DNA from: Candidatus Paceibacter sp.
GTDB lineage: Bacteria > Patescibacteriota > Patescibacteriia > Magasanikbacterales > UBA922
DNA length: 64,000 bases
Direction: 5' to 3'
NCBI GenBank assembly: GCA_020725175.1
Contig: DYFM01000001.1
Coordinates: forward strand, 1,504-65,503
Shown: positions 1 to 64,000 of the stretch, piece after piece
How the letters are laid out: each line of letters opens with the position of its first letter
How positions within the stretch are numbered: the stretch's first letter is position 1
Program-made: the position numbers and the translations under genes
Notes under the pieces: model-generated
What the model was told of the DNA's origin: nothing
Seen by the model: the letters and a program-made list of their open reading frames with translations, nothing else
The model's database searches: none

Positions 1-170
1 ACGGAAAGATTGGAATCAAAGTGTGGGTATATCGTGGTCAAGTATTTGGAAGAAAGGATGACATTCAAGCTGAAGCTACACCAGCATCAACAAAACGAGA
101 TGAAAGTGAAAAACGAACCAACCGAGCACCACGACAACGAACTCGTAAACAGAGTGCTCCGGCTGCCTAA
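1..170 (+). CDS. rpsC: 30S ribosomal protein S3, C-terminal fragment (gene continues upstream of window)
   Basis: Reading frame ending at TAA 168-170 translates to ...GKIGIKVWVYRGQVFGRKD... with a basic tail, typical of the S3 C-terminus; followed directly by rplP. Confidence 0.75.
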   Translation, partial: GKIGIKVWVYRGQVFGRKDDIQAEATPASTKRDESEKRTNRAPRQRTRKQSAPAA

Positions 171-203
171 CTTATAGTGATTACTAGATTTTAGAAGAAT
201 GGT

Positions 204-617
204 ATGTTGTTACCTAAAAAAGTAAAACACAGAAAATGGCACAAGCCACGTCGCCGTAATAAAGGGGTGGCGACGCGTATGACAACGGTTGCGTTTGGAG
301 ACTTTGGTTTTCGTTCGGAAGATCATGGTTGGGTGACCAGTCGTCAGATTGAAGCGGCCCGACGGGTATTGACTCGTTACGTTCGTCGCGGTGGAAAAGT
401 GTGGATTCGAATTTTCCCAGATCGACCGGTTACCAAAAAAGGTGCCGAAGTGCCGATGGGGGGAGGAAAAGGTTCGCCGGATCATTATGTAGCCACCGTT
501 AAGCCCGGAACAGTCCTGTTTGAAATCGGTGGTGTCCCTGAAGATAAAGCACGAGAAGCTATTCTCCTTGCCGGACACAAGATGCCGGTCAAAGGAAAGG
601 TTGCGGCAAAATTCTAA
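204..617 (+). CDS. rplP: 50S ribosomal protein L16
   Basis: 137 aa, [21 protein letters not shown]... is the L16 N-terminal signature; position after rpsC. Confidence 0.95.
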
Positions 618-629
618 TTACGACAATAG

Positions 630-760
630 GATCCGAATCTGCAAATAGTATCCGAATCGACAAATCTACTAATAGTACGAATTAGCCCTCTGAAGTTAAT
701 ACAAACAGTATTCAGAAGTTCGTAGATCTGTAGATTCGGATACTATTCGTAGATTCGGAC
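630..760. repeat. Long imperfect inverted repeat (~40 bp arms, ~50 nt loop) filling the rplP-rpmC spacer
   Basis: Left arm ggatccgaatctgcaaatagtatccgaatcgacaaatctac (630-671) is near-complementary to right arm gtagatctgtagattcggatactattcgtagattcggac (723-760). Confidence 0.7.
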
Positions 761-777
761 AAAGTAGTTTATATTCT

Positions 778-972
778 ATGGATTTTAAAGAATTACAAAC
801 CAAGACTGAGCAAGAATTACATGATTTGCTTGCTACCGAAAAGCATCACTTGCGTGAGCTTCGATTCAAAGCAAGTGAAGGGCAGCTAAAAGGTGTTCAT
901 GCTATTCGTACAGCACGTACTACGATTGCTCAGATTTTAACCGTATTGAAAAAACGCCAGCAGGCGGGCTAA
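778..972 (+). CDS. rpmC: 50S ribosomal protein L29
   Basis: 64 aa helical protein MDFKELQTKTEQELHDLL...; conserved order between L16 and S17. Confidence 0.9.
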   Translation: MDFKELQTKTEQELHDLLATEKHHLRELRFKASEGQLKGVHAIRTARTTIAQILTVLKKRQQAG

Positions 973-1278
973 TTGTTTGATACTATGGTAAAGGTTTCCC
1001 AACAACAAACGCAACAAACACCAGTGAACCAGGCACTTACGCGTCAATTTGAAGGTGTGGTAGTTACTGCTCCCGGACAAAAAACCATTAGTGTTTTGGT
1101 GAAGACGGTAAAGTTGCATCAGAAATATCAGAAACAGTATACCGTTTCAAAAAAATATGCGGTACATGATGAGAATAACACAGCAGAAGTGGGCGATACC
1201 GTATTGTTTCAAGAATGCCGCCCAATCAGTAAACGAAAACGCTGGTATTTGCTGAAGGTAGTAAAGAAAGCAGCGTAA
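973..1278 (+). CDS. rpsQ: 30S ribosomal protein S17
   Basis: 101 aa; ...[30 protein letters not shown]...; position after L29. Confidence 0.9.
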
Positions 1279-1324
1279 GGCGTATTCATTCCGACGTTCA
1301 AAAGATACTTGTTATAGACATTAT

Positions 1325-1696
1325 ATGATACAGCACAGATCAATGCTTCAAGTGGCAGACAACAGTGGCGCGAAAAAACTTCAGTGTATTCGCGTACTTG
1401 GTGGCTACAAAAAACGCTATGCACGAATTGGTGACATTATTGTTTGCTCCGTGAAAGAAGCTGAGCCACGTGGTGCCGTTAAGAAAGGTGATGTGGTGAT
1501 TGCCGTTATCGTGCGACAGCGAAAGGAATTAGCCCGAAAAGACGGTACATATATTCGATTTGATGAAAACGCCGGAGTAATTGTTGACAAGAAAACCAAA
1601 GATCCAAAAGGTACTCGTATTTTTGGACCGGTGGCGCGTGAGCTCCGAGGAAGAGGATTTCAAAAAATAGTTTCCTTGGCGCCTGAGGTACTCTAA
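1325..1696 (+). CDS. rplN: 50S ribosomal protein L14
   Basis: 123 aa, [27 protein letters not shown]... is the canonical L14 start. Confidence 0.95.
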
Positions 1697-1706
1697 GTAA
1701 TTTTTT

Positions 1707-2024
1707 ATGAAGATCAAAACCAATGACATTGTAAAAGTGCTCTCTGGAAAAAGCCGTGGAAAAACCGGTAAAGTCTTGCAAGTGCTTGAACAAAAAAAGA
1801 ATGGCCGAACTTATGTGGTGGTAGAGGGAGTGAATATTTTGAAAAAACATTTGCGTGCACAACGAAACCAAAAAGGCCAGGTCATTGAATTGCCGGCTCC
1901 AGTTGACGTGAGTAATGTTATGTTGGTTGATCCAAAATCAAATAAACCAACTCGAGTTGGGTTTAAAAAAGATGGTGACCAAAAGAAACGTGTTGCCAAA
2001 AAAACCGGAGAATATATTGATTAA
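1707..2024 (+). CDS. rplX: 50S ribosomal protein L24
   Basis: 105 aa, MKIKTNDIVKVLSGKSRGKTGKVL... KOW motif; order L14-L24-L5. Confidence 0.9.
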   Translation: MKIKTNDIVKVLSGKSRGKTGKVLQVLEQKKNGRTYVVVEGVNILKKHLRAQRNQKGQVIELPAPVDVSNVMLVDPKSNKPTRVGFKKDGDQKKRVAKKTGEYID

Positions 2025-2053
2025 CTTAATCTTCGCTTTGTTTATAGAACGGT

Positions 2054-2599
2054 ATGAAATCACGATTTTACACAATGTACAAAGAACGCGTTGTTCCAAA
2101 CTTGAAAGCGGCGTTTGGTCTTAAAAACGTCATGCAGGTGCCAAAGATTGAAAAAGTGGTGATCAATGTTGGGTATGGCCGACAAGTAAAAGATAAAGCG
2201 TACATTGATAATGTAGAAAGTACTCTTGGAGCGATTACCGGACAAAAACCGGTCCACAATAAAGCCAAGAAGTCTATCTCCAACTTTAAAATACGTGAGG
2301 GTATGCCAATCGGGGCATCGGTAACTCTCAGAGGAAATCATATGTACGATTTTCTTGACAAGTTGGTAAGTGTTACTTTCCCACGTGTTCGTGATTTCCG
2401 TGGTATTTCTCCAAAGATATTTGACCGTCAAGGAAATTGTACGATTGGTTTTAAAGAAAACATTGCATTTCCGGAAATCAAAGCAGATGCCATTGAAAAA
2501 ATCCATGGACTTGAAGTGGTGATTCATACCACTGCTAAATCAAAAGAACATGGTTTGGCTCTCCTTAAAGAACTCGGATTTCCGTTTCAAGAAAAATAA
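2054..2599 (+). CDS. rplE: 50S ribosomal protein L5
   Basis: 181 aa; ...[32 protein letters not shown]... typical L5. Confidence 0.95.
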
Positions 2600-2610
2600 T
2601 TTCATTCATT

Positions 2611-2796
2611 ATGGCAACTCAGTCACAGAAAGCAAAATCTAACAGAAACCCAAAGTTTAGCACTCGTATAGTGCGCCGCTGCTGGAAATGTGGTCGAAAA
2701 CGCGGTTATATGCGGAAATTCGGTTTATGCCGTATTTGCTTCCGTGAACTTGCAAACCAAGGACGTTTGCCTGGGGTAAGAAAATCAAGTTGGTAA
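2611..2796 (+). CDS. rpsZ: 30S ribosomal protein S14 type Z (zinc-binding)
   Basis: 61 aa with CWKCGRKRG...CRICFRE (CxxC...CxxC) zinc ribbon; position between L5 and S8. Confidence 0.9.
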
Positions 2797-2812
2797 ATTT
2801 ACACATTCACAT

Positions 2813-3202
2813 ATGATGACCGATCCAATCGCAGACATGCTCACTCGAATTCGAAACGCGCAAGCCGCTCGCCTGGCGAGTGTTCAAATTCCTGCTTCCA
2901 AATTGAAAATGGCCATTGCCGGTATTTTGGTAGAAGAAGGATTTTTGACAGCTATGAAAGAGCTCGACGGAACACCAAAAATGCTGGAGTTGTCTTTGAA
3001 GTATGTTGGAAAACAACCGGCTATTCAGTCGATTGCCCGGGAAAGTAAACCTGGTCATCGCTGTTATGTAAAAGCCGATCAGTTACCAAGAATTTTGAAT
3101 GACTATGGTGTGGCTATTGTATCCACTTCAAAAGGATTGATGACAAATAAAAAAGCGCGAAAAGAAGGGATTGGCGGAGAAATTATTTGTTCCGTCTATT
3201 AA
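2813..3202 (+). CDS. rpsH: 30S ribosomal protein S8
   Basis: 129 aa, MMTDPIADMLTRIRNAQAARL... canonical S8 start. Confidence 0.95.
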   Translation: MMTDPIADMLTRIRNAQAARLASVQIPASKLKMAIAGILVEEGFLTAMKELDGTPKMLELSLKYVGKQPAIQSIARESKPGHRCYVKADQLPRILNDYGVAIVSTSKGLMTNKKARKEGIGGEIICSVY

Positions 3203-3233
3203 TCAGTCGCCTAAATATTGTAACGTAAACGCT

Positions 3234-3779
3234 ATGTCTCGTATTGGAAAAAAGACAATTACTATCCCAGCTGGTGTAACGGTTGAGGTTCAAGGAGACC
3301 TCATTCGGGTAAAAGGACCAAAAGGGGAGTTGACCAGAACCGTTTCGCCATTGGTGCAGATTCAGGTTGCGGCCGAAGGAGTAATGGTTGACGTGAAGAA
3401 TAAAGAAGACAAACAAGAACGTTCTTTGTGGGGTACTTTTGGATCTCATGTGACAAATATGGTGCGAGGCGTGACCGAAGGGTTTAAAAAGCAACTTGAG
3501 ATTAATGGTGTTGGATATAAAGCGGCAATGCAAGGAAAAGACCTGAAATTGGATGTTGGATTTTCACATTCGGTTATTTTTCCTCTTCCTAGTGTTGTAT
3601 CCGCACAAGTAGAGAAAAACGTTATTACATTAGAAAGTATTGATAAAGAGTTGTTGGGTGCTACGGCTGCCAAGCTTCGCAGTGTAAGACCACCGGAACC
3701 ATATAAAGGAAAAGGAATTAAGTACTCTGACGAGACAATTCGACGCAAAGCTGGTAAAGCAGCGAAGGCAGCGAAATAA
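3234..3779 (+). CDS. rplF: 50S ribosomal protein L6
   Basis: [33 protein letters not shown]...; start moved to internal ATG 3234 because the upstream ORF extension overlaps rpsH. Confidence 0.9.
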
Positions 3780-3814
3780 TGTTGATCACATTTTCTCTCA
3801 GTAGCTATTACTCT

Positions 3815-4189
3815 ATGAGCAAAAAAAACATGAACAACCAAACAAAACGTTTGCGCCGACATCGCCGAATTCGAGCGGTTATCTCCGGTACTGCCACTCG
3901 ACCTCGTTTGGCTGTATTTCGAAGTAATGATGCGCTTTTCTTGCAACTTATTGATGATGTGGCCGGAAAAACATTGGTATCTGCCCACAGTAAAACTGAT
4001 GCAACTGCCGGTGACGCAGGAGAACGAACTGGAAAAGTGAAAGAAAGTTATTTGGTTGGGAAAGCGTTGGCGGAAAAAGCAAAAGCAAAACAGATTGAAA
4101 CAGTAGTGTTTGATCGTGGAGGGTATCTGTATCACGGACGCGTAAAAGCAGCGGCTGAAGGCGCGCGTGATGGGGGATTACAATTTTAG
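3815..4189 (+). CDS. rplR: 50S ribosomal protein L18
   Basis: ...[28 protein letters not shown]... L18 signature; start ATG 3815 (or 3830) chosen over the hydrophobic ORF extension. Confidence 0.85.
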
Positions 4190-4200
4190 TTTTGTATTAC

Positions 4201-4293
4201 GTTTATTGGTTTAATAGTTCATTGGTCGATTGGGTAGCCAAACCTTCATCCAGTGCATCACGAAAGACCAATTTGATATTAAACCAATAAACT
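4201..4293. repeat. ~27-bp-arm inverted repeat occupying the rplR-rpsE spacer
   Basis: gtttattggtttaatagttcattggtc (4201-4227) vs gaccaatttgatattaaaccaataaac (4267-4293), near-perfect reverse complements. Confidence 0.7.
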
Positions 4294-4313
4294 AGTAAAC
4301 TAATAACTTCTTT

Positions 4314-4928
4314 ATGGCACAACAAGGCAAAGGAACAAAAAAAATGAGACCAAAAAAAGAAAAACCAGAGTTTGACCAACAGATTGTGGATTTGGCTCGT
4401 GTTACCCGTGTGACCAAAGGTGGAAAACAACTGAGTTTTCGCGCCTGTGTTGTGATTGGTGATCGCAAGGGTAGAGTAGGGTATGGAGTAGATAAAGGAA
4501 AGGATGTTCAGATTGCGGTTGAAAAAGCGGTAAATCAAGCAAAGAAGAGTTTGATCCGTGTTCCACTGGTAAATGAAACTATTCCGCACCGAGTAGAATC
4601 AAAATTTAAAGCAGCGCGTGTCATGATTAAACCTGCACCACGAGGATCTGGGCTTATTGCGGGAAGTTCAATTCGAATTGTTCTTGAGTTGGCTGGAGTC
4701 CCAAACGCATCATCAAAAATGCTGGGAAAAACCACCAACAAAATTACCAATATCAAGAGTATTTTTGACGCACTGACATCATTTCGCCCAACTTCAGGAA
4801 AGCCGTCTCGTTCGGAACGACCGGTAGTGAAATCAGAAGCTGAAGAGACTGACACACCGACAGCCGAAGTGAAGAAACGTCCTGCTCGTAAGACTGCTGC
4901 TAAGAAATCAGCAAAAGAAACCGCATAA
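4314..4928 (+). CDS. rpsE: 30S ribosomal protein S5 with lysine-rich C-terminal extension
   Basis: 204 aa; ...IVDLARVTRVTKGGKQLSFRACVVIGDRKGRVGYGVDKGKDVQIAV... S5 dsRBD core; extra ~40 aa basic tail. Confidence 0.9.
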   Translation: MAQQGKGTKKMRPKKEKPEFDQQIVDLARVTRVTKGGKQLSFRACVVIGDRKGRVGYGVDKGKDVQIAVEKAVNQAKKSLIRVPLVNETIPHRVESKFKAARVMIKPAPRGSGLIAGSSIRIVLELAGVPNASSKMLGKTTNKITNIKSIFDALTSFRPTSGKPSRSERPVVKSEAEETDTPTAEVKKRPARKTAAKKSAKETA

Positions 4929-4987
4929 TTGATCAGTCAGTTTCCCTTTTTTGTTATCTCGTTATCAATTTACCAAATTACCTTCAT

Positions 4988-5431
4988 ATGGCTGCATTAG
5001 CTCCTCACACAATTTCACAACCACGTGCTCGCAGAAAAGCAAAGCGAGTTGGTCGTGGTATTGCTTCCGGAAAAGGAAAAACCTCCGCACGAGGTGAAAA
5101 AGGTCAGAAAGCACGTTCTGGTGGAAAAGCCGGTTTGAAAACATTTGGGTTCAAACAGTCTTTACAAAAAGTACCAAAACTTCGCGGATTCAAGAGTCAA
5201 AAACCAAAAAAAGAAACCGTTACACTTGCAAAATTAGCTGAATACTCGGAAGCAAATCAAGTAGTTACTCCACACGTGTTGAAAGAAAAAGGCGTGATTG
5301 CGCGCCCGCAAAGCGGTGTGAAAATCGTCGCGAGCGGTACGATGCCTCACGCGATTACCGTGGAAGGTTGCTTGGTGAGTAAAAAAGCGGTAGAATTGAT
5401 TGAGAAAGCGGGTGGAAAGATTGTGTTCTAG
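4988..5431 (+). CDS. rplO: 50S ribosomal protein L15
   Basis: 147 aa; ...RRKAKRVGRGIASGKGKTSARGEKGQKARSGG... L15 glycine/lysine-rich N-terminus. Confidence 0.9.
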   Translation: MAALAPHTISQPRARRKAKRVGRGIASGKGKTSARGEKGQKARSGGKAGLKTFGFKQSLQKVPKLRGFKSQKPKKETVTLAKLAEYSEANQVVTPHVLKEKGVIARPQSGVKIVASGTMPHAITVEGCLVSKKAVELIEKAGGKIVF

Positions 5432-5470
5432 TTTCCGTGATAGATATGTTGGTGAGTACTGACTCGATCA

Positions 5471-5517
5471 GAAATAACGAAATAACGAAATAAAGAAATA
5501 AAGAAATAAAGAAATAA
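5471..5517. repeat. Tandem heptanucleotide array (CGAAATA/AGAAATA) x ~7 downstream of rplO
   Basis: gaaataacgaaataacgaaataaagaaataaagaaataaagaaataa, read directly in the sequence; preceded by tactgactcga. Confidence 0.85.
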
Positions 5518-5623
5518 GCATTACTTGGACTGGTCAAATGTACGTCTTCTTCTACAGTACACTTATTCTTTTGCGGTTTAAATTGTCTTTCCTGTTTAAT
5601 TTATACCACTACCTCTGATTTCT

Positions 5624-6898
5624 ATGTGGGAAAAACTTCAACGAATTTGGAAAATTACCGATCTGCGTAACCGCATTCTTTTTGTTATTGGGATGTTGGT
5701 TATTTTTCGGGTAGCGGCACACATTCCAGTTCCGGGAATTAATACTGCCAATTTGCAGCAATTTTTGTCTGGAAACCAAATTCTCGGATTGTTAAATATT
5801 TTTTCCGGTGGAACAATTGAAAACTTTTCGTTGGTCATGCTTGGAGTAGCCCCATATATTACGGCTTCCATTATTTTTCAGTTGTTGACCATGGTAGTTC
5901 CTCAGCTTGAAGAACTGTCAAAAGAGGGCGAATCAGGGCAACAGAAGATCAGTCAGTACACACGTATCACTACTATTCCGTTGGCTATTTTACAAGCGTT
6001 TGGGTTGTTACAACTATTACAACAATCACAACTCGATATTTTAGGAACATTAACCCCATTCCGCTTTGTTGCCATCTTGCTGAGTGTTACCGCCGGAACC
6101 ATGTTTTTGATGTGGATTGGTGAACAGATTACAGAAAAGAATATCGGAAACGGAATTTCATTGTTGATTTTTGCTGGTATCGTGGCGGTATTACCACAAA
6201 CAGTACAAAATATTGTGGTCAACTATAATCCGGCTGATTTACCGACGTATTTACTCTTTATTGTTATCGCGATTCTTACGGTTGTCGGAATTGTTATCAT
6301 CAATGAAGGACAGCGAAACATTCCAGTAAGTTATGCTAAACAAATTCGTGGTGGACGTGGCGCACAAGGTGGTGCGCAATCTCATTTGCCGCTTCGAGTA
6401 AATATGGCCGGAGTGATTCCGATTATCTTCGCGATTTCCGTGATTCTTTTCCCACCAATGGTCGCGCAATTTCTTGTAAATAAAGCCGGCATCATAGGTT
6501 CGCTCGCGCAAAAGACAATTACGCTATTTAATAACCAACTGTTTTACGGTATCATTTATTTCTTACTGGTTTTCGGATTTACCTATTTCTATACTGCAGT
6601 AATTTTCAAACCAGACAAGATTGCGGAAAATTTGCAACGTCAAGGCGGATTTATTCCTGGTATTCGTCCGGGCAAACAAACGGAAGAATATTTGGCTGGT
6701 ATCATGCATAAATTGGTTTTTGCGGGAGCACTGTTCTTGGCACTGATTGCTATTCTGCCACTCATTGTTCAGGCAATCACAAATTCTCAAGCGTTGGTGA
6801 TTGGGGGAACTAGCTTACTGATCGTAGTAAGCGTAGCGATCGAGATGACGAAACAAATAGAAGCGCAACTGACCATGCATGAATACGATCGGGTCTAA
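5624..6898 (+). CDS. secY: Preprotein translocase subunit SecY
   Basis: 424 aa, 10 predicted TM segments, N-terminus ...LRNRILFVIGMLVIFRVAAHIPVPGIN... typical of SecY; follows rplO. Confidence 0.95.
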   Translation: MWEKLQRIWKITDLRNRILFVIGMLVIFRVAAHIPVPGINTANLQQFLSGNQILGLLNIFSGGTIENFSLVMLGVAPYITASIIFQLLTMVVPQLEELSKEGESGQQKISQYTRITTIPLAILQAFGLLQLLQQSQLDILGTLTPFRFVAILLSVTAGTMFLMWIGEQITEKNIGNGISLLIFAGIVAVLPQTVQNIVVNYNPADLPTYLLFIVIAILTVVGIVIINEGQRNIPVSYAKQIRGGRGAQGGAQSHLPLRVNMAGVIPIIFAISVILFPPMVAQFLVNKAGIIGSLAQKTITLFNNQLFYGIIYFLLVFGFTYFYTAVIFKPDKIAENLQRQGGFIPGIRPGKQTEEYLAGIMHKLVFAGALFLALIAILPLIVQAITNSQALVIGGTSLLIVVSVAIEMTKQIEAQLTMHEYDRV

Positions 6899-7058
6899 TG
6901 ATTGGTGATGAAGATACTATACAGCCTGCTTTCGAGCGGGCTGTGTTGTTGCCAGCGACAGCCGTACTTGAGGTCTGAAGAGTGTGTGGTATAGTAAGAA
7001 TAGAGCGACTGTTTGTTCATTGGGTGAAGTGACTGTTTGGGAGTTAATCCAATGAAGA

Positions 7059-7406
7059 ATGCGCAGAAGTGTTGTATTCTTAGCAATTTCTTATATGAGT
7101 TTCTTCTCTTATTTATTTGGTTCTAGTTCAGATCGATACTCCGACCAGCAAAAAACATTGTCTGAACAAACAATTCAAGATATCGTGTCTCGTTCACTGG
7201 TAAACACGTTGTCAAAACAAGAAGAGTTGGTTGTGGAGCGAGCAATCGCGACAGCCAGAAAAGGCAACGGAAAGATTTCTCTTCGTCAAATTGATGAGAC
7301 GTTGAGGAGATTGCAGCATGCGAAAGATCCGAATCAAAGAATTAGTGAACACGATAGAAGAAAACTTATGAAAGTCTTTGAGAATTATTATGCAAAATTA
7401 GCTTGA
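7059..7406 (+). CDS. Hypothetical protein (hydrophobic N-terminus)
   Basis: 115-aa ORF between secY and adk; no recognisable motif. Confidence 0.35.
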   Translation: MRRSVVFLAISYMSFFSYLFGSSSDRYSDQQKTLSEQTIQDIVSRSLVNTLSKQEELVVERAIATARKGNGKISLRQIDETLRRLQHAKDPNQRISEHDRRKLMKVFENYYAKLA

Positions 7407-7662
7407 GAATACTGAGATGATAAGCAAGAAATATTTATAAAGAAAATTACAAGACGTATAAAACAAATAAAATATATAAAATGTTTAAAACGAATAACAT
7501 ATACAAAACATCTAAACAAATGAATTACCTGCAGCAGACTGTAGGGAATCCAACACTCGTCCACCTAGGGCGGATGAAGCAAACAATTAAGCAAATAATC
7601 CAATAAACTAATTTTCTCATTAACTATTTAACGAATATACTATTTACCAATTACACGTACGT

Positions 7663-8328
7663 ATGAAACACATCATTATCTTCATGGGTATTCCGGGAAG
7701 CGGCAAGGGGACGGAGGCAAAAAAACTGGCGGAGGAATTTGGTTATGTTCATATTTCTACCGGTGATTTGTTTCGGGCATTGGCACTTGATCCAAAGGCT
7801 GATCCAAATGACCTCAAACTTCTTGAAGATATGAAGGCAGGAAGACTAGTGTCTGATGCGTTGGTATATAAATTGGCTTTTCAGGCCATTGAACATTCTC
7901 TTGCAGAAGGTCATGGAGTAGTGCTAGATGGGGCGATTCGAAGTGTGGAGCAGGCAAAAGCTTTTGAAGCGTTTTTTGAAAAAAAGGGGTTAGTGGGTGA
8001 AGTGCAGGTGATTGAACTTACGCTTGATGATGAGATGGCTTATAATCGACTCACAAAAAGAAAAATTTGTTCAGAATGCGGAGCGATTTTACCATACTCA
8101 TTGGATAATGAGGTGCGCACGGTGTGTCAGGCGTGTGGGGGAAAATTGGTCGTGCGTTCGGATGATAGTCCGGAAATAGCCCGAAAACGGCTTGAAGAAC
8201 AAGGAAATGCCATGATTAAGCCTATAATTGCATATTATCAAACGATCGGATTGTGGAAAGCGGTGGACGCAAGTAAAAGTATTGATGAGGTTCATCACGA
8301 GGTGGTTGCGTGTTTAGCAGAAGTATAA
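7663..8328 (+). CDS. adk: Adenylate kinase (zinc-containing lid)
   Basis: MKHIIIFMGIPGSGKGTEAKKLAEEFGYVHISTGDLFR (P-loop); lid with CSECG...CQACGG. Confidence 0.95.
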   Translation: MKHIIIFMGIPGSGKGTEAKKLAEEFGYVHISTGDLFRALALDPKADPNDLKLLEDMKAGRLVSDALVYKLAFQAIEHSLAEGHGVVLDGAIRSVEQAKAFEAFFEKKGLVGEVQVIELTLDDEMAYNRLTKRKICSECGAILPYSLDNEVRTVCQACGGKLVVRSDDSPEIARKRLEEQGNAMIKPIIAYYQTIGLWKAVDASKSIDEVHHEVVACLAEV

Positions 8329-8470
8329 TATGCTAGAAGTATCATGAGTATCTGGTAAAACAAAAACCGACCTATCGGAAACCGCCGGCGGTCTCAACAA
8401 TAGATCGGTCTATGAAATCAAGTGATCAGCTTGATCTGTGTACCGTATCCCTACGAAAGGGAGAGAAAAG

Positions 8471-8496
8471 CAACGATACCTAGTCGTTGTTTTTTG
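8471..8496 (+). terminator. Rho-independent terminator candidate after adk
   Basis: caacgatacctagtcgttg hairpin followed by tttttt. Confidence 0.55.
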
Positions 8497-8638
8497 GTGG
8501 GCATGAGTATACCATAAAAAAAATAAATTGAATAGTAATAGAATTTGTGGATAGGTTGAAAAAAAACGATACTGTGGTACAATCAGATGGTTCTAGGAAT
8601 ATATGTATAATTTGATAATGGATATAATGTAACAAACT

Positions 8639-9451
8639 ATGTATAAAAAGAAACAACACGAACTCAAGTGGATTGAAGAAGGTGGAAAAAAGTTGGGGGA
8701 GATTTTGCGACAGCTTGAAACAATGGTACGGCCGGGAGTAAGTGCCTGGGATATTGATCAGGAGGCAGAAAAGCTCATCCGGGCAGTCGGTGGTGTGCCA
8801 GCGTTTAAAGGGTACAAGGCGCATCGCTATGATCCTCCGTTTCCATCTACAATTTGTGCCTCTCGCAATGAAGAAGTAGTGCACGGAATTGCCACAAAAG
8901 ATAAGATATTACATGATGGTGATATTTTTAGTATTGATATTGGGATGCAGTATCCGGCCGGATGTGGAGAGGGTAAAGACGGGAATGGATATTTTACCGA
9001 TACCGCTCTTACGGTGCCGGTGGGAACTATTCCGGAAACAACAAAACAATTACTTGCGGTTACCAAAAAAGCTCTTGAAATTGGGATTGCGGCTGCAGTA
9101 CCGGGGAATACTGTCGCGGAGATTGGACGAGCGATTGAAGACTATGTTGCTCCGCAAGGATATGGAATAGTGCGAGATTTGGTGGGTCATGGAGTGGGGC
9201 ATGCGGTACATGAAGATCCGCGGGTACCAAATTATTACGAAAAAGATTTGGAACAGTGGGAAATTGTTCCGGGGGTGGTACTGGCGCTCGAGCCGATGAT
9301 TACTATGAAAGGAGAGGATGTAGAAACTGCTGCTGACGGGTGGAGTATCTCTACGGTTGACAAAAGTTTAAGTGCGCATTTTGAACATACTATTATCATT
9401 ACAGAAGAAGGGCCGGTAGTGGTGACGAGGAGAGTGGGGGAGAAAGTTTGA
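8639..9451 (+). CDS. map: Methionine aminopeptidase type I
   Basis: 270 aa; ...DGDIFSIDIGMQYP...GHGVGHAVHEDP...LEPMIT... metal-binding residues of MetAP. Confidence 0.9.
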   Translation: MYKKKQHELKWIEEGGKKLGEILRQLETMVRPGVSAWDIDQEAEKLIRAVGGVPAFKGYKAHRYDPPFPSTICASRNEEVVHGIATKDKILHDGDIFSIDIGMQYPAGCGEGKDGNGYFTDTALTVPVGTIPETTKQLLAVTKKALEIGIAAAVPGNTVAEIGRAIEDYVAPQGYGIVRDLVGHGVGHAVHEDPRVPNYYEKDLEQWEIVPGVVLALEPMITMKGEDVETAADGWSISTVDKSLSAHFEHTIIITEEGPVVVTRRVGEKV

Positions 9452-9578
9452 AGTTTTAATGATTAAGTTTAAAGGTAGAGTGGGTATTTTGTACTAGTAT
9501 TAAAAAGTAATGTTATATAGGAAAAATATATACAGACGACAGAATAATAAAACTTAAACATTTAAACTTCAGCATTTT

Positions 9579-9956
9579 ATGAACATCCTTGCTATCGACT
9601 ACGGCACAAAACGTATTGGTCTTGCTTGGGTACAGCTTGGTCTTGGAGTGGTGTTGCCCTATGGAATAATTGAAAAACCTACACTTCAAGGGCAGGTACA
9701 AGCAGTGGTGGAGTTGATAGAAAAAGAAGGCATCGATACTCTGGTGGTGGGGTTGCCACTCGGCCTCAATGGAAAAGAAAATGAAAATACTGAACGGGTA
9801 CACGCATTTGTCTTAGCCTTGAAAAAAGCGAAAGAGATTTCGGTTGAGTTTATCGATGAGCGGTTTAGTTCGAAACAAGCTGATGTGATGGGTGGAGACG
9901 CGAGTCGAGATGAAAAAGCGGCGATGGTATTGTTGCAAAATTATCTAGCAAATTAA
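9579..9956 (+). CDS. ruvX: Putative pre-16S rRNA nuclease / Holliday-junction resolvase-like YqgF
   Basis: 125 aa, MNILAIDYGTKRIGLAW...DTLVVGLPLGLNGKENE... RNase H-like YqgF motifs. Confidence 0.8.
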   Translation: MNILAIDYGTKRIGLAWVQLGLGVVLPYGIIEKPTLQGQVQAVVELIEKEGIDTLVVGLPLGLNGKENENTERVHAFVLALKKAKEISVEFIDERFSSKQADVMGGDASRDEKAAMVLLQNYLAN

Positions 9957-9957
9957 T

Positions 9958-10332
9958 ATGAGGGAAAAAGAACAAACAATACATGTTGGATTAGAAAGCA
10001 ATGTAAATGACATGTGGGCTCGAATAAAAAAAACACTAGAAAATAGCGATGAAAGTAAGTTGTATACTGAAACGGTTGATAGTGTATTTATGCAAATTCA
10101 AGCGATAATTATTTACGAACTTGCAAAAAAAAATAATTGTGTGAACGAAACTGAATGCTCTACTGAGTATACCAGAAGTGGCTTATCAGAGAAGTTTCGT
10201 AAACTTTGGACTGAGACAGTTGACTTGGCATATGAAGGAAAATCCCCAAAGGTTGGAGCGTGGGTAGTCTATCTTATTTCTAAACATAGAGAAAATGAAG
10301 CGCTAGAATTTCTTTTGAAACGATTATTGTAA
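9958..10332 (+). CDS. Hypothetical protein
   Basis: 124-aa ORF tightly packed between ruvX and recO; no recognisable motif. Confidence 0.4.
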   Translation: MREKEQTIHVGLESNVNDMWARIKKTLENSDESKLYTETVDSVFMQIQAIIIYELAKKNNCVNETECSTEYTRSGLSEKFRKLWTETVDLAYEGKSPKVGAWVVYLISKHRENEALEFLLKRLL

Positions 10333-10333
10333 T

Positions 10334-11119
10334 ATGGAATCAATCATTCTCTCCCGCCGCGACTTTCGAGAATTTGATCAGATTATTTCTCTGTACACCA
10401 AAGAAAAGGGAAAGATGGAGCTACTCGCGCGGGGAGTAAAAAAAGTTATTAGTAAAAACACGGCTCATCTCGAGCCATGTTCATATGTGCAGGCAGACAT
10501 TGTGCCGGGAAAAGAAATTGACCATTTGATTCGCGTACAGCCGATCAATTTTTTTTCTTCAATACGACAACATGTACATGCATCACTGGCGGTTCAGTAT
10601 GGAATGAACCTGTTTGATGCGTTGGTACATGTTCATGAGCCGGACCAACGACTGTTTCACTTGTTAAAATCTTGGCTACGGTATATCGATCAAGCAAAAG
10701 AATATCGAGAACTATTGCTTGATAGCTTTGTGCTCAAATTGTTTTCCCTCCTCGGGGTTCAGCCGATATTGGATCGTTGTGTGGTATGTGAAAAACCGTA
10801 TAGTCACATTGTGAGAGACGAATTGAGTGATGTGCCTGGTGAGAATCGTCTTCATCCAGGTTTTTATGTTTCTGCTGGTGGTATAATTTGTCAAACTTGT
10901 CGCGCGGGGAAAGAAAAAAGTGGGGAAAACATAGTGACAGTGGGAATGAAAGAAGTGGGAGATATGGAGATCCTTCTTCGGGCTGAGTGGGTGGTAATCT
11001 CACGTATGTCTATTGGAGAACGTGATTATGAAAATCTTCATCGTTTGGTGTATCAGTTTGCGGTCTTTCATTCTGAGCGACGAATTGGAGATTGGGCGCG
11101 ACTGATGAAAATATTGTGA
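10334..11119 (+). CDS. recO: DNA repair protein RecO
   Basis: 261 aa; N-terminal OB region, central CVVCEK...CQTCR zinc finger; resembles RecO architecture. Confidence 0.75.
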   Translation: MESIILSRRDFREFDQIISLYTKEKGKMELLARGVKKVISKNTAHLEPCSYVQADIVPGKEIDHLIRVQPINFFSSIRQHVHASLAVQYGMNLFDALVHVHEPDQRLFHLLKSWLRYIDQAKEYRELLLDSFVLKLFSLLGVQPILDRCVVCEKPYSHIVRDELSDVPGENRLHPGFYVSAGGIICQTCRAGKEKSGENIVTVGMKEVGDMEILLRAEWVVISRMSIGERDYENLHRLVYQFAVFHSERRIGDWARLMKIL

Positions 11120-11206
11120 AATAGTGCGCGTTTGATTCAGCGGAAAGAGCGGAAAAGAAGCGGAATAAAGTGGAGCTGTTTTTATCACGTGTTCTCAATC
11201 TGCTGT

Positions 11207-11262
11207 TCCAACAAAAAAAGGAAGGGGACAGGTGCTTGCCAACACAAGTCCATCTCAGCACC
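11207..11262 (-). terminator. Hairpin plus T7 run (minus-strand reading) downstream of small minus-strand gene
   Basis: On minus strand gggaaggtgctgaga...caagcacctgtcccc hairpin followed by ttcctttttttgttgg. Confidence 0.5.
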
Positions 11263-11277
11263 TTCCCGAGATCTCCT

Positions 11278-11436
11278 TCACAAGATTGCGATCAGCGCAA
11301 ACACAATGAGAAGGAGGGTAAAGAAACCAATGATCATGGCACAGCCGATCCCTAGGATCACTCCCAGGAGCCGGAGAATGAATATGCCAAGAAAAAAACA
11401 AAAAGTCGCAAAAATAAGAATGAGAATAAACTCCAT
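11278..11436 (-). CDS. Small (52 aa) hydrophobic membrane protein
   Basis: Minus-strand ATG at 11436 preceded by ggaggaaaaa RBS; translation MEFILILIFATFCFFLGIFILRLLGVILGIGCAMIIGFFTLLLIVFALIAIL is two TM helices; has its own terminator. The overlapping plus-strand 106-aa ORF is basic, low-complexity, probably spurious. Confidence 0.45.
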   Translation of the reverse strand: MEFILILIFATFCFFLGIFILRLLGVILGIGCAMIIGFFTLLLIVFALIAIL

Positions 11437-11574
11437 TTTTTCCTCCGTTTAATGGTTGTTTCTCTCTTTTTTACTATAAATCAGATAAAAAATTCCGTCG
11501 AGTAGGGTATTTTTTCAAATATTGCAGAAATGAGCGAAAAGTGCTAGGATACTTGAACAATATAACTTATTTCT

Positions 11575-12873
11575 ATGACAAACACACGTATTACCCATAT
11601 TGGTTCACATGTTGATAAGGAGGTAGCAATTTCCGGCTGGCTCTACAACAGCCGTTCTTCCGGATCAATCGCGTTTTTGGAAATTCGCGATGGTTCAGGA
11701 TTTTTGCAAGCGATTGTAAACAAAGCGGATGTTTCCGAGGATGTTTGGAATGATACACAGAAACTCACTCAAGAATCATCGTTGCGGTTGACAGGAATAG
11801 TTTCAAAACACCCAAAAAAGGAAAACGTATTTGAGCTTCAGGTAAAGGATCTGCAGGTATATCAATTTGCGAGTGAATACCCTATAGCTCATAAAGAGCA
11901 TGGTCCGGAATTTTTGATGGACCATCGACACTTGTGGCTCCGCAGTAAACGACAATGGGCAATTCTTCGGATTCGTGACGTGGTGGAGTCGGCGGTCAAT
12001 GAGTATCTGCATCAAGAAGGATTTGTCCGTACCGATTCCCCGGTGTTTACTCCGAATGCGTGTGAAGGAACGACGACATTATTTGCGGTGCCGTACTTTG
12101 ATCTTGGGGAAGCGTACCTGTCACAGTCTGGACAATTGTATATCGAGGCGGCAATTTCTTCGGTTGGGCGGTGTTATGATTTTGGTCCGGTATTTCGAGC
12201 GGAAAAATCAAAAACAAAGCGTCATTTGACCGAGTTTTGGATGATGGATGCGGAGGCGGCGTTTGTAGAACATGAAGAGAATATGCAGATCCAAGAGGGA
12301 CTTATTAAACATATTGTGAAGCGCTGTCTGGAGCAGTGTCAAGAAGAATTTGCAATTCTTGAAAGAAATATTGAGCCCTTGCAAAAGGTGGTTGAGTTGC
12401 CATTTACCAAATTGACCTACGATGAAGCGATCAAAAAATTACATGAAGAAGGGTCTGATATTAAATATGGTGAAGATCTCGGTAATGACGACGAAGGACT
12501 TCTCACCCAACATAGTCCGGTGCCGGTATTTATTCACAAATGGCCAAAATCAATCAAACCTTTTTACGTCAAACGTGATCCGGAAAATGAAGACTTGGCC
12601 TTGAATGTGGATCTGATTGGTATTGAGGGTTCGGGAGAAATTATCGGTGGCGCGCAACGTGAAGATAATATCCAGTATCTGGAGGAACGAATAAAAGAAG
12701 AGGGATTGAATGAAGCTGATTATACTTGGTATTTGGATTTGCGTCGATATGGTTCAGTGCCACACTCCGGATTTGGATTGGGGCTCGAGAGAATGGTGCG
12801 GTGGATGTCTGGAGTGGAACATATTCGGGAATGTATTCCGTTTCCGAGAACTGTGAATCGATTGAAACCGTAG
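11575..12873 (+). CDS. asnS: Asparagine--tRNA ligase (class IIb)
   Basis: 432 aa; N-terminal OB fold, motif FRAEKSKTKRHLTEFWMMDAEAAF and C-terminal GFGLGLERMV class II motifs; length and motifs fit AsnRS rather than AspRS. Confidence 0.8.
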   Translation: MTNTRITHIGSHVDKEVAISGWLYNSRSSGSIAFLEIRDGSGFLQAIVNKADVSEDVWNDTQKLTQESSLRLTGIVSKHPKKENVFELQVKDLQVYQFASEYPIAHKEHGPEFLMDHRHLWLRSKRQWAILRIRDVVESAVNEYLHQEGFVRTDSPVFTPNACEGTTTLFAVPYFDLGEAYLSQSGQLYIEAAISSVGRCYDFGPVFRAEKSKTKRHLTEFWMMDAEAAFVEHEENMQIQEGLIKHIVKRCLEQCQEEFAILERNIEPLQKVVELPFTKLTYDEAIKKLHEEGSDIKYGEDLGNDDEGLLTQHSPVPVFIHKWPKSIKPFYVKRDPENEDLALNVDLIGIEGSGEIIGGAQREDNIQYLEERIKEEGLNEADYTWYLDLRRYGSVPHSGFGLGLERMVRWMSGVEHIRECIPFPRTVNRLKP

Positions 12874-12919
12874 GAAGGATAATGTAGTGGTTAGTTGTTT
12901 AGTAACTAGTTGTTGTATT

Positions 12920-13369
12920 ATGAAAGAATATTTAACTAGAATTGGCGAAATTGTGGAGGAGATATCTCTTCCGGAACATATTATTGAAAAGTATGAAGAA
13001 ATTCGCCGTGAATACGAAACAATAAAGAGAAGTATTTCTGAATTTCCAATAGAAGATGAGATGAAAAAAGAACTATTAAAACACATTTCTTCGCTTGCAC
13101 CAAATTGGAATTTTGAAAACAGAGATGTAAATGGCCTTTTTGTAGACTTAAGTGAGTTAGGTGCTATTTTAGCTTCAAAGCCATTTGAGATAAGACAGGT
13201 GGTAAAAGCTGATAGTGTTAAGGAATTGGTAAAAGCTTTGAACATGTATAAAAATTCTATAGACAAGCTTCGTAAGGATGTTGTTAGATTTGGAAAAGTA
13301 AAGTACCTAACCTTTTCCGCTTCTCCTGATACTGAATATGGTATTTTACCGGAAAACACCGAAGAGTAA
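12920..13369 (+). CDS. Hypothetical protein
   Basis: ORF between asnS and rsmB-like gene; ATG 12920 preferred over upstream GTG 12887. Confidence 0.4.
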   Translation: MKEYLTRIGEIVEEISLPEHIIEKYEEIRREYETIKRSISEFPIEDEMKKELLKHISSLAPNWNFENRDVNGLFVDLSELGAILASKPFEIRQVVKADSVKELVKALNMYKNSIDKLRKDVVRFGKVKYLTFSASPDTEYGILPENTEE

Positions 13370-13371
13370 GT

Positions 13372-14424
13372 ATGAAACGCAAAAAGAGAAAGGTAGTATC
13401 TTCTACCCTCCCCACTGGTTTTTTAGAGAGGCTCGCGATGTTCGTGAGTCCTTCTGTTTTTCGTGAAATGGAAAAACTGTTTGTGGAGCGACCAACGACG
13501 CTTCGGACAAATGGCATTAAAGTAAAAAAACATGAAAGCATGAAAGCAATATTAGGAGAGTTTGGGTTTAAAACGAGGAAAGTTGATTGGTACAAGGATG
13601 CGATGATTTTGGAAAATAGGACGAAACGAGATTTGACCGAAACGAAACCGTATGAAGAGGGAAAGATATATATACAGAGTTTGGCGAGTATGGTACCGCC
13701 ATTGATTCTTGATCCGAAACCAGGCGAAAAAGTGCTGGATCTCACAGCTGCGCCGGGGAGTAAAACATCGCAGATGGCGATGATGATGGAGAAGACCGGT
13801 GAGTTGGTGGCAAATGATAATAATAAAGTGAGGTTTTTTAAATTGAAGCACAATATGGAGTTGTTGGGGGTGGTCGGTGATGCCGACACCCCCCACCACT
13901 CCGGCGGGCAGGCATCCCCAACCTCTCCCCTAAACGGGGAGGGGGGATTGAGTTCTGATTGGAAATTTGTTTTACGGATGGAGCATGGTGCAAAGTTATG
14001 TCGAGAGTATCCGGAATATTTTGATAAGATACTACTTGATGCGCCATGTAGTGCGGAGGCGAGATTTGTGCTTGGTAATCCAAAGACGTTTGGGTATTGG
14101 AGTGAACGAAAAATTAAAGAAATGGCCTATAAACAGCGGCAGTTGCTTTTGGCGGCGTGGGGAGCGCTGAAGCCGGGTGGAGTGCTGGTGTATTCTACTT
14201 GTACCATGGCACCGGAAGAGAATGAGGTACAGATTTCTCGGTTATTGGAACGAAATCCTGATGCAGAAATCGAGAACATTGCAATTCCGGGTTTGAAAGT
14301 CGTCCCACCGGTGTTGACCTGGAAAGAAAAAGCTCTGCATTCTGGTGTAAAGAAAAGTTTGCGGATTATGCCAACGAAGGAAGTGGAGGGATTTTTTGTG
14401 GCAAAAATTCGGAAGAGGAAGTAA
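13372..14424 (+). CDS. RsmB/Sun/NOP2-family rRNA (cytosine-C5)-methyltransferase carrying an in-frame GC-rich palindromic insertion
   Basis: LDLTAAPGSKTSQ (SAM binding), ILLDAPCSAEA (motif IV Cys) and VYSTCTMAPEENE (motif VI Cys); insertion GDADTPHHSGGQASPTSPLNGEGGLSSD encoded by GC-rich 13876-13950. Confidence 0.8.
   Translation: MKRKKRKVVSSTLPTGFLERLAMFVSPSVFREMEKLFVERPTTLRTNGIKVKKHESMKAILGEFGFKTRKVDWYKDAMILENRTKRDLTETKPYEEGKIYIQSLASMVPPLILDPKPGEKVLDLTAAPGSKTSQMAMMMEKTGELVANDNNKVRFFKLKHNMELLGVVGDADTPHHSGGQASPTSPLNGEGGLSSDWKFVLRMEHGAKLCREYPEYFDKILLDAPCSAEARFVLGNPKTFGYWSERKIKEMAYKQRQLLLAAWGALKPGGVLVYSTCTMAPEENEVQISRLLERNPDAEIENIAIPGLKVVPPVLTWKEKALHSGVKKSLRIMPTKEVEGFFVAKIRKRK
13876..13950. 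mobile_element. GC-rich palindromic (REP/RPE-like) element inserted in frame in rsmB-like gene; core ctcccctaaacggggaggggg
   Basis: Local GC far above the ~42% background; hairpin ctcccc-taaac-ggggag; ORF stays open through it. Confidence 0.65.
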
Positions 14425-14437
14425 GAATGATGTTTAT

Positions 14438-15013
14438 ATGAAAAGGAGGAACAGAAAACGTAATCGAAAAAACGGATTTGATTATGCGGTGGATGGTTTT
14501 TATTTTATTACCATTTGTGTGAAAGATCGGATGTAATGTTTAGGACGTATTCATAACGGTCGCATGTGCGTCAATCGATTTGGAACAATTGTTTGGTGGC
14601 AATGGAAATGGTTGGAACGTCAATATTCGTTTGTGCGATTACATGAATTTATCGTGATGCCGAATCATGTGCATGGGGTGGTGGAAATATGTCGTTCATC
14701 CGTTCGTCCGACCGTTGGAATGATAATCGATGCGACGTCAACCGTAGGGAGAGGTCTAGACCTGTCCCTACGGTTGGACGAACCGGCGGTTGAACAAAAA
14801 CCATTGTCATTGTCCAATATCATCGGCGCATTAAAAACCACATCATCAAAATTGATTCATGAACATGGTTTACCGTCATTTCGTTGGCAACGATCATTTT
14901 ACGATGTTATTATCCGTGATCCGCGTGCATTATATGGTATTCAACAGTATATTCGAGAGAATCCATTAAAATGGTGGCGAGATAGAAATAATGAAGAAGG
15001 TATATTTATCTAA
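14438..15013 (+). pseudogene. REP-associated tyrosine transposase (RAYT / IS200-like Y1 HUH transposase) interrupted by in-frame TAA at 14534-14536
   Basis: N-part MKRRNRKRNRKNGFDYAVDGFYFITICVKDRM* matches the RAYT N-terminus; downstream in the same frame ...FIVMPNHVHGVV (HUH) and RWQRSFYDVIIRD...YIRENPLKWW (catalytic Tyr region). A near-perfect 38-bp palindrome (14739-14776), nested in a ~90 bp dyad, is inserted in frame. Confidence 0.6.
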
Positions 15014-15074
15014 AATAAGCCAAAAATTATCCAAAAACTACATATTGCCAAACAGGACCGTTTTTGATATCATA

Positions 15075-15100
15075 ATTGCGTTATTTAACGCAATTTTTTT
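15075..15100 (+). terminator. Hairpin plus T-run between RAYT pseudogene and aspS
   Basis: attgcgttatttaacgcaat followed by ttttttt. Confidence 0.5.
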
Positions 15101-15102
15101 GT

Positions 15103-16941
15103 ATGTCGTATAGAACACATACCTGTGGAGAACTCAGGAAAGAGCATGTTGGTCAGGAGGTAACTATTGCCGGATGGGTGCACAAGCGCCGAGATCTGGG
15201 TGGTTTGGTATTTGTCGATTTGCGTGATCGGTACGGGGTGACACAGGTAGTATTTAACCCCGACGAAATGGCCGATTTTTCTTTGGCGGAAGGGTTGAAA
15301 TATGAATATGTACTTTCGGTGGTAGGTGAAGTAGTGGCTCGAGAAGAAAAGACCGTGAATAAAGATTTGGCTACCGGAGCAGTGGAGTTGCGCGCAAAAC
15401 GATTGGAAATTTTGAGCGCGGCAAAAGCCATGCCGTTTGAAATTTTTGAGACAGGCAAAGGCGAAGAGGATGAAGAACTGCGGTTGAAATATAGATTTTT
15501 GGAATTACGTCGTCAAAAATTGAAAGATAATATTTTGTTTCGAGCAAAAATGGTGGCGCACATTCGAAAATATATGGAAGATCGTGGTTTTATCGATATC
15601 GCGACACCGATTTTAACAGTCAGTTCACCGGAAGGCGCGCGTGATTTTTTGGTCCCTAGTCGATTGCATCAAGGAAAATTTTACGCGTTACCACAAGCCC
15701 CACAGCAGTACAAACAACTCTTGATGGTGGCCGGCTTTGATCGATATTATCAAATTGCGCCGTGTCTGCGTGATGAAGATCCACGGGCAGATCGTTCACC
15801 AGGTGAATTTTATCAGTTGGACTGTGAAACCAGTTTTCTTACGCAAGATGAATTTTTCAACTTGATGGAACCGTTGTTTGTCGAGCTAACAGAACAGGTG
15901 GCCGGAAAAAAAGTGCAGCAAAAACCGTTCCCGAGAATTCCGTATAAAGAGGTGATGGAGACGTATGGCATGGATCGTCCGGATTTGCGCTTTGGTTTGA
16001 AAATAAAAGACATAACTGAATTTGCAAAGACCGTTTCATTTTCTATTTTTCAAGACGCTCCGGTTGTTCGGGCACTGGCTATTCCAGGTGGGGCGACGTT
16101 TACCCGCAAAGAAATTGATGAAGAATTTACTGACGTGGCGAAGCGAGCGCATGCCAAGGGTTTGGCGTGGATGAAGTTTGTGGACGGAAAATTTGATGGT
16201 GGCATTACGAAATTTTTTACTCCGGAACAATTACAGACGTTGAAGGTTCAGTTGGAAGAAACACTAGCTGATTCTCGCGTTCGACCCCTCCCCAATGCTC
16301 CTCTAAAAGGGGAGGGAGACGGTGTCTCTCTCGAGGGAAGTATTGTGTTTTTTGGGGCGGACAGTTGGGAAGTGTCGGCAAAGGCATTGGGAGCGGTACG
16401 AGCACTGGCTGGTGAAAAGTTACAACTAGCTGACCCAAATGAAATTGCCTGGGCATGGGTGGTTGATTTTCCATTTTTTGAGTGGAACGAAGATCAACAA
16501 AAAATTGATTTCGCGCACAATCCGTTTTCTATGCCACAAGGTGGTATGGATGCACTCTTAAATAAAAATCCACTGGATATAGTGGCATTTCAATACGATA
16601 TTATTGCCAATGGATTGGAATTGTCTTCCGGGGCAGTGCGAAATAAAGACGCGGAGATTATGTATAAGGCATTTGAAATTGCCGGGTACGGAAAAGAAGT
16701 GGTTGATCAGAAATTTGGTCATATGATTCGGGCATTTGAATTTGGCGCACCACCTCACTGTGGGTTTGCCCCAGGAATTGAACGTCTAGCCATGCTTTTG
16801 ACTGGAGAAAAAAATATCCGTGCCGTGGTACCATTCCCCAAGAATCAACGAGCCGAAGAACCAATGGTGGGAAGTCCGAGTGAAGTGAGTCGGGAGCAGC
16901 TGAAGGAGCTGGGGATTGATATTAAAAAAAATAATACATAG
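15103..16941 (+). CDS. aspS: Aspartate--tRNA ligase (bacterial type with GAD insertion domain) carrying an in-frame palindromic insertion
   Basis: MSYRTHTCGELRKEHVGQEVTIAGWVHKRRDLGGLVFVDLRDRYG... OB anticodon-binding domain; FYQLDCE, GFAPGIERL class II motifs; ATG 15103 preferred over TTG 15076. Confidence 0.9.
   Translation: MSYRTHTCGELRKEHVGQEVTIAGWVHKRRDLGGLVFVDLRDRYGVTQVVFNPDEMADFSLAEGLKYEYVLSVVGEVVAREEKTVNKDLATGAVELRAKRLEILSAAKAMPFEIFETGKGEEDEELRLKYRFLELRRQKLKDNILFRAKMVAHIRKYMEDRGFIDIATPILTVSSPEGARDFLVPSRLHQGKFYALPQAPQQYKQLLMVAGFDRYYQIAPCLRDEDPRADRSPGEFYQLDCETSFLTQDEFFNLMEPLFVELTEQVAGKKVQQKPFPRIPYKEVMETYGMDRPDLRFGLKIKDITEFAKTVSFSIFQDAPVVRALAIPGGATFTRKEIDEEFTDVAKRAHAKGLAWMKFVDGKFDGGITKFFTPEQLQTLKVQLEETLADSRVRPLPNAPLKGEGDGVSLEGSIVFFGADSWEVSAKALGAVRALAGEKLQLADPNEIAWAWVVDFPFFEWNEDQQKIDFAHNPFSMPQGGMDALLNKNPLDIVAFQYDIIANGLELSSGAVRNKDAEIMYKAFEIAGYGKEVVDQKFGHMIRAFEFGAPPHCGFAPGIERLAMLLTGEKNIRAVVPFPKNQRAEEPMVGSPSEVSREQLKELGIDIKKNNT
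16284..16335. mobile_element. GC-rich palindromic element in frame inside aspS; core ctcctctaaaaggggaggg (same family as the rsmB insert) plus gagacggtgtctc hairpin
   Basis: 14/16 identity of core tcctctaaaaggggag to rsmB core tcccctaaacggggag; encodes RVRPLPNAPLKGEGDGVSLEGS. Confidence 0.65.
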
Positions 16942-16955
16942 AAGGACTGTACTGT

Positions 16956-18722
16956 ATGCACCACCTGTTGTCATTTTCTGACATCCAACATATTTTGAGT
17001 ATAAAACTGTTGTTGGTGGTATTTGTGATAAGCGGATTGTTATTTTTGTACAAAAAATGGCATCCGCTTATTTTTTTACTGCTAACCGGTACGTTGATTG
17101 CTCTTTCGTATAGTATTTTAGTTGACGATCTTGGACTCATGTTTTGGGGGCTTCGGGGCGATGAAGTAACGATTGCTGCCATGTATCAAATGTTTGCGCA
17201 CGGAAGTTTTTTCTCTGACTTTGGATTTCCGGAGTTACCACCATTTTATCCACCATTCTTTTTTTGGCTTTTTGCGATTCCGGGAAAAATATTTCAGTGG
17301 AATGGTGTTATGATGGCCAAAGTTGCCACCGCTACAACCATGTTTATTTTTCCGGCTCTCACGTATGTCATTCAGTCGCGATATTGGAAAACGCATACAT
17401 CAGAATCAAATACACATGAAGTAATGCCAGGAATAATTGCCTGGTTTTTAGCACCGTTTCTTATTTTTTTCTTGACTGATTGGGATGCGTTTATTTTAAA
17501 ACCGTACGAAATATTGGCGGCTATGGGAAGCGTATTGTGGGTGAGTTATTTACTCAATGATTTGCACCGCGGAGTTTGGAGTAAAACACGAGTCGTTGTT
17601 TATGCTTTGACCGGCGGGGTATTATTCATGATGTACTATTTATGGTTGATTTACGGTGCCATGGCCATTGCGTTGTCTGGTCTGTTTGTTCCAAAAAAAG
17701 AGCAAGGCAAGTTTTATCTTCGTCTCATTATTCTCGCGGTACTTACTTTGTTAGTTGCTATTCCGTATCTCGGACCATTGGTACATTCATACGCAGTGCA
17801 TGGAACAGAAAACTGGCCGGTTGCATTTATGAGTTTGCGTGGACTTGATCTGTACGTACAGATGGTGCAGTGGTTTAGTTGGCGAGGGATTGTTCTCCTG
17901 TTTGGGTTCATTGTATTATTGTGGTATCGACACGTTGTGTACATACGTTCACTTCTTCTTTTGTTTATTGTTGGGTACATTTGGCAAATAATGGGTTGGA
18001 CGACTATTTTGTTGTTTGCCGCACCGCTGCAGGAATTTAAGCCATTTGATTTTTATCATTTCACAATTTTGGCATTTGCCGCAGCGTACGGGATAGAACG
18101 TGGATATGTGCTGTTGAAAGAAAGGTATGTTGACAGTAATAAACAATGGCAGATAGTGGTACCGATTGTTGGTTTGGTATTTATAACGCCGTCGATGATA
18201 TTTGGTTCTTTTATTGATGACCCACGAGTGCAAGAACGTCGATTAGCGTCAAAAGAGGTGGGTTTACCGGTACGTGAATTGGTGGAATATCTTCAGACAG
18301 AGAGAGTATTTCCGGGATTAAAAACAGTCCATTCGAGTATCGGACAGGTACATGCGTTTGTCCCAATAAATTCATACATTTATTTCAATCAGCACAATAA
18401 TCATCCGGCAACACGATTTTCAGAAAAATTTGTGTACCTTGATATTGCGTCCAAATCTTCCACTCCGGCTGAACTATATCAAGCTGTTTCGTCCATACCG
18501 GCTGGTCCAATTGATCGGTTTATATTATACAAAAACTATGATAATCCGGATTATGAACTGTATTTTCATGTTGATGACTTTCCAAACGGAGCAAAAGATC
18601 AAGGAATTTATTTTAAAAAAACATTGTTTGCAGAACCGTACTTTACTAAAAAATTGGAAAATCGGGAGTTTGTGGTGTGGGAGAGAAATGTTGATATCGC
18701 AATTTCTGAGATAGATTTATGA
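16956..18722 (+). CDS. Polytopic membrane protein, putative GT-C-type glycosyl/arabinosyltransferase
   Basis: 588 aa, >10 hydrophobic segments, large C-terminal soluble domain; overlaps the next gene by 4 nt (ATGA). Confidence 0.45.
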   Translation: MHHLLSFSDIQHILSIKLLLVVFVISGLLFLYKKWHPLIFLLLTGTLIALSYSILVDDLGLMFWGLRGDEVTIAAMYQMFAHGSFFSDFGFPELPPFYPPFFFWLFAIPGKIFQWNGVMMAKVATATTMFIFPALTYVIQSRYWKTHTSESNTHEVMPGIIAWFLAPFLIFFLTDWDAFILKPYEILAAMGSVLWVSYLLNDLHRGVWSKTRVVVYALTGGVLFMMYYLWLIYGAMAIALSGLFVPKKEQGKFYLRLIILAVLTLLVAIPYLGPLVHSYAVHGTENWPVAFMSLRGLDLYVQMVQWFSWRGIVLLFGFIVLLWYRHVVYIRSLLLLFIVGYIWQIMGWTTILLFAAPLQEFKPFDFYHFTILAFAAAYGIERGYVLLKERYVDSNKQWQIVVPIVGLVFITPSMIFGSFIDDPRVQERRLASKEVGLPVRELVEYLQTERVFPGLKTVHSSIGQVHAFVPINSYIYFNQHNNHPATRFSEKFVYLDIASKSSTPAELYQAVSSIPAGPIDRFILYKNYDNPDYELYFHVDDFPNGAKDQGIYFKKTLFAEPYFTKKLENREFVVWERNVDIAISEIDL

Positions 18723-20824
18723 AGCGTCACATTGCTATTATTCTTCCCTGTTACAACGAAGAGAAAATCATTTCTCACTCTCTTCGTTCATTAACCGATT
18801 TTTTGGAAACGCAAATAGAACAACAGTGGACAATTGTGTGTGTTAATGATGGGAGTAGTGATACCACTGCGTCGAAGATTCGAGAATTTCAAAAAGAATA
18901 TCAAAATACTATTGTTACGGTACATTTCGTAGACAAAACTCATAATGAAGGAAAGGGGGCGGCTATTCAAGCGGGGGTAGAAGCGGTGAGGGCTGATTGG
19001 TATGGATATATGGATGCGGATGTATCGATTGACTTCCAGATTGCCCTACCAACGTTTGTTTCCGCAATGGATTCAAGTGATATGTTGATTGCGGAACGAA
19101 CTACCATGCAGAAAGAATACTCATGGTTTCGGAGATTGTCTTCACGGTTCATGACGTTTTTTCCGCGCTGGTTTTTTCGATTGTCATTTTCCGATCCGCA
19201 ATGTGGCTTCAAGTTCTTTCATCATTCTTTACTTCCATTGGTATCGGCAGTGCGGCAAAGTCGTTTTTCGTTTGATATAGAATTGTTGGTGCGAGTACAA
19301 ATGCAGGGAAAAAACATCAGGAGTATTCCGGTTACCTGGCAACATCGTACCGAAACGAGCGTTCGTCTGCGTGATGGCGTACGCTACCTCATAGATTTGT
19401 TTCCTATCATGGAGGTCGCCTATTCATGGCGGACGTTTTTGCGTTTGTATGTTCTCATGGCGTTTTTCATCACGATAATCGTGTATGGTTGGACAGTAGT
19501 CTACGGATATTTTTTTTCTGATGATTTTACGTGGTTGTGGCACGGGGCGAAGATTTTGCGTGGTGAAATAGGGATCATGGCACACATGTCCACGTTTTTC
19601 TCTCCGGTTATCAATGTGTTTTATACCCTTTTTTACACGTTGTTTTCCTATCATGCTTCGGTGTATTTTGGATTTGGTCTTTTGGTTCATGTGCTCACCG
19701 CAGTCATGGTGGGGGTGCTTACCCGGTACTTGAGTCGATCTCAGTTGGCCGGATTTATCGCAGTGGTATTGTTCTCTTTTGCTGGGAGCGCGTATGAACC
19801 GTTGGTATGGGTCGGGGCAAATATGCATAGTGTGGCAGCGATGTTTATTGTTTTGTCGGTACTATCGCTCGTTTTGTTTTTTGAGAAACCGAAAAGTAGA
19901 TTTTTGAGCCTTTTTACTACGGTACTGGCATTACTATTCGCACTTGGAACAAAAGAAATTGCTGTTGCGTTGCCACCAATATTATTGTATGTTTCTTGGT
20001 GGTATTTGCGTGATAAAAAGGTAAGACAAGAAACATGGAAACTATTTTTTGTGGCGATTATTGTATCGGCTGTTCCATTGTTTTGGTATGTCTATTCCCA
20101 ATATATCTGGCAAAAAAGTAGTGTTTGGGTGGGAAGCGGTGCTTTCTCTCTCTCAGTAGAGCGGTTGTATGGATTGCCGATAGTTCTTATGGATATGGTT
20201 TTTCCGTTAGCGCAGTTTTTACGATCTCATACCGCAATGTCGTATGCTCTTCTAGCGCTTGGGTTACTTGTTGCACTTTTATATCGATTTCGTCAGAATG
20301 CCACTGTCTGGTTTGGTTTTATTTGGGCGGTCATGGCTGTGATGCCGGTTTTATTTTTTAATCATCTACATTGGTGGGATGTTTTACCATCTCGGTACAC
20401 CTATACGGCTCGTATCGGTATTGTGATGATGATTGCTGTGATACTGGTGCAATTGTTGCAACAGGGAAAATATTTGCGACTCGTGCATCGTTTATTTTGG
20501 GTGATTCTTATCTTTATTCTATACAACACGATACATACCGCTCATATTATTTCCACCCAGTATGCATATGTGTATGAAACCGGTCGGGCACTAACAAAAG
20601 TAAGTGAAGAATTGGCTACTATACAGCCGGAGAAAGTTGTAGTAGAATGGTATAGACCGTTTGAAAAAAATGTTGCGCATATTATCGGTGCATTTGACGT
20701 TATCGCCGGTATTCCGGAGGATCGGGTAGAGTTTTTGGAAAAAGATGAATTGTATGAACCGAAAGAGGGTGAAGTGGTAGTACGGTGGAATGATGGAGAT
20801 ATGCGATATCATTTGTTGAGGTAG
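18719..20824 (+). CDS. Family-2 glycosyltransferase (DPM1-like) fused to a large multi-pass membrane domain
   Basis: N-terminus ILPCYNEE...VNDGSSDTT...DADVS (GT2 DxD region); C-terminal ~450 aa highly hydrophobic. Confidence 0.6.
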   Translation: MKRHIAIILPCYNEEKIISHSLRSLTDFLETQIEQQWTIVCVNDGSSDTTASKIREFQKEYQNTIVTVHFVDKTHNEGKGAAIQAGVEAVRADWYGYMDADVSIDFQIALPTFVSAMDSSDMLIAERTTMQKEYSWFRRLSSRFMTFFPRWFFRLSFSDPQCGFKFFHHSLLPLVSAVRQSRFSFDIELLVRVQMQGKNIRSIPVTWQHRTETSVRLRDGVRYLIDLFPIMEVAYSWRTFLRLYVLMAFFITIIVYGWTVVYGYFFSDDFTWLWHGAKILRGEIGIMAHMSTFFSPVINVFYTLFYTLFSYHASVYFGFGLLVHVLTAVMVGVLTRYLSRSQLAGFIAVVLFSFAGSAYEPLVWVGANMHSVAAMFIVLSVLSLVLFFEKPKSRFLSLFTTVLALLFALGTKEIAVALPPILLYVSWWYLRDKKVRQETWKLFFVAIIVSAVPLFWYVYSQYIWQKSSVWVGSGAFSLSVERLYGLPIVLMDMVFPLAQFLRSHTAMSYALLALGLLVALLYRFRQNATVWFGFIWAVMAVMPVLFFNHLHWWDVLPSRYTYTARIGIVMMIAVILVQLLQQGKYLRLVHRLFWVILIFILYNTIHTAHIISTQYAYVYETGRALTKVSEELATIQPEKVVVEWYRPFEKNVAHIIGAFDVIAGIPEDRVEFLEKDELYEPKEGEVVVRWNDGDMRYHLLR

Positions 20825-20910
20825 GTGATTTTTTTATAGAACACGGATTGGACGGAATTTGAAAAATAGAGGAAAGAGTCTTTTGGTTCGTATTTATACG
20901 TAGAATTTAT

Positions 20911-21576
20911 ATGGTAAATGCAGAGATTGATACCCTTGCCAAAAAGATTTGGAACTATCATTTACTGCACCATTCTTTGAAACCAGCTGATATTCTTTTC
21001 GTCCTTTGTAGTCATGATTTACGGGTAGCTGACTATGCTGCTGAGTTATTTCATAAAGGGTTTGCGCCTTGGCTTGTTTTTTCCGGGGGAATAGCTCACA
21101 AAGGTGATTTGGTGGAAACTCCTTGGGATGAACCTGAGGCAATGGTGTTTGCCAGGCGAGCGAAAGAATTGAAGGTTCCCGATTCAGTAATACTTACAGA
21201 AGTACAGTCTACAAACTGTGGAGAAAATGTTCAGTTTACTAAAAACCTCTTAATACAGAAAAAAATTAGTGTTTCAACCATTATAGCGGTGCAAAAACCC
21301 TACATGGAACGAAGGACATTTGCAACATTGAAGAAGCATTGGCCGGAAAAACAGATAGTCGTTACTTCTCCTCCAATTTTGTATGAAGAATATCCAACGA
21401 CAGAAATTTCTCTTGAAGATGTAATTCATATCATGGTAGGAGATTTGCAGAGAATAAAAATTTACGCCGACAAAGGGTATCAAATTTCTCAGGAAATACC
21501 AGCGGATGTGTGGCAAGCGTATGAAAGACTGGTAAAACTTGGATACACGAAGCATTTGATAAAAGACAACCATTAA
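20911..21576 (+). CDS. DUF218 (YdcF/ElyC/SanA-like) domain protein
   Basis: ...LVFSGGIAHKGDLVETPWDEPEAMVFARRAKELKVPDSVILTEVQSTNCGENVQF... resembles the DUF218 conserved core. Confidence 0.55.
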   Translation: MVNAEIDTLAKKIWNYHLLHHSLKPADILFVLCSHDLRVADYAAELFHKGFAPWLVFSGGIAHKGDLVETPWDEPEAMVFARRAKELKVPDSVILTEVQSTNCGENVQFTKNLLIQKKISVSTIIAVQKPYMERRTFATLKKHWPEKQIVVTSPPILYEEYPTTEISLEDVIHIMVGDLQRIKIYADKGYQISQEIPADVWQAYERLVKLGYTKHLIKDNH

Positions 21577-21589
21577 AAAACAGTTGTGT

Positions 21590-22279
21590 ATGCACCAAAT
21601 CCAACTTCAACAATTTTCCGGACCACTTGATTTATTGCTTTCTTTGATTGAAGATGAGAAAATGGATATTACCACTGTTTCATTGTCGACAGTTACCGAG
21701 CAATATCTCAAGTATATTGATGAGCATGAAGAAATTCCGGCGGAAGAGTTGGCTGACTTTTTGACGGTAGCGGCAAAATTGTTATTGTTGAAATCGAAAC
21801 TGTTGTTACCAAAATTTTTACCGGAAGAAGATGAGGAGCCGGATTTGGCTTCTCAATTGCGACTGTATAAAGCCTTTGTGGAAGCAAGTCGCACAGTTCA
21901 TCGGCTATGGTTGAGTGAAAAAAGAGGGGTATTTCGTGTTGAACCGGTTCGAAAGGTGGAGGGATTTGTACCGCCGGAAAACGTTACTGTGGATAGCCTC
22001 CACACGCGTATGGTACAATTGTTGAAACGGTTAAAACCATTAAAAGCTCTTCCAAAGACTACTATTGATAAAACAGTAAGTTTGAAGGAAAAGATACATC
22101 ACATTCGAATGCTTCTTAGTAAAGATAAAAAAGTTCTTTTTCATGAAGTGCTCGATAATACACGGAATAAAACAGAAGTGATTGTTGGGTTTTTGGCCCT
22201 TCTTGAGTTGGTAAAACAACGCAGTGCTATCTTACAGCAAGATGAGACGTTTAGTGATATTGTGATTGAGGGGTTGTAA
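21590..22279 (+). CDS. scpA: Segregation and condensation protein A
   Basis: MHQIQLQQFSGPLDLLLSLIEDEKMDITTVSLSTVTEQYLKYI... ScpA signature; ATG 21590 preferred over TTG 21584. Confidence 0.8.
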   Translation: MHQIQLQQFSGPLDLLLSLIEDEKMDITTVSLSTVTEQYLKYIDEHEEIPAEELADFLTVAAKLLLLKSKLLLPKFLPEEDEEPDLASQLRLYKAFVEASRTVHRLWLSEKRGVFRVEPVRKVEGFVPPENVTVDSLHTRMVQLLKRLKPLKALPKTTIDKTVSLKEKIHHIRMLLSKDKKVLFHEVLDNTRNKTEVIVGFLALLELVKQRSAILQQDETFSDIVIEGL

Positions 22280-22287
22280 TCATCTGT

Positions 22288-22464
22288 AGGACGGATTACG
22301 GATAATACGGAGGTACGTACGGATACTAAATTTGCAGAGTAAGCTCGTAAGCAGAATAGGCAGAGTAGGCACATACAGTACAATAGCGTATTCTACGTAC
22401 TCTGCTTTCTTGCATATTCTACTCAACACCACATCCGTACCTCCGTATTATTGTAATCCGTAAA
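22288..22464. repeat. ~175 bp dyad-symmetric intergenic repeat element, copy 1 (scpA/scpB spacer)
   Basis: Terminal inverted repeats ggattacggataatacggaggtacg / cgtacctccgtattattgtaatccgtaa; internal hairpin gcagagtaagctcgtaagcagaatag...tattct..tactctgc; near-identical copy at 60321-60494. Confidence 0.8.
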
Positions 22465-22487
22465 GTTATTCTCAACAGTACATCCAT

Positions 22488-23051
22488 ATGAACTTACTTT
22501 CCCAAATCGAATCCATTCTCTTTGTGGCGTCAAAGCCGGTAACCGCTAAAAAAATGGCACAGGCCACCGGTCAAGATGTGGTAAAGATTGAAGAAGCGCT
22601 GGAAACTTTGCGTATGAAGTATAATCGAGAAGATTCTGGTATTCATTTGTTGTTTACAGAAGATAGTGTACAGATGGCAACGAATCCGGAAAACGTCACG
22701 GTAATTGATGGTTTTATTAAAGATGAAATTGCCGGCGAATTGACAAAAGCGCAGCTGGAAACCCTTACTGTTATCGCATATCACGGGCCGGTGACCCGAC
22801 CGGAATTGGAACAGATTCGCGGAGTCAATTGCGCGGTAATCATTCGCAACTTGATGATTCGGGGTCTGGTAGAAGAGCAGGTAAGTAGTGATAGTGTTCT
22901 TTCTCGATATGTGATTTCTACTGAAGCACTGCGTCATTTGGGAGTTGCGTCGGTGGAAGAATTGCCGCAGTATGAAGAGCTACATCGGCATGAATACATT
23001 GAGGCGGTGTTGAATGGTGGAACTGGTGAGAGTGGGGAAGAGGAAGGGTAA
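22488..23051 (+). CDS. scpB: Segregation and condensation protein B
   Basis: 187 aa; ...SILFVASKPVTAKKMAQATG...LTKAQLETLTVIAYHGPVTRPELEQIRGVN... winged-helix ScpB. Confidence 0.8.
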   Translation: MNLLSQIESILFVASKPVTAKKMAQATGQDVVKIEEALETLRMKYNREDSGIHLLFTEDSVQMATNPENVTVIDGFIKDEIAGELTKAQLETLTVIAYHGPVTRPELEQIRGVNCAVIIRNLMIRGLVEEQVSSDSVLSRYVISTEALRHLGVASVEELPQYEELHRHEYIEAVLNGGTGESGEEEG

Positions 23052-23115
23052 TTTTTTTGAGTCAGCGGAGATAACGAAAAATAAGCAGAGGGAGCGGAAT
23101 TATCATTACTATTTT

Positions 23116-24174
23116 ATGGATATTCGGAACATATTTCAAAAAAAAATACCGTTGATACGAAACTTCTTTTTTGTTTTTGCATTGGTAGGGCTTTTGGTAG
23201 GTGGTTTTTTCTTCACTTATTTCCACTATACCAAACCTGAACAATTAACGAAGCTATTGTTTAAAGTTGCCAACATTAACGTGGAAGGGCTAGTATTTGA
23301 TCGTTTGGTGGGAGGTGATATTATGATTGCGCCACCGGCACAAGCGGTTCCGGAACTGCCGGAGCTCATCGGAGAATTACCTGCGCCAGAATTGTTTACT
23401 GCTGAGAGAATGTTGGTAAAAGATAAAGAAACCGGGACCATACTGTATGGAAAGAAAGAGTACGAACAATGGCCAATTGCGAGTATTACAAAACTTATGT
23501 CGGCATTGGTGCTGCTCGAATATTCCCCAACCTGGTCTTCTTCAACAGTTGTAATTGGTGAAGATTGGCTGGATGTGCATATGTATAAAGGAGATACGTA
23601 CACGTTTGAACAAATTTGGAATGCTGCCTTGATTGCATCGTCAAATAAAGCTGTCAAAACGTTTGTCCACGCACTTGATATTCCTGAAGAGGTATTTGTG
23701 GCTCGAATGAATGAAAAAGCAAAGGAGCTTGGCATGACTGATACGGTTTTTTTTGAAACCAGTGGACTTGATCAGCGAAATGTTTCCACTGCTTCTGATA
23801 TCGTGCTACTCTTACAAGCTGCTCTAGAAGAGGAAAAAATTCAAAAAACCTTACTTACCAGAGAATACCGTTTGTATTCAAAAGAAAGAAAAAAAGGTCA
23901 TCACATGTGGAACACAAATTGGTTACTGTTGGGTTGGATTCCAAACACCTTTCCAAAAATCAATGGAGGAAAAACAGGGTTTATCGAAGCGGCACAATAT
24001 AATCTAGTGATTGAGATTGAAGATGAAAAAGGAAGGGTTTTGGATGTGGTCATTTTGGGGGCAGAAAGTAATGAGAGCCGTTTTACCGAAGCAAGAGATG
24101 TGGCCGAGGCGGTATTAAAACAGTATCGTTGGCCGAAGGATGAGATTGTTGTTGAGGATGAAATAACCGATTAA
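23116..24174 (+). CDS. D-alanyl-D-alanine carboxypeptidase (PBP5/6-like, peptidase S11) with N-terminal membrane anchor
   Basis: SxxK (ASITK), SxN (SSNKAV) and KTG (GGKTGF) active-site motifs; start at internal ATG 23116 to avoid overlap with scpB. Confidence 0.75.
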   Translation: MDIRNIFQKKIPLIRNFFFVFALVGLLVGGFFFTYFHYTKPEQLTKLLFKVANINVEGLVFDRLVGGDIMIAPPAQAVPELPELIGELPAPELFTAERMLVKDKETGTILYGKKEYEQWPIASITKLMSALVLLEYSPTWSSSTVVIGEDWLDVHMYKGDTYTFEQIWNAALIASSNKAVKTFVHALDIPEEVFVARMNEKAKELGMTDTVFFETSGLDQRNVSTASDIVLLLQAALEEEKIQKTLLTREYRLYSKERKKGHHMWNTNWLLLGWIPNTFPKINGGKTGFIEAAQYNLVIEIEDEKGRVLDVVILGAESNESRFTEARDVAEAVLKQYRWPKDEIVVEDEITD

Positions 24175-24195
24175 AGAAATATAGAAATAACTCCA

Positions 24196-24260
24196 CCCCC
24201 ACCCGAGGCGGGTAAACAAGGTGGGTAAACAAGGCTGACAGGTAAGGCGGACACGTGCGT
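24196..24260. repeat. Intergenic GC-rich patch with cccgaggcgg core and tandem gggtaaacaag x2
   Basis: ...cacccgaggcgggtaaacaaggtgggtaaacaagg...; core shared with the elements at 40821, 40989, 41114 and in recG. Confidence 0.5.
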
Positions 24261-24357
24261 AGGGAAATTCATTGGGTGGAATTGTTTCACTATATCTGTA
24301 TTTTGTTTTTTCGTCATGTATTGTTTCGATATTTGTTTTTAAGCGATAGTAAAATGT

Positions 24358-24864
24358 ATGTTTCATTTGAATCCTCTCGATCTTGTTGGAAATATTCCGC
24401 CGGAGCTGGCAACGTTTTTATTGTCAATGTTGCCGATTGTTGAGTTGCGTGGATCACTTCCGTTGGCGTTAACTGTATTCCAGATGCCTATCTATACGGC
24501 ATATCTGTTGGCGGTGTTGGGAAATATTTTTCCGACCATTTTTATTTTATGGCTCATGCCATATTTGCATGATTGGATTATCAAACAACGGTTTGTTGGT
24601 AATTATTTGAAACGAAAATTGCAACATGCGGAAGTAAAGTTTTCCGGTAAATATTCCAAATATGGTTTAGTGGCGCTGGTTATTTTTGTTGCCATACCGC
24701 TTCCGATGACGGGGGCATGGACCGGATCTTTGGCAGCGTTTATCTTCAATATTCCTTTTAAGAAATCATTTCCAATGATTGCGCTCGGTGTTGCGATAGC
24801 GGGTGTATTGGTCACGTTGATTACACTTTTTGCCAAAGGAGCGTTGGGGTGGTTGTTGGGATAA
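24358..24864 (+). CDS. Small multi-pass membrane protein (resembles the COG2426 putative small multidrug export family)
   Basis: 168 aa, 4-5 TM helices; family assignment from memory of the motif pattern, not verified. Confidence 0.4.
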   Translation: MFHLNPLDLVGNIPPELATFLLSMLPIVELRGSLPLALTVFQMPIYTAYLLAVLGNIFPTIFILWLMPYLHDWIIKQRFVGNYLKRKLQHAEVKFSGKYSKYGLVALVIFVAIPLPMTGAWTGSLAAFIFNIPFKKSFPMIALGVAIAGVLVTLITLFAKGALGWLLG

Positions 24865-24971
24865 TGCATAAATCAAAAGTCGAACATAAAAAATCCTAAA
24901 TCACGGAACCTGAGTCATCTGAAAAAATGAAAAGGATTTATGATTTAGGATTTTTGATTTTAGATTTTGAT

Positions 24972-25940
24972 TTACTGTATTTCCAAGACAACAATCTCTG
25001 GTGGGTTAAATAATCTTGCTCTTACTCCTGATTCTCCAATACCGCTCGTAACAAAAACATGGAGATCTTCATATGTGTACCAGCCTTGGTACCAATTTTT
25101 GTTCGGAACATCTCCAATTCTACCAATAGGGCCAATGAAAGGGAGTCGTATTTGACCGCCGTGGGTGTGTCCGGATAGCATGAGGTCAATATCATGTTTG
25201 GCAACTTCTTGAGTGGCTGCCGGATTGTGGATGAGGGCAATGGTTGGGATGTTTTTGGTACGTTTTTCCAGTGAAGAAAAATCGAGTGTGCCGTTCCACC
25301 ATTCATCACCACCAAAAAGGTAGAATGATTCACCATTGACAGAAATCTCTTCAAGCTCATTGATGAGATACTGAACACCCAATTCTCGCATTACCTCGGC
25401 TGTGTGTTGGCTCCGGTCGGTAAATCGAAATGCCGGATTAGAAATTGATTTTCCACCTGGTATTCCGTACTCGTGATTTCCATGAACTGCGTAAGTGGGA
25501 ACTGTTGAAGCCAGTCGAGCGAGTGGAGTGAGGTAGATGGTTTCATCTTCCGTGGTATATGAATTATCAATGAGATCACCGATGATAAATACAATGTCTG
25601 GTTGTAGTGCAAGAATTCTGTCGACAGATTGGTCAACAAAGTCAGTTTTTTTGTATGGCCCAACCTGATAATCAGCTATCACTACTGCGCGAATAGGCTT
25701 GGAAATTTTTGGGAGATCAATTGTTTCAGGGTTAAGAACAATAATTCTCGGTTCGATAAAACTGCCATAGATGAGGGTGAGACTGGCAAGAGAAAAGAGA
25801 ATGGCAAACAGGCGGGAAAATGTTTTGTGCAATTCGTGCCAATTGGTTTTCTTTTTCCGCAGGTAGAATAAAACCACCGCCGGAAAAGCGGTGAGGATTA
25901 TTCCTAGCCAAATGACTATATCAAAGTGGAGAGGTGTCAT
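24972..25940 (-). CDS. Membrane-anchored calcineurin-like metallophosphoesterase
   Basis: N-terminal TM then ...AVVIADYQVGPY..., DIVFIIGDLID, GNHEY, GHTHGGQ metallophosphatase motifs; start set at ATG 25940 (MTPLHF...) because the longer ORF reads through the tRNA-Leu gene. Confidence 0.75.
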   Translation of the reverse strand: MTPLHFDIVIWLGIILTAFPAVVLFYLRKKKTNWHELHKTFSRLFAILFSLASLTLIYGSFIEPRIIVLNPETIDLPKISKPIRAVVIADYQVGPYKKTDFVDQSVDRILALQPDIVFIIGDLIDNSYTTEDETIYLTPLARLASTVPTYAVHGNHEYGIPGGKSISNPAFRFTDRSQHTAEVMRELGVQYLINELEEISVNGESFYLFGGDEWWNGTLDFSSLEKRTKNIPTIALIHNPAATQEVAKHDIDLMLSGHTHGGQIRLPFIGPIGRIGDVPNKNWYQGWYTYEDLHVFVTSGIGESGVRARLFNPPEIVVLEIQ

Positions 25941-25942
25941 AG

Positions 25943-26027
25943 TGCCGTCGGAGAGAATCGAACTCTCACTCTCGCAGGGAGAACGGGATTTTGAGTCCCG
26001 CGCGTCTACCAATTCCGCCACGACGGC
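25943..26027 (-). tRNA. tRNA-Leu (anticodon CAA), type II with long variable arm, no encoded CCA
   Basis: Minus-strand GCCGTCGTGGCGGAATTGGTAGACGCGCGGGACTCAAAATCCCG-TTCTCCCTGCGAGAGT-GAGAGTTCGATTCTCTCCGACGGCA folds as a cloverleaf: 7-bp acceptor, GG in D-loop, anticodon loop CTCAAAA, T-loop TTCGATT. Confidence 0.85.
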
Positions 26028-26041
26028 TTAATGTAGCAAAA

Positions 26042-26056
26042 ATTATCCAGTGGATA
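26042..26056. promoter_or_regulatory. Palindromic DnaA-box-like pair (ttatccagtggataa)
   Basis: TTATCCAGT, and rc of gtggataac = gttatccac (8/9 to TTATCCACA). Confidence 0.25.
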
Positions 26057-26108
26057 ACAGGGAATAGTATAGAATATATTGTGATTTTTGTCAATGTGAT
26101 GTATAATT

Positions 26109-26216
26109 GCTCTGAGTTAGCTGAGCTAGCTAAGTTTTCTGAGTGCTCTAAGTTTTCTAAGAGTAGACTCAGTCAACTCAGAACACTCAGAAAACTCAGA
26201 ACACTTAGTTAACTCA
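26109..26216. repeat. Dyad-symmetric array of 9-bp repeats (ctgagNNNN x6 / NNNNctcag x5) immediately upstream of parA
   Basis: ctgagttag ctgagctag ctaagtttt ctgagtgct ctaagtttt ctaagagta | gactcagt caactcag aacactcag aaaactcag aacacttag ttaactcag. Confidence 0.75.
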
Positions 26217-26221
26217 GCACC

Positions 26222-26989
26222 ATGTCTCGCATCATTTCTGTTGTTAATCAAAAAGGTGGAGTAGGGAAGACTACTACTGCCATGAATTTGGCCGCGCACT
26301 TATCGGAGCTCGGTAAGTTTGTATTGTTGGTTGATATGGATTCTCAAGGAAATGCGACCAGTGGACTTGGAGTCGATAAAAGTACGGTGCAGCATGGAAT
26401 TTATGAAGCATTGGCACGCCAAAAAAGAATTCATGATGTGGTTCGAAATACTATGCACGATGGACTTCGAGTTGCTCCGGCAACACCAAATTTGGCGGGT
26501 GCAAATATCGAACTCGTCGATGTAGAACGACGAGAACATCAGCTTTCCGATCTCCTTTCGGAAGTAAAGCATGCGTATGATTATATTATTATTGATTGCC
26601 CGCCGTCGCTTGGTTTGTTGACTATCAATAGTTTGGTGGCAGCTGATGAACTGTTGATTCCCGTCCAGGCGGAATATTATGCTCTTGAAGGACTGGGCCA
26701 ACTTCTTAATACTATAGAACTTATTCAGACACATATAAAACCGGAACTCAAGATTCTTGGTGCGGTCATTACGATGTTTGATAAGCGCACTCGACTTTCT
26801 GAAGAAGTAATGGGGCAACTTTATCAATACTTTCCCGATGGAATATTTCGATCAATTATTCCTCGTACGGTGAGATTGGCTGAAGCGCCAAGTTTTGGAA
26901 AAAGTATTTTGCAATATGAACCGGGGGGAAAGGGTTCGAAAGCGTATGAACGATTGGCGAGGGAGATATTGGAAAAGCATGAAGGTTGA
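26222..26989 (+). CDS. parA: Chromosome partitioning ATPase ParA/Soj
   Basis: MSRIISVVNQKGGVGKTTTAMNLAAHL (deviant Walker A), ...IIIDCPPSLG... typical ParA. Confidence 0.9.
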   Translation: MSRIISVVNQKGGVGKTTTAMNLAAHLSELGKFVLLVDMDSQGNATSGLGVDKSTVQHGIYEALARQKRIHDVVRNTMHDGLRVAPATPNLAGANIELVDVERREHQLSDLLSEVKHAYDYIIIDCPPSLGLLTINSLVAADELLIPVQAEYYALEGLGQLLNTIELIQTHIKPELKILGAVITMFDKRTRLSEEVMGQLYQYFPDGIFRSIIPRTVRLAEAPSFGKSILQYEPGGKGSKAYERLAREILEKHEG

Positions 26990-26994
26990 TCGGC

Positions 26995-27150
26995 TATTGA
27001 ATCTTACAGATAATACGGAGATACGGATGTTGGTTTTCAGATATAGTGAAATGATGAAATAAAAGCTTTTCATTATGATCAATTTACTTCGCTAATTCAA
27101 TGTATAGCAAGATAGATATCTGTAACTCCGTGTTATCCGTAATCTGTACT
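26995..27150. repeat. Diverged copy of the dyad-symmetric intergenic repeat family (parA/parB spacer)
   Basis: acagataatacggagatacggatg ... ctgtaactccgtgttatccgtaatctgta terminal inverted repeats related to copies at 22288 and 60321; central palindrome gaaaagcttttc. Confidence 0.6.
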
Positions 27151-27183
27151 ATCAATTCTTCTTACTTATAAACAGGAAGTCAT

Positions 27184-28044
27184 ATGGCACTCGGCAAAGG
27201 TCTCAATTCACTTATTCCGCAAAAGAAGACGGCGACAGCTGTTCTTGATAAACCAACTACTAAAAAGCCGGATGGCGAACGGGTGTGGCAGATTCCTATT
27301 TCTGAAATTGTGCCAAATCCGGAACAGCCACGAAAGCATTTCAATCATCAGGATTTGGAAGATTTAATTGCTTCGATTAAAAAACACGGTATCATGCAGC
27401 CATTGACCGTTACGGAACGGGCAGATGGGGGATATGAACTCATTGCCGGAGAGCGTCGATTGAGGGCTTCTCAAATGGCTGGACTTGTGACTGTGCCGGC
27501 ACTGGTGCGAGGTGCGACACAGCAAGAAAAGCTTGAACTGGCGCTGATTGAAAATATTCAACGCCAAGAACTAAATGCTATTGAAGAAGCGTTTGCTTTT
27601 CAGCGTTTGATCGATGAATTTGGTTTGACGCAGCAAGAGGTTGCCGATCAAGTGGGAAAGAGTCGTCCTCAGGTAGCAAACACGATTCGATTGCTCAGTT
27701 TGCCAGACCGAGTTCAAAAAGCCTTGGTAGATGGAGTGATTACCATGGGAAAAGCTCGCGCCCTCTTGAGTTTGAAAGATGAACAGGAACTTTTAGATGT
27801 GTTTGAAGAAATGGTTGGACAACAGGTAACAGTACGAGATGTAGAAAAGACAGTCGCACAAAAAGGTGTTCGTTCTCGAAAAGGTTCTGTACGAAGAGAT
27901 CCGAATCTTCTTGCTCAAGAACAGCTTTTGGAAGATAGACTGGGAGCCAAAGTGCATATCTCTCAAAAAGGGGAACGAGGGACAATTACGATTGAGTATC
28001 ATTCGAAAGAAGAGTTGAAACGGATTATGGAGGAGATAATTTGA
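27184..28044 (+). CDS. parB: Chromosome partitioning protein ParB (Spo0J)
   Basis: ...IVPNPEQPRKHFNHQDLEDLIASIKKHGIMQPLTV...IAGERRLRAS... ParB box motifs. Confidence 0.9.
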   Translation: MALGKGLNSLIPQKKTATAVLDKPTTKKPDGERVWQIPISEIVPNPEQPRKHFNHQDLEDLIASIKKHGIMQPLTVTERADGGYELIAGERRLRASQMAGLVTVPALVRGATQQEKLELALIENIQRQELNAIEEAFAFQRLIDEFGLTQQEVADQVGKSRPQVANTIRLLSLPDRVQKALVDGVITMGKARALLSLKDEQELLDVFEEMVGQQVTVRDVEKTVAQKGVRSRKGSVRRDPNLLAQEQLLEDRLGAKVHISQKGERGTITIEYHSKEELKRIMEEII

Positions 28045-28050
28045 CATACT

Positions 28051-28108
28051 CGAAATATCGAAATAACGAAATAGCGAAATAAAGAAATGAAGAAATAACG
28101 AAATACAA
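28051..28108. repeat. Tandem heptanucleotide array (CGAAATA-like x ~8) downstream of parB; same family as 5471-5517
   Basis: cgaaatatcgaaataacgaaatagcgaaataaagaaatgaagaaataacgaaatac, preceded by catactcga. Confidence 0.85.
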
Positions 28109-28153
28109 AATAGTAAAGTTTACTTTTAAGAACTTTTATTCACCTGAAAAAAT

Positions 28154-28522
28154 ATGCCTACCGATTATAGTGTCGAAACATACCCTTTAACCTCTTCGGG
28201 ACAACTCGCTGAAGTAACGATGCAAAGCACGATGTTTTCTTGGGCTTCTGTAGTTCTTGGTTTAATTGGTGTTTTGGTGATGGTACTCTATCTAGTTTTA
28301 TGGATTTATATGATTGTTGATGTGATCCGAAGAGATGATTTGAAAGAGAGTAAGTTGTTGTGGATTGTATTGTTTTTGTTTATCGCTCCGGTGGGGATGG
28401 TGGCGTATGGATTTGTGGAAGGGAAAAAGAAGTTAGGTTGGCTTTCGCTCGCACCGATTATCGTTTTCCCTCTTTTGTTGTCTTTGTATGCTATCGCTGG
28501 GTTTGTGATAAAAAATGGTTAG
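28154..28522 (+). CDS. Small membrane protein (resembles the PLD-nuclease N-terminal (PLDc_N) family)
   Basis: 122 aa, three TM helices; WIYMIVDVIRRDDLKESKLLWIVLFLFIAPVGMVAY; family assignment not verified. Confidence 0.4.
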   Translation: MPTDYSVETYPLTSSGQLAEVTMQSTMFSWASVVLGLIGVLVMVLYLVLWIYMIVDVIRRDDLKESKLLWIVLFLFIAPVGMVAYGFVEGKKKLGWLSLAPIIVFPLLLSLYAIAGFVIKNG

Positions 28523-28550
28523 AAAAGAAAAGTTCTAAATGAACTTGCCA

Positions 28551-28577
28551 AAAAACAGCCATCTGGCTGTTTTTTAT
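28551..28577 (+). terminator. Rho-independent terminator
   Basis: aacagccatctggctgtt hairpin followed by ttttt. Confidence 0.6.
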
Positions 28578-28658
28578 GATGAAGATGTCTCTATTTTTAT
28601 GACGAATTTCGCCTGCGGGCTCAATTCGTCACTCCACTAAATAAATAGACAAGGTTTT

Positions 28659-30134
28659 TTACTTCTTAGGTAAAACCATCTTCAACCAATCAGTCAAAGA
28701 AGATTTTTGTTGAGATTTAATGCGTGTTTTGGCGGTGTGGGTTTTGACAAATTTGAGCCAGTCTTGACTGGGACCTTTACGGTTTTTGTCAACAATGATT
28801 TCCACCACGTCACCATTTTTCAGTTCGGTATCAAGACTTACCATTTTATCGTTGACGCGAGCGGCGTTGCACTTGTTTCCAATGTCGGTATGAATGTGAT
28901 ATGCAAAATCAACCGGTGTCGCACCTTCCGGAAGGTCAATGACGTCACCCCCGGGGGTAAAGACAAAAATGCGGCTTTTCAAAAAATCAATCTTCATTTC
29001 TTCGAGATCAGACATGCGAGTGAGAATATCTTTTTGAATGTCGGCCAGTTCTTTGGCCCAGGCAATTTCTCGTTTTGGCATGCGTGTTCCACCTTCATCA
29101 TAATGCCAGTGGGCGGCAATACCAAATTCTGCTTGGTCGTGCATTTGTTGGGTGCGAATCTGAAACTCAACCACTTCACCGTTTTCAGCAAATACTGTGG
29201 TGTGGAGGGATTGATAGCCATTTGGTTTTGGTTGGGCGATGTAGTCTTTGATGCGCCCCTTCATAGGTTTCCAAAGTTTATGTAAAATTCCAAGAGTAGC
29301 GTAACAATCTCCCACATCCGGAACAATAATACGAATCGCAACGAGATCGTATATGCGGGCCACTTGTTCATCTTTTCGTTGTAGTTTTTGGTATAAACTG
29401 TAGAGACGTTTGTTTCTACCGTGAATGGAAATAAACGGAATGTTGGCTACTTCCAATTCCTTGCGAGCTTTTTCTTGTACGGTCTTTATATACTTCTCTT
29501 TTCCTTTGAGGCGTTCATCTCGAATACGTTTGGTTTCTTCGTACTGTTTTGGGTGAACGTACTTAAATGAAAGATCTTCCAATCTCCCTTTCATTTCATC
29601 CATACCAAGTCGATTGGCAATCGGAGCGTAAATTTCCAAACTTTCCAGTGCGATTCGGTACTGTTTTTGTGGCGGAAGTGCGTCGAGACTTTCGAGGTTG
29701 TTTATTCGATCGGCAAATTTGATAATCATCACTCGCACATCTTCAGCCATGGCAACAAACATTTTTCGTAGATTTTCAATATAGCGTTCCACTCCGCGAT
29801 ACTTTAGTTTTCCGAGTTTGGTAATTCCTTTGACCAGGTTGGCAATTTCACTTCCAAAGTTTTGTTCGATTTCTTCAAGGGTAACCGGTGTGTCCTCCGG
29901 AACATCATGAAGAAGGGTGGCGATAATAATGGTAGGGTCAATGCGCATTTCCGCGAGAAGATGGGCGGCACCAAGGGGGTGGATAATGTATGGTTCACCA
30001 CTTTTTCTCATCTGTCCTTCATGAGCCTGTTTGGCAAATTCATAGGTCAATTTGATCATGTCAAAGTCAGCCTCTGGGTCGTAGGCCTGTATTTTCTTGA
30101 TTAGTCCGTCAATTGTCTGCTTTCTGGTTGACAT
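28659..30134 (-). CDS. rel: Bifunctional (p)ppGpp synthetase/hydrolase, short Rel/SpoT form (HD + synthetase + TGS, no ACT)
   Basis: HD motif TLLHDVPEDT; synthetase ...DLVAIRIIV...KDYIAQPKPNGYQSLHTTV; C-terminal TGS ...FTPGGDVIDLPEGATPVDFAYHIHTDIG.... Confidence 0.85.
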   Translation of the reverse strand: MSTRKQTIDGLIKKIQAYDPEADFDMIKLTYEFAKQAHEGQMRKSGEPYIIHPLGAAHLLAEMRIDPTIIIATLLHDVPEDTPVTLEEIEQNFGSEIANLVKGITKLGKLKYRGVERYIENLRKMFVAMAEDVRVMIIKFADRINNLESLDALPPQKQYRIALESLEIYAPIANRLGMDEMKGRLEDLSFKYVHPKQYEETKRIRDERLKGKEKYIKTVQEKARKELEVANIPFISIHGRNKRLYSLYQKLQRKDEQVARIYDLVAIRIIVPDVGDCYATLGILHKLWKPMKGRIKDYIAQPKPNGYQSLHTTVFAENGEVVEFQIRTQQMHDQAEFGIAAHWHYDEGGTRMPKREIAWAKELADIQKDILTRMSDLEEMKIDFLKSRIFVFTPGGDVIDLPEGATPVDFAYHIHTDIGNKCNAARVNDKMVSLDTELKNGDVVEIIVDKNRKGPSQDWLKFVKTHTAKTRIKSQQKSSLTDWLKMVLPKK

Positions 30135-30223
30135 AAATTGCCTACATTAAGAGAAAATACCTCCACAGGTAGTGCAGGTATTGTAACGGAAGGCGGGATA
30201 GTTTGCAAGTCCGGACGCAAAGT

Positions 30224-32515
30224 TTAGGAGCTTTTTTTTCTCCGTACAAATTTCCGTTTTGGTTTTTTGGCTGACTCTTCAAGAAGTTGTTGACAGGTTT
30301 CAAGATCGAGAGATTCAGGTTCGGTATCTTTTGGAATTTTGGCATTCGTTGTACCGTCGGTGATGTAGGGTCCATAGCGTCCAACTTTGACAATAATGGT
30401 TGTACCAGGAAATTCCTTAATCAGTGACTTTGCTTCGGCATCCTTTTTTTCTTGGATTACCTCCTTGGCACGTTCAAGAGTAAGAGTGTAGGGATCATCT
30501 TGTTTAAGACTGTAGTATGTTTTTCCTACTTGTACATACGGACCAAAGCGACCGATATTTACTTTAATATCTCGGCCTTCCTCATCTTGACCAAGAACTT
30601 TTGGTAAAGAAAGATATTCGAGTGCTTGTTCAAACGTGACTTCGTTTACTGACATACCTTTTGGAAGGGAAGCAAAGACCGGTTTTTCTTCATCGTCTTT
30701 CGAGCCCCGTTGCACAAACGGTCCATATCGACCCACCCGCGCGTAAATAGGTTTACCTGTTTTTGGATCAGTACCGAGTTCTCGCATTTCTATCACGTCT
30801 TCTTTGGTCAGTTCTTCGTTTTTGGTTTCAATTGTTTCGTGAAATGGCGCGTAAAATTCTTGCACCACCGGTTGCCATTCTTTATTTCCTTCGGCAATAT
30901 CATCAAGATCAGCCTCCATTTTGGCAGTAAAAGAATAATCAACGATGGTTGGAAAATGTTCTACCAAAAGATCATTCACTAAAAAAGCAATGTCAGTTGG
31001 TTTTAGACGTTTATTATCGTCACGCTCCACGTAATTGCGAGCTTCTATCGTGGAAATAGTTGGCGCGTACGTAGAAGGACGACCAATACCATGTTCTTCG
31101 AGCGCTTTCACGAGTGTCGCATCTGAGTATCGAGCTGGTGGTTCAGTAAAATGTTGCTCAGGTTTAAGTTCTTGACAATAGAGCGACTGTCCTTCGGCAA
31201 GTTTTGGTAATGTTTCTTCTCGGATAGACTCCGGATAAAGTTTGAGCCAACCTGGGAACACGACCATTTGTCCGGCAGCGCGAAACGTATACTTCTTCGC
31301 GGAAATATCGATTGATGTTTTATCCATGCGTGCTTCTTTCATTTGAGTTGCTACTGCCCGTTTCCAGATAAGTGTGTAGAGTTTCAACTGTTGTGGCGTA
31401 AGGTATGGTGCAACTGTTTCAGGAGTACGCTCGGGATGGGTTGGTCGTATTGCTTCATGAGCTTCTTGAGCGCCTTTGGATTTTGTTTTATAGCGGCGGA
31501 ATGTGTCAACGGTATAATCTGTTCCGTATGTTTGTTTGATAAACTGAGTTGTTTCTTGCAAAAATTGATCAGATAAATTCATGGAGTCAGTTCGCATGTA
31601 GGTGATAAGACCCACTTGACCCTCGTCTCCGACTTTAATTCCTTCGTAGAGTTGTTGCGCAAGACGCATGGTTTGCTTGGAAGAATAGCCAAATTTTTGG
31701 TTGGCGTTTTGTTGCAATGTTGACGTGGTAAATGGTGGGGGAGGAACACGTTTGGCCTCTTTTTTGGTAATTGCGGAAATGGTGTATGCCACTTCTTTGA
31801 GATCAGCTACAATAGCCTCAACTTGCTCTTGGTTTGGCAAATCTAATTTTTTGAGAGATGTACCATTAATGGCGTGTAGTTTAGCTTTGATTGGTTGTTC
31901 AGAAATCTGTTTTGATTCTGAAAAGAGAGCGTCTATGGTCCAGTATTCTACCGGAATGAAGGCTTGAATTTCTCGTTCTCGTTCCACAATAAGACGAACC
32001 GCTACCGACTGTACGCGTCCGGCCGATAGCCCTCTCGCTACTTTTTTCCAGAGCAATGGAGAAAGTTCATATCCCACCAACCGGTCAACAATCCGTCGTG
32101 TTTGCTGCGCGTCTACCAGTTGTTGATTGATGTGGCGAGGATGTTGTAAGGCTTCGTCAATTGCTCGTTTGGTAATTTCATGAAATACAATGCGCTTGGC
32201 TTTTTCCGGTGGAATGTCAAAAATTTCTGCCAAATGCCAGGCAATTGCTTCTCCTTCTCGATCCTCATCGCTTGCGAATATGACTTCCTCTGCAGTCTTG
32301 GCTTTTGCTTTAAGTTCTTTTACTTGCGCAGTTTTGTCTTTGGGTATAGTATATGTAGGAAGGAACGTGTTGTTTTCTATATCTATCCCCATCTTACTTT
32401 TTGGCAGATCTCGCACATGTCCAAAAGAAGAAGTAACAGAATATTTACTGCCGAGAAATTTGGAAATAGTTTTTGCTTTGGTAGGGGATTCTACAATAAC
32501 TAACGTTTTTGCCAT
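30224..32515 (-). CDS. topA: DNA topoisomerase I
   Basis: 763 aa; MAKTLVIVESPTKAKTISKFLG (TOPRIM), ...RTDSMNLS... region with catalytic Tyr, C-terminal repeated GRYGPY/GRFGPY topo-C repeats. Confidence 0.9.
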   Translation of the reverse strand: MAKTLVIVESPTKAKTISKFLGSKYSVTSSFGHVRDLPKSKMGIDIENNTFLPTYTIPKDKTAQVKELKAKAKTAEEVIFASDEDREGEAIAWHLAEIFDIPPEKAKRIVFHEITKRAIDEALQHPRHINQQLVDAQQTRRIVDRLVGYELSPLLWKKVARGLSAGRVQSVAVRLIVEREREIQAFIPVEYWTIDALFSESKQISEQPIKAKLHAINGTSLKKLDLPNQEQVEAIVADLKEVAYTISAITKKEAKRVPPPPFTTSTLQQNANQKFGYSSKQTMRLAQQLYEGIKVGDEGQVGLITYMRTDSMNLSDQFLQETTQFIKQTYGTDYTVDTFRRYKTKSKGAQEAHEAIRPTHPERTPETVAPYLTPQQLKLYTLIWKRAVATQMKEARMDKTSIDISAKKYTFRAAGQMVVFPGWLKLYPESIREETLPKLAEGQSLYCQELKPEQHFTEPPARYSDATLVKALEEHGIGRPSTYAPTISTIEARNYVERDDNKRLKPTDIAFLVNDLLVEHFPTIVDYSFTAKMEADLDDIAEGNKEWQPVVQEFYAPFHETIETKNEELTKEDVIEMRELGTDPKTGKPIYARVGRYGPFVQRGSKDDEEKPVFASLPKGMSVNEVTFEQALEYLSLPKVLGQDEEGRDIKVNIGRFGPYVQVGKTYYSLKQDDPYTLTLERAKEVIQEKKDAEAKSLIKEFPGTTIIVKVGRYGPYITDGTTNAKIPKDTEPESLDLETCQQLLEESAKKPKRKFVRRKKSS

Positions 32516-32580
32516 ACAATCTTTTATTTATAATCGGAAGGTATAGTACTCAAGATACTGCCTTCTGTCAAACTATAGAT

Positions 32581-32805
32581 ATGAGTGAACAATATATTGA
32601 TCCAGTAAGTAGGGATCCTGAGAGTCATGGATATGTTCTTTGTCGAACTGAAGAAGTGAGATTAGAACTTAGATTTATGGATGGTGCTGTGCTTCCATCG
32701 GATAGACCAGGGCATGTGTATGTTTTAGCTGAACTGTTAAACCTTTCTTCTGATAATTCTGATAACACTACAGCTGAAGGGGGAGAGACAAAAAAAGCTG
32801 CATAA
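32581..32805 (+). CDS. Small hypothetical protein (75 aa) between convergent/co-directional minus-strand genes
   Basis: ORF MSEQYIDPVSRDPESHGYVLCRTEEV...; no motif; could be non-coding spacer. Confidence 0.2.
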   Translation: MSEQYIDPVSRDPESHGYVLCRTEEVRLELRFMDGAVLPSDRPGHVYVLAELLNLSSDNSDNTTAEGGETKKAA

Positions 32806-32809
32806 TACT

Positions 32810-34117
32810 TTAGCGACGTAACTCTCCACTCAAAAAAATCGATCCGGTAACTAAAATAATATCTTGTTTCTTGGCTTGAGACTTACTCCAATGAAGCGCT
32901 TCCTGTGGTTCTAGAAATACGTTCGTAGTTGTTTTTGGAAGAATTTTTTTCACAATGCGTTCCATGATAATCGGTGACATAACTTTTCGAAACGCATTAC
33001 TGGTATTTCTGGTACACGCCACACTCACCGGTTGAAGACTGGTGAGTTTTTTTATCATGGATGTTGTATCTTTGTTTTCAGAAAATCCGAGTACAAGATG
33101 AATTCGTTGATTTTTCTTTTTCATAGACAAAATAGTTTCAACCGAAGATTTGATTTTATCAGCATTGTGTGCGCCATCGAGAATGATAGTGGGGGAATGT
33201 TGAACCACTTCCATGCGTAATGGTTGGGTTGCGCGTTGTAATCCGGTTTGAATTGCTTTGGTTGAGCAACCAAGATATTCCGCTACATCAATCGCCAGCG
33301 CAGCGTTGGTGGTTTGGTGGATACCGGGCGCTTGGATTGCGTATGTTTTATTATTGTACTTAAACCGTTGACCAGTGATCGTGCGAGAAATAACCGTTGG
33401 AGGGGTGGTAGGAGTAAAAAGAATTGAACGACCGGAGACTTTTCTCCATTCTTTGGTAAAAATTGATTGCAATCGTTTATTTTTTTCTCCTATAAATACC
33501 GCACTATCTTTCATAATGATCCCGGCTTTTTCGTAAGCGATTTTTTCTTTGGTATCTCCAAGTATTTCTGTATGATCAAGCCCGATATTGGTAATGATGG
33601 CGACATCTTTCCATGGTAAAATGTTGGTAGAATCGTATCTTCCCCCACATCCTACTTCTACTACCGCCCATTCAACTTTTTTTTGTGCAAAATAATACAG
33701 AGCAATGGCCGTGGTTATTTCAAAAAAAGAAACCATGTCGTATGGGCTGGTTCGAACGTACTGATCAAGAACCGGCTTAAACGTTTCAACGATCTGAATA
33801 AATTCTCGTTCACTCATGTTTTTGTCATTGGTTCTCCAACGTTCCGTTAACTTGGTAGGGTGTGGTGAGGTAGTCAATCCAACTTTTTTCCCATCCGCAA
33901 CGAGAATGTTGTGCAGGTAGGTAGAAACTGATCCTTTTCCACTGGTACCGGTGACATGAATATAATGAGGAATTTGTTTTTCCGGGTTTCCTAGAAGATC
34001 AAGGAGGAATTGCATGCGCTTCAAGTAGACGCCGCACGCATGTGGATCATTCATGTATTCCTGGCGGGGGAGATTTGAGAGGGAGAGGAGGAATTGTTCG
34101 GCCTGTTGATAATTCAT
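32810..34117 (-). CDS. Mur ligase family protein (FolC-like folylpolyglutamate synthase)
   Basis: P-loop HVTGTSGKGSVS, central and C-terminal Mur-ligase domains; 435 aa fits FolC. Confidence 0.65.
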   Translation of the reverse strand: MNYQQAEQFLLSLSNLPRQEYMNDPHACGVYLKRMQFLLDLLGNPEKQIPHYIHVTGTSGKGSVSTYLHNILVADGKKVGLTTSPHPTKLTERWRTNDKNMSEREFIQIVETFKPVLDQYVRTSPYDMVSFFEITTAIALYYFAQKKVEWAVVEVGCGGRYDSTNILPWKDVAIITNIGLDHTEILGDTKEKIAYEKAGIIMKDSAVFIGEKNKRLQSIFTKEWRKVSGRSILFTPTTPPTVISRTITGQRFKYNNKTYAIQAPGIHQTTNAALAIDVAEYLGCSTKAIQTGLQRATQPLRMEVVQHSPTIILDGAHNADKIKSSVETILSMKKKNQRIHLVLGFSENKDTTSMIKKLTSLQPVSVACTRNTSNAFRKVMSPIIMERIVKKILPKTTTNVFLEPQEALHWSKSQAKKQDIILVTGSIFLSGELRR

Positions 34118-34129
34118 ATAGGTGTTTTA

Positions 34130-34168
34130 GTTGTCAGGTTTGCAAGTTTGCAGGTTAACAAGTTGGTG
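34130..34168. repeat. Left inverted repeat flanking the four-helix-bundle gene
   Basis: gttgtcaggtttgcaagtttgcaggttaacaagttgg; rc resembles right flank caaacttgccaacctgccaacctgtcaacttgcaaac. Confidence 0.6.
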
Positions 34169-34180
34169 TATTGAAACGTT

Positions 34181-34540
34181 TTACTTTTGAACATTAATCC
34201 AGCCACGTAACGTTCTGCCGGTTTCATTACAGTGTTTAGACAATTCTTGATATGTTTCTAACGGTAAGTATTTCAGATCATAGCTTAATAGAAGGAAATA
34301 TTTTACTTCTTCTAGTGAGCTCATGGCTACTTCATAAAAACGAAGGCTTTCTTTTGTAGTGTTTCGGTAAAATCCTTCAACGATATTGGCTGCTACTGAT
34401 ATCATTGCTCGGCGCATTTGGGATGTTACACCATACAATTCTTCCTTTGGAAAATTTCTCGTAACTTTGTATATTTCAAGAACTGTCTTATGTGCCATTT
34501 GCCAGGCTTTAATATCCTGAAAACGCGTTATTGTCGGCAT
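34181..34540 (-). CDS. Four-helix-bundle protein (23S rRNA intervening-sequence protein family)
   Basis: MPTITRFQDIKAWQMAHKTVLEIYKVTRNFPKEELYGVTSQMRRAMISVAANIVEGF... matches the conserved DL[KR]VWQ...E.[YF]GL..Q[ML]RRA..S...NI.EG motif as I recall it. Confidence 0.6.
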   Translation of the reverse strand: MPTITRFQDIKAWQMAHKTVLEIYKVTRNFPKEELYGVTSQMRRAMISVAANIVEGFYRNTTKESLRFYEVAMSSLEEVKYFLLLSYDLKYLPLETYQELSKHCNETGRTLRGWINVQK

Positions 34541-34569
34541 ACTATGAAAAATTACTAGAAACATGTTAA

Positions 34570-34615
34570 GTTACAAACTTGCCAACCTGCCAACCTGTCA
34601 ACTTGCAAACTCCAA
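34570..34615. repeat. Right inverted repeat flanking the four-helix-bundle gene
   Basis: ttacaaacttgccaacctgccaacctgtcaacttgcaaactccaac. Confidence 0.6.
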
Positions 34616-34616
34616 C

Positions 34617-35702
34617 TCACCTACTCAACACATACATCATCCCACCTAAGTTTCTCACTTTTCCTTTCATCTCCATGAGTGTCATGGTGCCGTTGACGAC
34701 ATGACTGGCGAGGCCGGAGCGTTTGATAATGTTATCGATGTGGATAGGTTCACGAGAAAGGTGAGGAAGAATGGTGGCTTCAGTAGGAGAATCAGGGAGA
34801 ATTTCTTTCGATTCGACGAATTGTTGAATATTTTGTAAATTTAGTGCATCGAGGATGTCTTTGGCGGAGGTAACCGGTTTGGCTCCCATTTTGAGAAGAT
34901 TATTTGGTCCGATAGCGGTTGGAGACGTGATGTTTTGTGGTACCGCGAACACGTCTCGGTTGCTGTCGAGGCTGCATTGAGCGGTAATAAGAGCACCGGA
35001 ACTCTCACCGGCTTCGATGACAAGTGTCCCAAGTGACAGTCCGGCAATGATACGATTGCGGCGAGGAAAACTGAATTGGGTAGGAAGTGTTCCGGGGTGA
35101 TATTCTGAGAGTACTGCTCCACCGGCATCAATAATCCGTTCTGCCAAATGTTTGTGTGCGGCCGGATACAGATATTGATGATCTACTCCTCCCCCGAGAA
35201 CAGCAATCGTCACTCCGTTGGCGCGAATGGTGGCTTCATGAGCAATACCATCAATCCCCAGTGCGAGACCGCTAATAATAGCTACTCCTTGTCGAGCGAG
35301 TTCACCAATCAGCTCTTCAGTGACTTGTTTTCCGTACGAAGTAAACTTTCTTGTCCCTACTACGCCGAGTGGAAAATCGAGTCGAGTGAGTGAGCCACGG
35401 ATAAACAGGCAAAAGGGCGGATCATAAATTTGTTTCAATAGTTCTGGGTATTCCGGGTCATCAAGTGTGACACAGTTAATGCCGGTATCGTTTAATCGTT
35501 TAATGATGAGTTCTTCATTGAGATTATCTTTCCAAATCAAAAATTCATGGATCAGATTGTCATCCCAGTGTAGTTTGGTTTTTATTTCATCAAAGTATGA
35601 GTTCCAAAACGCATTAACATCTGAAAAAGCGCTGCGGATATCTTGCCAGCGCTTGTTGGTGAGTTTGGGGAAGTGAGCGAGAAGAATTTCTTTTTTAAGC
35701 AT
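34617..35702 (-). CDS. dprA: DNA-processing protein DprA (Smf)
   Basis: ...GLALGIDGIAHEATIRANGVTIAVLGGGVDHQYP...IEAGESSGALITA... Rossmann-like DprA domain; ATG 35702 preferred over TTG 35732. Confidence 0.85.
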   Translation of the reverse strand: MLKKEILLAHFPKLTNKRWQDIRSAFSDVNAFWNSYFDEIKTKLHWDDNLIHEFLIWKDNLNEELIIKRLNDTGINCVTLDDPEYPELLKQIYDPPFCLFIRGSLTRLDFPLGVVGTRKFTSYGKQVTEELIGELARQGVAIISGLALGIDGIAHEATIRANGVTIAVLGGGVDHQYLYPAAHKHLAERIIDAGGAVLSEYHPGTLPTQFSFPRRNRIIAGLSLGTLVIEAGESSGALITAQCSLDSNRDVFAVPQNITSPTAIGPNNLLKMGAKPVTSAKDILDALNLQNIQQFVESKEILPDSPTEATILPHLSREPIHIDNIIKRSGLASHVVNGTMTLMEMKGKVRNLGGMMYVLSR

Positions 35703-35705
35703 AGT

Positions 35706-35770
35706 TTTTGGCAGTGTAGGCAGAATACGCAAAGTAAGTTTGTAAGCACCTTACGCGTATTCTGCCTACC
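35706..35770. repeat. Perfect 15-bp-arm hairpin (gtaggcagaatacgc...gcgtattctgcctac) related to the internal hairpin of the 175-bp repeat family
   Basis: Shares agtaagNtNgtaagca and gcagaata with copies at 22288/60321. Confidence 0.6.
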
Positions 35771-35797
35771 AGCTTATTGTGCATAATCTGCAACTAA

Positions 35798-36343
35798 CTA
35801 TGAAATAAGATCCAACACTTCAGTGGTTGCTTTTTTGATGGTTTCCTTTACTTTTCCTCTTTCAGTCAAACCAAATTTACCAAGAACAAATTTTGGTACA
35901 TCACTCATTTTTTTTTCATTTTCCGGGGCAATGCCAACTCGGACACGGGTAAAGTTTTGTGACTTGAGACATTCTATAATGGATTTAATTCCATTGTGTC
36001 CGGCATGTCCACGATCGCGTTGTACTTTAATATCACCTAGTTTGAGATCCTTGTCATCGTGTACCACGATGAGATCGTTGAGAGTGGCTTTATAAAATTG
36101 TCCAATGACTTGAACAGCGTGTCCGGAAGCATTCATGTAGGTCATTGGTTTGGCGAGAATTATTTTTTGATCACCAATGGTGCATCCGGCTACCACGGCA
36201 TTAAACTTTTTACTGAGCGACCATTCGTTGATGCCATGTTTTTCAAGTTCAGTATGGAGTTCATCTAGCACCATAAACCCGATATTGTGTCGGGTTTTCT
36301 CATACTTTTTGCCTGGATTGCCGAGACCGATGATGAGTTTCAT
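35798..36343 (-). CDS. pth: Peptidyl-tRNA hydrolase
   Basis: MKLIIGLGNPGKKYEKTRHNIGFMVLDEL canonical Pth N-terminus; catalytic His at MNASGHAV. Confidence 0.9.
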   Translation of the reverse strand: MKLIIGLGNPGKKYEKTRHNIGFMVLDELHTELEKHGINEWSLSKKFNAVVAGCTIGDQKIILAKPMTYMNASGHAVQVIGQFYKATLNDLIVVHDDKDLKLGDIKVQRDRGHAGHNGIKSIIECLKSQNFTRVRVGIAPENEKKMSDVPKFVLGKFGLTERGKVKETIKKATTEVLDLIS

Positions 36344-37014
36344 TGGGAAGGTTTTTTAATAATATGAAAAACTTTTATATATTTTACAACTGAGGGCATA
36401 GATCTAGAAAAGAAGATTTCGGCTATTTTCTCGTTCAGTGATGTGTTATTGGTCATTGTGTTTGCTTTTTCTGCTTCATTTTTTAAGAATGCCGTAATCT
36501 TCTCTTTTGTAATAATCTCTTCAATATTATGATTTTTGATTTTTGAATGTGTAAATGATGAATGAGTAAGAGATGAGCTTACGTGACCGCTTAATAAGAG
36601 AGCTAGTTCTGTTATAGATCTTTGTAATAATGAGGCTGGTATGTCATCTATCTCTTGTGAAGCAGAGTGTGTTTCTTTGGTTTGGTGGTGTTGAGTTAGT
36701 GTAGTGTCAGAAAGGAAAAGATGAGGCGATATATTCATTGTTTGGTTTCCTTGTTCCGTTTTCATTCTCTCTAATTCATCAACTAGTATCGATATTTCAT
36801 GTATAATGCTTTCAAAAGAAATGATTTGTTTTTTATCATGAGAGATTATGTTAACAACTCTTTTTAAGAAGTTGTGCCATGCTAGTGCTAGTAATTTGTC
36901 AGGAATGTCTTTGGTGTATGCATTAAAAATTTGTTGCTCTTTGATACTTAAACTAGACTCTTGATCTGGTAGTAATATTTCTAGTTTTGAATTACCGAAT
37001 AAAGAGAGTGACAT
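36340..37014 (-). CDS. Hypothetical protein
   Basis: 224-aa ORF co-directional between der and pth, 4-nt overlap with pth; Ser/Thr/His-rich, no motif. Confidence 0.4.
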   Translation of the reverse strand: MSLSLFGNSKLEILLPDQESSLSIKEQQIFNAYTKDIPDKLLALAWHNFLKRVVNIISHDKKQIISFESIIHEISILVDELERMKTEQGNQTMNISPHLFLSDTTLTQHHQTKETHSASQEIDDIPASLLQRSITELALLLSGHVSSSLTHSSFTHSKIKNHNIEEIITKEKITAFLKNEAEKANTMTNNTSLNEKIAEIFFSRSMPSVVKYIKVFHIIKKPSQ

Positions 37015-37019
37015 ATGTT

Positions 37020-38459
37020 TTACCGTTTCTGTTTTCTCAACTTCATAATCACCGGCGTACCAGTCAGATCAAATTGTTCTCTTAGTCTATTTTCGAGAAA
37101 GTGGAGATATGAGCGGTGGAGCGATGTGCGATATTTGATAAACAGTTCAATGACCGGGGGAGCAGTGCCGAGTTGGCGGATACCAAGAATTTCCGGGAAA
37201 CGAGTTCCTTTGCCTCGAGCCGGGCGGTGCTGGGAGACGGATTGTTTCAAAAAGAACTCAAGTGTTTTCACCGGAATCACCAGGTGACGCGCTTGCCACA
37301 CTTGCATGATGACTGGAAAAATTTGATGTACGCGATACCCGGTAAGACCACTCACAAATAAGACTTCCGCAAAGGAAAGGTGGGGAAATTCCGCCATAAT
37401 CATGCGCTTTACTTCATTTCTTCTGGTGTCACTGTTATCATCGGTCAAATCCCACTTGTTGATAAGGATAATGACACTTTTGGCACGTTTTTCGAGTAAG
37501 CCGCCGAGTTGTTTATCTTGACTTGAGATAGGTTCATTGCCATCGAGAACAAATAATATTATATCTGAGGCTTCAATGGATTGAATACTTTTACTAATTC
37601 CAATCTGTTCCAATCCTTCGCCAACTTTGGCTTTGCGACGAATACCGGCGGTGTCAACAAACTGAATTGCTTGTTGCTTTGTTTCTTCGCCCTCTTCGTA
37701 TTCATAGGTCATGAGCGTGTCAAATGGTTCGCGCGTGGTATGGGGCATGTCACTCACGATGACCCGATCTTCACCAATAAGTTTATTAAACAATGAAGAC
37801 TTACCAACATTTGGTTTTCCGATTAAACTGATATTGATGGTTCGGTTAAGATTACGAAAATCTTCCGGTTCAATTATTTCTTCTTCATCGGGAAACACTT
37901 CTTCTATTTCTTCACTTTGTGGTTTTTTACCAACTGTCTCCAGTATTCTGTATATCTTATCCAAAAGATCTCCCAAATTTTTTCCACTCGCCGCGGCAAT
38001 TAAAAATGGTGCGCCAAGTCCGAGCTTCATCCATTCATTGACTTCAAACTGTTGGGTAACTCTGGCATTATCCAACTTGTTTGCGATAAGGAGTATTGGC
38101 TTCGATGATTTTCTGAGACGCTTGGCCAGTTCTATTTCTTGTGGGAGAATACCGGCTTTTCCATCGGTAACAAACAAGATCACGTCGGCTTCTTTTACCG
38201 CTCGTTCACTTTGTTTGATAATATCTTCTTCAAGCGGTACGGTTTCATCAAACGTGAGTCCACCGGTATCGATCAGTTTTATTTCTTCTCCGCGCCATAA
38301 GACAATCCCTTCATTGCTAGTACGGGTTGTGCCAGCGACATCGGAAACAATGGCTTTATTTTCTTCAATAAGCTTGTTGAATAGTGTGGATTTTCCAACA
38401 TTGACTCTCCCGACAAGGGCGACAACAGGAAGAGAGGATTGGGTTTGGGTGCGGTTCAT
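37020..38459 (-). CDS. der: GTPase Der (EngA), tandem GTP-binding domains + KH-like domain
   Basis: VALVGRVNVGKSTLFNKL and ISLIGKPNVGKSSLFNKL G1 motifs, DTAG/DTGG G3, NKWD/NKLD G4. Confidence 0.9.
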   Translation of the reverse strand: MNRTQTQSSLPVVALVGRVNVGKSTLFNKLIEENKAIVSDVAGTTRTSNEGIVLWRGEEIKLIDTGGLTFDETVPLEEDIIKQSERAVKEADVILFVTDGKAGILPQEIELAKRLRKSSKPILLIANKLDNARVTQQFEVNEWMKLGLGAPFLIAAASGKNLGDLLDKIYRILETVGKKPQSEEIEEVFPDEEEIIEPEDFRNLNRTINISLIGKPNVGKSSLFNKLIGEDRVIVSDMPHTTREPFDTLMTYEYEEGEETKQQAIQFVDTAGIRRKAKVGEGLEQIGISKSIQSIEASDIILFVLDGNEPISSQDKQLGGLLEKRAKSVIILINKWDLTDDNSDTRRNEVKRMIMAEFPHLSFAEVLFVSGLTGYRVHQIFPVIMQVWQARHLVIPVKTLEFFLKQSVSQHRPARGKGTRFPEILGIRQLGTAPPVIELFIKYRTSLHRSYLHFLENRLREQFDLTGTPVIMKLRKQKR

Positions 38460-38511
38460 ACGGGAGGATGATTGATTCTAGAATGAGTGAGAAAATTGAT
38501 TGTGGGAGGGG

Positions 38512-39996
38512 TTATTCGCTAGTAGAGGTAGTTGAAGTTTCTTCTTCTACAATATCTTCACCGAGAATAATAAGAATATCAGTATCAGATTTGGTAATTT
38601 CGCCGGTGGGGACGGTTTGTTTAATGGGGATACGGAGCTCATTGCGAAGGGTTTGGAGAACATCTCCGGCCTGGGCATTGCTGATAAGATAGATCCCGCT
38701 CTCTGTATACGGTTTTTTTTGCGTATTGTCAACAGAGGCGACCGGTAGTCCGAGATCTTCAACTGTTTGTTTTGTCCGGGCGGCAAACCCAGGAATCCAG
38801 GTACCATTTTGAATTTCTATGGTGACTGGTGTCAAAAGAGGGGCATTTTGTGGTGGAGTATCGTCTACTACCGCCGGCTTAGTGTCAAAAACATTGGTAA
38901 ACATGTCTTTGATTTCAGTAAAATTGCCAGTACGTGGTGAAAGGATAAATGCTCCACCGGTACTGGTACCTGGAACCAAATATCCATTTGGTCCATCATC
39001 GAGGACGACCGTGATAATGTTTTTTGTATCCATCTCTTTGGCAAGACGCAGTAAGGACACCATGTCAGAAAATTGGAGGTTGGTATTGATGTGACTTTCT
39101 AGTGTGTTTAAAATGTTGTTTATCTGGACAGGATTCGCCAGTGTTCCAAATGAAAGCACTTTTTCTTTTAGTGCTAGTATGACTTTTTGTTGTCGTGCCG
39201 CTCGAGCAAAGTCTGAACCTTCGCCATTGTTTCCTTTTCGAGAACGAGCAAATTGTAGCGCGGTTTTTCCATTCATCACTTGTGGTCCTTGTTTGAATGA
39301 AACAACTTGGTACAGATGGTTGGCTGCCGGATATTCATAATCGGTAAAGGATCGCTCAACATTGACTTTTATTCCACCAATGTCATCAATTACTTTTTCA
39401 AAGCCGGCAAAATCAATGCGGGTGTAGTAGTGAATATTGATTCCAAAATTATCTTCTATGACTTTAGTAGCAAATGCTGCCCCTGCTTGTTGGGCTTTGG
39501 TTTCGCCAAAGGCATTGGCATGGTTGATTTTGTACCAACCATGACCGGCAATGTTAACTCCAAGATCACGAGGAATGGAAATCATGGCTATTTGTTCGGT
39601 GGATGGTTTGATGCTTACCACCATGATGGTATCGGTAAGAAATGGTCCGTCGTGTCCTGGTCCGCCCATTCCTAAGAGGAGAATATTGATTCGATCTTCT
39701 TCGTGTCCGGCCAACGCTTCGCTGGAACCAAAGACAAATTGTTTGATACGACTAAATACCCCTTTTGGTTTTACCGGTTCAAGCGTATCAGGGTCGTACA
39801 CAATCGGTGAGGCGGTGTCGGCCGGGTGAGAGAGGGTTTGGAATATCTTTCCACCACCAAGAATGAGAATAAAGAGTATGAAGCACAAAAAAATCACGCG
39901 GCGAAATCGTTGTGGTGGTTGTTTTGGTTCAAGAGGTGTTTTGGGAAGAAAATTTATCCGGTTTTCGTACGAAGCATCTTTCATGGAATCTTTCAT
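38512..39996 (-). CDS. LytR-CpsA-Psr (LCP) family cell-envelope phosphotransferase with LytR_C domain
   Basis: N-terminal TM; INILLLGMGGPGHDGPFLTDTIMVVSIKPSTEQIAMISIPRD is the LCP core; C-terminal ~90 aa LytR_C-like. Confidence 0.75.
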   Translation of the reverse strand: MKDSMKDASYENRINFLPKTPLEPKQPPQRFRRVIFLCFILFILILGGGKIFQTLSHPADTASPIVYDPDTLEPVKPKGVFSRIKQFVFGSSEALAGHEEDRINILLLGMGGPGHDGPFLTDTIMVVSIKPSTEQIAMISIPRDLGVNIAGHGWYKINHANAFGETKAQQAGAAFATKVIEDNFGINIHYYTRIDFAGFEKVIDDIGGIKVNVERSFTDYEYPAANHLYQVVSFKQGPQVMNGKTALQFARSRKGNNGEGSDFARAARQQKVILALKEKVLSFGTLANPVQINNILNTLESHINTNLQFSDMVSLLRLAKEMDTKNIITVVLDDGPNGYLVPGTSTGGAFILSPRTGNFTEIKDMFTNVFDTKPAVVDDTPPQNAPLLTPVTIEIQNGTWIPGFAARTKQTVEDLGLPVASVDNTQKKPYTESGIYLISNAQAGDVLQTLRNELRIPIKQTVPTGEITKSDTDILIILGEDIVEEETSTTSTSE

Positions 39997-40124
39997 AATA
40001 GATATGTGATAGTATACAAGAAAAAGAGGAAACTCGCAATATCATACTGCTGTATGTGTAGCGTACCGATTGTTGTATATTTTGTCGAGAGATGGTATAC
40101 TGTGGATAGCTTTAACTACATCAT

Positions 40125-40628
40125 ATGCCACAACAAATAACTCAGGAAACCGATGTCGGAGACATTTTCTATGAATGGACGGTAAAAGAGTATGAACAGT
40201 ATGAACGCAATCGTGCGTGGTACATGTTTATGTTGACGGTAGGACTTTTGTTGGTGTTATACGGAATTTTTACGCAGAATTTTTTGTTTGTCCTTATTAT
40301 CGCGTTGGCCGGGATTATTTTGTTTATCCAAAATAAGCAAGCTCCACCATCTGTTAATGTGGCGATTACTAACGTTGGGGTGGTTCTCAATAATCGCATA
40401 TATCCATATACAGAGCTCAAAGATTTTTATCTCATCTATAATCCTCCGGAAACAAAAATGTTGTACATTGATACCAAAACAATCCTACGACCATTGCTTC
40501 GCATTCCATTGGAGAATATGAATCCACTCGATATTCGCTTTAGTTTACGAGAATTTTTACCGGAAGATCTTGAAAAAGAAACCGAGCCGTTTTTGGATGA
40601 GATGACGAGAAAATGGAGAATTCAGTAG
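40125..40628 (+). CDS. Hypothetical membrane protein (two TM helices)
   Basis: 167-aa ORF with its own terminator; no motif. Confidence 0.4.
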   Translation: MPQQITQETDVGDIFYEWTVKEYEQYERNRAWYMFMLTVGLLLVLYGIFTQNFLFVLIIALAGIILFIQNKQAPPSVNVAITNVGVVLNNRIYPYTELKDFYLIYNPPETKMLYIDTKTILRPLLRIPLENMNPLDIRFSLREFLPEDLEKETEPFLDEMTRKWRIQ

Positions 40629-40670
40629 GTTGTTTCGTAAAAAATAGCTGTATTTTTCAAGATATAGGTA

Positions 40671-40701
40671 AACCGTCCGGTATTGACGGTTTTCGTTTTT
40701 T
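40671..40701 (+). terminator. Rho-independent terminator overlapping the tRNA promoter -35
   Basis: aaccgtc-cggtatt-gacggtt hairpin then ttcgtttttt. Confidence 0.55.
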
Positions 40702-40711
40702 CGGCTATACT
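40683..40711 (+). promoter_or_regulatory. Sigma70-type promoter for tRNA-Arg: TTGACG -17 nt- TATACT
   Basis: TTGACG at 40683-40688, 17-nt spacer, TATACT at 40706-40711, 22 nt upstream of the tRNA 5' end. Confidence 0.55.
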
Positions 40712-40733
40712 ATGCTGCGTGTAAGAAATTTAG

Positions 40734-40808
40734 GCTCTCGTCGTTCAATGGATAGGACATGGGTTTGCGGAACCCAAGATCTAAGTTCGATTCTTAGCGA
40801 GAGCACCA
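40734..40808 (+). tRNA. tRNA-Arg (anticodon GCG) with encoded CCA
   Basis: GCTCTCG-TC-GTTC-AATGGATA-GGAC-A-TGGGT-TTGCGGA-ACCCA-AGAT-CTAAG-TTCGATT-CTTAG-CGAGAGC-A-CCA; 7-bp acceptor, U8, GG in D-loop, U33, purine 37, TTC in T-loop, A58. Confidence 0.75.
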
Positions 40809-41160
40809 ATAGAAGAGTCGTTTCCGCCCGAGGCGGACCCGCCTTGGGCGGGCAATGGATAGGACATGGGTTTGCGGAACCCAAGATCTAAGTTCGATTC
40901 TTAGCAGGTGCACAGTGTATAGGTGTTGGTTTGTCGGGTCATCCGACCCGATCGGGTTGAATAACCCGACGGAACCCAAGATCTAAGTTCTCCTCCCGAG
41001 GCGGATCCGTCCTGGGCGGAGATTCTTAGCAGGTGCACAGTGTATAGGTGTTGGTTTGTCGGGTCATCCGACCCGATCGGGTTGAATAACCCGACGGAAC
41101 CCAAGATCTAAGTTCTCCTCCCGAGGCGGATCCGTCCTGGGCGGAGATTCTTAGCGAGAG
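40809..41160 (+). repeat. Composite tandem array: partial tRNA-Arg copies (D-loop-to-T-arm, then anticodon-stem-to-T-arm x2), each later unit split inside the T-loop by a 30-bp GC-rich palindrome, separated by an identical 65-bp palindromic spacer; ends with a duplicate of the tRNA 3' acceptor strand
   Basis: ggaacccaagatctaagttc...gattcttagc recurs at 40770, 40877, 40972, 41097; 125-bp unit 40906-41030 is repeated exactly at 41031-41155; palindromes ccgcccgaggcggacccgccttgggcggg (40824) and tcctcccgaggcggatccgtcctgggcgga (40989, 41114); final cttagcgagagcac repeats the tRNA 3' end. Confidence 0.8.
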
Positions 41161-41164
41161 CACG

Positions 41165-41191
41165 AAAAAACTGCCAATATGGCAGTTTTTT
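41165..41191 (+). terminator. Rho-independent terminator closing the tRNA/repeat unit
   Basis: aaaaactgcc-aatat-ggcagtttttt perfect hairpin plus T6. Confidence 0.75.
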
Positions 41192-41218
41192 AAACTTGTA
41201 GTAAATGTGTGAAAGATA

Positions 41219-43196
41219 TCAACTAGTTGTTGATGAATATTTATTTTTTAACATTTTCACGAGTGCTTCGGCCGCATGTTTCGCTAGTTCTACTTTACTT
41301 ATGTTATTTTTTCTCAAATTATCATCTCCCAATGCTTCTATCATCGTGTAACAGACACCGGATGGCAGTTCTGATAAAAGCTGTCGCCAATATTTTTCAA
41401 CTGTACTACTATAACTTTCAGCAAAAAAGTTATTTCCAAAAGGAGTATTTGTCTTTTCTCCACTTATAAGAGTTACTCCATGCTGAGTAATTGTAGCTTT
41501 TGAATCATGTTTTTGAGTGCCGGAGTTTACAGCCCGTTCTGCTTTCTGGAAAATTTCAAACGCTGTTTGTTGATCTTCGATATTTACAATCGCACTGTCT
41601 GGGGTGTCATCAAGATTATCAAGTTGTGATAAGGTGCCTTTCTTGTGAAGTTCGGTGGCAATTCTTTTCGGAATAATAAAATTATTTGTGTAGAATACAT
41701 GATGCACTTTATGTTCTTGGGGATTTCCATCCTTATCAAAGGCAAACCGTGACATGTTTGGATCCATCACACGGGCATTTTTTTTGCCGGTTGTTATTGT
41801 TGTTCCTTGTATATTAGCAAACTCTTCCATCATTTTTGAGTCGGCATTTGACATGTTGCCATAGTCGCCGCGCTCTACAGGAATGGCGTACCATCCATCT
41901 TTTTTTTTTCCTCATATGAAACATATCACCGGCTACAATGCGTAAATCTACTATACTTCCGGCTTTTTTCATTCGAGTAAGTTGCTCAATCATTTCACCT
42001 TTTCCGGTGGAACTCTCTCCGGCAAATGCAAGGCCTATCCATTCTCCGCCTTTTTCTAACTGAATCTGCACACATGCTCCGTGAACAGGTAAAATAGTCT
42101 CGCCTTCCCGAAGGAGTGCTTCCGTATTCGCCATTTCGGAAATGCACTTTTTAGCGTAAGCGTGGTATCGGTGTCCTGGATCAGTATCCGTCGTCAACTT
42201 ATCAGATAAAAATCCGACATGTACTCGCTTTCCCCCTACAGGCTGGTGAGTGTAGTAGAATCTGTCATTTAAACTGTTTTCTGTAATCGTTTCGTGACTG
42301 ACTCCTAAGAAGAGAATATTGTCAAACGTCAGACCATGGAAATTTTTCGCCACCATAAATTGCTGCGAACAGGTGACAAGTTGTTCTAAAAACGTACGTT
42401 TATTAAAAATTGCTAGCGTATTTGTAACCCCAGTTCTAAGCGGTAAAGCAAGATAATCCCCCGGAACAATGGAGTCAAGTAGGGCTTTTATTTCCGGTTT
42501 ATGTTCTTCATATTTAAATCTCCCTTTTCGTTTGTTCGAGTCGGTTGTAAATATAATTTGGTTGATGAGTGGAATAACATCTGTTACGACCGGAACTTCT
42601 CTCACTATTGTGTCCAATTTTTCGTCTCCTGTTTGTATTCGTTCTTTATCTTGATCGTTAAAATGACTATACTCAATGACAAACTCATGGGTTGGATCAA
42701 GAAAAACCGATTTGTTTTCAAAGTGGAAAGGGTTTTTTTTTGTTCCTACTGCCTGTTCTATTGCACCAAACATTTGATAGAGTGACTGTTTGAGAGTGCG
42801 AAACTTTTCAATATTCTTTGTAGTTGCTTGTTCTGTGTCTTGACTTTTCATTATTCCGTAACGAATAGAGAAGGTGGTCCAGTGATTGAATAGACTCTGC
42901 AAATCTTGTCGCAATTTTGTACGATCAACCCATCGAGGTACATTTTTATTATGTATAATATCTTGTAAAATAGGCAAATTAAGTACTAAAGGTTCATAGT
43001 TTTTTTTCCACCGAGAAAAAATAGCCTTAAATTGATTACTTCCCACAATTTCTTGGGGAGATTGACACAGTTCTTCTTCGGGAGTATCTATTGGTTCTCT
43101 TGTTGGTACCGTATCGGCTGCGGTTGCTAATGCATCTTGAGATGTGATGGGTTTGTTATATTCTGGCGCTATTCCATCATTTGTTATTATGCTCAT
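41219..43196 (-). pseudogene. ~660-aa P-loop protein (resembles the PEP-carboxykinase / HprK kinase fold) split into 460-aa and 211-aa ORFs by a +1 frameshift at a poly-A10 tract (plus-strand T10 at 41890-41899)
   Basis: Deleting one A fuses the frames: ...GDMFHMRKKK|DGWYAIPVERGDYGNMSNADSK.... Motifs GLAFAGESSTGKGE, IVAGDMFHM..DGW and VHHVFYTNNFIIP parallel PEPCK GLSGTGKT / LIGDDEHGW / VSYPIYHIDNIV, from memory. Confidence 0.5.
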
Positions 43197-43411
43197 AAAG
43201 TATTTTTATTAAACATGCTACTATGATACACCTTTGTACGAATAAGTAAATGGTTTAATGGGTTTTTTGTGGATAATTTTTTTGCTTTTGTGTATCGAGT
43301 AAGTTGGTGGGGCGCGGGACATGCGTAGTGTCTGGTAAGAAGTAGAGATGTTGGGGGAGTGAGATATGGGTTAGTAGAGTTTTTTTGCTATTCCTGCTAC
43401 AATAATTCCGT

Positions 43412-45613
43412 ATGAAGCTCACCACCAAAGTCAGTCAACTAAATCGCGTGGGGGAAGTGCTTGCTCGGCGATTGAAGCATCTCGGAATTGAAACCGTAGA
43501 GGATTTGTTATTTTACTATCCATTTCGATATGAAGATTTCAGTCAAAGCGAACAGATAAAAAAATTGAAAGAAGGAGAACAGGTGACGGTACGAGGAAAG
43601 GTGGAACTTATCGCCAATAAACGGAGTCCTCGAAAAGGAAAAATTATTACCGAAGCGGTGGTGGCTGATGACGCGGATCGGTTGCGGGTGGTGTGGTTTG
43701 GTCAGCCGTTTATCGCAAAAACAATTCATGTTGGAGATACGGTTTTTTTGTCCGGAAAAGTCTCTCGAGATATGTTTGGGCTGGTCATGAAATCACCGAG
43801 TTATGAAAAAGAAAAGAAACTTGCAAAACAGCACCTTGAAGATATTTCTTCACAGCAAAAAGATGGCGATATTGAACAGACGCACACTGGAAGGTTGGTG
43901 CCGATCTATTCTTTGACTGCCGGGATCACTCAAAAACAGCTACGTTTTTTGATTAGTCAGGTAATTTCACTCTCGTCAACACTGGAAGAATGGTTGCCGG
44001 TAGAAATATTGGAAGGGGCGGACTTGATACCAATTCAGGACGCGGTGAAAGCCATTCATTTTCCCGAAGATCGGACCGATTTGCAGCAGGCAAAAAAACG
44101 GTTGAAATTTGATGAACTATTTATTCTTCAGCTTCGGGCTGAAATGATCCGTCAGTCGATCAAACGCGAAGAAGCGCCGAAACTGGTATTTCAAGAAACA
44201 TTGATCAAAGAATTTGTTCAAAGACTACCGTTTACGTTGACCAATGCACAAAAGATTGCCACCTGGGAAATTTTACAAGATATTCAAAAATCGGAACCGA
44301 TGAACCGTTTGCTCGAAGGTGATGTGGGAAGCGGAAAAACGGTGGTGGCAGCGATGTGTCTGTATAACGCGGTGTTAAACGGGTATCAGGGAGTTTTGAT
44401 GGCACCAACGGAGATACTCGCGAAACAGCATTTTGAATCTATTGTTAGTTTGTTGGGAGAAGCATGTGCTGTCGCGTTGTTGACTGGTTCTGAAACTGGA
44501 AATTGTCAGCCCAAGGCTGATCCGCCTCGGGCGGAGAAATTGGAAATTGGGGAAAAAACAAAAAAGGGGAAAAGAGCGGAATTGTTGAAGTTTGTAAAAA
44601 ACGGAACAGCGAACATTATTGTTGGTACCCATGCGTTGTTGGTGGATGAGGTGAAGTTTAAACAGTTGGGATTGGTGATTGTGGATGAGCAGCATCGTTT
44701 TGGAGTAGAACAGCGAAAAACAATCCGCGAGAAGTCCGGGGTTGGTGGAATGACACCGCATTTCTTGAGCATGACGGCGACTCCAATTCCGCGTTCATTT
44801 GCGCTGACGCTCTACGGCGATTTAGATTTATCAATTATCAATCAAATGCCGGCCAATCGAAAGCCTATTCAGACACGACTCGTTGATCCGCATCAACGGG
44901 AGAAAGCCTATGGATTTATTCGATCTCAAGTGAAAGAAGGGAGGCAGGTATTTGTGATTTGTCCGTTGATTAGCAAGGAACAAGGAACAAGGAACAAGGA
45001 ACAAGATGTTGAGCCATCGCGTTTACTATCTTTGCAGGATGAGAGAAAGACCGTGATGGAGGAATATGAAAAATTGAAAAATCATGTTTTTCCGGATTTG
45101 CGTGTGGGGTATTTGCACGGGAAAATGAAATCGGCGGAGAAAGATGTGATGATGAAGCAGTTTGCGGCCGGAGAGATTGATATTTTGGTGTCGACGTCGG
45201 TGGTTGAGGTTGGGGTAAATATTCCAAATGCCTCGGTCATGATGATTGAGGGGGCGGAGCGTTTTGGACTCGCGCAGTTGCATCAGTTTCGGGGGCGAGT
45301 AGGGCGAAGCGAGTATCAGTCGTATTGCTTTTTGTTTACCGAAAGTCAGTCGGACAGCTCGCGAGGGAGACTGGAATTTTTTGAAAAAACTCTTGATGGT
45401 TTCAAACTGGCTGAATATGATCTCAATACGCGAGGTCCCGGAGAAGTCTATGGTACGTCCCAAAGTGGCCTCATGAATTTTCGGTTGGCAAGTATGAAGG
45501 ATACTGCTATAATCAAACTGGCCCGAGATACGGCCCGGGGAATTGATTTTGAAAAATACCCGTTACTTAAGGAAAAAGTAAAAGAATGGGAGGGGAGAGT
45601 ACATTTGGAATGA
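43412..45613 (+). CDS. recG: ATP-dependent DNA helicase RecG, with two in-frame insertions (palindromic element; heptamer repeat)
   Basis: Wedge/OB N-terminus, helicase motifs GDVGSGKT (I), DEQHRFG (II), TATPIPRS, QFRGRVGR (VI). Confidence 0.9.
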   Translation: MKLTTKVSQLNRVGEVLARRLKHLGIETVEDLLFYYPFRYEDFSQSEQIKKLKEGEQVTVRGKVELIANKRSPRKGKIITEAVVADDADRLRVVWFGQPFIAKTIHVGDTVFLSGKVSRDMFGLVMKSPSYEKEKKLAKQHLEDISSQQKDGDIEQTHTGRLVPIYSLTAGITQKQLRFLISQVISLSSTLEEWLPVEILEGADLIPIQDAVKAIHFPEDRTDLQQAKKRLKFDELFILQLRAEMIRQSIKREEAPKLVFQETLIKEFVQRLPFTLTNAQKIATWEILQDIQKSEPMNRLLEGDVGSGKTVVAAMCLYNAVLNGYQGVLMAPTEILAKQHFESIVSLLGEACAVALLTGSETGNCQPKADPPRAEKLEIGEKTKKGKRAELLKFVKNGTANIIVGTHALLVDEVKFKQLGLVIVDEQHRFGVEQRKTIREKSGVGGMTPHFLSMTATPIPRSFALTLYGDLDLSIINQMPANRKPIQTRLVDPHQREKAYGFIRSQVKEGRQVFVICPLISKEQGTRNKEQDVEPSRLLSLQDERKTVMEEYEKLKNHVFPDLRVGYLHGKMKSAEKDVMMKQFAAGEIDILVSTSVVEVGVNIPNASVMMIEGAERFGLAQLHQFRGRVGRSEYQSYCFLFTESQSDSSRGRLEFFEKTLDGFKLAEYDLNTRGPGEVYGTSQSGLMNFRLASMKDTAIIKLARDTARGIDFEKYPLLKEKVKEWEGRVHLE
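44510..44536. mobile_element. GC-rich palindromic element in frame inside recG (cccaaggctgatccgcctcgggcggag); reverse complement matches the 40824 element
   Basis: rc ctccgcccgaggcggatcagccttggg vs 40821 tccgcccgaggcggacccgccttgggcggg; encodes ...CQPKADPPRAEK... in an insertion absent from typical RecG. Confidence 0.65.
44974..45005 (+). repeat. (CAAGGAA)x4 heptanucleotide tandem repeat inside recG coding sequence
   Basis: caaggaacaaggaacaaggaacaaggaacaag encoding KEQGTRNKEQ in a loop insertion. Confidence 0.9.
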
Positions 45614-45620
45614 TGTTATT

Positions 45621-48149
45621 ATGTCACCAGGAGATACGGAATATCGTATACATTCGTTTATTCCTGATACGAATGTTTCAAAGGAACAAGAAAACAGAGA
45701 AAGAAGAGTGTCACGATCTTTTGTGACACAATCTTTGCGTTCTGAGGTAATAGAGCCGCACCTTAAGAAGTTATTGGAAACTCATCCGGAGCAAGATGTG
45801 ATTGATGTGTTGGTTGATACTGATTTGACTTCAGTTATGCTGATAGAAAAAGGCTTTGAATCTGTTAATGCCGGGCAGGTGATGCCAACAGGAGGAGAGG
45901 CGGATCAGGGGGAGGATTTTGAGACAGCCGCTTTACGACGGAAGTTTGAAGAAACGCATTTACGGCCGGTAGAAGGAAAGAGACTTGGGAAAATGACTTA
46001 TACATTGAAACATCCATCAAAAGGTGATCGAGATTTACGTGTGCAGTATTTTTCTTTTCATATTTTACCAACCGATGTTTCGTATGCCCATGACCCAGAA
46101 GGAGATAAGATCGGCGGAGTAGTACGACTTACTATTGAGCAGGCTATAGAGCTACTTCAAAAGAATAAACTTTCTTCAAAACAAATATTTTTACTAGAAG
46201 CAGAAACTGGATACGAATCTGCCGAAGAGGTAGCATTGTTGGATAGTTTGCGAACAGTTCGTGAGGATGAAAATGATATAGTAAAGAATGTTAAGCCACA
46301 TGAAGTGGAGCAAATTCAAATTTCTTTCTTACTAGATATTGTTAAAAAAGAAACTGAAAAAAAGAAATCATTGTTACGACAAATTTTGGCAATAAATTCT
46401 TCAAAATTTAGTACTGATGAGATAGAAGAATTGAATACGAAGATAGATCAAAGCAAAGATCAGGTGCAAACACGTAAATGCCTGCGAGAAATACTGGAAA
46501 GCCTGCAGAAAAAGGGATTGTCAAATGAAGATGTTTTTAATACTTATATAGCTGCTATTGATCTGAGTAACTTTGAAGAAGAAGTTGCAGACAAACACGC
46601 TGGTCTTTCAAAGATAGAAGCCCTGTCCCGGTTTATGTTTACCCTGTTAGAAACACGGTATGATTTTGATACTTATATTTCTATCGCAGAAAAGAATCCT
46701 TTTTTAAAGGAATTTATCGGAAAGTTGAGAAATTTTGCTGCCGCAGTAGAAAAGACTGCAAAAAGAAATGGATTAACAGGTAAAAGCCTTCCTCTCTCAG
46801 CTCAACTTGCTTATATTCATGAGTTAGGCGATGGACAGTTAGAAGTACTTTTTATGGACCACTTTTTTTTGACAGATCATGAGCGCGAGGGTGTAGAGCA
46901 ACTGCCTCGAAAAGTGAAAGCGTCTCAGAAACAGGCTCATGATTTTTTTCGGCAGGTAAAGTTGGAGGTGAACAAATTTAATCAAAGTATTGTGCAGAGT
47001 ATACGTCCAGAGTCTGGAGTGACGCACAATGTAAAATTGTTGGAACAGATGCATGAGGTGGAAGAAGCATCGGTAGCAAATCTTATTCGATTAAGTTTTT
47101 CAAATACCTTACCACCAGACGTGTTAAGGAGGTTTGTTCCTAAAGGCAAAAGAAAGACCAATGAAGAAAGAGAAAAAATTAAACATTTAATAAAACGTTA
47201 TAAATTTGAATGTCGAAGAAAACTGATGGACATGTATTTATTTTATGAGCCAAATGAATTTTTTCGGCAGGTACAAACTGAGAATCGTCCGGTGCAAAAC
47301 CAGGTTTGGAATAAAATTTCCAGTTTTCCAATATACCAAATATTTGTGCGACTTGAAAAAGATGGTACTGATCTGCGAGCAGTAGAGGTACTAGATTCTG
47401 ATGTAAATCCTGAGGAAAGCAAGAATATTTTAGTGGTTGATGTACGCGCATACAAAACTGATCGAGGCTTTTATTATGTTCACCAAAATGGACTTCCGAA
47501 AGAAATTGAATCATTTATGAGAAAGCTAATGGTAAGAGGGTATGATAATTATGAACAGGTTGAAGATATTCATCGTCGGGCAATTGTGCTTTTTGGCGGT
47601 GAGAATGAAGAAACGAGGCAGCGTTTGCATGAAAGAGAAAACGTCGTCTTTTCAGTGAGCGAATTAGATCCGCAAATTGTAAAAGACAAGACAGCCTCGG
47701 AACAAGAGGTGGAAGACGTGGCTGCAGTTTTTGATATTATTCGTGCTTTGAAAAAAATTCCGGGCGTAAAAATAAAAAACTATCGACCTACCAACAAGCC
47801 TGGAGAAACATATAAAAGTAAAAGTGTCGGTGGTGGTGGAAAAGTAGTGTTTGCGAAGTTGTATATTGAGTACACACCTCCTGGCGAAGTAAAGACATAT
47901 CATGAAGAGGTGATGCTTTTTTCTCCCACACCAAAAGAGGGGGGGTTTTCGGAGCAATCAGCCTATTTTTGGTTTGAATTCAAAAAAGCCGATGACAAAA
48001 AGTACGCTTTTTCTCGACTTCTTTCCACTAAGTCACTGCGCTCATTTATTGACCTTCGATATCCGCCACAGATATATGGAAAGCCGGTTCGGCAAGTTGT
48101 TGGAAGATTTATAGAAACACAGAAGCAAAAGAGAAAGGGAAAAGATTAA
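45621..48149 (+). CDS. Large hypothetical protein (842 aa), likely co-transcribed with recG
   Basis: Starts 8 nt after the recG stop; long uninterrupted ORF with coiled-coil-like segments; no motif I can assign. Confidence 0.5.
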   Translation: MSPGDTEYRIHSFIPDTNVSKEQENRERRVSRSFVTQSLRSEVIEPHLKKLLETHPEQDVIDVLVDTDLTSVMLIEKGFESVNAGQVMPTGGEADQGEDFETAALRRKFEETHLRPVEGKRLGKMTYTLKHPSKGDRDLRVQYFSFHILPTDVSYAHDPEGDKIGGVVRLTIEQAIELLQKNKLSSKQIFLLEAETGYESAEEVALLDSLRTVREDENDIVKNVKPHEVEQIQISFLLDIVKKETEKKKSLLRQILAINSSKFSTDEIEELNTKIDQSKDQVQTRKCLREILESLQKKGLSNEDVFNTYIAAIDLSNFEEEVADKHAGLSKIEALSRFMFTLLETRYDFDTYISIAEKNPFLKEFIGKLRNFAAAVEKTAKRNGLTGKSLPLSAQLAYIHELGDGQLEVLFMDHFFLTDHEREGVEQLPRKVKASQKQAHDFFRQVKLEVNKFNQSIVQSIRPESGVTHNVKLLEQMHEVEEASVANLIRLSFSNTLPPDVLRRFVPKGKRKTNEEREKIKHLIKRYKFECRRKLMDMYLFYEPNEFFRQVQTENRPVQNQVWNKISSFPIYQIFVRLEKDGTDLRAVEVLDSDVNPEESKNILVVDVRAYKTDRGFYYVHQNGLPKEIESFMRKLMVRGYDNYEQVEDIHRRAIVLFGGENEETRQRLHERENVVFSVSELDPQIVKDKTASEQEVEDVAAVFDIIRALKKIPGVKIKNYRPTNKPGETYKSKSVGGGGKVVFAKLYIEYTPPGEVKTYHEEVMLFSPTPKEGGFSEQSAYFWFEFKKADDKKYAFSRLLSTKSLRSFIDLRYPPQIYGKPVRQVVGRFIETQKQKRKGKD

Positions 48150-48193
48150 AAAAAGTCTAAGTTCTGAACAATTGAAGGAGATAATTATACTGT

Positions 48194-49624
48194 ATGCCAT
48201 CATCAATTCCTCTCACCCTCACCTACGACGATGTTCTTCTCGTGCCAAAACGCACACCGCTTGCGTCCCGATCGGAAGCAGATATTCGTAGTCGCTTTAC
48301 GAAACATATTTGGCTGAACACTCCTTTCGTCAGTGCCAATATGGCAACCGTGACGGAACATAAAACCGCCATTGCTTTGGCACGAGAAGGTGGACTTGGG
48401 ACTATTCATCAGTTCGGCACCATCGCTGAGCAAGTGCAAGAAGTAAGGCGAGTAAAACGCAGTACCAGTTATGTGGTGGAAGATCCGGTAACTATTCATG
48501 TCTGGGCTACGCTTAAAGAAGCCAGAGATCTCATGGAACAAAAAGAAGTAACCAGTCTCATAGTCATGAGTGGGGAAGATTTGGTAGGGCTTCTTACGCA
48601 TCGAGATTATACCTTTGAGACCGATGGGAATCGATTAATTCGAGAACTCATGACCCCGCGAGAGCGACTTATTACCGCTGATTACGGTATCACGCAAGAC
48701 GCGGCGAAAGATATTTTTCGTACCTACAAAGTGGAAAAGTTACCGCTACTCGAACAGGGAAAACTGCGTGGACTTATTACTACAAAAGATATCAAGCGAA
48801 TGGAACACTGGCCATTGGCATCCCGAGACGCGAAAGGACGGCTCATGGTGGCCGGGGCGGTGGGGGTAAAAGATTCACTGGAGCGAACCGAAGCATTGAT
48901 TCGAGCCGGGGTGGACGTTATTGTCATGGACATTGCCCACGCGCATTCTGATCTCATGATCAAACAACTTCGTGAAGTAAAATCTAGTTTTTCTATTGAT
49001 GTAATGGTTGGAAACATTGCTACTGCCGCGGCAGCTCATGACCTTGTTGAGGCTGGGGCTGATGGGCTAAAAGTAGGAATTGGACCTTCGCCAGTGTGTA
49101 CCACCAGAATTATGTCAGGCGCTGGCTATCCACAGCTGAGTGCTGTTATGAATGTGGTGTCGGTTGCTAAAGAACATGATGTGCCGGTAACGGCCGATGG
49201 TGGAATGAAATATCCGGGTGATGTAGTAAAAGCTATTGCCGCCGGAGCGAGTAGTATTTTTTCCGGTTCTTTTTTTGCCGGTACAGATGAGGCTCCCGGT
49301 ATTATTATCATGAAAGACGGAAAACGCTATAAACGCTACGCTGGCAGTGCATCATACGAAAGTGGACATGCGAGAAAAGAGCGTGATGAAGGGCGACAGC
49401 TCAAAGAAAATATCGATGTTTTTGTGGAAGGGGTTTCGGTATTGGTTGATTATAAAGGCTCAGTTTCTGATGTTGTGCGGGGATTGAAAAAGGGACTGCA
49501 AAGTGGAATAAGTTACTGTGGTGGAAGAAATATCGAGGAAATGCAAACGAACGCGGAGTTTATCCAAATTACGTCTAGTGGATGGGTAGAGTCGGGTTCA
49601 AGAGGGATGAAGGTGATGGAGTGA
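48194..49624 (+). CDS. guaB: Inosine-5'-monophosphate dehydrogenase (with CBS pair)
   Basis: 476 aa; ...LKVGIGPSPVCTTRIMSGAGYPQLSAV... (catalytic Cys loop), tandem CBS region 48470-48800, GGMKYPGDVVKAIAAGAS. Confidence 0.9.
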   Translation: MPSSIPLTLTYDDVLLVPKRTPLASRSEADIRSRFTKHIWLNTPFVSANMATVTEHKTAIALAREGGLGTIHQFGTIAEQVQEVRRVKRSTSYVVEDPVTIHVWATLKEARDLMEQKEVTSLIVMSGEDLVGLLTHRDYTFETDGNRLIRELMTPRERLITADYGITQDAAKDIFRTYKVEKLPLLEQGKLRGLITTKDIKRMEHWPLASRDAKGRLMVAGAVGVKDSLERTEALIRAGVDVIVMDIAHAHSDLMIKQLREVKSSFSIDVMVGNIATAAAAHDLVEAGADGLKVGIGPSPVCTTRIMSGAGYPQLSAVMNVVSVAKEHDVPVTADGGMKYPGDVVKAIAAGASSIFSGSFFAGTDEAPGIIIMKDGKRYKRYAGSASYESGHARKERDEGRQLKENIDVFVEGVSVLVDYKGSVSDVVRGLKKGLQSGISYCGGRNIEEMQTNAEFIQITSSGWVESGSRGMKVME

Positions 49625-49693
49625 GTGAGAAGCAATTAAAACGTATAAAACTAATAAAACCTATAAAACAGTTAAGAGTTTGATAACAAGTAA

Positions 49694-49721
49694 AAATCCC
49701 TCTTGATGTGGGATTTTTTTT
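49694..49721 (+). terminator. Rho-independent terminator after guaB
   Basis: aaatccc-tcttgatgt-gggattt hairpin then ttttttt. Confidence 0.65.
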
Positions 49722-49787
49722 ACAAAAAAAACAGATCCGCCGCCATTAGTCGAATCCGTTCAATTCGAAGGTCTATGTATATGGATC

Positions 49788-51134
49788 TCACGAATGCTTT
49801 ATCAACTCCTCAATATTCTTCACAGAAAAAATTTTCAACTGAGTCGTTGGTAATTTCATTTGCGCTTTTGACGCCATAATGACTCGTTTCATACCCAACC
49901 CTTCCGCTTCTTTCAACCTCTTTTCCGTAAACGTCACGCTTCGTACCTCTCCGCCAAGACCCACTTCACCAAAGACCAGTAAATCTTTACCTAGAGCTTT
50001 GTCTTTATAACTTGAGGCAATTGCAAGGCACACCGCCAGATCAACCGCGGGTTCATTGGCACGAATTCCGCCGGCGACATTTAGATGAATATCATATTGT
50101 GCCAAATTGAGACCAGCTCGTTTTTGAAGGACAGCGGTCAGCACATGAAGACGATTCAGGTCAAACCCACTTGATTTTCGAATAGGGAATCCGAAAGCTG
50201 TTTTACTGACGAGCGCCTGGACTTCGACGAGCATGGGTCGAGTACCTTCCATAAGACAAGTAATAATAGTGCCTGGTGTTGATTCACTTCCTTCATCAAG
50301 GAAACTCGCTGAGGGATTTTTTACTTCTTTTAGGCCGGTTTCCTGCATTTCAAAAATACCTACTTCATCGGTTGAGCCAAAACGATTTTTGACAGTGCGA
50401 AGAATGCGGTAATTATTGTGTTTCCGGCCTTCAAGGTAGAGGACGGTATCCACCAAATGTTCCAGTGTTTTTGGTCCGGCAACGGTCCCTTCTTTTGTCA
50501 CATGGCCAATAATGATTACTGCAGTATTGGTTGATTTTGCTACATCTAGGAGTGTTGCGGTACATGCTCGTACTTGTGTCATACTGCCGGTTTCACCGGT
50601 CGCCTCGTCAGTTGAGATGGTTTGAACAGAATCTACGATGACAAGGGCAGGGGAGAGTTGTCGGATGGTGGCCGAGATGGCATCGACATTTGTTTCATTG
50701 GCCAGACGAAGTGTTGGCGCGGTAATTCCAAGTCGATCAGCGCGAAGCTTGATTTGCTCGATTGATTCTTCTCCGGAAACATAGAGGGTATTAGGAATGA
50801 CTGTAGCGAGTTGAATGGAGAGGGTTGATTTACCGATACCTGGTTCGCCACCAAGAAGTATCAGGCTCCCGGGCACAATCCCTCCACCGAGAACTCGATC
50901 CAATTCAGTAATGTTTGTTTTCGACCGTTGTACTTCTTTTCCTTTCAACTCACTAAATGCCACTGTTTTTACTGGTGCTGCTTTTGGTACCTCGATCTTT
51001 TGTTTACTGACCACTGTCCCTTGTTCACTGATACTACCCCATTTTCCACATTCCAAACAACGACCGGCCCATTTTTTGAATTGGGCGTCGCAGTTGGTGC
51101 AGGTGAAGACGAGATTGAGAGTGGGTTTGGACAT
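49788..51134 (-). CDS. radA: DNA repair protein RadA (Sms)
   Basis: N-terminal CTNCDAQFKKWAGRCLECGKWG zinc finger, RecA-like LLGGEPGIGKSTL, KNRFG motif, Lon-protease-like C-terminus. Confidence 0.9.
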   Translation of the reverse strand: MSKPTLNLVFTCTNCDAQFKKWAGRCLECGKWGSISEQGTVVSKQKIEVPKAAPVKTVAFSELKGKEVQRSKTNITELDRVLGGGIVPGSLILLGGEPGIGKSTLSIQLATVIPNTLYVSGEESIEQIKLRADRLGITAPTLRLANETNVDAISATIRQLSPALVIVDSVQTISTDEATGETGSMTQVRACTATLLDVAKSTNTAVIIIGHVTKEGTVAGPKTLEHLVDTVLYLEGRKHNNYRILRTVKNRFGSTDEVGIFEMQETGLKEVKNPSASFLDEGSESTPGTIITCLMEGTRPMLVEVQALVSKTAFGFPIRKSSGFDLNRLHVLTAVLQKRAGLNLAQYDIHLNVAGGIRANEPAVDLAVCLAIASSYKDKALGKDLLVFGEVGLGGEVRSVTFTEKRLKEAEGLGMKRVIMASKAQMKLPTTQLKIFSVKNIEELIKHS

Positions 51135-51190
51135 GTAGTTTGGTGTTATACGAATATCCGGATGACGCAGATATGCGGATATAGTTGTTA

Positions 51191-53107
51191 TTATAATTTA
51201 CTCCCAATTGGACATTGGGTAATATTCTTTGGTCCTGCAAATTCAGTCACTCCGAGGGATCGAATTTTCACAACAATCTTTTGAACATATCCTTTTGATG
51301 CACCGTTGAATATTTTCTTTCCAGCATAGGTGCTTCCTTCTGGCCAAAGACCATCAGGCCACTGGTTGGTATTACAGCTAAAACGATTGATTGCCGCTCC
51401 AAGTGCACCTGGTCCGCTACTGTGCCCAAAGTATAACATGAATACCTTATCATCTAGTGAGGAATTAGGACATTTTTTATTAATTTTCTGAAAGCTAGCT
51501 TGTGTAACAAGAATGCCGTAAGCGCTATTGACCTCCGGGTTTTTTAACCCGTCACGAGTGGAGCAGTGTTGGGCAAGATCGACTTTTGCAAGCACGGGTC
51601 GACATTGCCATCCACCTGTTTTTTTACCGATTTTTGGAAATCCCCACATTGCTTGAAACAAACCGGTTGCGCTAGACTTCGGATTTTCTGCATTTGGGTT
51701 GAGGGCTGATTCGTGGTGTGCCATAGCTTTCAGTAATTGCCAATTTATTCCAATACAGGCTGCAAATTTTTGGAATAATTGATCAAATTCTGTTGTTCCA
51801 AAAGGTTTTCCTCCTCCAGTATACGCACTCGCATCAAATTCACCTTTTTCCTCAGCATAAAAATCCATATTGTCGAGAGACTTTCCTTGTATATATTGAA
51901 TTTTGAGATTGCGAAATTGAACCAAATTGGGATTGAGTGTGTAGAGTATGGTATAGGACAAAATGGCAAAAAATAATCCGATAATAGCGCCTGCAATTTT
52001 TTTCTTGGCCGAGCTAATACTGTCACTACTACTCCCAGATATCATCCATTGAAAGCCACCAAAAATAATCATGATAATTGATATGATTCCAGCAGCAGCA
52101 ATGGCGTATCGGTAGAGCGCGAGTATGTAGTCACCGATAAAGGGGAGATAAGCATAGAATCCTCCGTCTACGTCACCTTCTTCAGGTATATAAACACCAC
52201 CAAATTGTAAACCAGGAACAATTATCTGGGGCTGTGGACATTTGATCTGTGGTTTTGTTTCAGAGGTATATTCCTGTGTATCAAATACCGCATCAATCAT
52301 ACTGCCGGTTTTTGGGTCTTGATCCGAGCAAGGGAAATAACCGGTGGGGATGGGGGTAACGGTACTGGCAGGTGACTGTTGACCGAGCGTTGAGGCGTCA
52401 AATCCAGCGGAATCTGGTCCTGGGGTATATCCACCATAGGCTTGTTGCATAAGAAGCGCAAACATAACCTCTTGCCCTGTTTTGTTTAGGTGAAGATGGT
52501 CGCCAGAATCAAACTGACTATCTATGGTATCATCGTTATCTTTATCAACGTTACTATAGACATCAATGTAACTATCAATACCATAAGGTTTTCCGGCGAG
52601 CCAGGCATTATTGGCTTTGATGTTGTCTCCCCATGTTTGTGTCCAGCTATTATATCCCTTAAATGGTTGTGCCCCCATGATAATTATTTTGCTTCCTTCC
52701 GATTTTGCAGACTGTATAATCGTTGTAAGATTTTTTTGTGTATTTTGGAGACCAGTTGTGTTATTAAGCCCGTTTAGGCCGCCGTAAAGTATAATTTCAC
52801 TGAATCCTTTTCCTTTTACTTTAGTATTGTACTGATCCAGAAAAAATGATGAGCTGGATCCTGATTTTGCAAAACATTCAAACGCTTTGTCCGGAAGTGC
52901 TTTTTTGAGTTTTTCCACAAAACCTCCTGAACTACATCCACCAACAAAACTTGATGACCCGATGACGGCGGTTTTGGTGGTGGCACGAACAGTATTTGGG
53001 AAATACGCAATGAATAATAGAAAAAGAAATATATATATAACTTTGTTTTTTTTTCCACGCTGAATAGATCTAATAAATTGGAATAGCTCTTCTAAATTTT
53101 TTTTCAT
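51191..53107 (-). CDS. Multidomain envelope protein: SGNH/GDSL-like hydrolase + two-helix membrane hairpin domain + soluble lytic transglycosylase (SLT) domain
   Basis: VIGSSSF (GDS block) and DSGDHLHLN (DxxH); hairpin domain LALYRYAIAAAGIISIIMIIFGGFQWM...LSYTILYTLNPNLVQFRNLK; SLT motif MAHHESALNPNAENPKSSATGLFQAM. Confidence 0.6.
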   Translation of the reverse strand: MKKNLEELFQFIRSIQRGKKNKVIYIFLFLLFIAYFPNTVRATTKTAVIGSSSFVGGCSSGGFVEKLKKALPDKAFECFAKSGSSSSFFLDQYNTKVKGKGFSEIILYGGLNGLNNTTGLQNTQKNLTTIIQSAKSEGSKIIIMGAQPFKGYNSWTQTWGDNIKANNAWLAGKPYGIDSYIDVYSNVDKDNDDTIDSQFDSGDHLHLNKTGQEVMFALLMQQAYGGYTPGPDSAGFDASTLGQQSPASTVTPIPTGYFPCSDQDPKTGSMIDAVFDTQEYTSETKPQIKCPQPQIIVPGLQFGGVYIPEEGDVDGGFYAYLPFIGDYILALYRYAIAAAGIISIIMIIFGGFQWMISGSSSDSISSAKKKIAGAIIGLFFAILSYTILYTLNPNLVQFRNLKIQYIQGKSLDNMDFYAEEKGEFDASAYTGGGKPFGTTEFDQLFQKFAACIGINWQLLKAMAHHESALNPNAENPKSSATGLFQAMWGFPKIGKKTGGWQCRPVLAKVDLAQHCSTRDGLKNPEVNSAYGILVTQASFQKINKKCPNSSLDDKVFMLYFGHSSGPGALGAAINRFSCNTNQWPDGLWPEGSTYAGKKIFNGASKGYVQKIVVKIRSLGVTEFAGPKNITQCPIGSKL

Positions 53108-53113
53108 AGAAAA

Positions 53114-54403
53114 TTATTCAAGACTCGGATCCCAACTACACTGACCTTTAGGATTATGTTGTGAAAGGTTAAAAGAAGTACCCATATATTTTCCGAGTTT
53201 GTTGAGTTTAAAATTTGGTGGATCATGGTGAGTGCCAAGTTCACAATGTCCTCGTACTGTAGTATCATTAATTGGAAAATTATATTTTTTACTCAATGCA
53301 ACAATGAGTTTTGCAATATTTTGGTACTGTTCTTCCGTATAAAAATAACCTTCAGAGTTTTTTTGATAATTTATATCAATCCCAATCGAGATTTTATTTT
53401 CACTACAACAGTGATTCATAACATGTAATTCATCTGCTAGTTGATATACTTCACCACTCGGAACAGCCGCATAATGTGAGCCAATTGGCACCTGATTGAC
53501 TGTTAATGGAAGACGATAAATTTTTTTAGTTGCCTTATCTTTTTTTGCTTTACCTAACTTGTAGTCATTGGCCCACATACTAATCATTCCTGATACGTTT
53601 TCTTTTGGGAATCCGAGGTGTAATATGACCATTTTTACATCAGAAGGAGGTCTTTTCGCATTTTTTGTTCTGGATGAAATATTGCAATCAAGTTGTCCTA
53701 GAAATTTTTTATTCGTATCAAATCCGGTTAAATTGCTAGGTGAGGAGGGTACAGGTACAGAACAATTTCTTGGGGGTTGAATGGTTCCATCGGGTCCTAT
53801 TATATTTGGTCCTGAATCAGAAGCAACATCATTAACATGACTATATGCTTCATCTGGTATTGGTTCAGCCTGCACATACAACACTTTCAAATTACGAAAC
53901 TTTACCAAATTTGGATTAATGGTAAAAAGAAAAAGATATGATCCAACAGCCAATAAAATACCGATGAGGGCGTGTTCGATCCGGGTTTTGGCTTTTGTGA
54001 TATTGTCGCTATTACCGGCACTTGTTACCCATTGAAAACCAGCTATTATAATCATAATAACTGACACAATCCCAATCGCCGCAATCACAAATCGGTAGAT
54101 GGCCGCGATATATTCACCGGCATAGGGAATTGAAATGTACTTGTTTCCTTCATCATCTTCGGTTGTTAAGTTTTCAACATTTGCTTCGGTAAATTTTTCG
54201 AGTCCTGGCAGCTTGATACGAAGCTGTGGCTGTTGTAGCATTGCATTGAGTTCACTTTCGGTTAATGGTTCGGAACCGGTAAACGCGTCACCTATCGCGT
54301 TCCCTGGGCCGTATTGGGCAAGTGCTGGGGAAGAATACAAAAAACAGATCGTGATGAGCGTCAAGACAATTACTCGAAAATGTTTATGAAAGAAAGGCAA
54401 CAT
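53114..54403 (-). CDS. Signal peptide + same two-helix membrane hairpin domain + N-acetylmuramoyl-L-alanine amidase (Amidase_2/PGRP-like) domain
   Basis: AAIYRFVIAAIGIVSVIMIIIAGFQWV...GSYLFLFTINPNLVKFRNLK is a paralog of the hairpin in 51191-53107; C-terminus ...ILHLGFP...ISIGIDIN...TVRGHCEL... amidase_2-like. Confidence 0.55.
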   Translation of the reverse strand: MLPFFHKHFRVIVLTLITICFLYSSPALAQYGPGNAIGDAFTGSEPLTESELNAMLQQPQLRIKLPGLEKFTEANVENLTTEDDEGNKYISIPYAGEYIAAIYRFVIAAIGIVSVIMIIIAGFQWVTSAGNSDNITKAKTRIEHALIGILLAVGSYLFLFTINPNLVKFRNLKVLYVQAEPIPDEAYSHVNDVASDSGPNIIGPDGTIQPPRNCSVPVPSSPSNLTGFDTNKKFLGQLDCNISSRTKNAKRPPSDVKMVILHLGFPKENVSGMISMWANDYKLGKAKKDKATKKIYRLPLTVNQVPIGSHYAAVPSGEVYQLADELHVMNHCCSENKISIGIDINYQKNSEGYFYTEEQYQNIAKLIVALSKKYNFPINDTTVRGHCELGTHHDPPNFKLNKLGKYMGTSFNLSQHNPKGQCSWDPSLE

Positions 54404-54406
54404 AGG

Positions 54407-55051
54407 TTATAACCCAAGAACAGTTTTCCAGCCGGCAAGTGACTGCGGAGGAGTGATTTGTTTGTTGTCTATAAAAATTGCCGGTACCGCTTGAACGTTG
54501 ACAGACATGGCAAGTGCTTCGGTATTTACAATATGTGTTTCTGTAGCGACATTATTGAGACACGTGGTTAGAAGTTCTTGATCCAGTTCTATTTGCGTGG
54601 CAATTTCTTGAAGCATTGTATCGGACAAGGATTCGTTGTTCGCGTACGCAAAATCCTTGAAGGTGACAAATTTTCCTTGGAGATTGGCACAGTAGGCGTA
54701 TTGGTGAGCAAGGCGGGCATTATGTGGAAAACGTGCCACTGGAAGTCCTTTCCAGATTACCTTGATTTTACCAGGATATTCTCGTTCTATTTCTGATAAG
54801 AAATAATCTTGTTGTTTACATCCTTCACAACTAAAATCTTCAAACACAACAATTGTTTTAGCGGCTGCTTTGTTTCCGATAATCGGATCGCCTGGAAGAA
54901 TCGGGAGTAGTGTTGGGGTTTCTGAAGTTTGTTCTTCTTCTGGTAGTTTAGGGAAGAGGGGACGATATTGTACCACTTCAATAAAAAGTGCCAGTCCCGC
55001 AATAAGAATGGCCGGAATAAAGATGGTGAGGATGTGTTTTGTGTTCAGCAT
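54407..55051 (-). CDS. Membrane-anchored DsbA-like thiol:disulfide oxidoreductase
   Basis: N-terminal TM, thioredoxin-fold with CEGC active site (FSCEGCKQQ). Confidence 0.65.
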   Translation of the reverse strand: MLNTKHILTIFIPAILIAGLALFIEVVQYRPLFPKLPEEEQTSETPTLLPILPGDPIIGNKAAAKTIVVFEDFSCEGCKQQDYFLSEIEREYPGKIKVIWKGLPVARFPHNARLAHQYAYCANLQGKFVTFKDFAYANNESLSDTMLQEIATQIELDQELLTTCLNNVATETHIVNTEALAMSVNVQAVPAIFIDNKQITPPQSLAGWKTVLGL

Positions 55052-55071
55052 ACACGTACAATAGTTGAGCT

Positions 55072-56319
55072 TTAGAGCGGTATAGAAAAAATACCCGGTA
55101 CATTGACATCGGTGTAAAATAGAGTTTTACCGTCATCACTTAGAAACATGGATTGAACGGTCGGCGGAGTCTCTACCGGGATTTCGGTTTTTAGTCCGGT
55201 CTGGGTATCAATTTTCATAATTGAATCTTGGGTCGTGTTTCCGAGTCCTGGTTGAAATCCCGCACCAGCCGGAAGGTTTTGCGGCACACCACAGTACACA
55301 TATCGATCATCAGTTCCAAATCCGCATTTATTGGCCCAGGTGTTTACTTCAAGCAGTTTTCTACCGGTACCAATTTGATCTCCAGAAGCATTGACGACCC
55401 AGAGAGTTGGGTTGAAATTTGTTTGGTTACTAAAAGCACTGTAGAGAAGTTTTTCTCCGGTTGGTGACCATGCGGTAGTCAGGCCTCGTCCTTCAACGAT
55501 AGTTGATTTGAAGTTTTCTTTGTTTTGTCCAATAAAAAGGAGTTCTTGTCGATATGCGCCCAGTGGTTCACCAGTGAGAGCCATGCCAACTATTTGTTTA
55601 TTTGGTGACCAGTCAATGATTACTTGATCAGCATTTTCTCCAAGCGGTTCAATCAGAGAAATGTTGTTTCCGGTTGGATCTGAGGTGATGAGCCAGCGAT
55701 TTTCCGGAGAAAATCCCAGGCTTTTGGCAGCGATTTTGTCCGATTGTGGAGAGAAAGAAAAGTTTTCCCAGTGTTTTGGTAGGGTAACTTGTTCTTTGGA
55801 GTCAAAATTGTAGTAAATGTTGGAGCCATCCGGATACTCTATGATTGTTTCATTTTTTTCTGGTGACCATACGACATTTGCTACATTAAAAAATGTTTGT
55901 TCGCTTAAGAGTTCGAGACTTCCGTCGGGTAAAAGACGATAAAATTTTCCATCTTGTTTATTGTAAAATTTGGCTGCACCCAGAGTGTCTTTGGTGGCAG
56001 CGAGTACCGGTACATCAATGAGCTGTACGCTGGCTGGAAGGACGAAGCTGGGTTCAGATGAACCAGGTTGTTGGGTTGTTGGGGGGGTGGTTCCGGGAGT
56101 TTGACCGGGAGTTGGGAGAGAACCTGGTTGGTCAGTGACACTGCCGCGTGTGCCACCTTGACCTGCTTCAGGAAATCCGTCAGTGGGAAGTGGTTGCCCA
56201 TCTGGACCAACCGGTCGAGGAGTGGGCTTGGGGGCAAAAAATACCATCCAAAGAAGAATACCGAGAATGATGGTGACAATGAGGAACCCGATGGCGAAAA
56301 GGAGGCGACGTTTGTCCAT
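55072..56319 (-). CDS. Membrane-anchored TolB-like beta-propeller protein with Pro/Gly/Thr-rich linker
   Basis: N-terminal TM; PD40-like repeats (VVWSPEKNETIIEYPDGS, IDWSPNKQIVGMAL, TAWSPTGEKLLYSA, LSDDGKTLFYTD). Confidence 0.55.
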   Translation of the reverse strand: MDKRRLLFAIGFLIVTIILGILLWMVFFAPKPTPRPVGPDGQPLPTDGFPEAGQGGTRGSVTDQPGSLPTPGQTPGTTPPTTQQPGSSEPSFVLPASVQLIDVPVLAATKDTLGAAKFYNKQDGKFYRLLPDGSLELLSEQTFFNVANVVWSPEKNETIIEYPDGSNIYYNFDSKEQVTLPKHWENFSFSPQSDKIAAKSLGFSPENRWLITSDPTGNNISLIEPLGENADQVIIDWSPNKQIVGMALTGEPLGAYRQELLFIGQNKENFKSTIVEGRGLTTAWSPTGEKLLYSAFSNQTNFNPTLWVVNASGDQIGTGRKLLEVNTWANKCGFGTDDRYVYCGVPQNLPAGAGFQPGLGNTTQDSIMKIDTQTGLKTEIPVETPPTVQSMFLSDDGKTLFYTDVNVPGIFSIPL

Positions 56320-56340
56320 ACAAGAAAATGTAATTAATGG

Positions 56341-57363
56341 TTATGCTGAACGAAGTTGGTTTAATCGTTGTGATATTCCCGCTATTTTTTGTTGAGTTTG
56401 TCCTAATTGAGCGGTAAGTTGTGGGATGCCATACTCTTGTTGGAGCTGTGCTATTCTAGCGGACAGCTCGTCTTGTAATCTCGTAATTTTGGATTTCAGT
56501 CGAGCTTTTTGAAAACGAAGTCTTCCGGCCATGGCAAATAAAAATCCGGCGCCTCCGGTAAGAATGAGAATGATAATAGGGATAATGGTAATGATTGAGA
56601 AAATTACTATTATCATGATTCCATAGAAAGCAAGATTAACTAATTTCAGACTAAACTTTAGTTGGGAAATTTGTTTGCGTAGACCCGACACTCTTTCGTC
56701 TTTATCGAGTCGATTTTTTGCCTGATTAAGTTGTTGAATTGTTTGTCGTTCTTCTTGCTGGAGTGCCGCGGCTTGCGTTTGAAGGGTTTGGACTTGTTGT
56801 TGGATGCTTTCTGAATCAGGAGGTGATTGGTCTGGTTGTGTTTCCGGTGGTTGTGTTTCATCAATATCGTTATTTGGTTGTTTGGTAGTATCTTCAGGTA
56901 GTTCGTTTTCCGGAGGAGATTGATCAAACGGTTGATATGGAGGTTGTTCTGTTGGTTCTCCTTGTTCCCCTTGTTGTTCCTCAGTGGTAGCCGATTTGTT
57001 TTGAGGAGTCGGTTCGTTTTTCGGTTGGGTTGATGATGGATTTTTTTCCTCTAGAGCATCATTGATTCTGTTTCGGGTGGACGGTTGCTCTGCAGCCGGG
57101 TTGTCAAACGCTTGACTCGGTTGAGACAGTGTTTCGTCGAGAGCGGACGTATCGGCGAAACTATCGAGGACTTCTTTGTTGGTAAAATTATCAACAGCAT
57201 TTTGAGCTGCGTCAGTAACGGCATCTTCCATGGTTGCTGCCGCTTCAGCGGCTGCCTGCTGTAATTCTTCTTCATTACTTACCGATCCAGGCCCTCCGGC
57301 AAAATTGAGAAACGCAGCCATGAGCGCGCCGGTTAATTTGCTGTGAAGTCCTGGTATGTTCAT
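56341..57363 (-). CDS. Acidic Pro/Gln-rich protein with one TM helix and C-terminal coiled coil
   Basis: Low-complexity acidic region, TM IMIIVIFSIITIIPIIILILTGGAGFLF, then heptad-like Q/L-rich tail; ATG 57363 preferred over TTG 57369. Confidence 0.4.
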   Translation of the reverse strand: MNIPGLHSKLTGALMAAFLNFAGGPGSVSNEEELQQAAAEAAATMEDAVTDAAQNAVDNFTNKEVLDSFADTSALDETLSQPSQAFDNPAAEQPSTRNRINDALEEKNPSSTQPKNEPTPQNKSATTEEQQGEQGEPTEQPPYQPFDQSPPENELPEDTTKQPNNDIDETQPPETQPDQSPPDSESIQQQVQTLQTQAAALQQEERQTIQQLNQAKNRLDKDERVSGLRKQISQLKFSLKLVNLAFYGIMIIVIFSIITIIPIIILILTGGAGFLFAMAGRLRFQKARLKSKITRLQDELSARIAQLQQEYGIPQLTAQLGQTQQKIAGISQRLNQLRSA

Positions 57364-57372
57364 ACGCAAACA

Positions 57373-57726
57373 TTAGCGCGATTGAGAAAAAGCAACTACG
57401 AGTCTGGCGCATTCAGTATAGTACATTTTCGTTTCTTTCTCAATATCCTTGGCAGTCAGTTTTCCTTGTTGTTTGAGGAGTGTCAGTGAAATGACACATA
57501 GTCGGGCTCGCAGATCAACCATTCTGTTGAGACGTCGTTCGGTGTCTGAGGTTTGTTGTTTGTCGTGTGCTTGCAAAAGTTGTGTTTTTTGAAATTGTAT
57601 TTCTTCAAGAATATTTTTTTGCTCCTCGTGTAACGTAAAACCGGCCTTGGAAAAGCGGCGGCCTTTTTGGGTGCGGAGTGCTGCTGCCCATTGTTGTTCT
57701 TGATCTGGGAGAGGTGAGACAGGCAT
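57373..57726 (-). CDS. Hypothetical helical protein
   Basis: 117-aa ORF between the clpC-like gene and the coiled-coil protein; no motif. Confidence 0.4.
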   Translation of the reverse strand: MPVSPLPDQEQQWAAALRTQKGRRFSKAGFTLHEEQKNILEEIQFQKTQLLQAHDKQQTSDTERRLNRMVDLRARLCVISLTLLKQQGKLTAKDIEKETKMYYTECARLVVAFSQSR

Positions 57727-57733
57727 GTGTAGT

Positions 57734-60283
57734 TTAGATAAGTCGATAACCTTGGTTGCTCTTTTTGAGCGTATAACGTTTTTTGCGTTGTTTTTTATCG
57801 AGTACTGTCATGACTTGTTCGTGAATGACGCGCTCTAAGTGGCGGGTAACATAGCGTGCGCCTGAATCGGAGGAGAAACATTCTTTGGTGAGGCTAGGAA
57901 GAATAGTCGAATCGAGTTGAATCACTATTTGTTGGACGTTTCGTACTTGTGCAAAAATCTCTTCTGTGTGTTTTTTTACAATAGTGGAAATGTGTTCTTC
58001 TGAAAGTGGGGTAAACAGAGAAATTTGATCTAAACGACTCATCAGCGCATTGCCCAATTCTTCTTTGATACGAGCGGTAACGGCCGTTTGTATTCGTGAA
58101 AGTCCGATCGGGTCATTGGTTTGTTTTTCAAATCCGATACCGGTAGTTTGAAAAAGTTCCGCTCCGATGTTGGCGGTCAGAATAATGATCGAATTTTTAA
58201 AAGAAATTTTTTTGCCGGTGCTGTCGGTGAGCTCGCCCTCGTCAAGGATCTGGAGAAGAAGTTTCAAGACATCTCTGTGGGCCTTGTCAATTTCATCATA
58301 CAAGACAACGGCATACGGTTTTTTTTGAACTTCATCGAGAAATCTATTCCGTTCTTTATACCCAACATACCCGGCCGGGGAACCGAGCAGTTTTGAAACT
58401 CCGTGCGATTCAGAAAACTCACTCATGTCGAGTTTTATCAGCGCGTTTGGTGACTGATACAGTTCTTTGGCAAGCTGTTTAGCCAGTTCGGTTTTTCCTA
58501 CGCCACTTGGTCCAACAAAAAGAAAAGACGCACGTGGTTTTCGTTCTTCTATTCCCCGTAATTCTCTTTGTTTAAGTGTTCGCACCAGATCGTGAATGAC
58601 CGGTTCTTGACCAATGATATGGGTGCTGAGACGTGTTCCGAGTTCATTAAGAGATGTCCATTCGTCTGCAATCAAAAGTGATGAATCGATGCCAAGTCGA
58701 TCAGCTAATACATTGGTAACATCTTCAGCTGTGACCGGCTCTGGTTTGGTGGAAGGTTTCTTTTTGTATTTCTTTTCAATCGTGTGCAGTTCTTTTTCTA
58801 GTGCAGCCAGTTCGTTTTTTATTTCCATCGCGCCGTCAAACTGTTCGGAAATTACCGCTTCTTCTTTTTTCTTTTTTAGTTCTTGCAATCGATCACGAAG
58901 CGTACGTAGTTTTGCGACATACGGCGGGGTAGGGCGTTTGGATCGAACACTGGCCGCGGCTTCGTCGATGAGGTCTATGGCTTTATCCGGAAAAAAATTA
59001 TCATGTACATAGCGACCGCTGAGAGAAACTGCCGCTCGAATTGCATCATCTTGAATAAGTGTTCCGTGATATTCGTCAAAATTTTCTTTCACTCCTTCTA
59101 AAATTTGAATGGTTTCATTGGCACTTGGTTCTTCTACGTGAATGGAAAGAAATCGTCGGGACAGTGCTGGATCATTGGAAATGTATTTTTTGTATTCATC
59201 AAATGTGGTTGCCCCGATACAGCGCAGTTGTCCTCGGGCCAAGGCTGGTTTCAACATGTTGGCTGCGTCCATAGTCCCTTGGTTTGATCCGGCGCCGATA
59301 ATGTTGTGAATTTCATCTATAAACAAGATGCAGTCTTCCCGATTACTGAGTTCGTCCATAATGTGTTTTAGTCTGCCTTCAAACTCTCCACGGTAAATCG
59401 TACCAGCTAAAAGAAGGGTAAGGTCAAGGGAAAGAATTTTTTTGTCTTTCAAAATGTCCGGTACATCGCCACTGGCTATACGGCGAGCCAATCCTTCGAC
59501 AATGGCGGTTTTCCCTACGCCTGGTTCTCCAACTAGAACCGGATTGTTTTTATGTCGACGTGCCAAGATGTGGATGAGACGGCTTATTTCTCTCTCTCGT
59601 CCAATTACCGGATCAATTTTCCTCTGTAACTGCTTCGCTGTCAGATCGATGGTAAACATCTCCAGGGCAGTTTGCTGTTTTGGTGCATGTTTCTTTTTTC
59701 CGGAGTGATTGGGGGTGATGCGGGGAGTGGATTGCGGATGGTTGGTTGGCGGCTGGTCAATCATTTGTTCTATTTGATCCATTGCATCAATCACGTCTTC
59801 TACGGCTGGGAATTTACTCACGCTGGCAAAGACGGTGTGAATTTGATCTTCAAGGTCGTCAAATGATATTTTTTGTTGTTTTAGAATCGCGTCTACCAAA
59901 GGATCTTCACAAATAATGAGCCCATGGAGAACGTGTTCGGTGCCAATGTAGTTGTGCTCATGTTCATAGGCAGAAAGCATGGCTTTTTCCAACACTTCTT
60001 TGGACTTGTGATTTAATTCTGGTAAGAGATTTGCTATCGGGTTGGTGGAGGTGGTGGCTGGTACTTTTACTCGTGAACGCAAGGAATCAGCGACAATTTG
60101 GCTGTTAAATTTGGATTTTTTCAAAATTTCCGCCGCCACTGATCCTGGTTCTTCGGCCAGGGCAATCAAGAGGTGGATTGGCAAGACCTCTTGTTCATTC
60201 AAAGATGCCGCTAAAGAAATTGCCCGCGCAATACTATTTTTGAGGTGGGTAGAGAGATTGTCAAGAAATTGTTTAGAATTCAT
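57734..60283 (-). CDS. AAA+ chaperone of the ClpA/ClpB/ClpC family (two NBDs, Clp_N domain, short middle domain; ClpC-like)
   Basis: [21 protein letters not shown] (Walker A, NBD1), ILFIDEIH (Walker B), [19 protein letters not shown] (NBD2), ...[11 protein letters not shown]...; N-terminal Clp_N repeats. Confidence 0.85.
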
Positions 60284-60320
60284 AGGGAATAGTTGTTTTT
60301 ACTAATAGGTACTATGTATC

Positions 60321-60494
60321 TTACGGATTACGGATAATACGGAGGTACGGATAATTGTTTTGCAGAGTAAGCTAGTAAGCAGAATAGGCAGAGTAAGAGT
60401 ACAAAACACCATAGCTTATTCTGCTTACTCTGCGTACTTGCATATTCTGCCCGGTTCAACATCTGTATCTCCGTATTATCCGTAATCCGTAAAA
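60321..60494. repeat. ~175 bp dyad-symmetric intergenic repeat element, copy 2 (clpC-like/pgm divergent spacer)
   Basis: ttacggattacggataatacggaggtacgg ... gcagagtaagctagtaagcagaataggcagagta ... tattctgcttactctgc ... ctccgtattatccgtaatccgtaaa; matches 22288-22464. Confidence 0.8.
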
Positions 60495-60566
60495 CAAAAT
60501 TTGCAAAAAATTCCTCCTTCACGTTATACTAATCATACATGATAATTCCTTCTAAATCAACTACAT

Positions 60567-62426
60567 ATGACAGTAGATGTTTTTTCTAGTCAACTTTCAG
60601 AACTTCGAACACTTGGTTTGGTTGATTCGGCCAGCCAAAAAATTGAAAAATGGCTCAATGAAGAATCATACGAAGCGTTTCGTTCCGAAATTTTGGCTCT
60701 CATTGAAGCAAAAAATGTGAGCGAACTCAATGACGCGTTTTATCAAGTTATTCCTTTTGGTACCGGAGGGCGACGTGGAAAAATGGGGGTGGGGCCAAAT
60801 CGCATCAATACACGTACTATTGCTGAGTCGGCTCAGGGTTTTGCGGAATATCTCAAAAAACACTTTGGTGAAGAAGAGGTGAAGCGGCGGGGAATGGTGG
60901 TGACATACGATGTTCGGCATAATTCCCGACGGTTTGCTGAGGTAGCGGCGAGTGTGTTTGCGGCCAATGGAATTACCGTATACTTTTTTGACGGTGTACG
61001 AGCAACACCGCAGATTTCTTTTACTATTCGGTATAAACATGCTGTTGGTGGGGCCATGATTAGCGCGAGTCATAATCCGCCAACAGATAACGGGATAAAG
61101 GTTTATTGGGAAACGGGCGGGCAGGTCGTGCCACCGCATGATGTTGGGATTATTTCTGAAGTAGGAAGTGTTCAACACATTGTTCAGGCAGATTTTCAAA
61201 AGGCGGTAGCACAAGGCAAGATTGTGTTACTCGGGAGTGATGCTGACCAAGCTTATCATGATGCTGTTGCGAATTTGTCTTTGGGGCCCTATCGAGATGT
61301 CCATATTGTTTTCAGCCCGCTACACGGATGTGCTACTACCTCATTTTTACCGGTTCTTGAGCAAATGAACTTTACTGTTATTGAGCGAGTTGAGCCGCAA
61401 ATGACGCCTGACCCGGAATTTTCGGCTGTGGAAAAACAAACGCCAAATCCGGAAGTACCAATCGCTATGCGTCAAGCGGTGGAACAAGCCAAAGCAAACG
61501 GTGCGGATTTGGCTTTGGCAGCTGATCCGGACGCGGATCGAATCGGGGTAGTCGGAAGAAAGAGTTTTTCAAGTGATGAGTATGTGTTTTTTAATGGCAA
61601 TCAAATTTCCGTCTTATTGTTTGATTATATTACCAGCGAACTAAAACAGCAGGGGAGACTTACAAAGAATGCGGTCCTGGTAAAAACTATTGTTACAACA
61701 GAACTGTTGACCAAAATTGCGCAAGATAATGGTGTAGAAGTTATTCCGGATTTGCCGGTAGGATTTAAATATATTGGTGATGCGATAGAACAGCGATTGA
61801 CAGGAAAGGTGTTTTTGTTTGGTGCTGAAGAAAGTCATGGGTATTTGTATGGTACTTACGCGAGAGAAAAAGATGGAGCGGTGGGGGCAATGCTTATTTC
61901 CGAGTATGCTGCCAAACTAAAACAAGAAGGAAAAACTTTGTATGAGCGGTTGGAGGAAATTAAAAAACAGTATGGATATTTTCGAGAACTGTTGCAAGCG
62001 ATTTATTATCAAGGAATGGATGGGATGGAAAAAATGCTCGCTATTATGAACAATTTTCGTGCGCAATTACCTACTGAGGTGGATGGAAAACGAGTACATA
62101 TTGTACTCGACCAACTTGCCAAGAAGTTCATTGATCCACATACCGGCGAAGAAGTAGGTGAATATGTAGGGTTTCCGGATAATGCGTTGGTATTCTATTT
62201 AAATGAAGAACGAACGAAACGAATTGTGGTGCGACCTTCGGGTACTGAACCGAAGATTAAATTCTACGTTGCTATCGGTGAGGATGTTGGGCTTGAGGTA
62301 ACCGAAGAGAAATTTGAACAAGTAAAACAGCAGGTTGATGCTACCGCTTTCGCGGTGTTGGAAGATATCGTTAGTCGGGCGGAAAAAGTTTCTAATGGAG
62401 GAAAACGATTTGAGGTGTTGGGTTGA
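60567..62426 (+). CDS. Phosphoglucomutase/phosphomannomutase family (alpha-D-phosphohexomutase)
   Basis: Active-site GAMISASHNPPTDNGIKV, metal loop ALAADPDADRIGV, sugar-binding ...EESHGY... Confidence 0.85.
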   Translation: MTVDVFSSQLSELRTLGLVDSASQKIEKWLNEESYEAFRSEILALIEAKNVSELNDAFYQVIPFGTGGRRGKMGVGPNRINTRTIAESAQGFAEYLKKHFGEEEVKRRGMVVTYDVRHNSRRFAEVAASVFAANGITVYFFDGVRATPQISFTIRYKHAVGGAMISASHNPPTDNGIKVYWETGGQVVPPHDVGIISEVGSVQHIVQADFQKAVAQGKIVLLGSDADQAYHDAVANLSLGPYRDVHIVFSPLHGCATTSFLPVLEQMNFTVIERVEPQMTPDPEFSAVEKQTPNPEVPIAMRQAVEQAKANGADLALAADPDADRIGVVGRKSFSSDEYVFFNGNQISVLLFDYITSELKQQGRLTKNAVLVKTIVTTELLTKIAQDNGVEVIPDLPVGFKYIGDAIEQRLTGKVFLFGAEESHGYLYGTYAREKDGAVGAMLISEYAAKLKQEGKTLYERLEEIKKQYGYFRELLQAIYYQGMDGMEKMLAIMNNFRAQLPTEVDGKRVHIVLDQLAKKFIDPHTGEEVGEYVGFPDNALVFYLNEERTKRIVVRPSGTEPKIKFYVAIGEDVGLEVTEEKFEQVKQQVDATAFAVLEDIVSRAEKVSNGGKRFEVLG

Positions 62427-62550
62427 AATCAGAAGTTGTCTCCTCCTTTTTTGTAAGGAAAGGAGGTTGAAAGGATTGGTTGTGTTAAGAGGTGTCTCGG
62501 TCACATTTACCGGTGTTTTAGTATAGATGACAACAACAAAAAATCATCCG

Positions 62551-62979
62551 TCACAGCGGATGATTTTTGAGATACTCAAGTATGTGTTGAAGACTAATCG
62601 TTTTTGGCAAGTCGCCCATTTCTTGTATTGTAAACCAATCAAGCAAGTCACATTTGTGTGGTTCCATAATCTGAGGAGTGCCCTTGGAAATGGTACAAAT
62701 ATAGGTAGTGGTTACCCAATGTTGTTTTTCTTCGGGAATGATATGGTTGAAATTGTGAAGTTGCTGAATTATTTCAACGTCTACGCCAAGTTCTTCTTTG
62801 GCTTCCTTTTGTACTGTCTTTTCAAGCGTATCGCCAAACTCTACCATTCCTCCTGGTAGGCTCCACTTGTTGGGTTCATTGCGTACTTCTTTACCACGTT
62901 TGAGAAGGAGAATTTTTCTTTCTTCATTCATAATGAGGATACCTACTCCAACGCTGATGTAGTCTTTACCGGGGATCAT
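62551..62979 (-). CDS. NUDIX hydrolase
   Basis: Nudix box GGMVEFGDTLEKTVQKEAKEELGV. Confidence 0.8.
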   Translation of the reverse strand: MIPGKDYISVGVGILIMNEERKILLLKRGKEVRNEPNKWSLPGGMVEFGDTLEKTVQKEAKEELGVDVEIIQQLHNFNHIIPEEKQHWVTTTYICTISKGTPQIMEPHKCDLLDWFTIQEMGDLPKTISLQHILEYLKNHPL

Positions 62980-63105
62980 AGGGAATTGTTTGGTTGATTA
63001 GTTTATTGGTTTTTTGTTGAGGATAAAGGTTGGGGTAGTTGATGAGAACTGTTTCATCAGATAATGTAGAATGAAAAAAATGGTATTACGATTCAAGGGA
63101 TGTAT

Positions 63106-63876
63106 TTATTCCTGTAACCTACGTACGATAGCGGTTGCGACTGTTCTTGGTACGAAGCGGTTGAGGAAGGTGAGAGTAGTGTTTTTCCATCCGGGTATAA
63201 CAACTGTTTTTCCTTTCATGAGTCCACTGTAGCCTACTTCAGCTACAGATTTAGCTGTAGGGATGTTGCCGGTAAACAGTGAACCGCTATTCATCTGTGA
63301 TCGTTTTTGAAATTCCGTCTCAGTTGGTCCAGGGCAGAGCGTGGTTACTGTGATACCGGTTCCTTTGAGTTCGTTTGCGAGCGCTTCGGAAAAAGATAAT
63401 ACGTAGGCTTTGGTAGTAAAATATACAGCCATGAGAGGCCCGGGTTGAAAGGCGGCGGTAGAAGCGACATTGAGAATTTTACCAGATTTTTGAGTAATCA
63501 TTTGTGGGAGAAAGAGTTTGGTGAGAGCGGTGAGAGAGGAAATATTTACCTGAATCATGTTCAGTTCTTCTTGTAACTTTGTATCTTTGAAAAAACCATA
63601 GGTTCCAAAGCCGGCATTGTTGACAAGAGTGTTAACCTGAAGATGGTATTCTTTGGTCAGGTGGTACAATTCTTCCGGGGCCGAGGGCTGCGAGAGATCT
63701 TTCGGAAACACGTGGACAGATATGTTGTGTTTAGATTCAAGTTCACTTTTTAATTGTAGTAATTTTGTTTCATTGCGAGCCACCAAGAAAAGGTCAGATC
63801 CTTCTTGCGCAAAAATACGGGCGAGTTCAAGGCCTATGCCACTGGATGCGCCGGTAATGAGGGTTGTTTTTTTCAT
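63106..63876 (-). CDS. Short-chain dehydrogenase/reductase (SDR) family oxidoreductase
   Basis: MKKTTLITGASSGIGLELA (TGxxxGxG), NNAG, catalytic YxxxK (YFTTKAYV). Confidence 0.85.
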   Translation of the reverse strand: MKKTTLITGASSGIGLELARIFAQEGSDLFLVARNETKLLQLKSELESKHNISVHVFPKDLSQPSAPEELYHLTKEYHLQVNTLVNNAGFGTYGFFKDTKLQEELNMIQVNISSLTALTKLFLPQMITQKSGKILNVASTAAFQPGPLMAVYFTTKAYVLSFSEALANELKGTGITVTTLCPGPTETEFQKRSQMNSGSLFTGNIPTAKSVAEVGYSGLMKGKTVVIPGWKNTTLTFLNRFVPRTVATAIVRRLQE

Positions 63877-64000
63877 GCTTGTTCAGTTATAGCGAAAAAA
63901 AACCACAATAATAAGTATTTTCTTCGGTACTTCATTTTACGGATTAAAGTTTCTTTATTTTGCTATTTCATCATTTCGTACCGGAATGAACTACAACATC

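What the first reader, a model, noticed from the sequence alone, without database searches (positions are those of the whole stretch)
14438..15013. REP-associated tyrosine transposase (RAYT/IS200-like) gene with an in-frame TAA and its own palindromic insertion
One frame reads MKRRNRKRNRKNGFDYAVDGFYFITICVKDRM-TAA-CLGRIHNGRMCVNRFGTIV...VMPNHVHGVV...RWQRSFYDVIIRD...YIRENPLKWW. This gives the conserved RAYT N-terminus, the HUH motif and the Tyr motif, interrupted only by TAA at 14534-14536. A near-perfect 38-bp palindrome (14739-14776: aaccgtagggagaggtctagacctgtccctacggtt), nested in a larger ~90 bp dyad, sits in frame between the HUH and Tyr motifs. So the likely mobiliser of the palindromic elements is itself inactivated and colonised by a palindrome. 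This supports a domesticated or decaying REP-RAYT system.
Basis: partly seen in the sequence, partly recalled or inferred. Interest (0 to 1): 0.7.

Follow-up and report, generated by a model that had tools for sequence, protein, structure and literature searches.

The report
RAYT gene with built-in REP, stop-interrupted
This is a REP-associated tyrosine transposase (RAYT) gene of an already described subclass whose members normally carry their own palindromic REP sequence in frame inside the gene; the copy here is ordinary except that one TAA stop codon near its start has probably switched it off.

Summary
Window 14438-15013 (+) reads as a 191-codon HUH/Y1 transposase-like gene. It has one in-frame TAA (14534-14536) and a 19+19 nt palindrome (14739-14776) between the HUH and Tyr motifs. 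The palindrome sits inside a ~100-nt dyad.

The palindrome is not a late colonisation of a decaying gene. About 70 of 80 homologues from many phyla carry the same GTAG...CTAC "double-foot" palindrome (consensus GTAGGGACAGGTCGCGACCTGTCCCTAC) at the same place. In all but three of these the reading frame is intact. Two reading frames are used, synonymous sites are fixed and arm changes are compensatory.

This feature is already published. Quentin et al. 2018 (BMC Genomics 19:475) describe it for TnpA_Y1 subclass 2.4 (Bertels group 4 RAYTs). Their Table S1 lists this same REP sequence.

The TAA is a single idiosyncratic nonsense mutation. TAA is the commonest stop codon in the window. A second assembly is identical over this stretch. 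Five of 80 homologues carry single stops, each at a different position. The gene matches 65 of 69 conserved columns, so inactivation is recent, or possibly only a variant within the population.

No flanking REP and no second RAYT copy occur in the 64 kb. Verdict: a new, probably just-inactivated member of a known kind, in a likely Magasanikbacteria (CPR) genome. Interest is low to moderate.

The parts
14438..15013 (+). tnpA_REP / RAYT reading frame (191 codons plus stop), TnpA_Y1 subclass 2.4 type, interrupted by one nonsense codon
   Evidence: Translation. Pfam PF01797 above its gathering score. NCBIfam REP_Tyr_transpos E 2.6e-12. 345 homologues found. AlphaFold model with pTM 0.75 whose top 30 Foldseek PDB hits are all IS200/IS605 TnpA or TnpA_REP.
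14534..14536 (+). In-frame TAA (codon 33), followed by T
   Evidence: Identical in a Logan assembly of SRR5011273. The position is variable in the family (C/E/K/H...). 31 of 80 homologues have a codon one substitution away from TAA: GAA, AAA, CAA, TCA or TAC.
14564..15013 (+). Residual ORF of 149 aa starting at the conserved Met43. It lacks predicted strand beta1 (residues 20-28).
   Evidence: ORF list. (secondary structure of the model). (M43 nearly invariant).
14666..14674 (+). HUH motif codons (His77-Val78-His79 within MPNHVHG)
   Evidence: Aligned to the HMH motif of 4ER8.
14739..14776 (.). In-frame double-foot REP. The 38-bp palindrome has the core GTAGGGAGAGGTCTAGACCTGTCCCTAC at 14744-14771. 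One arm mismatch (G at 14751 where the family has C) gives Arg instead of Thr.
   Evidence: Same sequence type as the subclass 2.4 REP GTAGGGACAGGTCGTGACCTGTCC in Table S1 of PMC6006769. The encoded residues fall in the pLDDT<50 segment 90-116.
14694..14796 (.). Larger dyad or branched fold enclosing the REP. It includes 14702-14718, which base-pairs with 14767-14783 and so resembles the palindrome's left arm.
   Evidence: pair I3. (fold, z about -6).
14885..14890 (+). Conserved Trp150-Gln151 (WQ motif). In E. coli TnpA_REP this region is implicated in recognising the GTAG guide sequence.
   Evidence: PMC6006769.
14948..14965 (+). Tyr motif YIRENP (putative catalytic Tyr171, Asn175)
   Evidence: Y171 and N175 are invariant in alignment A1. 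Aligned to YIYINP of 4ER8.
15074..15102 (+). Terminator-like hairpin with a T-run between the RAYT stop codon and the aspS start. A promoter-like site lies at 15045-15073.
   Evidence: (I14). These are consensus matches only.

Best explanation
The locus is a REP-associated tyrosine transposase gene (tnpA_REP/RAYT) of TnpA_Y1 subclass 2.4 (Bertels group 4). It lies in a probable Magasanikbacteria (CPR) genome between an rsmB/F-like methyltransferase gene and aspS. Intact members are small HUH/Y1 single-strand DNA endonucleases. By analogy with E. coli TnpA_REP, they bind a REP hairpin, read its 5' GTAG foot, and cut and rejoin DNA through a tyrosine (here Y171), with a metal held by the HUH histidines (H77, H79). 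Members of this subclass typically carry a copy of their own 'double-foot' REP (GTAG...CTAC palindrome) in frame, in the variable loop between strand beta3 (HUH) and helix alphaC. The 38-bp palindrome at 14739-14776 is that inherited hallmark, not a new insertion. Conservation acts on the DNA or RNA, not on the encoded peptide. The peptide is a disordered surface loop read in either of the two stop-free frames. What is particular to this copy is one nonsense substitution (TAA, codon 33). It stops translation before the beta-hairpin, HUH and Tyr motifs. Re-initiation at Met43 would give a protein lacking beta1. The copy is therefore most likely a recently inactivated pseudogene, with no cognate REPs around it. 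Shown here: identity, fold, motifs, family-wide REP position, DNA-level conservation, and the reality of the stop in two assemblies. Inferred: enzymatic mechanism (by homology), loss of function, and recency.
For: Family and fold: Pfam PF01797 scores 26.9 against a cut-off of 23. All 33 aligned members hit NCBIfam REP_Tyr_transpos. The only PDB sequence-profile hit is 4ER8, with HUH and WQ...YIxxNP aligned. The model has pTM 0.75, and 4ER8 gives the best superposition (TM 0.54/0.61, rmsd 3.4 A).

Hallmark REP: 70 of 80 GTDB homologue loci have the palindrome between HUH and WQ. 56 are in the VGTGRDLSL frame, 14 in the RDRSRPVPT frame and 0 in the TAG-containing frame. 11 of 14 stem pairs show double compensatory changes, with 0 of 500 shuffles as high. 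REP codons are 100% fixed at synonymous sites in 33 of 33 copies, against a 38-54% top-codon share at 4-fold sites of the catalytic motifs. At least 17 loci also have matching REPs just outside the gene, of the same variant as the internal copy.

Literature: subclass 2.4 is defined by NH[IFV]H, WQ, YIxNNP, a variable beta3:alphaC insertion and a double-foot REP inserted in tnpA_REP. Table S1 lists GTAGGGACAGGTCGTGACCTGTCC.

Stop codon: TAA ends 25 of 43 long ORFs in the window. A second assembly is 100% identical. Stops in 5 other homologues lie at different positions. 65 of 69 conserved columns are retained. The insertion residues 90-116 have pLDDT below 50.
Against: The second assembly (Logan, SRR5011273) may derive from the same reads as the window. 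A population polymorphism or consensus error at 14534 is therefore not excluded. The gene is otherwise flawless, which also fits a functional gene. No flanking REPs were found, so the canonical REPtron arrangement is absent here. The NCBIfam equivalog cut-off is not reached (46.8 against 80). The Y motif reads YIRENP rather than the published YIxNNP. No activity data exist for any subclass 2.4 protein in what I read.
Confidence: 0.85

Rival explanations
1. One reading: a decaying RAYT that was secondarily colonised by a mobile palindrome after, or as part of, its inactivation.
For: The gene carries a nonsense codon. The palindrome has one arm mismatch relative to the family consensus. REPs of this exact type do occur at many other genomic sites in metagenomes, so the element is or was mobile.
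Against: The same palindrome sits at the same place in about 70 of 80 homologues across phyla; only three of these have an in-frame stop. It is a published subclass hallmark. Apart from the stop, the gene shows no decay: 65 of 69 conserved columns are kept.
Confidence: 0.04
2. The gene is functional. The TAA is a sequencing or consensus artefact or a minority allele, or it is bypassed by read-through, or the 32-aa and 149-aa products work as a split protein.
For: All invariant residues are intact and there are no frameshifts. An ATG at the conserved Met43 follows the stop.
Against: Two assemblies agree base for base. TAA is the main stop codon here and is followed by T, a strong termination context by general knowledge. 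No homologue shares a stop at this site. The 149-aa product would lack beta1 of the central sheet.
Confidence: 0.1
3. It is the transposase of an autonomous IS200/IS605-type insertion sequence rather than a RAYT.
For: It belongs to the same Pfam family. The best Foldseek E-values are to ISDra2 and IS608 TnpA.
Against: NCBIfam transpos_IS200 gives only E 0.034 against 2.6e-12 for the RAYT model. The W and Y motifs are WQ and YIxxNP (RAYT-type, Asn rather than Gln after Tyr). There is a single copy in 64 kb. No subterminal left-end or right-end hairpins were found in the 701 bases scanned around the gene, and no tnpB-sized ORF adjoins it; the flanking ORFs are an rsmB/F-like methyltransferase and aspS.
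Confidence: 0.01

Closest known systems
TnpA_Y1 subclass 2.4 (Quentin, Siguier, Chandler & Fichant 2018, BMC Genomics 19:475), equal to RAYT group 4 of Bertels et al. 2017
   Same: NHVH HuH motif and WQ motif. YIxxNP Tyr motif. Length 191 aa against a published median of 194. Variable insertion between beta3 and alphaC. Double-foot GT[AG]G...C[TC]AC REP inserted in frame between HuH and Y. The REP sequence is of the same type as their Table S1 entry GTAGGGACAGGTCGTGACCTGTCC.
   Different: The host is a probable CPR/Patescibacteria genome; the paper stresses Cyanobacteria, Bacteroidetes and 'various phyla'. No flanking REPs are present. The Y motif is YIRENP rather than YIxNNP. This copy has a nonsense codon.
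E. coli TnpA_REP (YafM; PDB 4ER8), subclass 2.2 / RAYT group 2
   Same: HUH/Y1 fold; 4ER8 is the best structural superposition and the only PDB sequence-profile hit. GTAG-footed REP hairpin as the presumed substrate. WQ...YIxxNP motif.
   Different: About 15% identity. E. coli REPs are bulged and single-footed, and they flank the gene rather than lie inside it. There is no beta3:alphaC insertion. The NCBIfam equivalog threshold is not met.
IS200/IS605 TnpA (IS608, ISDra2)
   Same: Same fold and the same HUH plus Tyr chemistry.
   Different: These are autonomous multi-copy insertion sequences with subterminal hairpins outside the gene. Their Y motif is Y...Q. None of these features is seen here.
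Intragenic REPs (Di Nocera et al. 2013, BMC Genomics 14:522)
   Same: GTAG-tagged palindromes tolerated in frame inside coding regions. The same 28-mer is found in frame in other long ORFs in metagenomes.
   Different: Here the host gene is the presumed cognate transposase itself, and the site is conserved across the family.

Membership tests
HUH/Y1 transposase superfamily (Pfam PF01797, Y1_Tnp) | Profile score above Pfam's gathering threshold | tested here: met
   26.9 bits against a cut-off of 23, E 5.6e-6. The match covers only the C-terminal half because the insertion splits the domain.
HUH/Y1 transposase superfamily (Pfam PF01797, Y1_Tnp) | His-hydrophobic-His motif and a downstream catalytic Tyr | tested here: met
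   H77-V-H79 and Y171 are invariant in alignment A1. They align to the HMH and YIYINP motifs of 4ER8.
HUH/Y1 transposase superfamily (Pfam PF01797, Y1_Tnp) | IS200/TnpA_REP-type alpha/beta fold | tested here: met
   AlphaFold model with pTM 0.75. The top 30 Foldseek PDB hits are all IS200/IS605 TnpA or 4ER8, with E from 7e-6 to 1e-3.
HUH/Y1 transposase superfamily (Pfam PF01797, Y1_Tnp) | ssDNA hairpin binding and cleavage activity | not testable with these tools
   This needs biochemistry.
RAYT / TnpA_REP (as opposed to IS200 TnpA) | RAYT-type motifs: conserved WQ, and Y-x3-N (YIxxNP) instead of Y-x3-Q | tested here: met
   W150-Q151 and Y171-I-R-E-N175-P. Criteria taken from PMC6006769.
RAYT / TnpA_REP (as opposed to IS200 TnpA) | Association with GTAG-footed REP hairpins | tested here: met
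   An internal GTAG...CTAC palindrome is present. At least 17 of 80 homologue loci also have matching REPs next to the gene.
RAYT / TnpA_REP (as opposed to IS200 TnpA) | REPtron arrangement: REPs flanking the gene | tested here: not met
   No further copy of the palindrome exists in the 64-kb window at up to 3 mismatches. This holds for this copy only; many homologues meet the feature.
RAYT / TnpA_REP (as opposed to IS200 TnpA) | NCBIfam NF047646 equivalog cut-off (80 bits) | tested here: not met
   46.8 bits. All 33 aligned members match the model, with a best E of 2e-19.
RAYT / TnpA_REP (as opposed to IS200 TnpA) | Single copy per genome | tested here: inconclusive
   There is no second copy in the 64 kb (tblastn). 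The rest of the genome was not available.
TnpA_Y1 subclass 2.4 (Quentin et al. 2018) | HuH = NH[IFV]H and W motif = WQ | tested here: met
   NHVH and WQ, against Table 1 of the paper.
TnpA_Y1 subclass 2.4 (Quentin et al. 2018) | Y motif YIxNNP | tested here: inconclusive
   The window has YIRENP, with E where the published consensus has N. Y, N and P are conserved in alignment A1.
TnpA_Y1 subclass 2.4 (Quentin et al. 2018) | Variable-length insertion between beta3 (HuH) and alphaC; enlarged HuH-Y distance (published median 88 aa) | tested here: met
   The HuH-to-Y distance is 92-94 aa. Residues 90-116 have low confidence and sit between E77-84 and H125-142. Homologues vary widely in length here.
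TnpA_Y1 subclass 2.4 (Quentin et al. 2018) | Double-foot REP (5' GT[AG]G ... C[TC]AC 3') inserted in frame within tnpA_REP | tested here: met
   GTAGGGAGAGGTCTAGACCTGTCCCTAC at 14744-14771, in frame. It matches the Table S1 REP type.
TnpA_Y1 subclass 2.4 (Quentin et al. 2018) | Placement in the authors' phylogeny or subclass HMM | not tested
   Their HMMs and tree are not available in these tools.
IS200/IS605 insertion sequence | Multi-copy unit with subterminal hairpins at both ends, often with tnpB | tested here: not met
   Single copy in the window. NCBIfam transpos_IS200 gives E 0.034. The genes either side are an rsmB/F-like methyltransferase and aspS, not tnpB.

The most novel reading that the evidence does not exclude
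The in-gene REP may be a selected cis-acting DNA or RNA element rather than a tolerated passenger. Candidate roles are an autoregulatory hairpin, or the enzyme's own substrate kept inside the gene so that gene and site are inherited and transferred as one unit. Several results are compatible with this. The exact 28-mer is kept across phyla. Synonymous sites are 100% fixed. Arm changes are compensatory. Two frames are used. In most CPR loci, as here, it is the only copy within +/-6 kb. Half-site tandem arrays in some homologues would then record ongoing RAYT or hairpin activity at this site.
Probability: 0.25. Interest if true: 0.55.

Novelty: new member of a known kind. Interest (0 to 1): 0.25.

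Why it matters
For this window, very little: it is one probably dead copy of a described RAYT subclass. It should be annotated as a tnpA_REP (subclass 2.4) pseudogene, not as evidence of an unusual decay process. More broadly, the comparative data collected here sharpen a published but unexplained observation. The REP inside subclass 2.4 genes is conserved at the nucleotide level across phyla, including small CPR genomes. This makes the family a good system for asking what RAYTs and REPs do for each other.

Tried and rejected
(1) Recoding of TAA was rejected. TAA ends 25 of 43 long ORFs in the window, and no homologue has a stop at this codon.

(2) A shared programmed stop or frameshift in the family was rejected. 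The five other disrupted homologues have stops at query positions 6, 22, 56, 137, 150 and 177.

(3) My first guess, from misreading the alignment columns, was Tyr (TAY) to TAA. It was corrected: the position is variable (C/E/K/H...), and GAA, AAA, CAA or TCA are equally possible ancestors.

(4) I looked for other copies of the internal REP or a second RAYT in the window and found none.

(5) I tested for a link between this RAYT and the window's other palindromic elements (22288-22465, 35716-35769, 60318-60492). There is no similarity beyond a GTA[AG]G foot, so no evidence of a relationship.

(6) A literature search for the exact DNA or peptide strings gave no relevant main-text hit. The sequence was found only in a supplementary table.

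(7) A viral-contig scan found only 4 contigs with the 28-mer, so there is no sign of phage carriage.

(8) Synteny is only partial. aspS lies about 5 kb downstream of the RAYT in two related MAGs (L005, L006), not directly adjacent as here.

Full report
**1. Observation**

It has a single stop at codon 33, which is TAA at 14534-14536. The mechanical ORF list shows the two pieces: a 46-aa ORF ending at 14536 and a 149-aa ORF at 14564-15013.

The palindrome at 14739-14776 has 19-nt arms, 95% complementarity and no spacer. It is unique in the window at up to 3 mismatches, with 0 expected by chance.

Folding 14690-14800 as DNA or RNA gives a branched structure. An outer stem (about 14694-14712 with 14776-14796) encloses the palindrome hairpin. 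The z-score is about -6 and 0 of 200 shuffles fold as well. The "larger dyad" is therefore real.

**2. Identity of the protein**

- The read-through protein passes Pfam Y1_Tnp (26.9 bits against a gathering score of 23).
- It matches NCBIfam REP_Tyr_transpos at E 2.6e-12. That is below the equivalog cut-off (46.8 against 80 bits). The IS200 model gives only E 0.034.
- A profile of 33 family members hits one PDB sequence, E. coli TnpA_REP (4ER8). HUH aligns to HMH, and WQRSFYDHIIR...YIxxNP aligns to WQPRFWEHAIR...YIYINP.
- The catalytic Tyr is therefore most likely Y171 in YIRENP, not the Tyr of WQRSFYD.
- An AlphaFold model built from the alignment has pTM 0.75 and a confident core. Residues 90-116, the palindrome-encoded insertion, have pLDDT below 50.
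- The top 30 Foldseek PDB matches are all IS200/IS605 TnpA or TnpA_REP. 4ER8 gives the best superposition (TM 0.54/0.61, rmsd 3.4 A).

**3. The palindrome is a family hallmark**

A database search found 345 homologues, mostly annotated Magasanikbacteria or Patescibacteria, at 40-56% identity. Their alignment shows "VGTGRDLSL" or "VGTGLDLSLQ" at the same place between HUH and WQ. Other members show "CRDRSRPVP" there, which is the same DNA read in another frame.

I fetched 80 loci from GTDB representative genomes. They come from Patescibacteria, Bacteroidota (Pontibacter, Flavobacterium, Rufibacter), Omnitrophota, Cloacimonadota, Spirochaetia, Desulfobacterota and others. Analysis of their DNA gave these results:

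- 70 of 80 carry a perfect or near-perfect palindrome between the HUH and WQ motifs; only three of these have an in-frame stop. The consensus is GTAGGGACAGGTCGCGACCTGTCCCTAC.
- 56 are in the VGTGRDLSL frame and 14 in the RDRSRPVPT frame. None is in the third frame, which would read TAG.
- Variants keep the two-fold symmetry through paired changes. Examples are GGGAACGGTC/GACCGTTCCC, GGGACAACCC/GGGTTGTCCC, GGGTCAGGTC/GACCTGACCC and GTACCCGCAGGTC/GACCTGCGGGTAC.
- On 71 aligned cores, 11 of 14 pairs show changes on both sides. The covariation score is 0.30 against 0.11 in shuffles, with 0 of 500 shuffles as high. Slid controls collapse to about 37% paired. One caveat: the cores were picked as hairpins, so the paired fraction is inflated.
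- In 33 of 33 copies encoding VGTG[RL]DLSL, the first eight codons are identical (GTA GGG ACA GGT CGC GAC CTG TCC). Four-fold sites in the HUH, KTTSSK and WQRSF motifs of the same genes show only a 38-54% top-codon share. Conservation is therefore on the nucleic acid, not the peptide.
- At least 17 loci have further copies just outside the gene. These copies are of the same variant as the internal one, for example L014, L030, L054, L061 and L077.

**4. This is already published**

Quentin, Siguier, Chandler and Fichant (BMC Genomics 2018, 19:475; PMC6006769) define TnpA_Y1 subclass 2.4, which corresponds to Bertels group 4. Its features are:

- HuH motif NH[IFV]H, W motif WQ and Y motif YIxNNP.
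- Median length 194 aa.
- A highly variable insertion between beta3 and alphaC.
- "Double foot" REPs (5' GT[AG]G ... C[TC]AC 3').

They state that "a unique feature of subclass 2.4" is that REP sequences are inserted within the tnpA_REP genes, between HuH and Y, without disrupting the frame. Their Table S1 lists GTAGGGACAGGTCGTGACCTGTCC as the REP of the subclass 2.4 gene ADQ78812.1.

Bertels et al. 2017 (PMC5581495) describe group 4 as rare in Proteobacteria and scattered over 17 bacterial classes.

The window gene fits on NHVH, WQ, YIRENP, 191 aa, the insertion and the double-foot REP.

**5. The stop codon**

- TAA is the commonest stop of long ORFs in the window (25 of 43). It also ends the upstream rsmB-like gene. 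It is not reassigned.
- A Logan assembly of SRR5011273 (L001) is 100% identical over 721 bases, including the TAA. It may derive from the same reads.
- Among the 80 homologue loci, five (L012, L019, L024, L035, L079) have single or double in-frame stops. All are at different positions. There is no conserved recoding site.
- Codon 33 is a variable position. 31 of 80 homologues have a codon one substitution away from TAA.
- The window protein matches the consensus at 65 of 69 columns that are at least 80% conserved. The four differences are conservative.
- The arm mismatch in the palindrome (G at 14751 where the family has C) is the only other departure.

Translation from 14438 would end after 32 residues. 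Re-initiation at the conserved Met43 would give a product lacking strand beta1 (residues 20-28). The most likely reading is a recent nonsense inactivation. A polymorphism or consensus error remains possible.

**6. Context**

- No second RAYT copy exists in the window, and no flanking REP.
- The window's AspRS is 74% identical to that of a Magasanikiibacteriota MAG (L005) and 65% identical to L006. In both, aspS lies about 5 kb downstream of their RAYT. This supports a Magasanikbacteria-like host, with only loose synteny.
- Most CPR-labelled homologue loci likewise show only the internal REP within +/-6 kb.
Of 127 sites, 20 were inside RAYT-like genes, 6 were next to one, 78 were elsewhere and 23 were at contig ends. 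About two-thirds look intergenic and some lie in frame in other long ORFs. The sequence therefore is, or was, a dispersed REP in many organisms.
- Only 4 viral contigs carry the 28-mer.

**7. Mechanism**

Intact members are inferred to act like E. coli TnpA_REP. They would bind the REP hairpin in single-stranded DNA, read the GTAG foot, and cleave and rejoin through Tyr with HUH-bound metal. This rests on homology, not on a test.

Why the REP is kept inside the gene is unknown. Quentin et al. suggest a tolerated insertion in a peripheral loop. My data (fixed synonymous sites, compensatory changes, two frames) show continuing constraint or homogenisation at the DNA or RNA level. That is compatible with a cis role, but also with repeated RAYT-mediated conversion.

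In this window the enzyme is most likely not made.

**8. Verdict**

This is a new, probably freshly inactivated member of a known kind, RAYT subclass 2.4 with its hallmark in-gene double-foot REP. Interest is low to moderate.

Noticed in passing
window 22288-22465, 60318-60492 and 35716-35769: This is a separate small family of intergenic nested palindromic (MITE/REPIN-like) elements. Two ~175-bp copies have outer inverted repeats (ACGGATTACGGATAATACGGAG...) and inner arms GTAAGCAGAATAGGC. A third, core-only hairpin reads GTAGGCAGAATACGC / 24 nt / GCGTATTCTGCCTAC. The 15-mer gives 9 matches against 0.64 expected. The family is unrelated in sequence to the RAYT-internal REP, apart from a GTA[AG]G foot.
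   Followed up: partly
window 40880-41140: A ~125-bp tandem duplication. Each unit contains the palindrome GTCGGGTCATCCGACCCGATCGGGTTGAATAACCCGAC.
   Followed up: no
window 26112-26217 and 24852-24992: Two long imperfect inverted repeats: 50-nt arms at 76% complementarity built of CTGAG/CTAAG-type short repeats, and 52-nt arms at 71%.
   Followed up: no
L006 6313-6433, L007 4371-4464, L029 5701-5776, L035 5787-5907, L051 6284-6326: Homologues carry tandem arrays of REP half-sites (periods 15-54 nt) inside or next to the gene. These produce repeated peptides such as VGTGRDAAS and account for the length variability of the beta3:alphaC insertion.
   Followed up: partly
L054, L058, L072, L076, L079 (and protein P0107): Flavobacterium-type homologues have a second in-gene REP site near the N-terminus, between beta1 and the next element, in addition to or instead of the HUH-Y site.
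   Followed up: no
L150 2370, L083 3987, L103 279 and 573, L187 5966, L170 796: The exact 28-bp REP lies in frame inside long non-RAYT ORFs in metagenome contigs. For example, L150 has 564 and 402 stop-free codons on either side. The host genes were not identified.
   Followed up: no
L012, L019, L024, L035, L079: Five of 80 representative-genome homologues are interrupted by one or two nonsense codons but are otherwise well conserved. This is the same pattern as in the window, so single-hit inactivation seems recurrent in this family.
   Followed up: partly
window 15045-15102: A promoter-like site (TTGCCA, 17-nt spacer, TATCAT) is directly followed by a hairpin plus T-run (15074-15102) that abuts the aspS start codon. 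This could be a terminator for the RAYT gene or a leader structure for aspS.
   Followed up: no

Follow-up and report, generated by a model that had tools for sequence, protein, structure and literature searches.

Intragenic REPs are described as G+C-rich stem-loops of 20-40 nt that occur mostly in intergenic regions, often as inverted dimers (Di Nocera et al. 2013, PMC3733652). Some of them lie in frame in housekeeping genes, tRNA synthetase genes among them, and different REPs have been found at approximately the same site of recB (PMC3733652). Rickettsia palindromic elements (RPE) are selfish sequences inserted in frame into unrelated essential genes of a reduced genome. Their length is about 100-150 bp, the peptide they encode is conserved, and they bear a CGTC tag (PMC10969869 and references cited there).

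The repeat analyzed here comes from a 64-kb stretch of Candidatus Paceibacter sp. DNA, which is referred to below as the window. It is about 35 nt long and is made of a C-rich box, a spacer of 2-4 nt and a C/G hairpin of 6-8 bp, the left arm of which repeats the box. As such, it is a further example of the already known in-frame palindromic repeats. Similarly to intragenic REPs, it is a short G+C-rich hairpin with some copies in frame in housekeeping genes. Both the size and the hairpin features of REPs are seen. REPs are present in many copies per genome; of the element, there are two copies in the 64-kb window plus four related intergenic ones in the next 8 kb of the contig. In contrast to REPs, which bear GTAG or CGTC at one end of the palindrome, the element is untagged, its C-rich box is a direct repeat of the left arm, its host is an uncultured CPR bacterium and there is no REPtron (no transposase gene flanked by repeats). 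The resemblance to RPE lies in the copy within aspS, which is in frame, translated and compatible with the fold, as AspRS still scores as an equivalog. However, the element is much shorter (about 35 nt, or 42-132 nt with the extra sequence), is read in two frames and lacks the CGTC tag. With REPIN/RAYT systems it shares hairpin repeats, doublets (in L008 and in many metagenome contigs) and a Y1 gene nearby. Yet the copies in the window are direct singlets rather than the inverted pair, forming one long hairpin, of a REPIN, they do not closely flank the transposase gene, the GTAG tag is missing, and genomes without a transposase gene at this locus hold both copies. MITEs differ as well: they have terminal inverted repeats of 15-30 bp and a target-site duplication, whereas the arms of the element are 6-8 bp and no clear duplication is seen between the filled site of the window and the empty one of the sister genome. 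Cyanobacterial small dispersed repeats are about 20-30 nt long, mobile and also found inside genes and other repeats. They differ from the C-box element in sequence and host.

The repeat inside aspS and its counterpart in rsmB

The gene for aspartate-tRNA ligase (aspS) occupies positions 15103-16941 of the + strand and is intact. Its 612-residue product, identical to a database protein (P0001), scores 766 bits against the NCBIfam model NF001750 (cut-off 443) and contains the Pfam domains tRNA_anti-codon, tRNA-synt_2 and GAD. Within the GAD domain there is an in-frame insertion of 69 nt (16267-16335, + strand; AspRS residues A389-E411), which corresponds to an exact 23-residue gap in the orthologs that lack it and whose boundaries are uncertain by about four codons. 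The segment encodes ...RVRPLPNAPLKGEGDGVSLEGS... and the reading frame stays open. Alignments with both the AspRS profile and Thermus AspRS are interrupted at residues 378-412, the Pfam GAD match ends at residue 384, and the Thermus and E. coli AspRS structures have a gap opposite the insertion. According to the AlphaFold (AF2) model, residues 395-406 have pLDDT values below 50 and form a coil between a helix (374-390) and a strand (413-420), both of which are confident. The residues encoded by the element are predicted to form a disordered surface loop. The insertion is translated within an otherwise intact AspRS, and we infer that it is a neutral passenger contributing a Pro/Gly-rich loop.

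The element accounts for only part of the insertion, the rest being about 34 nt of extra sequence. Its core (16284-16318, + strand) consists of A, the C-box CCCCTCCCC (16285-16293), AATG, the hairpin and GGAG, where the hairpin is composed of the left arm CTCCTC (16298-16303), the loop TAAAA (16304-16308) and the right arm GGGGAG (16309-16314). This arrangement fits the consensus A-CCCCTCCCC-AAY-CCTCCCC-TnnnA-GGGGAGG-GAG, derived from the copies in L003 and L008-L012. The first family member, ATCCCC-AAC-CT-CTCCCC-TAAAC-GGGGAG-G-GGGGAT, is located at 13914-13948 (+ strand), in frame within a hypervariable loop. Its host gene (13372-14424, + strand) codes for an rsmB/F-like RNA m5C methyltransferase, and the Pfam matches of the protein (Methyltr_RsmB-F, Methyltr_RsmF_N) are split by the insertion into two stretches.

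The initial annotation had assigned both copies to a single palindromic family, citing cores identical at 14 of 16 positions, and had placed the aspS copy in frame, with the gene kept open, in the GAD domain. Both statements are supported by our analysis. The cores TCCTCTAAAAGGGGAG (16299-16314, aspS) and TCCCCTAAACGGGGAG (13926-13941, rsmB) differ at 2 of the 16 positions, and the similarity survives alignment, reaching about 33 nt with one gap (TCCCCAA..CTCCyCTAAAmGGGGAGGG). When the whole 64-kb window was searched allowing for up to two mismatches, these two cores were the sole matches, compared with 0.01 expected from shuffles. Both copies are single units in direct orientation. They are also slightly degenerate, the aspS stem having one T.G mismatch. 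Folded as single strands of DNA, the two insertions do not surpass shuffles in stability (z-scores of -0.39 and +0.12). The hairpin strength of the window copies is therefore no evidence by itself. As to the second hairpin noted earlier, GAGAC-GGT-GTCTC (16316-16328, + strand), it is indeed present in the aspS insertion. However, hairpins with 5-bp stems and 3-nt loops are found in the window at chance level (69 versus 71 in shuffles), and this one is not conserved among the other carriers.

Distribution of the insertion and of the element

The aspS insertion is absent, as an exact gap, from 113 of the 120 closest orthologs, and all 113 empty sites are of the same length. More generally, the alignment of AspRS orthologs that had been proposed as a check revealed that the insertion is not conserved, being lacking in close and distant AspRS alike. 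The site is empty in the sister genome (L007, 89-91% identical), as well as in L001, L002, L004, L005 and L006. Acquisition of the aspS insertion postdates the divergence from the sister lineage; at a minimum, the insertion is not ancestral. The seven carriers are dispersed over the neighbor-joining tree, where Fitch parsimony gives seven gains and a loss-only history 25 losses; repeated gain fits this scatter better. All seven insertions, detected by protein alignment alone, hold the C-box and the C/G hairpin, and their extra non-core sequence varies in both length and content (42-132 nt). A similar tail following the hairpin in five aspS carriers was considered as a sign of shared descent, but upon realignment it proved to be probably native, equivalent to xPEE/xVGD of the empty orthologs. 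Transfer of the allele by recombination was also rejected as unlikely, since the carriers are no more alike around the aspS site.

The empty aspS site is G/A-rich (GGAGACGGGAGT in the sister genome and GAAGAGGGGAGT in L002). Since this purine-rich site resembles the right arm of the hairpin, the junction is ambiguous. A comparison of the flanking sequences for a shared insertion site, such as a tetranucleotide duplication, had been suggested as a check. We saw neither a target-site duplication nor a shared tetranucleotide target upon comparing filled with empty sites, the window with the sister genome and the flanks of the copies. The left flanks have only a purine followed by A in common, and no transposition event or conserved target motif was identified in the compared sites.

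The rsmB loop contains insertions in 51 of 103 orthologs and is short in the remaining 52. The inserted peptides are of at least three types, several of them unrelated. The rsmB site of L009 is empty, while the copy in L003 is read in a different frame (SPTRGGR versus PPLxGEG elsewhere). The sister genome carries a different hairpin variant at this site, with the 3' flank in common with the window. Both the hairpin and the loop of the sister genome are identical to those of the distant L011, which could mean long retention under constraint. Given the frequency and the variety of insertions in the rsmB loop, a permissive-site filter is the likeliest explanation for recurrence at the same loops. 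The rsmB insertion of the window includes an additional imperfect hairpin, GGGGGTGGTCGG-TGAT-GCCGACACCCCCC (13866-13894, + strand; inverted repeat I11). The left arm of this hairpin belongs to the native coding sequence of rsmB, and the sister genome has no such hairpin. Eight loci were compared with Rfam 15, and none produced a match at the gathering score. The sole match, to ncS16 at the rsmB insertion, is below the threshold (25.7 versus 48 bits), and this identity was rejected as the match rests on an unrelated hairpin and a U-run.

Copies are not limited to these two genes. The same element is present in frame in pheT of L066, another low-GC contig, and in intergenic regions of L009, L010 and L134, and the 26-nt pattern has exact matches in more than 120 metagenome contigs. 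Co-variation is evident in the stems (CCTCCCC/GGGGAGG, TCCCCCC/GGGGGGA, CTCCCCC/GGGGGAG and CCTCTCTC/GAGAGAGG). In the covariation set, which is biased by the fact that most copies come from a scan demanding complementarity, 95% of the cells pair, six of the eight pairs change on both sides, and none of 500 shuffles reaches an equal level. The presence in other genes and at intergenic sites, the differing frames and the co-varying stems indicate that it is the DNA that is copied and not a peptide motif. Core identity among the carriers is 0.79 as compared to 0.42 at flanking third codon positions. As a sign of recent copying, the aspS and rsmB copies have the same loop in L003 (TACGA), as they do in L008 (TCATA), and their loops are 1 nt apart in the window; the different hairpin variant at the rsmB site of the sister genome points the same way. 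The statistics of core identity and loop sharing are only moderately strong, as C/G low complexity inflates the similarity of copies, and the loops are drawn from a small set (mostly TA[AC][AG]A). Inverted doublets are found in rsmB of L008 and at many metagenome loci. An apparent orientation bias (the C-box comes first in 13 of 13 DNA-verified coding copies) was not retained, because the opposite orientation is indicated by the intergenic copies of L134, the second unit of L008 and rsmB-loop peptides of the SPYxGE.EGV type. The intergenic copy at positions 2154-2185 of L009 has a T-run after the hairpin and looks terminator-like; the copies in aspS and rsmB have no T-run behind them. Full-text literature searches with the DNA core and the encoded peptides returned no match.

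The Y1 transposase pseudogene and the origin of the copies

Positions 14438-15013 (+ strand), between rsmB and aspS, are occupied by a pseudogene of an IS200-like Y1 (HUH) transposase with an in-frame TAA at 14534-14536. The initial annotation called it a RAYT pseudogene, and we describe it as RAYT-like. It has a Pfam Y1_Tnp match (26.9 bits versus 23) and the HVH motif, and with the NCBIfam model REP_Tyr_transpos (NF047646) the score is 46.8 bits, under the cut-off of 80. Some homologs of the transposase carry the JGI name RayT. In the sister genome the gene order is likewise rsmB-transposase-aspS, with an intact transposase ORF that has CAA where the window has its stop. The ORF contains a 38-nt near-perfect palindrome (14739-14776, + strand) that includes GTAGGGAGAGGTCTAGACCTGTCCCTAC (14744-14771). 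This palindrome has a fold z-score of -5.66, is unique in the window (0.01 expected) and is the only GTAG-tagged palindrome there. The corresponding region is conserved in the transposase homologs as VGTGRDLSL or CRDRSRPVPT. By comparison, neither end of the element bears a GTAG or CGTC tag in 15 DNA-verified copies. The transposase profile detected Y1 ORFs in only 2 of 120 hairpin-holding metagenome loci, the Magasanikbacteria carrier loci yielded none, and tblastn and HMM searches for the transposase near the hairpins likewise revealed almost no co-location. As enzymes of this kind work in trans, little weight attaches to this finding. We infer that the adjacent Y1 pseudogene is not specifically implicated; mobilization in trans by some Y1 enzyme is possible.

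The aspS segment is probably a somewhat degraded copy of a short dispersed DNA repeat (about 35 nt), which would be REP-like, selfish, copied in trans and neutral in AspRS. Such a non-autonomous element would be copied probably as a single-stranded hairpin, either by an HUH/Y1-type enzyme or in a process linked to replication. In essential genes, copies would persist only if they keep the frame and reside in a permissive loop, so that the same aspS and rsmB loops would be colonized repeatedly in different Magasanikbacteria.

Other explanations have to be weighed against this one. In the initial annotation, the two hairpins were taken to flank the RAYT pseudogene as expected of a REPIN/RAYT system, which would make them a REP or REPIN mobilized by the Y1 gene in between and rsmB-RAYT-aspS a REPtron-like unit. 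The Y1_Tnp ORF does sit between the copies, and hairpin DNA is a known substrate of RAYTs (PMC3733652). Inverted doublets of the element occur elsewhere, and the aspS copy was acquired by the window lineage, which carries the transposase gene, once it had separated from its sister. Nevertheless, this interpretation appears unlikely. The copies are in direct orientation, 0.5 kb upstream (rsmB) and 1.3 kb downstream (aspS) of the transposase ORF and inside other genes. L003 and L008, where rsmB and aspS are not separated by a transposase gene, have both loops filled, whereas the sister has an intact transposase ORF and yet an empty aspS site. In addition, the element is untagged while transposases of this family conserve a GTAG-tagged palindrome of their own inside the ORF, the window transposase is a pseudogene falling short of the RAYT cut-off, and Y1 ORFs near the hairpin are as rare as noted above. 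A different history, namely one ancient insertion in each of aspS and rsmB, followed by many precise deletions and by gene conversion that homogenized the loops, is rather unlikely. It would agree with every aspS insertion being in the same loop and with the hairpin and loop that the distant L011 and the sister genome share at rsmB. Loop identity within genomes would fit conversion, and hairpins are known to promote deletion. However, about 25 independent losses would be needed instead of 7 gains, all 113 empty sites are equal in length, the carriers differ in the length and content of their non-core sequence, and core identity of 79% against 42% at flanking third positions would be unexpected for unconstrained DNA.

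It might also be argued that the hairpin has been co-opted, either in the mRNA, where its structure would retard translation at a domain boundary or change the stability of the message, or in the protein, as a useful peptide loop of AspRS. Compensatory changes that maintain the stems, core conservation beyond silent sites, recurrence of the same loop in seven lineages and the terminator-like intergenic copy of L009 would be consistent with a function. We consider it quite improbable, as 113 of the 120 close orthologs do without the insertion, the window stem is weakened and its folding energy unexceptional, the peptide, disordered in the AF2 model, varies with frame and lineage, and the rsmB loop takes unrelated insertions. 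Least credible is a local origin without any mobile element, by slippage or template switching that would have extended the loop from native, purine-rich sequence. Even though the G/A-rich empty site resembles the right arm, and the C-rich stretch inserted in rsmB is complementary to the adjoining native codons (I11), local processes would not converge on one sequence, and the same 26-35 nt, including the C-box and the spacer, are present in unrelated genes, intergenic DNA and over 120 metagenome contigs.

These observations matter in several respects. In-frame colonization of essential genes by tiny palindromic repeats is not confined to Rickettsia and a few Proteobacteria but also takes place in the ultra-small CPR/Patescibacteria, with the GAD domain of AspRS, the RsmB/F loop and PheRS-beta as recurrent landing pads. 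For annotators, it explains why CPR housekeeping proteins vary in length and have odd Pro/Gly-rich insertions, as well as contig breaks at palindromes. For mobile-DNA research, the filled and empty sites offer a natural comparison, together with an apparent hairpin replacement, useful for studying how untagged repeats are copied. A broader reading, which we regard as speculative, is that the hairpins belong to a very widespread untagged 'C-box + hairpin' superfamily that ranges from Patescibacteria to Proteobacteria and repeatedly hits the same essential-gene loops in CPR. A hairpin at an occupied site may then be replaced, as at rsmB in the window versus the sister genome. If true, this would imply a site-directed copy-or-convert mechanism by some enzyme. 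A possible structural link is the G-quadruplex potential of the antisense strand (GGGGAGGGTTGGGGAGGGGT), which would compete with the hairpin. BLAST of a metagenome doublet against plasmids gave only unannotated Rahnella and Sphingomonas matches, and a near-identical 40-mer, ACCCCATCCCCACCCCAACCCTCCCCTTGAAGGGGAGGGAG, is found in contigs with GC content of 41-74%.

Probable repeated gain of an insertion in aspS

The window, from a Patescibacteria (CPR) genome near Candidatus Magasanikbacteria, has a low GC content (~0.42) and a steady, throughout positive GC skew. In it, a gene for an rsmB/F-like methyltransferase (13372-14424) is followed by the pseudogene of an IS200-like Y1 transposase (14438-15013) and then by aspS (15103-16941). 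A database protein of JGI sample 3300029893 (196-kb contig Ga0246236_1000030) has exactly the sequence of the encoded AspRS (P0001), whose closest named relatives are Magasanikbacteria MAGs (70-76% identity). Both aspS and rsmB contain a copy of a ~35-nt element, at 16284-16318 and 13914-13948 respectively. The 14/16 likeness of their cores noted in the initial annotation holds up: TCCTCTAAAAGGGGAG (16299-16314, aspS) and TCCCCTAAACGGGGAG (13926-13941, rsmB) are the sole matches in the 64 kb at up to two mismatches, with 0.01 expected from shuffles, and the similarity spans ~33 nt with one gap. Both copies keep the reading frame, the aspS one in the GAD domain as annotated, and both break the profile alignments of their host proteins. 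AspRS residues 378-412 lie opposite Thermus residues 374-384, and methyltransferase residues 170-212 opposite residues 170-184 of the Pyrococcus enzyme. The second annotated hairpin (GAGAC-GGT-GTCTC) is present, but such hairpins occur at chance frequency, and we gave it no weight. The same applies to fold stability, as neither window insertion folds better than shuffled DNA.

The insertion is not conserved across AspRS. Among the 120 best homologues, 113 have an exact gap opposite window residues A389-E411, and seven carry an insertion in the same loop. For every well-placed carrier the closest relative lacks it (four pairs, carrier first: P0001 of the window and P0002, 91% identity; P0005 and P0066, 87%; P0060 and P0099, 82%; P0091 and P0104, 82%). 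Carriers are just 67-75% identical to each other and are dispersed in the NJ tree. Fitch parsimony yields seven gains; a loss-only history needs 25 losses. Transfer of the filled allele between carriers is argued against by the lack of raised similarity close to the site. In the sister genome (L135 + L007, SRR32675155) the rsmB, transposase and aspS genes are ordered identically, and the aspS site is empty, with TCAGTCGGA abutting GACGGGAGT. On these comparisons the aspS segment is evidently an insertion, probably acquired repeatedly.

A hairpin repeat at the DNA level

DNA was retrieved for all seven aspS carriers, and one module is common to all seven protein-defined insertions: an A, a C-rich box (CCCCTCCCC), AAY, a C-rich arm of 7-8 bp repeating the box, a loop of ~5 nt (mostly T first and A last), and a G-rich arm GGGGAGG followed by GAG. 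Insertions range from 42 to 132 nt because variable extra sequence accompanies the core. Stems change on both sides: TCCCCCC/GGGGGGA (L010), CTCCCCC/GGGGGAG (L011) and CCTCTCTC/GAGAGAGG (L012). Over 16 distinct copies, of which the non-aspS ones came from a scan demanding complementarity, 95% of cells pair and six of eight pairs are altered on both sides, which none of the shuffles reached. Among carriers the core is more conserved (identity 0.79, a value inflated by composition) than the third codon positions flanking it (0.42). The antisense of C-box and left arm (e.g. L008 6174-6212) reads GGGGAGGGTTGGGGAGGGGT, with four G-runs; this predicted G-quadruplex-type motif would compete with the hairpin.

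Most copies are translated as PPLxGEG, the rsmB copy of locus L003 as SPTRGGR. In pheT (PheRS beta-subunit) of a 38% GC metagenome contig (L066, ~340-1300) the element again lies in frame (YTPLPNPPLKGEGEEQ). Other copies are intergenic: one in L009, followed by a T-run, two in L010, and four related ones, in both orientations, on the window's own contig shortly before the window begins (L134). Since frames differ and copies occur between genes and in other genes, what recurs is DNA and not a peptide motif. The same pheT also holds a second hairpin-type insertion (SPLQGEGLGVRS...TPQEGN). Two of the L134 sites (494-530 and 984-1020, ~7 kb before the window begins) repeat, in direct orientation, a unit of hairpin + G-box + TCnTTCAGyGrCA, with a DUF559 (Vsr-like endonuclease) gene between them (562-957); the other two sites, 1097-1140 and 3214-3250, are related hairpins.

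A scan of ~49 kb of loci with empty aspS found zero copies. Scanning metagenome contigs with CCCCAAYCCTCCCCTNNNNGGGGAGG matched at least 120 stretches. Most of the matches listed contain a near-identical 40-mer, ACCCCATCCCCACCCCAACCCTCCCCTTGAAGGGGAGGGAG, on ~100 contigs of 41-74% GC (L013-L132); among them an inverted partner often lies upstream (inverted doublets), and 3' flanks recur (e.g. GGGTTTTTCAGCGGAAGATCAGCGCTAATCAGG). On two contigs (L026 613-780 and L085 8991-9150) three copies of the hairpin unit follow one another every 67 nt, separated by unrelated spacers in a CRISPR-like layout; Tandem Repeats Finder gave no hits at these positions. Rahnella and Sphingomonas plasmids hold similar, unannotated sequences. 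No Rfam family matched the element loci, and among the papers searched none matched the DNA core or the encoded peptides.

Probably permissive loops and an apparent hairpin replacement

In the AlphaFold2 model of AspRS (mean pLDDT 81), exactly the element-encoded part (residues 395-406) is coil with pLDDT <50, between a confidently modelled helix (374-390) and strand (413-420). The rsmB loop (window 13858-13960) could be delimited in 103 orthologues (from P0241-P0360), being short in 52 and expanded in 51. Its peptides include P.PPL.GEG in six cases and Pro/Gly hairpin types in at least 23; other insertions are palindrome-type peptides of unrelated families (HCEE..DEAIQ..ARND, SRLRGND) or simply low-complexity sequence. 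As different insertions share one loop, the recurrence points to a filter for permissive sites rather than sequence-specific targeting. Neither a target-site duplication, for which the initial annotation had proposed a check, nor a common target word was found in carrier flanks or between the filled window site and the empty sister site. Because the empty aspS site is rich in purines and similar to the right arm, microhomology may play a part there.

Within one genome, the rsmB and aspS copies share loops (TACGA in L003, TCATA in L008, TAAAC/TAAAA in the window); in L003 and L008 they agree at 31-34 of 35 positions, versus 28-31 of 35 between orthologous copies. This is suggestive of recent copying, though not decisive, because the loop repertoire is small. 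The sister comparison is more telling. Its rsmB site (L135 5005-5050) has CCCCTCC-TTCGCAA-GGAGGGG, a variant identical to that of the distant L011, whereas the window has CTCCCC-TAAAC-GGGGAG plus 33 additional bases upstream, on a common 3' flank (GGGGGGATTGA; window 13866-13950). Different hairpins on one flank imply that the hairpin was probably exchanged at an already occupied site; the new window variant matches the one arisen in aspS.

The transposase and known palindromic repeats

The initial annotation took the two copies flanking the transposase gene for a REPIN/RAYT arrangement. The ORF exceeds the Pfam Y1_Tnp threshold and falls below the NCBIfam RAYT cut-off. It is a recent pseudogene, since its one in-frame TAA (14534-14536) is CAA in the sister. 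Within it lies, in frame, a near-perfect 38-nt palindrome with GTAG/CTAC ends (14739-14776); its fold z-score is -5.7, and it occurs once in the window. Patescibacteria homologues carry the same palindrome in their hypervariable middle region, sometimes in tandem, read either as VGTGRDLSL or, in a second frame, as CRDRSRPVPT. The sister assembly breaks exactly at this palindrome (there perfect, GTAGGGACAGGTCTAGACCTGTCCCTAC; L135 5529-5826 / L007 1-306); joining both contigs gives an intact ORF with an additional 42-nt hairpin insertion (L007 ~28-75, TSGGLGERSSPQRF). If the enzyme has a cognate hairpin, the GTAG-tagged palindrome is the better candidate. Other genomes have filled aspS and rsmB loops although the locus lacks the gene, and the sister has an empty aspS beside an intact one; together these observations leave the REPtron reading unsupported. 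Mobilisation of the element in trans by a Y1 enzyme is possible.

The closest known systems are Rickettsia palindromic elements (PMC10969869) and intragenic REPs, some of which lie within tRNA synthetase genes, while recB has different REPs at nearly one and the same position (PMC3733652). The element behaves like both, but lacks a GTAG or CGTC tag; unlike REPs it has no REPtron, and its core is ~35 nt as against 100-150 bp in Rickettsia. We classify it with in-frame palindromic repeat insertions, a known kind, here in a CPR bacterium; in its permissive loop it is most probably a neutral passenger. The recurrence of landing pads and the apparent hairpin replacement are worth pursuing.

Other repeats occur on this contig. 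A tRNA-Arg(GCG) is followed by partial tRNA copies (window 40734-41145 and 44506-44535) with palindromes of a second, G+C-rich family (TCCKCCCGAGGCGGA / CCCGCCTTGGGCGGG) splitting their T-arm, and 40896-41145 is a perfect 125-nt tandem duplication. Intergenic 8-nt tandem repeats (GAAATAAC/GAAATAAA) recur at window 5455-5540, 24144-24197 and 28036-28121 and at L134 3100-3210.

Follow-up and report, generated by a model that had tools for sequence, protein, structure and literature searches.

MITEs of the Correia, ERIC and RUP types are AT-rich, inverted-repeat intergenic elements of 100-200 bp that are co-transcribed with their neighbours; RNase III cleaves their hairpins, which affect the fate of the mRNA, their terminal inverted repeats (TIRs) are defined, and Correia elements have a TA duplication and an IHF site. 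The STRR sequences of cyanobacteria are intergenic arrays of tandem heptanucleotides, with several word families per genome and small elements nested in the repeats. Arrays of short words are also bound by proteins; omega of pSM19035 binds arrays of 7-bp heptads, and ParG binds ACTC boxes with a period of 8 bp.

The palindromic repeats of the REP/BIME and REPIN-RAYT systems are non-autonomous and intergenic, often lie within operons, and as REPIN hairpin doublets are believed to move through a single-copy HUH Y1 transposase that acts in trans (PMC3116915). In Geobacter metallireducens, 21 pairs of class 2 'global regulator sites' were described in 2009, in which three tandem TCTCCGTS[Y] repeats lie on opposite strands at gene junctions; related class 1 arrays are found beside ISGme8, an IS110-family element, and the authors guessed, without a test, that the arrays bind IHF or HU (PMC2700814). 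The intervening sequences (IVS) of 23S rRNA in Coxiella, Leptospira, Salmonella and others are insertions with complementary termini that form a long stem. They have no known transposase, their origin is described as unclear and their sporadic distribution suggests horizontal spread; both origin and means of spread have stood unexplained for more than 30 years, and some carry an ORF for a PF05635 four-helix-bundle protein (PMC4990558).

The ~175-bp repeat described here is a non-coding, imperfect palindrome at the DNA level made of tandem words of 7-9 nt, and it is a member of a large, barely described class of gene-junction insertions in its host, a Candidatus Magasanikbacteria genome (candidate phyla radiation, CPR), and in the relatives of that host. 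The window, by which we mean the whole 64-kb stretch of DNA under study, was scanned together with 20 kb of flanks (84 kb). The initial annotation had claimed a repeat family of at least three copies and a fragment, and all four sequences are present, far above chance. Three full copies of the ACGGA-arm repeat were found in the 64 kb, at 22288-22466 (copy 1), 60321-60494 (copy 2) and 26995-27150 (copy 3), along with two fragments (35710-35769 and 20836-20858). The 17-mer TTACGGATAATACGGAG has five matches in the window at ≤3 mismatches where 0.12 are expected, and a 34-nt inner motif occurs twice where none is expected. Copies 1 and 2 are 79% identical over 135 ungapped nt, the arms of copy 2 (60321-60352 and 60461-60492) are 94% complementary over 32 nt, and the spacers holding copies 1-3 have dyad scores 10-19 sd above those of shuffled sequence. 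The copies are 155-180 bp long, with 105-128 nt between the arms, and have no ORF. The description as a dispersed, non-coding family with inverted ends is borne out.

A further ACGGA copy was sought in the 10 kb on each side of the window and none was found there; several new word dyads were found instead. The outer-arm pattern TTACRGATAAYACGGAGNTACRGAT had no matches in a metagenome collection that excludes the source sample, and a search of viral contigs with two arm patterns gave isolated matches in coding-like sequence, with no arrays or dyads and no link to phages. Assembly breaks fall within copies of the repeat. The features are as follows.

20836..20858, + strand: remnant ATAGAACACGGATTGGACGGAAT, upstream of the DUF218-scpA-scpB genes, a terminal 13-mer match
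22291..22326, + strand: copy 1, outer left arm, made of ACGGA words in tandem (ACGGATT ACGGATAAT ACGGAGGT ACGT ACGGATAC)
22334..22370, + strand: copy 1, inner left arm, GCAGAGTAA GCTCGTAA GCAGAATAG GCAGAGTAG GC, period 8-9
22387..22422, + strand: copy 1, inner right arm, contains ttgcatattct, which on the opposite strand reads as the GCAGAATAT GCAA words
22430..22463, + strand: copy 1, outer right arm, CACATCCGTACCTCCGTATTATTGTAATCCGTAA, more decayed than its counterpart in copy 2, 1 nt having been deleted
27004..27032, + strand: copy 3, outer left arm, TTACAGATAATACGGAGATACGGATGTTG
27033..27117, + strand: copy 3, interior, TGAAATGA TGAAATAA ... TTTTCATTATGATC, without homology to the interiors of the other two copies
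27118..27148, + strand: copy 3, outer right arm, ATCTGTAACTCCGTGTTATCCGTAATCTGTA
34125..34615, - strand: cargo-bearing element of another word family, with a four-helix-bundle/23S-rRNA-IVS gene at 34181-34564
35710..35769, no strand assigned: solitary GCAGA-word hairpin in the dprA-pth spacer, GGCAGTGTA GGCAGAATAC GCAAAGTAA ...
60321..60357, + strand: copy 2, outer left arm, TTACGGA TTACGGA TAATACGGA GGTACGGAT AATTG
60362..60397, + strand: copy 2, inner left arm, GCAGAGTAA GCTAGTAA GCAGAATAG GCAGAGTAAG
60415..60450, + strand: copy 2, inner right arm, CTTATTCTGC TTACTCTGC GTACTTGC ATATTCTGC, TRF period 9
60457..60494, + strand: copy 2, outer right arm, CAACATCTGTATCTCCGTATTATCCGTAATCCGTAAAA

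The outer arms consist of tandem ACGGA words, in the series TTACGGA TTACGGA TAATACGGA GGTACGGAT with TRF periods of 7 and 9, and the inner arms of copies 1 and 2 of tandem GCAGARTAN words. The build is modular: the outer dyad of ACGGA(T/G) words (~2 x 38 nt), which stands alone in related genomes as an element of ~90 nt, encloses a GCAGARTAN-word hairpin of ~95 nt in copies 1 and 2 and a GAAAT-word hairpin in copy 3. The ends previously read as terminal inverted repeats are indeed inverted, but they are arrays of tandem 7-9-nt words rather than simple TIRs, and the ttgcatattct segment, which had been listed as a separate third feature, is really a stretch of the 3' inner arm; read on the opposite strand it gives GCAGAATATGCAA, the word series of the 5' inner arm. 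The diverged copy between parA and parB shares only the outer arms, which here enclose another word hairpin (TGAAATGA/TGAAATAA). Copy 2 is the best preserved of the window copies. Conservation between copies 1 and 2 is patchy, at 80-100% in the word arrays and 55% in the loop, and the spacing of the cores in the window copies is irregular (7/9/8). The solitary GCAGA hairpin has a perfect 15-bp stem (35716-35730 paired with 35755-35769), and the terminal 13-mer of the remnant at 20836-20858 is identical to the termini of ACNGAT dyads at two related loci, L010 and L041. Most words contain TAA or TAG, all three frames being covered at periods 7-8, and the words may have been selected for their richness in stop codons.

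The gene names assigned earlier (scpA/scpB, parA/parB, clpC-like, pgm, dprA and pth) were confirmed by Pfam. Copy 1 lies in the scpA/scpB spacer and copy 3 in the parA/parB spacer; these two and the hairpin fragment are inside co-directional gene strings in which no terminator was found. Copy 2 is flanked by divergent genes, the clpC-like gene on the minus strand and pgm on the plus strand. The suggested preference for spacers within operons is borne out by copies 1 and 3 and the fragment; copy 2, which is not within an operon, departs from it.

The same architecture is widespread in the host. Dyads with z>4 are present in 9 of the 29 window spacers of at least 60 nt, and several more have arrays of period 8 or 9; about half of the larger spacers in the host carry word arrays or dyads, and dozens of other word families show the same dyad architecture. 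More word dyads lie in the 20 kb outside the window, including one in the 580-nt S10-L3 spacer. The initial annotation had held that copies confined to this DNA would argue against an element family; related elements built from the same word families do occur in other Magasanikbacteria, and the families recur in distant lineages. Identity among the ACNGAT dyad arms of L010, L020 and L041 is 67-88%, compared with 50-70% for the flanking scpA/scpB DNA of these lineages, which stays flat toward the junction, and a 13-nt terminus, ATAGAACACGGAT, is common to lineages with ~60% nucleotide identity in the flanking genes. Words of the GCAGARTAR type are also present in L020 and L057. Across distant lineages, the arms show better conservation than the flanking genes do. 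Cognate arms of the ACNGAT dyads are no more similar to each other than non-cognate arms, and the AC[AGT]GAT cores keep a spacing of 9, 9 and 10 nt in both arms, with variable spacers, across lineages; conservation across lineages falls on the words and not on the base pairs.

The related loci (L-numbers) were all collected around scpB, and the scpA-scpB junction could be compared in 80 of them. The spacer is bimodal, being either tight (≤30 nt) or filled from stop to start by a word dyad of 70-175 nt. About half of the loci have a spacer of -4 to 30 nt, and the orthologous junctions of L011 are tight, at 6 and 8 nt. The long spacers are word dyads which run from just past the stop codon to just before the ATG. 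The elements occupy non-coding DNA, with the stop codon of one gene on one side and the start codon of the next gene on the other. Sister lineages with ScpB 82-89% identical include empty and filled junctions (L040 vs L041 and L031; L019 and L022 vs L023; L017 vs L018; L043 vs L057), and L049 and L054, at the same level of identity, have different fillings at the same junction. The parA-parB junction shows the same presence/absence behaviour. The elements are gained, lost and replaced on a time scale of 10-20% divergence of the flanking genes, and they decay by unpaired point changes. Allelic replacement of the whole locus by homologous recombination was considered and rejected; in its simple form it is unsupported because nucleotide identity does not rise near the junction between lineages that share ACNGAT dyads.

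The gene-carrying members of the class hold small genes known from rRNA intervening sequences. In the window, inverted GTTTGCAA-type word arrays at 34138-34166 and 34582-34610 flank a four-helix-bundle gene (TIGR02436/PF05635), and in L044 the scpA-scpB junction itself harbours a GxxExxY/PF13366 gene. Inverted word arrays with z of 4.6-10 also flank eight more cassettes, found in Magasanikbacteria, other CPR and one Bacteroidetes genome. Such arrays flank all ten of the cassettes examined, which encode either the four-helix-bundle 23S-IVS protein or the GxxExxY nuclease; those with PF05635 are the window cassette and five more. Related cargo is paired with related words, as ACAAGTT words accompany the four-helix-bundle gene in the window and in L098, and TGCTAAT/ATGCAAAT words accompany GxxExxY in L044 and L114. 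No protein flanked by ACGGA or GCAGA words was found in the 84 kb. A search of the literature on Magasanikbacteria repeats, PF05635, TIGR02436/TIGR04256 and GxxExxY turned up no account of flanking word arrays. To our knowledge, the two small protein families carried by IVS, which are very numerous in genomes, have no assigned function, and we know of no nuclease or recombinase activity of four-helix-bundle proteins. A RAYT-like mobiliser was also considered and rejected. The ORF at 14438-15013, the only gene in the 84 kb with HUH and Y motifs, is interrupted by an in-frame TAA at codon 33 and scores 39.8 bits against an NCBIfam cut-off of 80; it is not flanked by the repeat, the nearest copy of which is 7 kb away.

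The explanation we favour, with moderate confidence, is that the repeat is an ORF-less, mobile, IVS-like palindromic element, selfish or near-neutral, of a class that we name 'inverted short-word arrays'. Each arm comprises three to five degenerate tandem words of 7-9 nt, with the arms opposed as a long imperfect palindrome. Movement or copying would take place at the DNA level and would depend on a protein that acts in trans and recognises the words, in a manner analogous to transposase and MITE or RAYT and REPIN, and the four-helix-bundle and PD-(D/E)xK 'GxxExxY' cargo proteins of sister elements are candidates for this role. New modules would enter preferentially at the centre of existing dyads. 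The intra-operon copies, with no terminator present, would be co-transcribed, and their predicted fold is a stem of 60-75 bp that may sequester the downstream start region and is a putative RNase III substrate; the 23S rRNA IVS are a known precedent for such behaviour. Any effect on the expression of scpB, parB, clpC or pgm is regarded as a by-product and not as the reason for the element. Some observations sit against a mobile element: the strong ACNGAT arrays are mostly beside scp and par genes, which could mean a host function, the patchy conservation of copies 1 and 2 could reflect constraint instead of neutral decay, and three full copies are known, from 84 kb only.

It is unlikely, in our assessment, that the arrays are instead host operators or centromere-like sites, with ACNGA(T/G) words bound by a small protein or serving as a non-canonical ParB site that controls the chromosome-segregation operons, on the model of the omega heptads and the ParG boxes. 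Such a role would fit the 9, 9, 10-nt spacing of the cores, which is kept where the flanking genes are saturated, and the existence of purely direct arrays (L073, with seven direct cores, the last just upstream of the scpA ATG) beside inverted ones. It would also fit the dyads that stretch across the parA 5'UTR, between the -10 box and the ATG, in L035, L048, L053 and L019, the multi-pair ACNGAT clusters outside the window, every one of which is ≤36 nt from scpA, scpB or parA, and the window sites, three of four being at scp/par junctions. Also in keeping with such a role, canonical parS was absent from the 64-kb window around parAB, and in 718 kb of related loci its matches were no more frequent than chance predicts. 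However, the association with scp and par is partly ascertainment, because all loci were gathered around scpB, and the element is missing in sister lineages (L040, and many with spacers of -4 to 15 nt). Another word family occupies the same junction elsewhere, which, like the absences, is unexpected for an essential operator or centromere, the spacing in the window is irregular, copies 1 and 3 are within operons and not at promoters, and dozens of unrelated families in a ~1-Mb-class genome would need dozens of cognate regulators. No cognate small DNA-binding protein was identified, and likenesses to DnaA, Fur, CtsR/CIRCE and LexA boxes, which were partial (7/9 at best) and found by eye, were dropped. 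The repeat had also been called MITE-like, which is partly right, as insertion polymorphism, small size, inverted ends, dispersed copies and the assemblies that break inside them would all be expected of a deletion derivative of a DDE-transposase IS, moved by cut-and-paste in trans through its TIRs, with the words as transposase-binding sites. We nevertheless consider a classical MITE of this kind improbable. No direct repeat indicative of a target-site duplication, for which a search had been proposed, was detectable at copies 1-3 or at the filled-versus-empty sister junctions, and the one flank in common, the 'TA' beside copies 2 and 3, is part of a TACGGA/TACAGA word and not a duplication. 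No element with the same ends and a transposase was found in the 84 kb, each of the many word families would need its own transposase in a small CPR genome, and the cargo between such arrays is a four-helix-bundle or PD-(D/E)xK protein and not a DDE transposase. The lack of a duplication would suit palindromes generated locally, with slippage making the words, template switching (quasi-palindrome correction) making or extending the arms in situ and ectopic recombination accounting for shared copies, all without dedicated mobility machinery. Perfect tandem runs in one arm, such as (AATCATA)x4 in L064, solitary arrays without a partner arm (5470-5517, 28051-28105, L057 and L049) and the very many different words in one architecture are also consistent with this. 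But copies 1 and 2 share a complex nested arrangement of 135 nt at loci 38 kb apart, the same families with the same 13-nt terminus recur despite the divergence of the flanking genes, and related words accompany related cargo proteins, making a purely local origin even harder to credit.

A transcribed, structured RNA, the other possibility raised initially, was unsupported, and a functional mRNA hairpin, selected because it aids processing, stability or translational coupling, or else a gene for a small RNA, is the least probable of the explanations weighed here. Copies 1 and 3 and the fragment are very probably transcribed, because they are in co-directional gene strings without a terminator; the stems predicted for the RNA have very high stability, at -69 to -96 kcal/mol, and the stop-to-ATG geometry of the dyads in the relatives would make translation of the downstream gene depend on that of the upstream gene. 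Nevertheless, when the window, the element and Geobacter-type matches were compared with Rfam 15, under both gathering and E-value thresholds, nothing but sub-threshold or spurious miRNA-hairpin matches came up. Among the 12 pairs changed between copies 1 and 2, none was compensatory, three were kept by a one-sided change and nine were broken. Stem mismatches on the sense strand are balanced between G·T and A·C (36 vs 31 in relatives and 16 vs 19 in the window, 52 vs 50 in total), and the better predicted fold is on the antisense strand for copy 1 and on the sense strand for copy 3. Furthermore, the same word in opposite orientation in both arms is a property of double-stranded DNA, and copy 2 sits between divergent genes.

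Returning to the mobile, IVS-like element, a broader proposal is that the 175-bp family, the other word dyads of the host, the Geobacter sites and the four-helix-bundle and GxxExxY cassettes, including the 23S IVS, form one class, in which cargo would recognise the words, the PD-(D/E)xK nuclease would drive copying and ORF-less members would be mobilised in trans. We offer this tentatively and think it more doubtful than the reading of the repeat itself. If true, it would define a widespread and so far unrecognised mobile cassette with inverted arrays of 7-9-nt words at its ends. The boundary architecture is the same in cassettes and in their ORF-less relatives, the elements turn over rapidly at defined CPR gene junctions, and the shared boundary, the pairing of words with cargo and the turnover lead to a testable model of protein-word recognition and nuclease-driven copying. 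The elements also break metagenome assemblies and inflate operon spacers, as in the S10-L3 gap, and they should alter mRNA processing and the translational coupling of essential genes where very few regulators are known. Were the operator or partition explanation true, the arrays would indicate an unrecognised regulator of chromosome segregation in a clade without canonical parS near parAB.

Compared with the systems described above, the window family differs from the STRR sequences in that those are not described as inverted pairs enclosing cassettes, and from the Correia, ERIC and RUP elements in its ends, which are short-word arrays, in the absence of a target-site duplication and in having no sequence relationship and no Rfam match. 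It resembles the REPIN-RAYT systems in its intergenic palindromes and in the RAYT-like ORF of the window, but there is no conserved GTAG-type head (GTAG stands before copy 1 alone), each arm is an array of 7-9-nt words and not a single palindrome of 20-40 nt, and the RAYT-like gene, besides its interruption, falls short of the family cut-off and has no flanking repeat. The likeness to the Geobacter arrays is closer, as both are pairs on opposite strands with three to five tandem 7-9-nt repeats each and a variable distance within the pair, and both are found between adjacent genes, including genes within operons (pdhA/pdhB and proB/proA in Geobacter). The class 2 consensus TCTCCGTS[Y] matches the right arm in the window, ATCTCCGTA TTATCCGTA ATCCGTAA, with one mismatch each for ATCTCCGTA and TTATCCGTA, and the window arms have the architecture that defines class 2. 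A pattern made from the window arms retrieved class 2-type dyads from Geobacteraceae and Desulfuromonadaceae genomes and from one Burkholderiaceae genome, from which shared ancestry is not inferable because the matches were selected by that pattern. The two differ in phylum, in spacing (8/9 in Geobacter, 7/9/8 here) and in the nested build of the window elements, which combine two word families. In contrast to the 23S rRNA IVS, the window family is ORF-less and lies between protein-coding genes and not in rRNA, none of which was found in the window; it nevertheless shares with them the complementary termini predicted to fold into a long stem, and the PF05635 ORF that some IVS carry is the cargo of its sister element at 34138-34610.

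The repeat described in the initial annotation was confirmed, with corrections, in the scpA-scpB spacer (copy 1, 22288-22466), between the clpC-like gene and pgm (copy 2, 60321-60494) and in the parA-parB spacer (copy 3, 26995-27150), where its sequences are present as reported. The outer-arm 17-mer TTACGGATAATACGGAG gave five matches at ≤3 mismatches against 0.12 expected, a 34-nt inner motif occurred twice against 0 expected, and copies 1 and 2 share 79% identity over 135 ungapped nt. The dyad scores of the three copy-bearing spacers lie 10-19 sd above shuffles. Pfam identified the flanking genes as ScpA/ScpB, ParA/ParB, ClpC-like ATPase, phosphoglucomutase, DprA and Pth; the proposed placement in operon spacers does not extend to copy 2, which lies between divergent genes, outside any operon.

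Every element is a single long imperfect palindrome built from short tandem words. The outer arm reads TTACGGA TTACGGA TAATACGGA GGTACGGAT and the inner arm GCAGAGTAA GCTNGTAA GCAGAATAG GCAGAGTAG. As the reverse complement of the 3' inner arm reads as this inner-word series (GCAGAATAT GCAAGTAC GCAGAGTAA GCAGAATAAG), the segment ttgcatattct, previously listed as a separate third feature, belongs to that arm. Copy 3 retains the outer arms alone, enclosing an unrelated TGAAATGA/TGAAATAA hairpin, and the fragment at 35710-35769 (dprA-pth spacer) is a GCAGA hairpin without outer arms. The build of the elements is modular, with one module nested in another.

The window lies on a 196-kb JGI metagenome contig, which ScpB homologues assign to Candidatus Magasanikbacteria (CPR). 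About half of the window spacers of at least 60 nt are occupied by arrays with a period of 7-9, built from many different words and standing alone or paired as dyads; such arrays continue beyond the window on the same contig (L014). There, the 580-nt spacer between rpsJ (S10) and rplC (L3) (L014 4907-5486) is packed with GC-rich hairpins as well as word arrays. Within the window, rplP (L16) is followed by a spacer (618-779) that holds a dyad with 41-nt arms; both spacers are atypical of the S10/spc ribosomal-protein operon. Solitary GAAATAAN octamer arrays of 6-7 units (window 5470-5517, 28051-28105 and 63950-63978; L014 4950-5070) are all A-rich on the sense strand of adjoining genes, and in the closest relative, L009, these words also fill the spacer upstream of scpB. 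At L014 612-1552, CAGATAG/CAAATAA heptamers form a dyad (1437-1552) directly after a tyrosine recombinase (Phage_integrase) gene. In two related metagenome loci (L057 1117-1160, L020 2289-2370) the first word of the array either provides the stop codon of the gene upstream or directly adjoins it; TAA or TAG is present in most words, so that arrays of period 7-8 place stops in all three frames.

The scpA-scpB spacer was measured in 80 metagenome loci that encode a ScpB homologue: in about half of them its length is -4 to 30 nt, and about 25 have one of 70-175 nt. The long spacers consist of word dyads or arrays, beginning directly behind the stop codon and ending shortly ahead of the ATG. Lineages with 82-89% ScpB identity differ in having the junction empty or filled, or filled with different word families, and the parA-parB junction follows the same pattern; one Magasanikbacteria MAG has spacers of 6 nt (scpA-scpB) and 8 nt (parA-parB). 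The elements thus show insertion behaviour and fast turnover, and no target-site duplication is visible in the window copies or between filled and empty junctions of relatives. Assembly breaks fall within copies. A sister-sample contig (L015 1-1370 against L014 6800-8320) is 100% identical from rpsS on and 75-80% identical upstream (rplW, rplB), where its spacers are 2 and 8 nt vs 103 and 48 nt in the window's genome; either the assembly is chimeric or the strain is recombinant, with the breakpoint in a spacer.

The same word families recur in other lineages. ACNGAT dyads with the terminus ATAG(A/C)AC(A/G)C(A/G)GAT occupy the scpA-scpB junction of L010, L020, L041 and L031, an ACNGAT array lies 5' of scpA in L073, and the parA 5'UTR is an ACNGAT dyad in L035, L048, L053 and L019; a 13-mer identical to the terminus is found at window position 20836, and GCAGARTAR arrays occur also in L020 and L057. 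In the sister lineage L040 the scpA-scpB junction is empty. All six arms of L010, L020 and L041 space their cores at 9, 9, 10 nt, and these arms are 67-88% identical between lineages; the adjoining scpA/scpB DNA reaches 50-70% only, and no rise in identity was found close to the junction in lineages sharing these dyads. Cognate arms are no more similar than non-cognate ones, and what is conserved is therefore the word, on double-stranded DNA, rather than the base pair.

Three further features of the window are as follows.

34125-34615, folC-dprA spacer: cassette with a four-helix-bundle/23S-rRNA-IVS protein gene (TIGR02436, PF05635)
14438-15013: RAYT-like HUH/Y1 transposase ORF (PF01797, 27.8 bits; NCBIfam REP_Tyr_transpos, 39.8 bits, under cut-off)
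40734-41218: tRNA-Arg(GCG) and adjoining repeats

The first is an IVS-like cassette outside rRNA, its gene lying between inverted GTTTGCAA-type octamer arrays (34138-34166 and 34582-34610). In the scpA-scpB insert of L044, inverted TGCTAAT arrays likewise enclose a GxxExxY (PF13366, PD-(D/E)xK) gene, and all eight further cassettes of either kind, from Magasanikbacteria, Roizmanbacteria, Jacksonbacteria, other CPR and one Bacteroidetes genome, have inverted word arrays at their flanks (z 4.6-10). The architecture is associated with two cargo families, related words accompany related cargo, and no paper describing word-array flanks was found in the literature on these cassettes and repeats. One GxxExxY cassette (L119) lies immediately upstream of another tyrosine recombinase gene. 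In L100 (1870-2247) a long GCCAGTGG/CCAGAAG array, which the assembler left unclosed (run of N), stands between two tandem four-helix-bundle genes.

The RAYT-like ORF has an in-frame TAA at codon 33 and a GC-rich nested palindrome in its interior (about 14738-14775). The 3' part of the tRNA-Arg(GCG) re-occurs downstream as a 95% copy (40853-40913), and the same region holds GC-rich palindromes (52% GC vs 42% for the window) and a perfect 125-bp tandem duplication (40896-41145); it may represent a further repeat family or the scar of an integration. A related GC-rich palindrome (44506-44551; cf. 40823-41144), inside a 733-aa ORF (43412-45613), is reminiscent of the GGGACCG elements that lie within genes of G. 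metallireducens.

We give roughly even chances to the ~175-bp repeat being an ORF-less member of a DNA-level, mobile, IVS-like class of palindromic insertions bounded by inverted word arrays. The words would be recognised by trans-acting proteins, and nesting would occur at the dyad centre. That the arrays are instead host operator or partition sites at the scp/par genes is rather unlikely: the placement statistics (ACNGAT clusters at these genes) and the failure to find parS speak for it, but the element is absent from sister lineages and the word families are a multitude. Canonical parS (TGTTTCACGTGAAACA, ≤3 mismatches) had no match in the 64 kb around parAB and only three 3-mismatch matches, at chance level, in 718 kb of related Magasanikbacteria loci. 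The MITE-like reading put forward initially is partly borne out, by the inverted ends and the insertion behaviour but not by any visible target-site duplication, and a classical MITE is improbable. Origin in situ by slippage and template switching is slightly more doubtful still.

Least probable, at long odds, is a functional RNA, and the earlier suggestion of a structured RNA is unsupported. No Rfam family matched in scans of the window, the element or the Geobacter-type dyads. Copy 1 folds better on the antisense strand and copy 3 on the sense strand, and stem mismatches are balanced (G·T:A·C 36:31 in relatives, 16:19 in the window). Among 67 pairs compared between copies 1 and 2, 53 are unchanged, 3 carry one-sided changes that keep pairing, 9 are broken and none is compensatory. 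Nothing indicates selection on an RNA fold. As no terminators were found within the elements, co-transcription and hairpin formation are expected; for the mobile palindromic insertion, RNase III processing or translational coupling could arise as side effects.

The main value of the element is as a lead toward a broader element class, so far undescribed. Five dyads came out of a genome-wide pattern scan: Geobacteraceae/Desulfuromonadaceae genomes account for four of them and a Burkholderiaceae genome for the fifth. Three were read, and their arms consist of nnACGGAG words in tandem. Such dyads have their counterpart in the 'class 2 global regulator binding sites' of G. metallireducens, where gene junctions such as pdhA/pdhB carry 21 pairs of three TCTCCGTS[Y] repeats on opposite strands; ISGme8, an IS110-family element, lies beside related class 1 arrays in that genome (PMC2700814). 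rRNA intervening sequences, some with a four-helix-bundle ORF between their complementary termini, are stated to have an unknown origin (PMC4990558). The element resembles these known kinds, namely intergenic palindromic repeats, Geobacter-type paired tandem-repeat sites and IVS.
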